Source of the DNA: Chiloscyllium plagiosum
Taxonomy: Eukaryota
Assembly: GCF_004010195.1 (NCBI RefSeq)
Contig: NC_057751.1
Span: 7,693,132 to 7,713,131, forward strand
DNA length: 20,000 bases
Direction of reading: 5' to 3'
In this document: positions 1 to 20,000 of the stretch, in pieces
How the letters are laid out: each line of letters opens with the position of its first letter
Position numbering within the stretch: position 1 is the stretch's first letter
Translations under genes and position numbers: made by a program
The notes under the pieces: model-generated
What the model saw: only the letters and a program-made list of their open reading frames with translations
Database searches by the model: none
Told to the model about the DNA's origin: nothing

Positions 1-50
1 CTGTCAGGCAGGGAGGAAGTTGTCGAGTGCGGGAGCCGTGGTTTACTGAG

Positions 51-283
51 GAAGTTGAATCTCTTGTCAAGAGGAAGATGATGACTTACATTAGAATGAC
101 ATGTGAAGGCTCAGTTAGGGCAATTGAGAGTTACAAGTAGCCAGGAAAGACCTAAAGAAAAAGCTAAGACAAGCGAGGAGGAGACATGAGAAGGTGTTGG
201 CAGATAGGATCAGGGTAAACCCGAAAACTTTCTACAGATATACAAGGTATAAAAGAATGACTGAAGTAAGATTAGGGCCAATC
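51..283 (+). repeat. 233-bp direct repeat, copy 1 (CR1 ORF2 sequence)
   Basis: GAAGTTGAATCTCTTG...GATTAGGGCCAATC; identical by eye to 905-1137. Confidence 0.97.
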
Positions 284-904
284 CTGCTGTGGATCTGTTT
301 GATGTGTCTTGGTGTTAAATTTTGTTTCATGAAGTTCCCTAAGTTTGTAGATCAGTGCATCCATTGAAATGCTGGTTGTTGCTTTTCAATAAGGGCAACT
401 GTCAAGCTACATCATATTAATGTACCTGGAACTTTGGGGACTCCTTGTGACTCACAACAAAGTACCTATGTGTGTGCTGAAACCTTTCTTTCAGATGGTG
501 TCTATGGTCGATGGTCCATAATAGGAGCACGGTTCCTCCGTGACTAAGTGAGTAACCACTAAACACTTGCCCAATGGGATGAAGACATGTGCTGAAGATG
601 GAGTGTTTTTGAGCACTGATTGGGATGCTACACGTGAAGTGGTTATAGAAGCACTCAAAGATGGGGTGTGAAAAGACACCAGTGAAAAACAGTTCAACAT
701 TTCACAATTTCTGCAAGTACGTTGCTATCATGATCTCCACAGACAGCGAGAACCAATGCAGGTGCAGGTGCAAAGGATAGGATACCAAAGAAAACCAAGA
801 TTATTGCCCGAATTCCAAATGTTCCAGAAGCAAGACACACCTCATTGAGACAAAAAAAATCCTCAATACACCCACTGCTCTCAGTTGAATTGATTGCTCA
901 TACA
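284..904. other. 621-bp non-LINE insert of unknown origin between the 233-bp repeats
   Basis: Breaks LINE collinearity; the LINE resumes after 1137. No TIRs, poly(A) tail or recognisable ORF. Confidence 0.85.
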
Positions 905-1137
905 GAAGTTGAATCTCTTGTCAAGAGGAAGATGATGACTTACATTAGAATGACATGTGAAGGCTCAGTTAGGGCAATTGAGAGTTACAAGTAGCCAGGA
1001 AAGACCTAAAGAAAAAGCTAAGACAAGCGAGGAGGAGACATGAGAAGGTGTTGGCAGATAGGATCAGGGTAAACCCGAAAACTTTCTACAGATATACAAG
1101 GTATAAAAGAATGACTGAAGTAAGATTAGGGCCAATC
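905..1137 (+). repeat. 233-bp direct repeat, copy 2
   Basis: Identical to 51-283; continues directly into the rest of the LINE. Confidence 0.97.
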
Positions 1138-4100
1138 ATGGACAGAGGTGGGACGTTGTGTGGAGTCTGAGGAGATAGGGGAAGCACTAAATGAATATTT
1201 TTCGACAGTATTCACACTGGTAAAAGACAATGTTGCCGAGGAACCTGAGAAACAGGTTACGAGATGAGATGGGATTGAGGTTCACAAGGAGGTGTTAGAA
1301 ATTCTGGAAAGTGTGAAAATTGATAAAACCCCTGGGTTGAATAGGATTTATCCTAGGATTCTCTGGGAAGCCAGGGAAGAGATTGTTGAACGTTTGGTTT
1401 TGATCTTTATGTCGTCATTGTCTACAGGAATGGTACCAGAAGACTGGAGGAGAGCAAATATTGTTCCCTTATTCAAGAAGGGGAATAGAGACAATCCTGG
1501 TAATTACAGACCAGTGAGTCTTACTTCGTTGTCAGTAAACTGTTGGAAAAGGTTATAATCACCTTGATAGGAATAAGTTGATTAGGGAAAGCCAACATGG
1601 TTTTGAGAGGGGTAGGTCATGCCTCACAAACCTTATTGAGTTCTTTAAGAAGGTGACGAAACAGATGGATGAGGCTAAAGCAATTGATGTGGTGTATATG
1701 GATTTTAGTAAGGTGTTTGATAAGGTACCCCACGGCAGGCTACTGCACAAAATACATAGACATGGGATTGAGGGCGATTTAGCGGTTTGGATCAGAAACT
1801 GGCTGGCTGAAAGAAGACAGAGAGGGTGATGGTTGATGGGAAATGTTCATCCTGGAGCTCAGTTACCAGTGGTGTGCCACAGTGTTTTGGGGCCACTGCT
1901 GTTTGTCATTTTTACAAATGATGTGGAAGAGGGCATAGAAGGATGGGTTAGTAAATTTACGGACAACACTAAGGTCGGTACCGTTGTAGATAGTGCCGAA
2001 GGATGTTGTAGGTTACAGAGGAACATTGCTAAACTGCAGAGCTGGGCTGAGAGGTGGCAAATCGAATTTAATGTGGGAAATTGTGAGGTGATTCACTTTG
2101 GAAGAAGTAACAGGAATGCAGAGTACTGGGCGAATGGTAAGATCCTTGGTAGTGTAGATGAGCAGGGACATCTTGGTGTCCAAGTACATAGACTGTCAAA
2201 GTTGCTACCCAGGATGATAGGGTTGTTAAGAAGGCATGTGGTGTATTAGATTTTATTGGTAGAGGGATCATGTTTCGGAACCATGAGGTGATGCTGCAGC
2301 TGAACAAAACTCTGATGCAGCCGCACTTGGAGTATTGCGTGCAGTTCTGGTCACCGCATTTTCGAAAGGATGTGAAAGCTTTGGAAAGGGTTCAGAGGAG
2401 ATTTACTCGAATGTTGCTTGGTATGGAAGGTAGGTCTTATGAGGAAAGGCTGAGGGACGTGAGGCTGTTCTCATTAGAGAGAAGAAGGTTGAGAGGTGAC
2501 TTAATTGAGACATACAAGATAATCAGAGGGTGAGATAGGGTGGACAGGGAGACCCTTTTTCCTCGGATGGTGATGGCGAGCATGACGGGGCATAGCTTTA
2601 AATTGAGGGATGATAGATATAGGACAGATGTCAGAGGAAGTTTCTTTATTCAGAGAGTATTAGACGCGTGGAATGCACTGCCTGCAATATTTGTAGATTC
2701 GCCAACGTTACTGGCATTTAAATGGTCATTGGATAGGCATATGGACGAGAATGGAATAGTTTAAGTTGGATGGGCTTCAGATTGGTTCCACAGGGCGGTG
2801 TAACATTGAGGGCTGAAGGGCCTGTACTGTGCTGTAATGTTCTCTGTTCTATGTTCAAAGAGCTGGACCACTCAAGTCAGGAATCACAAGTGGGGTGAAA
2901 TTTGCGTGAAGTTCCAAGGTATTTTCAAGTTGTTTGCAACTCAATACAATGTAAACCTGGGAACAGGATTCTTTCTTGACTCCTTCCCTATTTCCCAGCA
3001 CTTGGGAGAATAATTTATTCCCCATATTCCACCCTTGACCAAACTTGCAGATGATAGGCTTTTTAAAGATAAGAGGGCATCCTGTGTCACCAACATCCTT
3101 GATCAATTTGGCAGGGCGGGGGACTATGAGTCTTGTTTGTCCAAGTGGAGAACGTGTTACCTCAATAACTGGCATCAATCAGAAGCTAAGGCAAAAATGG
3201 TTTCCTCCCTTTTTCTCCGCCCAGCAATGTGAAGAATAATGAGATACGTCAAAGACATTTGAAAATATCTGTTTCATCCAGAGGTCCCATATTCACCAAG
3301 AATAATCAACTGGTTACAAAGACAGGTCACGCCACAAGTTCTCAGCAGCCGGGCAGTATCCCCAGACCAGTGGAAATTCTACTTCTGATCAGAGGTCAGA
3401 AAGCAAAACCATCTCATTCCGTCCCCTCTCCCTCTCCAGAGAGGGTGCCTGATCTGCTCAGTCCTGCCAACAAATTATGACTCCATCTCAGATATCCAAT
3501 ATCTGCAGTGTCACTGCATTTGCACTGACCGGCGTTTGAACAGTGCCCTTGCGTTAAAAGCAACTTAATGTCCATGTGTGAAACTTTTTACTCAGTGCCT
3601 TGAATCAAATTATTTTAATGCCCTCATTACGCACAGGGGAACCAGACTTAATTCATGTGCCTTTTACCGAGCCCGACAATCTTTCACCTCAGGAGTATTT
3701 TTCTTGATGAAATCAATAGCTTTCTGTGACAGTAAGTAGATCCAGCAAATATGTTATTAGAACCCATTTATTTTTCTGACTATAAAATGGGCCATTGCTT
3801 GTTAAACTCAACATAAAGGACCAAAAGATTTTTTCTTTTCCAATTCTATGCAGTCCAAAAGGACTGTCAGCACTGAGCAGTATGACAGTTTTCCCTCTGT
3901 GGCTCTCAGCTTCAAACACCCTTTCCTGTACCAAATAAAGTGTTCACTACATTGCCTCTGGCAAATGCTCCCAGGATAGTGATAGCACGGGGCTCAATAC
4001 AGAATAAAACTTCATCTGCACTGTCCCTCATCAAATTCTCCCGGGACATGGACCGCACAGGATTAGGTGCAGAGCAAAGCTGCCTCTGAGCTGTTCCCCA

Positions 4101-4260
4101 TCAAACACTTCCAGGATAGAGACTGCACAGCATCAGGTACAAAGTAAAGTTCCTTTTACACAATGCAAAAGTGAGGACTGCAGATGCTGGAAACCAGAGT
4201 TTAGATAAGAGTGGAGCTGGAAAAGCACAGCAGGTCAGGTAGCATCCGAGGAGCAGGAAA

Positions 4261-4294
4261 ATCAATGTTTCGGGCAAAATCCCTTCATCAGGAG
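4261..4294 (-). ncRNA. Minimal hammerhead ribozyme motif (PLE type), decayed stem III
   Basis: Minus strand CUGAUGA-A-GGG-AUUUUG-CCC-GAAA-CAUU; the ACGU palindrome has become ACAU. Confidence 0.7.
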
Positions 4295-4458
4295 TGGAGG
4301 GAAAACTTCTTCAAGGTAGGCATCCTTGCAAGAGGATTCGCAGTAAGGTTAAAATCAACTCGGCAAAAGTGAGGACTGCAGATGCTAGAAACCAGAGTCT
4401 AGATCAGAGTGGTGCTGGAAAAGCACAGCAGGTCAGGCAGCATCCAAGGAGCAGGAAA

Positions 4459-4492
4459 ATCAACTTTTCAGGCAAAAGCCCTTCATCAGGGA
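4459..4492 (-). ncRNA. Minimal hammerhead ribozyme motif (PLE type), decayed
   Basis: Minus strand CUGAUGA-A-GGGC-UUUU-GCCU-GAAA-AGUU. Confidence 0.65.
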
Positions 4493-4829
4493 GCCTCCAG
4501 GGTCCAGGGTGCAGAGATAAATTGTGGGGGGTGGGGATGTGTGCTGGGGAGAAGGTAGCAAAGAGAAGAGCTTAATCCAGACTCCTTCTACACTATGCCC
4601 ATCAAACAACCCAAAACAGGGACAGCACAGGGTTAAGATAAAGTTTCTCTGCACTGACCCCATCAAACAGTCAAGATACAGGAACGAACGAACGAATGAA
4701 GAGCATTTGGAACAGGTGACGTGGCGATGAGAACCTCATGTAACCTCATGAGGGGATCAATGCCCTCTGGGAATGAGGAAGAACCAACCTTCAAGAACAG
4801 AACAGCTATATTTCAAGCACTTACAGATG

Positions 4830-5160
4830 GTCTTCCATCTTCCAAACTCTAAATTCAGCCAAAGATCCGCAACCAAACATGCACCAAGTCCTTCCCTCCC
4901 ATCTCTGCTGTGCTCATTTGCACACCGATTGATATGAAAATTCTCATTGTTAAATCCCTACAGTGCCTTGCTCTCCCCCAGTCCCCACAACCCCAATGAG
5001 AACACAGTGCCCATCTAGTTCTGACATCTCGCTCATTCACTCACCTTTATCTCTCCACCATGAGCCAGTGACTTCAACAACTTGGCTCCATATCTCCAGT
5101 GATCCTTTATTGTGCCTCCTTTTTCTACAAGGCACTCCTTTGGGATGAGCTTTTGGTCTT
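4830..5160 (+). mobile_element. Old L2-type LINE 3' fragment
   Basis: GAAAATTCTCATTGTTAAATCCCTACAGTGCCTTGCTCTCCCC resembles the L2 C-terminal FKILILVFKSLHGLAP segment; a reverse homologue lies at 9268-9500. Boundaries approximate. Confidence 0.45.
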
Positions 5161-6381
5161 ACATGTACACTGGTGTGATGTGGCTGGGAACTGTGTTTTG
5201 TAGGACGCGTCCCCCCATGACACACCTTGCTTTGTTTCAAAAGTGGGGGAGGGGGGGGGAATTTGCAACATTTTGTTGGAATGGAATGGAGTTATCAAAG
5301 GTCAAAGGCTTGTATTTAACCACCCCTCAACTGGGTTTAAAGAAGTGGCATCAATCTCACAAACAATTGATGCCTTCAGCGCATGCTGCTTCCTGCAACT
5401 TAAAAACATTTTATACTTCTTTTCTTAGGATTCTGTTGTTCTGTAGACTTCACACAACTCTCTGCAAGACCTCTCTCAAGAGGTGGAACAGAAAATCCAT
5501 CCAGTGCCCTGAGGATGACTAAATGCAGTCACCTCAATGAGACAAAAAAAAACTTGACTCCACTCAAACTCAGCAAATTAAATTATACGAATTGTCACAG
5601 CCTGTGTGGACCACACTCTCTTAATGTTACAGAAAGGTCGGCAGTTACCACATGCCCACAGCTGTTCTCAAAAGACCTCTTGCTTGGCAACTGAGATGCT
5701 TGTTTGTTTGAGGTCTTCAGGGGACAATAAGGAGAATATTTTATCAATGACACACATGCACAGTAAAGATGGGAAGTTCCCAACGGGTTTTTGTGACTGT
5801 GACTGTTACCAGCTTTTTAAATTCCAAAAATTTAATTGCTGTTCAGACACCATGATGGTATTTAAGAACTGTGAAAACATCTTTCCCTGCTGTTTATGAA
5901 ACTGTTCAGCTCAAAAGAGTCAAAACTGGTTGGAAACAGCGTTTTTATTTTATCCCAACGGTTCTCCCGAACTTCTGAATTGCTGTGTAGGATCATTGGT
6001 CATGGAGGCAAAGCAGGAGATTTGGGAATTGCAATGTTAAGTAACTACATGTGGTCATTAACCCTGCCACTAACCAAGGGATCGGAAGTTATTCAGATCC
6101 ATCTGATGGTGATGGAGATTACAAATAGCCCTGCAAATGACTCTATGACTATGACTAATTAAAAAAATCGTATTTTTGCAACGTAGATCACAAAGAAACA
6201 AAAATACAACTGAATCCCTACTCAACTCAACAATCAACCAGATCATGTCATTCAAATGGGCCACAGGATGACTGATGTGGGAAACAGAGATGCCACGGTT
6301 AGAAATGGAGTGGGGTGGCTGTTGGAGGAGCATCTCTGTCAGCTCTGGGTTGAGATCTATTCTGAATGGCAAGTCATGGTT

Positions 6382-6740
6382 GAGGTGACAGCCCAGTGGT
6401 ATTATCGCTGGACTGTTAATCCGGAGACCCAGATAATGTTCTGGGGACCAAGGGTCAAATCCTGCCACGGCAGATGGGGGAATTTGGATTCAATTAAAAT
6501 CTGGAATTTGGAGTCTTATGATGACCATAAAATCCATTGTTGATTGTCAGTGAAAAACACCCGTCTGGTTCACTAATGCCCTTCAGGGAAGTAAACTGCT
6601 GTCCTTAACTGGGCTGGCCTATGTGTGACTCCAGACCCAATACAATGTACTTGACTTTTAATGCCCTTTGGGCAATTAGGGATTGGTAATAAATGCTGGT
6701 CTAGCTGGGGATGCCCTCATCCTGTGAATGAATAAAAAAA
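6382..6740 (+). mobile_element. Full-length tRNA-derived SINE
   Basis: 5' A-box-like CAGCCCAGTGG and B-box-like GGTCAAATCC; body CTGGTTCACTAATGCCCTTCAGGGAAG; 3' tail GGGCAATTAGGGATTGGTAATAAATGCTGG...CATCCTGTGAATGAATAAAAAAA, shared with LINE tails at 10620-10700, 13940-14010 and 17665-17720. Confidence 0.85.
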
Positions 6741-6962
6741 CAAGCTAAAGTTAGCATTCGTCTTCATCTAACCCATGTTCTGTTCCAGAAAAACAAAATG
6801 CTCAGAGCTTACTCTGCAGACAATAGAAAAAAAATTCATTGATTCAGAACAGGCAATGATATCTATTATGAAAGAACATCACATTTACCTGCTTTATCTC
6901 AGGAGCAATGTAATCTATTTGGAAAAGATGTATTGCCTCTTCAATTTATGGAAAGCAATTTC

Positions 6963-6968
6963 TTTATT
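6963..6968 (-). promoter_or_regulatory. Candidate polyadenylation signal (AATAAA) of the minus-strand pseudogene
   Basis: Minus strand ...TTC CAA TAA TAA AGA; AATAAA overlaps the stop of ORF 6967-7185. Confidence 0.3.
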
Positions 6969-7758
6969 ATTGGAACACAAATGAATTTGGCCCAGGAATG
7001 CCAGCTACATTGATGTAATTTCTCCACTGAAGTGTTTTACTCTCAAACTGTGCAGAAACCTGAAGCTTGCACTGACTGACTTCTGTTTGGTTGATTTTAG
7101 CATCGGCAAACTCCATCTCTGAAGCACCATTGCAATTTAAAACCAAAGGTGTCACATACTCCCCCCTGATCAGCAGGGTCTTCATGGTTGAGCTCCCAGA
7201 TTTGGAAGTGTCTGTCTCAGAAACATCAGCAACCTGCTGCTACAGTCGGCTCTGCGATAATTTGGTAGTTCCGTTCTCATGCATCCCATGTTAAAGAAAA
7301 TCGCGTAACAGCAGCACCATTTAAACTAATGGGATTGGAATCACCTGTAAACCAATACACGCTTTAAGACTTTGCGCTTCAGAAACAGTGTCCCCAAATC
7401 GTCAATCGTGTTATAGTGAATTTGTGTTAATAACACACGTGTTATAGCAGAACGACTTGGGTTTGCATTGCTGGTAGTATCCACAGGACGAGCACTGAAT
7501 GCTAATGTTTGAGGGACTGAATGCTTCAAGGGGTGGACACGGTATTGAACCAGCAGACAGCTTTATCCTGCATGATGTTGGGATGATCAAGTGCCACTGA
7601 AATATCGGTGGCAATGTTTGGAAGCTGTTCCGAGGCGTTCAATATGTTTGTAGAAACGCATTCCTCATGCAATGCAGAGTCAAGTTTCTGAGTCAATGCT
7701 TGATTCAGTAAAACTTTGCCTGAGAGGTCGCTCCACATTTTTTAACTCTCTGGATGCA
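6967..7758 (-). pseudogene. Pseudogene exon F (probably terminal), interrupted by a MITE
   Basis: Strong acceptor ctcactctgttctctttccctccacacatttctttgcctcag|T. The phase-2 frame reads ASRELKNVERPLRQSFTESSIDSET*LCIA*GMRFYKHIERLGTASKHCHRYFSGT*SSQHHAG*SCLLVQYRVHPLKHSVPQTLAFSARPVDTTSNAN. A stop-free ~90-codon stretch (7239-6967) lies beyond the MITE, but the register across the MITE is ambiguous. Confidence 0.6.
7243..7459. mobile_element. ~217-bp non-autonomous Tc1/mariner (pogo/Tigger-like) MITE
   Basis: Imperfect TIRs: TA|CAGTCGGCTCTGCGATAA on the left and, reverse-complemented, CAAGTCGTTCTGCTATAA on the right. Internal TATAACAC sub-repeats. The TA target site is seen on the left only. Confidence 0.7.
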
Positions 7759-8086
7759 CTGAGGCAAAGAAATGTGTGGAGGGAAAGAGAACAGAGTGAG
7801 CTTCCAAATGCTTAGCAACTGCTTCCAAACAGTGATGAGAACAAAATCAGAATTTAAACAGATTGCAATGAAACAAGCTGTTTCTCTGATAGCTTGTTGG
7901 ATCTAATAAATGAGACCACACCTCTCTGATGAGCCCCTTTTATTTTTCTGAACAAGTTTGTTTCTTTGAGTTCACTCTCACCTTCCCGACACGGGGTTAA
8001 GACCATGTCCTGGGGTACAGTTCTTTTTGTGAACTCACAAACATCCATTTGGTGCAGTGAGAGCCCCACTCCATTCCTTGAGCTCA

Positions 8087-8485
8087 TCATAAGAATGGAA
8101 GAAATTGGAGCAAGAGGAGGCCACATTCAGCCCTTCAATGTCTATCCCACCCTTCCACGGGATCATGGCTCATGTTCCTCGTCAACACTATTTTTCTACA
8201 CAATCACCATTTTTAATGTGCAGACACCTTTCCACTCAGTCTTGAACTATAAGTAAATGTGAATTGTTCTTTCTGATATTCCATTGCGTGAATGTTCTAT
8301 TGTCAGAACAATCATGAATGTGCACAACCCATAACTATTTACAATTCTCGGACAATTATTTACAATGTATTCGATACCCTCAATGCAGAGATGGAAACCG
8401 ACCCTCTGGTCCAACTCGTCCATGCCAACCAATTGTCTGTAATTAATCTAGTCCACTTTGCCAGCATTTGGCCCAAACCTATGCT
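8087..8485 (-). mobile_element. Two old CR1 3'-end fragments (~8087-8290 and ~8385-8485)
   Basis: GGAGCAAGAGGAGGCCACATTCAGCCCTTC matches 12673-12730; GGTCCAACTCGTCCATGCC...GCCAGCATTTGGCCCA matches 12489-12557. Confidence 0.7.
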
Positions 8486-8674
8486 TTCAGACACCATCTG
8501 ATATCGCACCAGTCTGGGAAACGGCAGGAGAGGTTAAAGGCATGGTGTAGAAGGAACAGACAGTTGCGAATTCCGCAAGTGAGGGCACACCCACCCAGGA
8601 CGAGGCAAACCAAATCGGGCACAGGAGAGAGCCAATGGGTGTTTCACCGGGTCCCTGGCAATTCACAACCTCAC

Positions 8675-8736
8675 CTCTCAATGTTCTTCAGATCATATCT
8701 CCAGAGGAGAGAACAAGAGTCACCGGCTGTGCACAC
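8675..8736 (-). pseudogene. Pseudogene exon E (62 nt, phase 0 to 2)
   Basis: aaaatag|GTG TGC ACA...ATT GAG AG|gtgagg. Only one frame is open: VCTAGDSCSLLWRYDLKNIE(S). AG+T joins exon F in its protein-like frame. The acceptor polypyrimidine tract is weak. Confidence 0.55.
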
Positions 8737-8971
8737 CTATTTTCATCAGAAACATCTTTAATGGTGCCAATCTTTTTACCATTACTCCAAGAGGCTGTGG
8801 ATTGGACAACAACCCAGCAACATCACAATGGTTAAAAACTCAGACACTCGAGAAAATGAGACATAATGTTTGCAATGTCTTTCATCGGCATGGAGCGATC
8901 AGGAGGTGGAAAGTCTTCGGGGTGGAATTTAAAAGCTTAGTGCTTTAGCAAGTGGAGGGAGGAAAGATGCA

Positions 8972-9266
8972 GGGTGACACTGAGGCTCAGTGGTTTGCAC
9001 TGCTGCCTCACAGTGACAGGGACCTGGGTGACTGTCTGTGCGGAGTCCACACATTCTTCATGTGTCTGCATGGGTTTCCTCCGGGTGCTCTGGTTTCCTC
9101 CCAAGGTCCAAAGACATGCAGGGTCAGTGGCTTGGCCCATGGAAAAATGAAGGGTTACGGGGATAGGTTGAAGGTCTGTCTGAGCCTGGGTGGGATGCTC
9201 TTCAGAGGGTTGGTATGGAATTGATGGGCCGAATGCACTCTTTCCTGGTTGTCAGGATTCTAAGAT
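8972..9266 (+). mobile_element. HE1-like V-SINE (tRNA-derived) with the B-box deleted
   Basis: A-box GGCTCAGTGG, GCACTGCTGCCTCACAG, V-domain GTCTGCATGGGTTTCCTCCGGGTGCTCTGGTTTCCTCCCA, CR1-like tail TGATGGGCCGAATG...GGATTCTA. The GGTTCGATTCC segment is missing at ~9028. Confidence 0.88.
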
Positions 9267-9267
9267 C

Positions 9268-9500
9268 TTGGAGGGCTGGAGGTGACAGAATTAGGGAGAT
9301 GAATGCTATAGAGGAATTTGAAAATAAGGATGAGAATTTGGAGATGGAAGCATTGCCAGACCAGAATCAGACGGTCAGCAACAATGTCTTTATGGTGGAG
9401 CACGTTTGAAGGCCCATTCCTTCTTCTAAGTCTTGTGTTTCATATTAGTCCATAATAGGACTTGGTAAGAGTCAGGATGAGTTACGCTGAGTTTTCTGTT
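9268..9500 (-). mobile_element. Old L2-type LINE fragment
   Basis: The reverse complement of GAATTTGAAAATAAGGATGAGAATTT encodes KFSSLFSNS / ILILIFKF-like L2 C-terminal sequence; related to 4930-4975. Confidence 0.5.
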
Positions 9501-9879
9501 CAAAATTACAAAAAACATCTCAGGCACACAGGACTCGAGGGATCATGTTTTACACAGGAATGCTTTGGTACAGGACGTGTACTGAGGACTTAGAATTTCA
9601 ATTCCTTGGGTTATTTTATTAAGGTAGCTCTTTTCCTCTCTCACAATTTTCTTCCCCCAAAACAGTTCCAAGCAACCCCTCTTTTTGCCTGTCAGCCTCA
9701 TCAACATAATCAGCAGCTTAATTCAAGCCGACTGGGGTCACAGAAATTGTGGCGACTTAGCAGTGTCTAATGGGTTAGCAGTGTCTAATGACAGCAGTGC
9801 AAATGCAGTACATTACAAATTAACATGCATAAACTCAATCTCAACCAGCTTTAGCATGATGGATTGCCTGGAGGGTAGG

Positions 9880-10336
9880 GATGTGTTTGGTTATAAACCT
9901 GAAAGGGTTTGTCCAACTGACGAAGTTTAAGCTCTGTTGTGTGATGACTAAAGTAAAAGACTAATGAAATCCCAAGACCAGGAATTGAAAGAGAGAGTCA
10001 ACTCAAACTACAGATGCAACTAAGGAATTCTGTCTGACATTTGAGTAACTGTAAATGGGAATAGATGGGAGATTTGTTTTGCTTGTGCTTTGAAATGTGT
10101 TTTTACATCTTTCAGATTGCACAATGTTTAAATGGCTTGACTCATTCTGTTTATTTCTTCAAGTTTCCTTTGTGTAATAAACTTCTCTTTAATTGTTAAA
10201 ACCAAAGCTGCAGCATTGCACGTTTGTTTCACAGGAAAGAACACCACGTTTCATTCGAAGAACGTATGATCCATCAAGCCAGATTTTAATCTGGGATCTG
10301 ACTTGCTCAGCAGTAACATCGGCTGGGATCATAACA
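9880..10336 (+). mobile_element. Possible solo LTR / LTR 3' part
   Basis: AATAAA at ~10176 in a T-rich U5-like stretch ending ...GGGATCATAACA, a typical LTR 3' terminus. The 5' boundary and TSD were not found. Confidence 0.35.
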
Positions 10337-10344
10337 TAATTGCT

Positions 10345-10580
10345 TTCAGCCTGGGGTCACACATCCACAATTTTGGGTAAGGATGGCAGGTTTCAATTCC
10401 AAAAGGATATGAGTAATCAATTTAAATTTCCACCATTGCCAGCATGAGGCATGATTCCAAATTGAATAAGTGATCAAATTTAACCTCCTGTTCTCACTGT
10501 GGGGTTTGAACTCTTGTCTCCAGATCTCCACTGCAGGTCTCTTCCCATATAATCTAGCCCCATAATCATTGTGTCACCAT
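10345..10580 (-). mobile_element. Old copy of the tRNA-SINE seen at 6382-6740
   Basis: GGGGTCACAC...GGTAAGGATGGCAG...GGGTTTGAACTC...GTGTCACCA is a decayed reverse complement of that SINE. Confidence 0.6.
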
Positions 10581-10609
10581 AACTTCCACCTAACATCGCT
10601 TGCTAAAGT

Positions 10610-10895
10610 GCTCCGCAACATCACCTTCTCAAGAACAACTCGGAATGGACAATAAATACTGGCCTGCCAGCACTGCCCACATCCCATGAGGAAAGAGAAA
10701 AGGAATCCTGCAGGCTGTCTCCCCAAAAGCCTGTCCACCATCTGCAAGGCATAAGTCAGGAGTATGATGAGACACTTCCTACAGTGCCTGGATAAGTGCA
10801 GCTCCAGCAACACTCAAGGAGCTTGACACCATCTAGGACAAAGAAGACACTTTGAAAACCATGTCCAAAAATGTCCAGTTCCTCCACCACCTTTA
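10610..10895 (+). mobile_element. L2/CR1-group LINE fragments (3' tail plus RT C-terminal piece)
   Basis: 10720-10850 encodes PKSLSTICKA*VRSMMRHFLQCLDKCSSS, with a frameshift into TLKELDTI*DK. The tail at 10620-10695 is shared with the SINE. Confidence 0.7.
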
Positions 10896-11283
10896 ATGAA
10901 CTCTTTAAACTTCATATTTTAGATCTTCCTTTTTTTGGATAAGACATGCTCTGGCCTTTCCAAAATAAAAACTTTGTACCTGCATTTATTCACGTGTTTC
11001 ATGTCACATTTCACAACTCCTATCACTTGCATTCAATAAGAGTGTGCAATCAGTTCCTTAGTTTTTGCGAGTGCTTTGCTTTAAATGAAGCATGTAATTT
11101 TTATGTGCAGACAAGAATTAAACTCATTGTTACAGGTAACCAATAGGTGGGTGCAGAGAGGGGGAGTTGGGGTGACATTAAGAAGGGAAGATTTGGTTCA
11201 CCCTTGCTGGAAAATCTCAGCAAAGCCTCCCAAATTCCCATGAGGTGATTCCGCAGAAACCATCATTTTGCTGAATGACTCAC

Positions 11284-11528
11284 GTATGATAATCACCCAA
11301 CATGTAATGAACTCCATTGTCCAGTGATCTGCACCTCAATAAAGGGGCAGCACCTTTGGGACAGGTGCAGATTACAATGTGAACCACTCATACCATGGAA
11401 ATGTGGTATATGAGCACTGGTTAACTCATGCGCGCTCATCAACAAACTGCTCCGTTCTGTGGTTAAACGTCTTGGACTGCAGCCCATGCATTCAATCAGG
11501 GTGGGAGTCATTCACCGCCTCATACACT
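11284..11528 (-). pseudogene. Pseudogene exon D (245 nt)
   Basis: ccttccatttgtccag|A GTG...CATAC|gtgagt; reads (R)VYEAVNDSHPD*MHGLQSKTFNHRTEQFVDERA*VNQCSYTTFPWYEWFTL*SAPVPKVLPLY*GADHWTMEFIT. Joining exon E in frame needs a 1-nt frameshift near 11302 (giving VG*LSY) or the weaker donor at 11296. Confidence 0.6.
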
Positions 11529-12454
11529 CTGGACAAATGGAAGGTGACGCTTAATTATCTCAAAGATTCAGAGTTGTCAGTTTCAGGAGGACATGCTCTC
11601 CGAAACACACAACAGTTCTTGGTTCCTTCTGTTTTGTTTACATCAATACCATCAGAGCTCTGCTGAGCTTCCCTCCCTCCTGACACAATGCAAGTACTTC
11701 ATGCTGCACAGTCCTTTGCCACTCTGCGTTCAATGTGGTCAAATTGAGATTCATGAACCTGTCTTCTCCTCCAACCCTTGCTTGCTTGGGGCTCTGAAGC
11801 TGTGAAGCCCCTCATTTATCTGTCAATACCATCTGTCCACAGCCCACAGTCTTTCAAAAACAAAACTGCATGGCTTGTCTCATCATCCCTCGTCAGGAAA
11901 GATGAGCAGAAAATTCTGCTCACTGCTAATAAGGCAGTACTGAGGGGTGTGCTGCACTGACAGACAATGGGACTCTCAATTGAATCCAGGGCTCTCTGTC
12001 TAATTGTGAGCCAAATAACCCAGAGGCCTGGAGTAATGACAGTGACATACAACATCAAATTCCTAGAGAAATTCCTGAGAAAGTTAAATTCAGTTCATTA
12101 AATAAACCTGGAGTAAAATTAACACCTGCAACGACCAGATTGCTCCAAACCTATTTTATAGTTGACCGCAGGTCAAAGTCTTTCAGTTGCACAAAGCCCC
12201 ACCCCAGTTGGTCTGATTTGGCTGGGAATGAATAAATACTGATTATTCTCATGGATAATTATCAGTGATCACTTGCAATGTAGGCAATGCATTGAGACAT
12301 AAAGGGGATCCCAAATGCGTATCTTTTAGACTACGCCTGATCTCCAACAATGTGCAAGGTCAGACCAGAAAGTCTCTATTCATCAAGAATACAATCAGGC
12401 AGGTACCATGGCACCAACTTCAAGTTTCACAGTGACTGGGTCAAAGCCACACAG

Positions 12455-13850
12455 TCAGAGACACGTATGGCATGGAAAGAGACCCTTCGGTCCAACTCGT
12501 CCATGCTGACCAGGTATCCTAAATTCATGTAATCCCATTTGCCAGCATTTGGCCCATATCCCTCTAAACCCTTGCTATTCATATACCCATCCAAATGACT
12601 TTTAAATATTGTAATTGTACCAGCCTCCACCACTTCCTCTGGCAGCTCATTCCATACACAATAGACAATAGATGCAGGAGTAGGCCATTCTGCCCTTCGA
12701 GCCTGCACCACCATTCATTATGATCATGGCTGATCATCCCCAATCAGTATCCTGTTCCTGCCTTAGCTCCATAACCCTTGATTCCACTATCCTTGAGAGC
12801 TCTATCCAACTCTTTCTTAAATGAATCCAGAAACTGGGCCTCCGCTCCCTTCTGGGGCAGAGCATTCCACACACCCACCACTCTCTGGGTGAAGAAGTTA
12901 ATCCTCATCTCTGTCCTAAATGGCCTACCCCTTATTTTTAAGCTGTGTCCTTTGGTTTGGGACTCAGCCATCAGCGGAAACATGTTTCCTGTCTCCAGAG
13001 TGTCCAATCCTTTAATAATCTTATACGTCTCAATCAGATCCCCTCTCAGTCTTCTAAACTCAAGGGTATACAAGCCCAGTTGCTACAATCTTTCAACATA
13101 AGATAGCTCCGCCATTCCAGGAATTGACCTCTTGAACCTACCCTGCACTCCTCCAATAGCCAGAATGTCTTTCCTCAAATTTGGAGACCAGAACTGCACA
13201 CAATAGTCCAGATGCAGTCTCATCAGGGCCCTGTACAGCTGCAGAAGAACCTCTTCGCTTCTATACTCAATCCCTCTTGTTATGAAGGCCAGCATGCTAT
13301 TAGCTTTCTTGCCCTCTGCATGAACAAGTTGCCCCTTAGGTCCCTTTTAAATCTTTCCCCTCTCATCTCAAACCTAGTTTTGGACCCCCCTATCCTGGGG
13401 AAAAAAGACCTTGACTATTCATCTTTTCCATGCCCCTCATGATTTTATAAACCTCAACAAAGTCACCCTTTAGCCTCTGCACTCCAGGGAAAACAGCCCC
13501 AACCTATTCAGCCTCTTCCTATAGCTCAAAACCTCCAACCCTGGCAACATTCTTGTAAATCTTTTCTGAACCCTTTCAGGTTTCACAACATCCTTCCGAT
13601 AGGAAGGAGACCAGAATTGAATGCAGCATGCCAAAAATGGCCTAACAAATGTTTTGTACAGCCGCAATATGACCTCCCAACTCCTGTACTCGCTGCTCTG
13701 ACCAATAAACGCAAGTGTCCAAATGTCTTCTTCACTGTCCTGTCTACCTGTGAATGAACCTGCATTCCAAGCTCTCTTTGTTCAGCAACACTCCCCAGGA
13801 AGTCTACCATTAAGTGTATAAGTCCTGCCCAGATACGCCTTCCAAAAAGA
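12455..13850 (-). mobile_element. CR1 LINE 3' portion (outer: 12455-12657 and 13311-13850)
   Basis: ORFs 13470-13667 (LYKTFVRPFLACCIQFWSPSYRKDVVKPERVQKRFTRMLPGL) and 12427-12714 (WNELPEEVVEAGTITIFKSHLD) are consecutive CR1 ORF2 C-terminal segments. Confidence 0.9.
12658..13310 (-). mobile_element. Second CR1 family nested inside the first
   Basis: ORFs 13083-13295 and 12744-13073 (LYRALMRLHLDYCVQFWSP; LEFRRLRGDLIETYKIIKG; WNALPQK). It has its own 3' tail (CTATTGT)2 at 12658-12670. The outer element resumes at 13311. Confidence 0.9.
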
Positions 13851-13851
13851 G

Positions 13852-14011
13852 AGCACTGCAAACCATTTCCTAACAGCACTGGGATAGATTGATGAGACCA
13901 CAAGGATTGTAGTGTTTCAACAAGACACCCAAACTGGGTCTTCAAGGACATTCTAGGAGGGACAACCAATGCTGGATTTGCCCATATCCCATCAATGAAT
14001 ACAAAAAAAAA
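13852..14011 (+). mobile_element. LINE/SINE-shared 3' tail fragment
   Basis: TTCAAGGACATTCTAGGAGGGACAACCAATGCTGG...CCCATATCCCATCAATGAATACAAAAAAAAA matches the tail at 6668-6740. Confidence 0.65.
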
Positions 14012-14057
14012 TGAACTTGCCACTTCTCAAGAATCCAACTTCCACAATACCCAACAC

Positions 14058-14246
14058 CTGGCATGCAAGGCCACAATATTGCTCCTGGCCCCTCAGAGAG
14101 GTAAATCACGAGTAATTCTTCCAGCTGAGCTTGAATAAATTTCTCTGAGGACAATGACTTTTTCTGGTTTGATTTCTGCACCAAGTAAATGAGCGTTGCA
14201 TGTGTCACGACCTATTTTGGTGAAATATTTTGCATCAGGTCGAAAT
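14058..14246 (-). pseudogene. Pseudogene exon C (189 nt, phase 2 to 2)
   Basis: cctactccactcactgtag|A TTT CGA...GCC AG|gtgttg; reads FRPDAKYFTKIGRDTCNAHLLGAEIKPEKVIVLREIYSSSAGRITRDLPL*GARSNIVALHA(R). One TGA; weak donor. Confidence 0.6.
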
Positions 14247-14611
14247 CTACAGTGAGTGGAGTAGGATGGGAACCAATTTAAGAATGACCTCATAACGTTG
14301 GACTCCAAAGGGCAGGAATTATTCCTTACAGCGCATTTGAGGCAAAAACATTTCTATCTGCTGGTCTCTTACACAAGTCAAAATCCTTCAAATGTATTCA
14401 TTGAAGGAGTTACGTCTCAGCTTTATATTGGCAAGTTAAGATATAGTTTACTGTCTTGCACCAGTACTAATTTTCACACAACAAGCCTGTCTGTCAGATC
14501 AAGACGATACAATAGCTCTATAAAGGATTTTACAGTGCAGTCAATCAAACAGCAAGCTGGTTCTGTGTTCTAATAATATATTGCAATTTTGCACGACACA
14601 ACTTTCATTAC

Positions 14612-14771
14612 CAGAGCTCATCTCAGTGTTCCATGTAAATAGAGAATGTACCAACAGTGTCATCTAAATGATAACCAGGACTCAAAGTAGATTCATCACA
14701 ATAACGTGGTGTGCAGGATGCAGGAACATCCCCCGAGGATTTGAGTTAAGAAATTGACAGTTTCCATTCCA
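14612..14771 (-). pseudogene. Pseudogene exon B (160 nt, phase 1 to 2)
   Basis: tttctccttttctcatcaacctttcaag|TG GAA...CTC TG|gtaatg; reads (L)EWKLSIS*LKSSGDVPASCTPRYCDESTLSPGYHLDDTVGTFSIYMEH*DEL. The junction codon with exon C is TG+A. Confidence 0.62.
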
Positions 14772-14859
14772 CTTGAAAGGTTGATGAGAAAAGGAGAAAT
14801 GGTCTCTAGTGTGTTGAAATAAATATAAGCTGAATGTCCCACATAAATCAGGGTCAGAT

Positions 14860-15158
14860 AGAACAAGAAGGGATGAGAGACACAGTGAGACAGAGGCCAA
14901 TATAGAAAGGGAACAGGTAGATGGAAAAGCTGTAAGTTACAGAGTGAGAGTGGGAGAGAGCTAGAGAGAGAAAGAGAAAGAGAGAGAGAGAGCAAGTGAC
15001 AGAGGGAGACAGCGAGATAGAGAGTACGAGAGAACAAGAATGGGCAGAGACTGGTGGAGTGTAACAGAGACAGAGAATTATTGGAGACAATAGGAGGAGA
15101 CAGACAAAATAAGAGAAAAAAGACAGCTGGAGACAGACAGAGAAAGAGACAGAGAGAC

Positions 15159-15189
<31 letters not shown>

Positions 15190-15257
15190 TGGGAGGAAAA
15201 ATATGACAAGAGAAAAGCAAGATAGAGATCGAGAAAAGCAAGATAGAAAGAAAGAGG
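14860..15257 (+). repeat. GA-rich polypurine low-complexity tract with (GA)n and (GACAGA)n microsatellites
   Basis: About 400 bp strongly purine-biased; pure (GA)n at ~15164-15189. Confidence 0.9.
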
Positions 15258-15929
15258 CACTTCAGGCGGATCAGCTTGGAAAGTAATTATGCCTCTGTGG
15301 TTCTGAGGGCATTAAATAAAGCAGAGAATCCAGCTGTCAATCAACACAAGAGAAAGCAGCTTCTCCATGATACAAGCACATTGGAATTATTGAATAGTGT
15401 TGGCAAGAGCTAGAGCAATATAAAGAGAAATGACACCAAATGCAAGTGGTTACTTCTATTCTCTGAGAGGTAAAAAAGAATCATTTAAAGTATCTGTCAA
15501 TAGACAGCATGATCTTGGTTTGTGCACTGACATTAAACTCAAGGCTGCTTCCTGGGCAACGGTCAGAAAACAATGTAAAATTATGGGTTACATTAATTCT
15601 CAGTAAGCTTTGAGTGTGGGAGGAGGGGTAAACAACCTCCTCAGCTGTGGAATTTGATACTCATTCACACAAAGAATAAAGGCCAAGGAATTTCTTTCGC
15701 ACATTAAAATGGGCGCAGACATTGATTTCAGCTCCTCAGTGCAGAATTTTCAATAACATGAAAATCAGTTTCTGTGCATCAGGTAAATGACAACAGCAAG
15801 GTGAAAAATGAATAGTCCGAGGAGAGACACAACAGACCAAGTAAAGCTCCCTCCACATTGTCCCCATCAAACATTCCCAAGGACAGCTGCAGCAAGGGGT
15901 TTGTTACAGAATAAAGCAGCCTCTACACC

Positions 15930-16280
15930 AGTTTCCCCTCCCCCCCACTTTATCCAAGTCCCAAGCCTCCAACTCGACACCGCCCTCTTGAACTGTCCAT
16001 CATCTTTCCCATCTAACCCCTCCACCCTCCTCTCCGACCTATCATCTTCACCCCCATCTTCATCTACCTATCACTTTCCCAGCCACCTTCCCTCACCCCA
16101 GCCCCACCTCCCTCCCATTTTCCTCTCAGTCCCCTTGGCCCACAAGCCTCATTCCTGAGTGAGGGGCTGATGCCCGAAACGTCGATTCTCCTGCTCCTCG
16201 GATGCTGCCTGACTGGCTGTACTTTTCCAGCACCACATTCTTTGACTCTGATCCCCAGCGTCTGCAGTCCTCACTTTCTC
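15930..16280 (+). mobile_element. Penelope-like element 3' end / pseudo-LTR
   Basis: C-rich segment, then a hammerhead core, then CTCCTGCTCCTCGGATGCTGCCTGAC...TCTGCAGTCCTCACTTT; reverse-complement homologue of 4363-4570. Confidence 0.75.
16152..16187 (+). ncRNA. Minimal hammerhead ribozyme motif
   Basis: CUGAGUGA (one extra nt)-G-GGGC-UGAU-GCCC-GAAACGUC; the ACGU palindrome and GUC cleavage triplet are intact. Confidence 0.65.
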
Positions 16281-16325
16281 CTATCTCTCTACACTGTCTC
16301 CAACAAACATTTACAGGGCAGGTGC

Positions 16326-16464
16326 AGTTCTGATGAAGGGTCACTGGACCTGAGACATTAACTCTGCTTACTCTCCACAGATGATGCCAGACCCGTTGCT
16401 TTTTCCAACAATTTCTGATTCAGTTGCTGATTTTCAGCATCCATGGTTTTTTTTGGTTTCTGTT
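16326..16464 (+). mobile_element. Older PLE-type 3' end with a decayed hammerhead (16326-16363)
   Basis: AGUU-CUGAUGA-AGGGUC-ACUG-GACCU-GAGACAUU-AACU; stem I AGUU/AACU and stem II GGUC/GACC are retained, the GAAA box is mutated. Confidence 0.6.
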
Positions 16465-16740
16465 CAGGTACAGCAGGGGGTGAGATAAAGAGTAAAGCTG
16501 TCTCTACATTGTCACCAACAAACACTCTCAGGACAGGGCCAGCACTTGGTTAGATACGTGTAAAGCTGCCTCTGCACTATCCACAACAAACACTCCCTTG
16601 GACAGCTCTAGCAAGGGGTTAGATGCAGAGTAAAGCTGCCTCTACGCTGTCCCCAATAAACACTCCCAAGACAAGGACAGCACATCCTGGAACACCCTCT
16701 CTTTCATTTCAGTCTTGAATAGGCTGCTTCTTTGTAGATT

Positions 16741-16925
16741 GTTAAAAATCACGCAACACCAGGTCACAGTCCAACAGATTCATTTGGAAGTACTAGCTTT
16801 CACAGCACTGCTCCTTCATCAGGTAATTAGTGGGTCAAGGTCATAAGACACAGAAATTATAGCAAAAGATCATAGTGCCATGCAATTAAAATGATATATT
16901 TAACAAACTTCTGTTTAACCTCTTT
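16741..16925 (-). mobile_element. Truncated PLE pseudo-LTR (same family as 19201-19606) with a hammerhead at 16791-16825
   Basis: Aligns with 19201-19390. Minus strand UAC-CUGAUGA-A-GGAGC-AGU-GCUGU-GAAAGCUA-GUA. Confidence 0.8.
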
Positions 16926-17058
16926 GTATGGTAACAGGGTTTCAACTGGCCTCCAGAAGAGCCAGTAAGGAAAATGATCAATGAATGAATGAATTACAGG
17001 CAAGGTTTGGAACTTAATTTCATTTGCTACAGTCTGCAGGCTCACGGAGCTGACATAC

Positions 17059-17202
17059 AGTTTGTACTCCCAATATTAGAAAGTGTTTGCAAATAAACCT
17101 CCACTGTATGTAAGACAGTTCTCCGTGCTATTGATCAGCTGAACAAAGCCACCGCATTATGATCTTTGGGCTGTGGAAGTTCAGTGATGGCTTTGAAATC
17201 AG
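17059..17202 (-). pseudogene. Pseudogene exon A (144 nt, phase 1 to 1); the most 5' exon found in the window
   Basis: tttttgttcttgtccctctttgtaaattccttcaag|CT GAT...AAC T|gtatgt; reads DFKAITELPQPKDHNAVALFS*SIARRTVLHTVEVYLQTLSNIGSTN. One TGA. Confidence 0.65.
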
Positions 17203-17249
17203 CTTGAAGGAATTTACAAAGAGGGACAAGAACAAAAAGGTAACAACTT

Positions 17250-17500
17250 AAAAGACTAGAACCTGACAGGGAATCTTGATTGTAATGACAGATTGCACAG
17301 GGTAGATATAAAAAGATGCAATCCCCTGCTTGGTGGGAGGAGGCAAATTAAGAAATAAGATAAATGTGGAGACAATTCTTCACTCGAAGAAGTGTGGAAT
17401 GTAAAACTCAAGAGCATAGAGATCAGTAGTGTGGAAGTAACGTGACACTGAACCAACATAGACACGCATGTCGGTCCAATAGCCTGATTTATTGTTCAGA
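17250..17500 (+). mobile_element. Highly decayed CR1 3' fragment
   Basis: CAGGGTAGATATAAAAAGATG...TTCTTCACTCGAAGAAGTGTGGAAT...GGTCCAATAGCCTG follows the order of a CR1 3' end. Confidence 0.45.
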
Positions 17501-17664
17501 GACAATCTGAAAATGATTTGAAGTGAAATTCTGCAAGACCTGTCATTTTTACACTGCCAAGGATGAATACATTACAGTTGAACACAGGATCAGATCAATA
17601 AAGTCTGTCTGGGAAGAGAAAGACGAACCTCGCACAGTAGAGCAGAATGTTTACAAGTTGATGC

Positions 17665-18555
17665 AATGTGTGTGTTACTGGCTGGGCCAGTATTTGTAGT
17701 CATACCAAACTGCCCTTGAGAGGGTGTTGGTGAGTTGTTTTCTTGAACTGCTGCAGTCCACCTTATGCACGGACACCTGCAATGTTGCTCCGAAAGGATT
17801 TCCAAGATTTTAGCCTCCAAGCAGTGAAGGGATGGCAACGTACTCTGGGGAACTCCAAGAGATGGTGGTGTTCTTTTCATTTGTTTCCTCTGTCTTCCTG
17901 ACAGGGAGGTTTGAAGGGTGCTACTGAATGACTCTTGATAAGGTTGCCACAGATCATCTTATCGGCAGCATATGCTGGGGGTGGGAGTGAATACTCACAC
18001 TTTTGGATGGAGTGCCAATCAAGCAGATTGCTTAATGGTCCTGAATCATGTTGAACTGTTTGACTGTTGCCAAAGCTACACTCACCCAGGCAAGTGGAGA
18101 GAGTTACCTCATGCTTCCTCCTTGTGCCTTCTGAATGGTGAACAAACTTTAGATTGTCTCAAGGTGAATTAATTGGCATAGGATTCCCAGTCTCTGACCT
18201 GCTCCTGTGATCACAATTTATATGGCTGGTGGAGTTCAGTTTCTACTCAGTGGTAGCCTCAGTGTGTTGATTGGAGAGGATTCAGCGATGGCAATGCTAT
18301 TGAACATCAAGGTGTGAGACTTGGATGCTCCTTGTTGCAGATGATCACTGCCTGGCACTTGTGTGGCGTGCATGTCTCTTGATGCTGATCTGGACACTAT
18401 CCTCGTCTTGATGAATATGGGCATAAATGTTTCAGAATCAGGCAAGTTGCAAGTGACACTGAACAATGAGCAATTACCAGCCAATATCACCACTTGTGAT
18501 CTGATGAGTGTGGGAGGGTCGTCGGTGAAAACAGCTGAACATGGTTGTGCTGAAG
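17665..18555 (-). mobile_element. Decayed L2/CR1-group LINE 3' portion (probable partner of the tRNA-SINE)
   Basis: The SINE-shared tail is reversed at 17665-17720; 18040-18170 is the reverse homologue of 10720-10850. Confidence 0.7.
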
Positions 18556-18559
18556 ACAC

Positions 18560-19200
18560 TAAGAGACATACAGCACGGAGACAGGCTCTTTGGCCCAAGT
18601 CATCCATGCTGACCAGGTTTCCTAAACTAAACTGGTCTCACTTGACAGCATTTGGCTCATATACCTCTATATCTTTCCGATACAAGGACCCGTCCAATTG
18701 TCTTATAGATCTTGCAAGTGCACCTGCTGCTTCTAGTTCCTTTGGCTTCTACATACACACATCACCCTCTGTGTGAAAAAGTTGCCCCTCAGGTCCCTTT
18801 TAAATATTTGCTCCGCACCTTAAACCAATGCCCTCTACTTTTGGGCTCGCCCTATCCTGAGAGAAAGAATATGGCAATGCACCTTAGCTGTGACCCTCTG
18901 TAAGATCATCGCTCAGCTTCCTACTCTCCAGGGGAAAAGAATCCCAGCCTATCTAGCTTCTTCTTATAGCTTTACCCTTCCAGTCTCGGTAACATCTTTG
19001 TAAATCATTTCTGCACCTTTCCAGTTTAATACCATCCTTCCTGTAGCAAGGAGATCACAATTGCATGCAGTTCTCTAACTGTGGCCTCACCAATGTCTCG
19101 TACAGCTGTAACATGAAGTCTCAACTCCTGTACTCAAATGCTCTGACTGATGAAGGCAAGCATGCCAAATGCCTTCTTCTTTACTCTGTCTTCCTGTGAT
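18560..19200 (-). mobile_element. CR1 LINE 3' portion
   Basis: Collinear with the outer element at 12455-13850 (CATCCATGCTGACCAGG, CCCTCTGTGTGAAAAAGTTGCCCCTCAGG, CAACTCCTGTACTC). Confidence 0.88.
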
Positions 19201-19250
19201 GTTAAAAATCACACAACACCAGGTTATAGTCCAACAGGTTTAATTGGAAG

Positions 19251-19287
19251 CACGCTAGCTTTCGGAGCGATTTTCCTTCATCAGGTG
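19251..19287 (-). ncRNA. Minimal hammerhead ribozyme motif (AGCU-palindrome variant)
   Basis: CAC-CUGAUGA-A-GGA-AAAUCGC-UCC-GAAAGCUA-GCGUG; both catalytic boxes intact, CUA cleavage triplet. Confidence 0.75.
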
Positions 19288-19902
19288 ATAGTGGAGGGCT
19301 CGATCGTAACACAGAATTTATAGCAAAAATTTACAGTGTGATGTAACTGAAATTATACATTGAAAAATTGATTGTCTGTTAAGCCTTTCATCTGTTAGAA
19401 TGCTGTGATAGTTTCACTTCTTTCATGTGTAAATCACAAAACCTTTTTTTAAAAGTTGCATTCTCGGGTTAGCTGTTAACAATGGTGATAGCTAGGCAAT
19501 ATGTCGAAGGTGTTGGCCCCCTGTGTTCTCTGTCTATGCCATGATGTTTAGATTGATTCTAATCTAAAAAGTGAGATAACAGAGTGTTGCATAAATTCAT
19601 GCAGTTTTGAGCTGTACCATGCCTCCGGGCATCCGGGAAACCGAGCAAAGGCTACGACAAAGGATGAATGGGCACCACACAACAATCAACAGACAGGAGG
19701 CTTCCCTCCCAATTGGGGAACACTTCAGTGGTCCAGGACATTCAGCCTCGGACCTTCGGGTGACCATCCTCCAAGGTGGACTTCAGGACAGGCAGCAGGG
19801 AAAAGTGGCCGAGCAGAGGCTGATAGCTAAGTTCGGTATCAATAGGGAGGGCCTCAACCGGGACCTTGGGTTCATGTCACATTACAGGTGACCACCATTG
19901 CA

Positions 19903-19997
19903 CTACACACACACACAGATAATCCTACACACACACACTCTTACATACACACAGACACAGGTACACACAGACGCGCACACAGACACCCACACACACC
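19903..19997 (+). repeat. Imperfect (CA)n microsatellite within the PLE 3' region
   Basis: Directly visible CA repeats. Confidence 0.9.
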
Positions 19998-20000
19998 CTT

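Follow-up and report, generated by a model that had tools for sequence, protein, structure and literature searches.

At least six segments of the minus strand in a 20,000-nt stretch of the Chiloscyllium plagiosum genome (the window; GCF_004010195.1, NC_057751.1, 7,693,132–7,713,131, forward strand, with positions below counted along the whole stretch) are probably what is left of the exons of a host protein-coding gene that has decayed into an unprocessed pseudogene. This is the best reading of the locus: introns are retained, dinucleotides in the frames follow a coding-type pattern, and stops are common to this species and a related one. In these respects the original prediction of an unprocessed pseudogene is supported, whereas the unitary status, globular protein and loss in this lineage that it also proposed are putative. 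Support for the gene chain beyond chance is moderate, because an unconstrained gene-finder failed to score the real strand above shuffled sequence (real strand under the shuffle mean, P 0.73–0.83). A fossil gene of this sort is ordinary, and none of the searches named the protein it once made.

An AG precedes all six segments and a GT follows the first five (144, 160, 189, 245 and 62 nt long), all of them present in the sequence as predicted, and the predicted translation could be reproduced from the spliced segments. Exon A (17059–17202, phase 1 to 1) carries one TGA, exon B (14612–14771, phase 1 to 2) one TAA and one TGA, and exon C (14058–14246, phase 2 to 2), the best-supported exon of the relic, one TGA; all three have AG/GT ends, and a TGA spans the B/C junction in the spliced frame. 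The frame of exon D (11284–11528) shifts within the exon, at about 11386 or at 11302, and the frame of exon E (8675–8736) hinges on where that shift is placed. Splice sites were ranked against 378 AG and 349 GT sites of unmasked DNA, using vertebrate splice matrices. The acceptors of the six segments fell, in order, within the top 6.6, 6.1, 2.9, 3.4, 42 and 0.3%, and the donors of the first five within the top 13, 3.2, 7.2, 4.3 and 0.3%, exon E combining a very strong donor with a weak acceptor. The predicted intron phases (1,1,2,2,0,2) are obtained provided one base is skipped at 11302, but the frame is ambiguous after about 11387; the retained exon–intron structure with compatible phases is firm over exons A, B and C and the first half of D. 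The introns hold LINE-like and other high-copy repeats. A weak candidate upstream exon Z, with putative boundaries (17268–17507, minus strand), contains one TGA and would be separated from exon A by a possible 65-nt intron. At the other end, a weak candidate 3′ continuation (6754–6966, minus strand) carries the exon F frame on through three TAA as far as a strong donor at 6888, from which an intron of 75 nt would lead to an acceptor at 6813.

The last segment had been taken as a single exon from 7758 to 6967, a claim that does not hold as made, with a high-copy insertion of miniature inverted-repeat type at 7240–7457 splitting it. In reads of the related species this interval reached a depth of 6789, versus about 30–50 in adjacent bins; its inverted ends are alike, with TA at the 7240 end, and no tool named its family. 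Exon F therefore consists of a 5′ part (7458–7758), which has four stops in the originally predicted frame, and a 3′ part (6967–7239), whose 90 codons past the insertion (7239–6970) are stop-free before a TAA and were absent from the original translation. In exon F, CpG position supports the predicted frame (6 of 7 CG at codon positions 1–2), and a rival frame of the 5′ part holds a 71-codon ORF (7741–7529).

Three kinds of disabling lesion are present: stops, 14 in number, one or more frameshifts, and the element inserted in exon F. The stops of the predicted path (11 TGA, 3 TAA and no TAG, in 344 codons if it is followed to 7524 and in 366 if it is followed to 7458) had been counted as 13. 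The stop spectrum, which had been offered as support, serves as such in one respect only: over 446 codons TGA shows no excess (9 seen versus 10.6 expected), and the unusual feature is the shortage of TAA and TAG (3 seen versus 10.1 expected). The single frameshift predicted near the end of exon D may instead lie near 11386, the site that a frame-aware search favours (4 stops versus 7 over the next 154 codons).

An unlikely alternative is that visual selection assembled a plausible chain out of non-coding intergenic or intronic DNA. Consistent with this, no homologue was found, stop density is only about 40% under background, and two frame readings are equally plausible past 11387. The codon-usage score gave no gain over best-of-three background frames (P 0.59), the composition score reached P 0.10 when compared with best-of-three and 0.53–0.63 with best-of-six, and a four-exon chain search swapped exon D for another segment (P 0.11). 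Against chance, a coordinate-free search, whose thresholds, like those of the other chain searches, were chosen with the exons already known, returned exactly A-B-C, beginning with exon A, as the top-scoring chain of three exons. Compared with 1198 dinucleotide shuffles this chain had P 0.058 by composition and 0.032 by TG at the 3|1 codon boundary (about 0.013 when the two are combined), and the plus strand scored below zero in the same search. All four exons A–D were among 48 candidate exons, and their chain scored 6.5 versus a maximum of −0.6 over 3477 chains of other candidates (a simulated true relic scored 15 ± 6). The model frame was the best of six in 6 of 7 pieces (exons A–E and the 3′ part of F), for exon A by amino-acid composition. 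Also at odds with chance is the excess of TG at the 3|1 boundary, a measure outside the stated grounds of the original prediction: 31 of 55 from exon A to the 5′ part of D (P 0.0004), 16 of 26 in the 3′ part of F (P 0.003), 10 of 18 in candidate exon Z, and 10 in exon C against 2 and 2. This asymmetry weakens to P 0.12 when the null chooses its frame by TG itself. Such an excess at codon boundaries is the pattern of an old coding gene subject to methylation.

Comparison with the related species bears on two further alternatives. The orthologous region is present there once, its exons are single-copy at ≥88% identity, and the exon bins have depths of about 32–44, matching flanking unique DNA. 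Absence from host proteomes would be explained by a fossil DNA transposon with introns, or by a transposon gene that was first domesticated and then died, and intron-bearing transposase genes occur in fishes (Zisupton, Harbinger and Chapaev). Single-copy exons at that identity nevertheless weaken the suggestion of an intron-containing element, although older copies could still exist; moreover, Pfam found no transposase domain, and the TG boundary pattern would imply long selection in a methylated genome. We regard a mobile element as quite improbable. Still less probable is that the same splice sites serve a spliced long non-coding RNA that is still live, or a gene recoded by TGA readthrough. 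TGA makes up 11 of the 14 stops, and one presumed-RNA run with the same species label showed faint depth (1.2–1.4) in the bins that contain exon B and the last part of D. However, the number of TGA equals background, three TAA and a frameshift lie in the path, and a raw RNA run, of which about 2% was read, left the bins of exons B–E uncovered. Among the 15 joints listed of about 1847, none was a splice junction of the relic. The related species also has an extra stop and a deletion, gaining CGA>TGA at 7730 and losing one base at 7583 (both in exon F).

Under the preferred reading of a dead host gene, the differences listed between the two species (40 of 510, with zero falling in exons A–E) leave the four exon F stops unchanged and the 3′ part of F still open. 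Among them, the 5′ part of F has 12 replacement and 3 silent changes and the 3′ part 6 replacement and 5 synonymous changes, and no clear protein-level constraint is evident from these exon F differences. Exon-bearing contigs diverge as much as intron-only contigs (3.1–5.1%).

Homology searches were blank throughout. Nothing significant was returned by Pfam for seven pieces, 17 further frames or candidates and the 3′ read-through, by NCBIfam and PHROGs for seven pieces, or by Rfam across the window; a PDB sequence search with eight pieces gave best E values of 0.008 (a designed protein) and 0.05. Word and phmmer searches took exons C and D as their only queries: exon D had no homologue among proteins of 143–2000 aa and 0 phmmer hits against 1.84 billion representatives, and exon C had no homologue among proteins of 110–2000 and 1815–5775 aa. 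The Atlas, queried with two stop-free exon F frames, gave no usable match, with low recognition; scans of metagenome and viral contig loci and tblastn against phages and plasmids were likewise blank. Ten ORFs of the window were absent from the protein collection as exact sequences, so the collection may not include the proteins of this shark. By simulation, the blank searches largely exclude relatives at ≥70% identity but not those at ≤50%. The predicted lack of a match to any known family agrees with every search, but relatives at or below about 50% identity would be invisible to them. Should an intact relative survive, it probably either lacks annotation or shares less than about 60% identity with the relic. 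Single-sequence AlphaFold models were of low confidence (pLDDT 36.8 for the 3′ part of F and 45.8 for exon C). Listings and abstracts yielded nothing on this locus, which supplements could still name.

As a special case of the dead host gene, a diverged Upf1/senataxin-like superfamily 1B helicase was considered and is very doubtful. The likeness to this group (PF13086 AAA_11, PF13087 AAA_12) lies in QYRVHP in exon F, a QYRMHP-type motif, and a weak second stretch in order; the first match is weak because it was chosen by eye. The second, NG..E...KIN..E in the 3′ part of F, gave the highest-ranking local alignment with a giant-virus helicase whose AAA_12 domain Pfam confirms. Both stretches are in the right order, 66 residues apart versus 52 (E 0.11 and 0.17, single pairwise comparisons), and with a 6-sequence profile the spliced frame ranked at the top of about 87 pieces, at 1.7 bits. 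By contrast, a 54-sequence profile aligned only the motif used for selection and left Walker A, DExxQ and GDxxQ upstream of QYRMHP unaligned in any spliced frame, the 3′ part of F scoring like its own shuffles (54% as high). A 5-sequence profile was blank, Walker A and DExxQ were not seen in the frames read, and Pfam AAA_11/AAA_12 did not match the relic, whereas the control helicase L087 matched AAA_12 at 8e-42. After three profiles and two pairwise comparisons this identity is unsupported. For the A/B stretch, a tentative lead is the ASH/PapD-like immunoglobulin-fold domain of ciliary proteins, which an N.G...L.W pattern across the A/B junction resembles; unlike such domains, exons A and B, each alone, have no Pfam match, and the exon C word search found no giant protein. 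No tool supported the ASH, lamin-tail, hAT-transposase and tyrosine-recombinase resemblances.

A history compatible with these observations would begin with a gene long under selection in a methylated genome, in which boundary CpG decayed to TG and arginine CG was kept. Inactivation may then have been followed by accumulation of CGA>TGA stops, a small number of other stops, one or more frameshifts, and insertions, with gene death predating the split of the two species; the gene start would lie upstream, probably beyond the window. The mutation rate of the epaulette shark is given as 7e-10 per base per generation (PMC10587355), and with such slow mutation shark genomes can therefore retain readable gene fossils that are erased in other lineages. 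There is some chance, though we consider it rather unlikely, that nothing but this relic attests to a multi-exon vertebrate gene family without a member in current protein collections; such a family could either have been lost long ago across cartilaginous fishes or be intact yet unannotated in other sharks. If the parent is an uncatalogued vertebrate gene, the relic matters in supplying exact exon coordinates for a search; if it is a known fast-evolving gene, the relic is one further lineage-specific loss.

Relative to vertebrate unprocessed pseudogenes, whether unitary or duplicated, the relic differs in that no search found a parent gene, the defining homology being absent so far. In other respects it resembles them: introns are likewise retained, in-frame stops are many, a frameshift and repeat insertions are present, and lesions are common to close relatives.

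The six minus-strand segments at 17202-17059, 14771-14612, 14246-14058, 11528-11284, 8736-8675 and 7758-~6967 (candidate exons A to F) are each preceded by AG and, for the first five, followed by GT, as originally predicted, and the predicted translation was reproduced. Among 378 AG and 349 GT sites ranked with vertebrate splice matrices, the acceptors fell in the top 0.3-6.6%, exon E excepted (42%), and the donors of the first five segments in the top 0.3-13%. Other parts of the original prediction needed correction: the 13 stops counted there became 14 (11 TGA, 3 TAA) in 344 codons, or 366 codons to 7458, and the last segment is not a single exon, as 218 bases of high-copy inserted sequence interrupt it at 7457-7240. 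A 90-codon stop-free frame follows right after this insertion, and its join to the predicted frame is ambiguous because one insertion end is degenerate. Over 446 codons, TGA occurs at background level (9 versus 10.6 expected), while TAA and TAG together are scarce (3 versus 10.1 expected). The 1-nt shift placed near the end of exon D could instead lie near 11386, with better composition and 4 stops rather than 7 over the next 154 codons; against this position, CpG placement in exon F favours the predicted frame.

Whether such a chain could arise by chance was weighed with several scores. A chain search run without coordinates gave A-B-C, every end exact, as its best three-exon chain, reaching P values against 1198 shuffles of 0.058 (composition), 0.032 (TG at codon boundaries, from codon position 3 to the next position 1) and 0.013 (combined). 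The score from exon A into the first half of D was matched by 0 of 3477 chains built of other candidate exons, and in 6 of the 7 pieces none of the other five frames outscored the model frame. TG fell on the codon boundary in 31 of 55 cases from exon A into the first half of D, and in 16 of 26 in the part of exon F beyond the insertion (7239-6967). On the side of chance, the codon-usage score, a best-of-six null and a free gene-finder each failed to tell the chain from background, a four-exon search (P 0.11) did not pick exon D, and the settings of the chain comparisons had been tuned once the exons were in view. We regard chance as unlikely and a real relic, all forms taken together, as very probable.

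The rest of the window shows further features. Upstream on the minus strand, 17507-17268 could be an exon of 81 codons (read to 17263, one TGA) with a TG excess at codon boundaries; an intron of 65 nt might separate it from exon A. Downstream on the same strand, in 6966-6754, the frame of the end of exon F can be followed past three TAA as far as 6888, where a strong donor would open a 75-nt intron that closes at a strong acceptor at 6813; the gene may thus extend past the predicted 3' end. A tandem repeat (69-base unit, 2.9 copies) lies at 16471-16673. Two more minus-strand frames have no Pfam match: a protein-like frame in non-repeat sequence at 5392-5045, ending at the strand's strongest donor (5044), and a 139-codon stop-free frame at 6070-6489, partly outside a SINE-like stretch.

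The stretch is present as DNA in public runs of three organisms; 4 of 24 listed runs were compared over 6900-14850, a span that takes in exons B to F. In one related species (organism C), contigs diverge by 3.1-5.1%, alike with or without exons. Among the 40 of 510 differences listed, nearly all within 6989-8121, exon F retains all four stops, gains one (CGA>TGA at 7730, a change between the two species), lacks one base at 7583 and carries 12 replacement versus 3 silent changes (6 versus 5 beyond the insertion). The stops of exon F being common to both species, the gene would already have been dead before their split. The most probable history is that of a spliced host gene which selection had long maintained in methylated DNA before it was inactivated; its decay since then would reflect CpG deamination along with further substitutions, short indels and inserted transposons. 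With the low mutation rate described for the epaulette shark (PMC10587355), the relic may be old.

We regard a fossil transposon as a very unlikely origin; the exon bins compared in organism C stand at single-copy depth (about 32-44, versus thousands or more on repeats). The window is repeat-rich vertebrate DNA with reading frames that we take to be LINE-like. One LINE-like stretch occurs twice, near-identically, at 1-241 and about 855-1095, by local duplication or assembly artefact (the copies are offset by about 854 bases, and the translated frame at 128-367 recurs at 982-1170), and a 107-codon minus-strand frame without Pfam match (2855-3178) adjoins a LINE-like element. A live non-coding or recoded transcript could account for faint depth (1.2-1.4) in the bins that contain exon B and the tail of exon D in one presumed-RNA run; a raw RNA run (about 2% of reads) gave zero depth on bins of exons B-E, and no exon-exon joint was among 15 listed of about 1847. 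On these data the locus may or may not be expressed; we give this explanation hardly any credence. A host pseudogene is the likely reading.

The QYRVHP motif in exon F suggested a Upf1-like helicase, and another stretch, weakly similar to a helicase of a giant virus, stands in the expected order relative to it. A profile of 54 sequences (215 fetched loci, 118 helicase frames, near-duplicates removed) matched the relic at that motif only, Pfam AAA_12 had no match, and such a product is very doubtful. The control for this search was a giant-virus contig (L087) encoding a Upf1-like AAA_11/AAA_12 helicase at 574-2085 (minus strand). Pfam, NCBIfam, PHROGs and PDB searches, word searches, Atlas searches, locus scans and phmmer against 1.84 billion representatives gave no match to the relic, two large collections being queried with exons C and D only, each singly. 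In simulations, relatives at 70, 60 and 50% identity were found in 91, 63 and 25% of exon C word searches, and in 99.5, 84 and 55% of phmmer searches if no more than the first 47 residues of D are in frame. Because power is high at 70% identity, a close annotated orthologue is unlikely, provided the collection includes shark proteins; the parent may be distant or fast-evolving, and membership of an uncatalogued gene family seems unlikely. The searches run recovered no parent gene. The original observation is partly confirmed and its reading partly supported, the segments probably belonging to a known kind, the unprocessed pseudogene.
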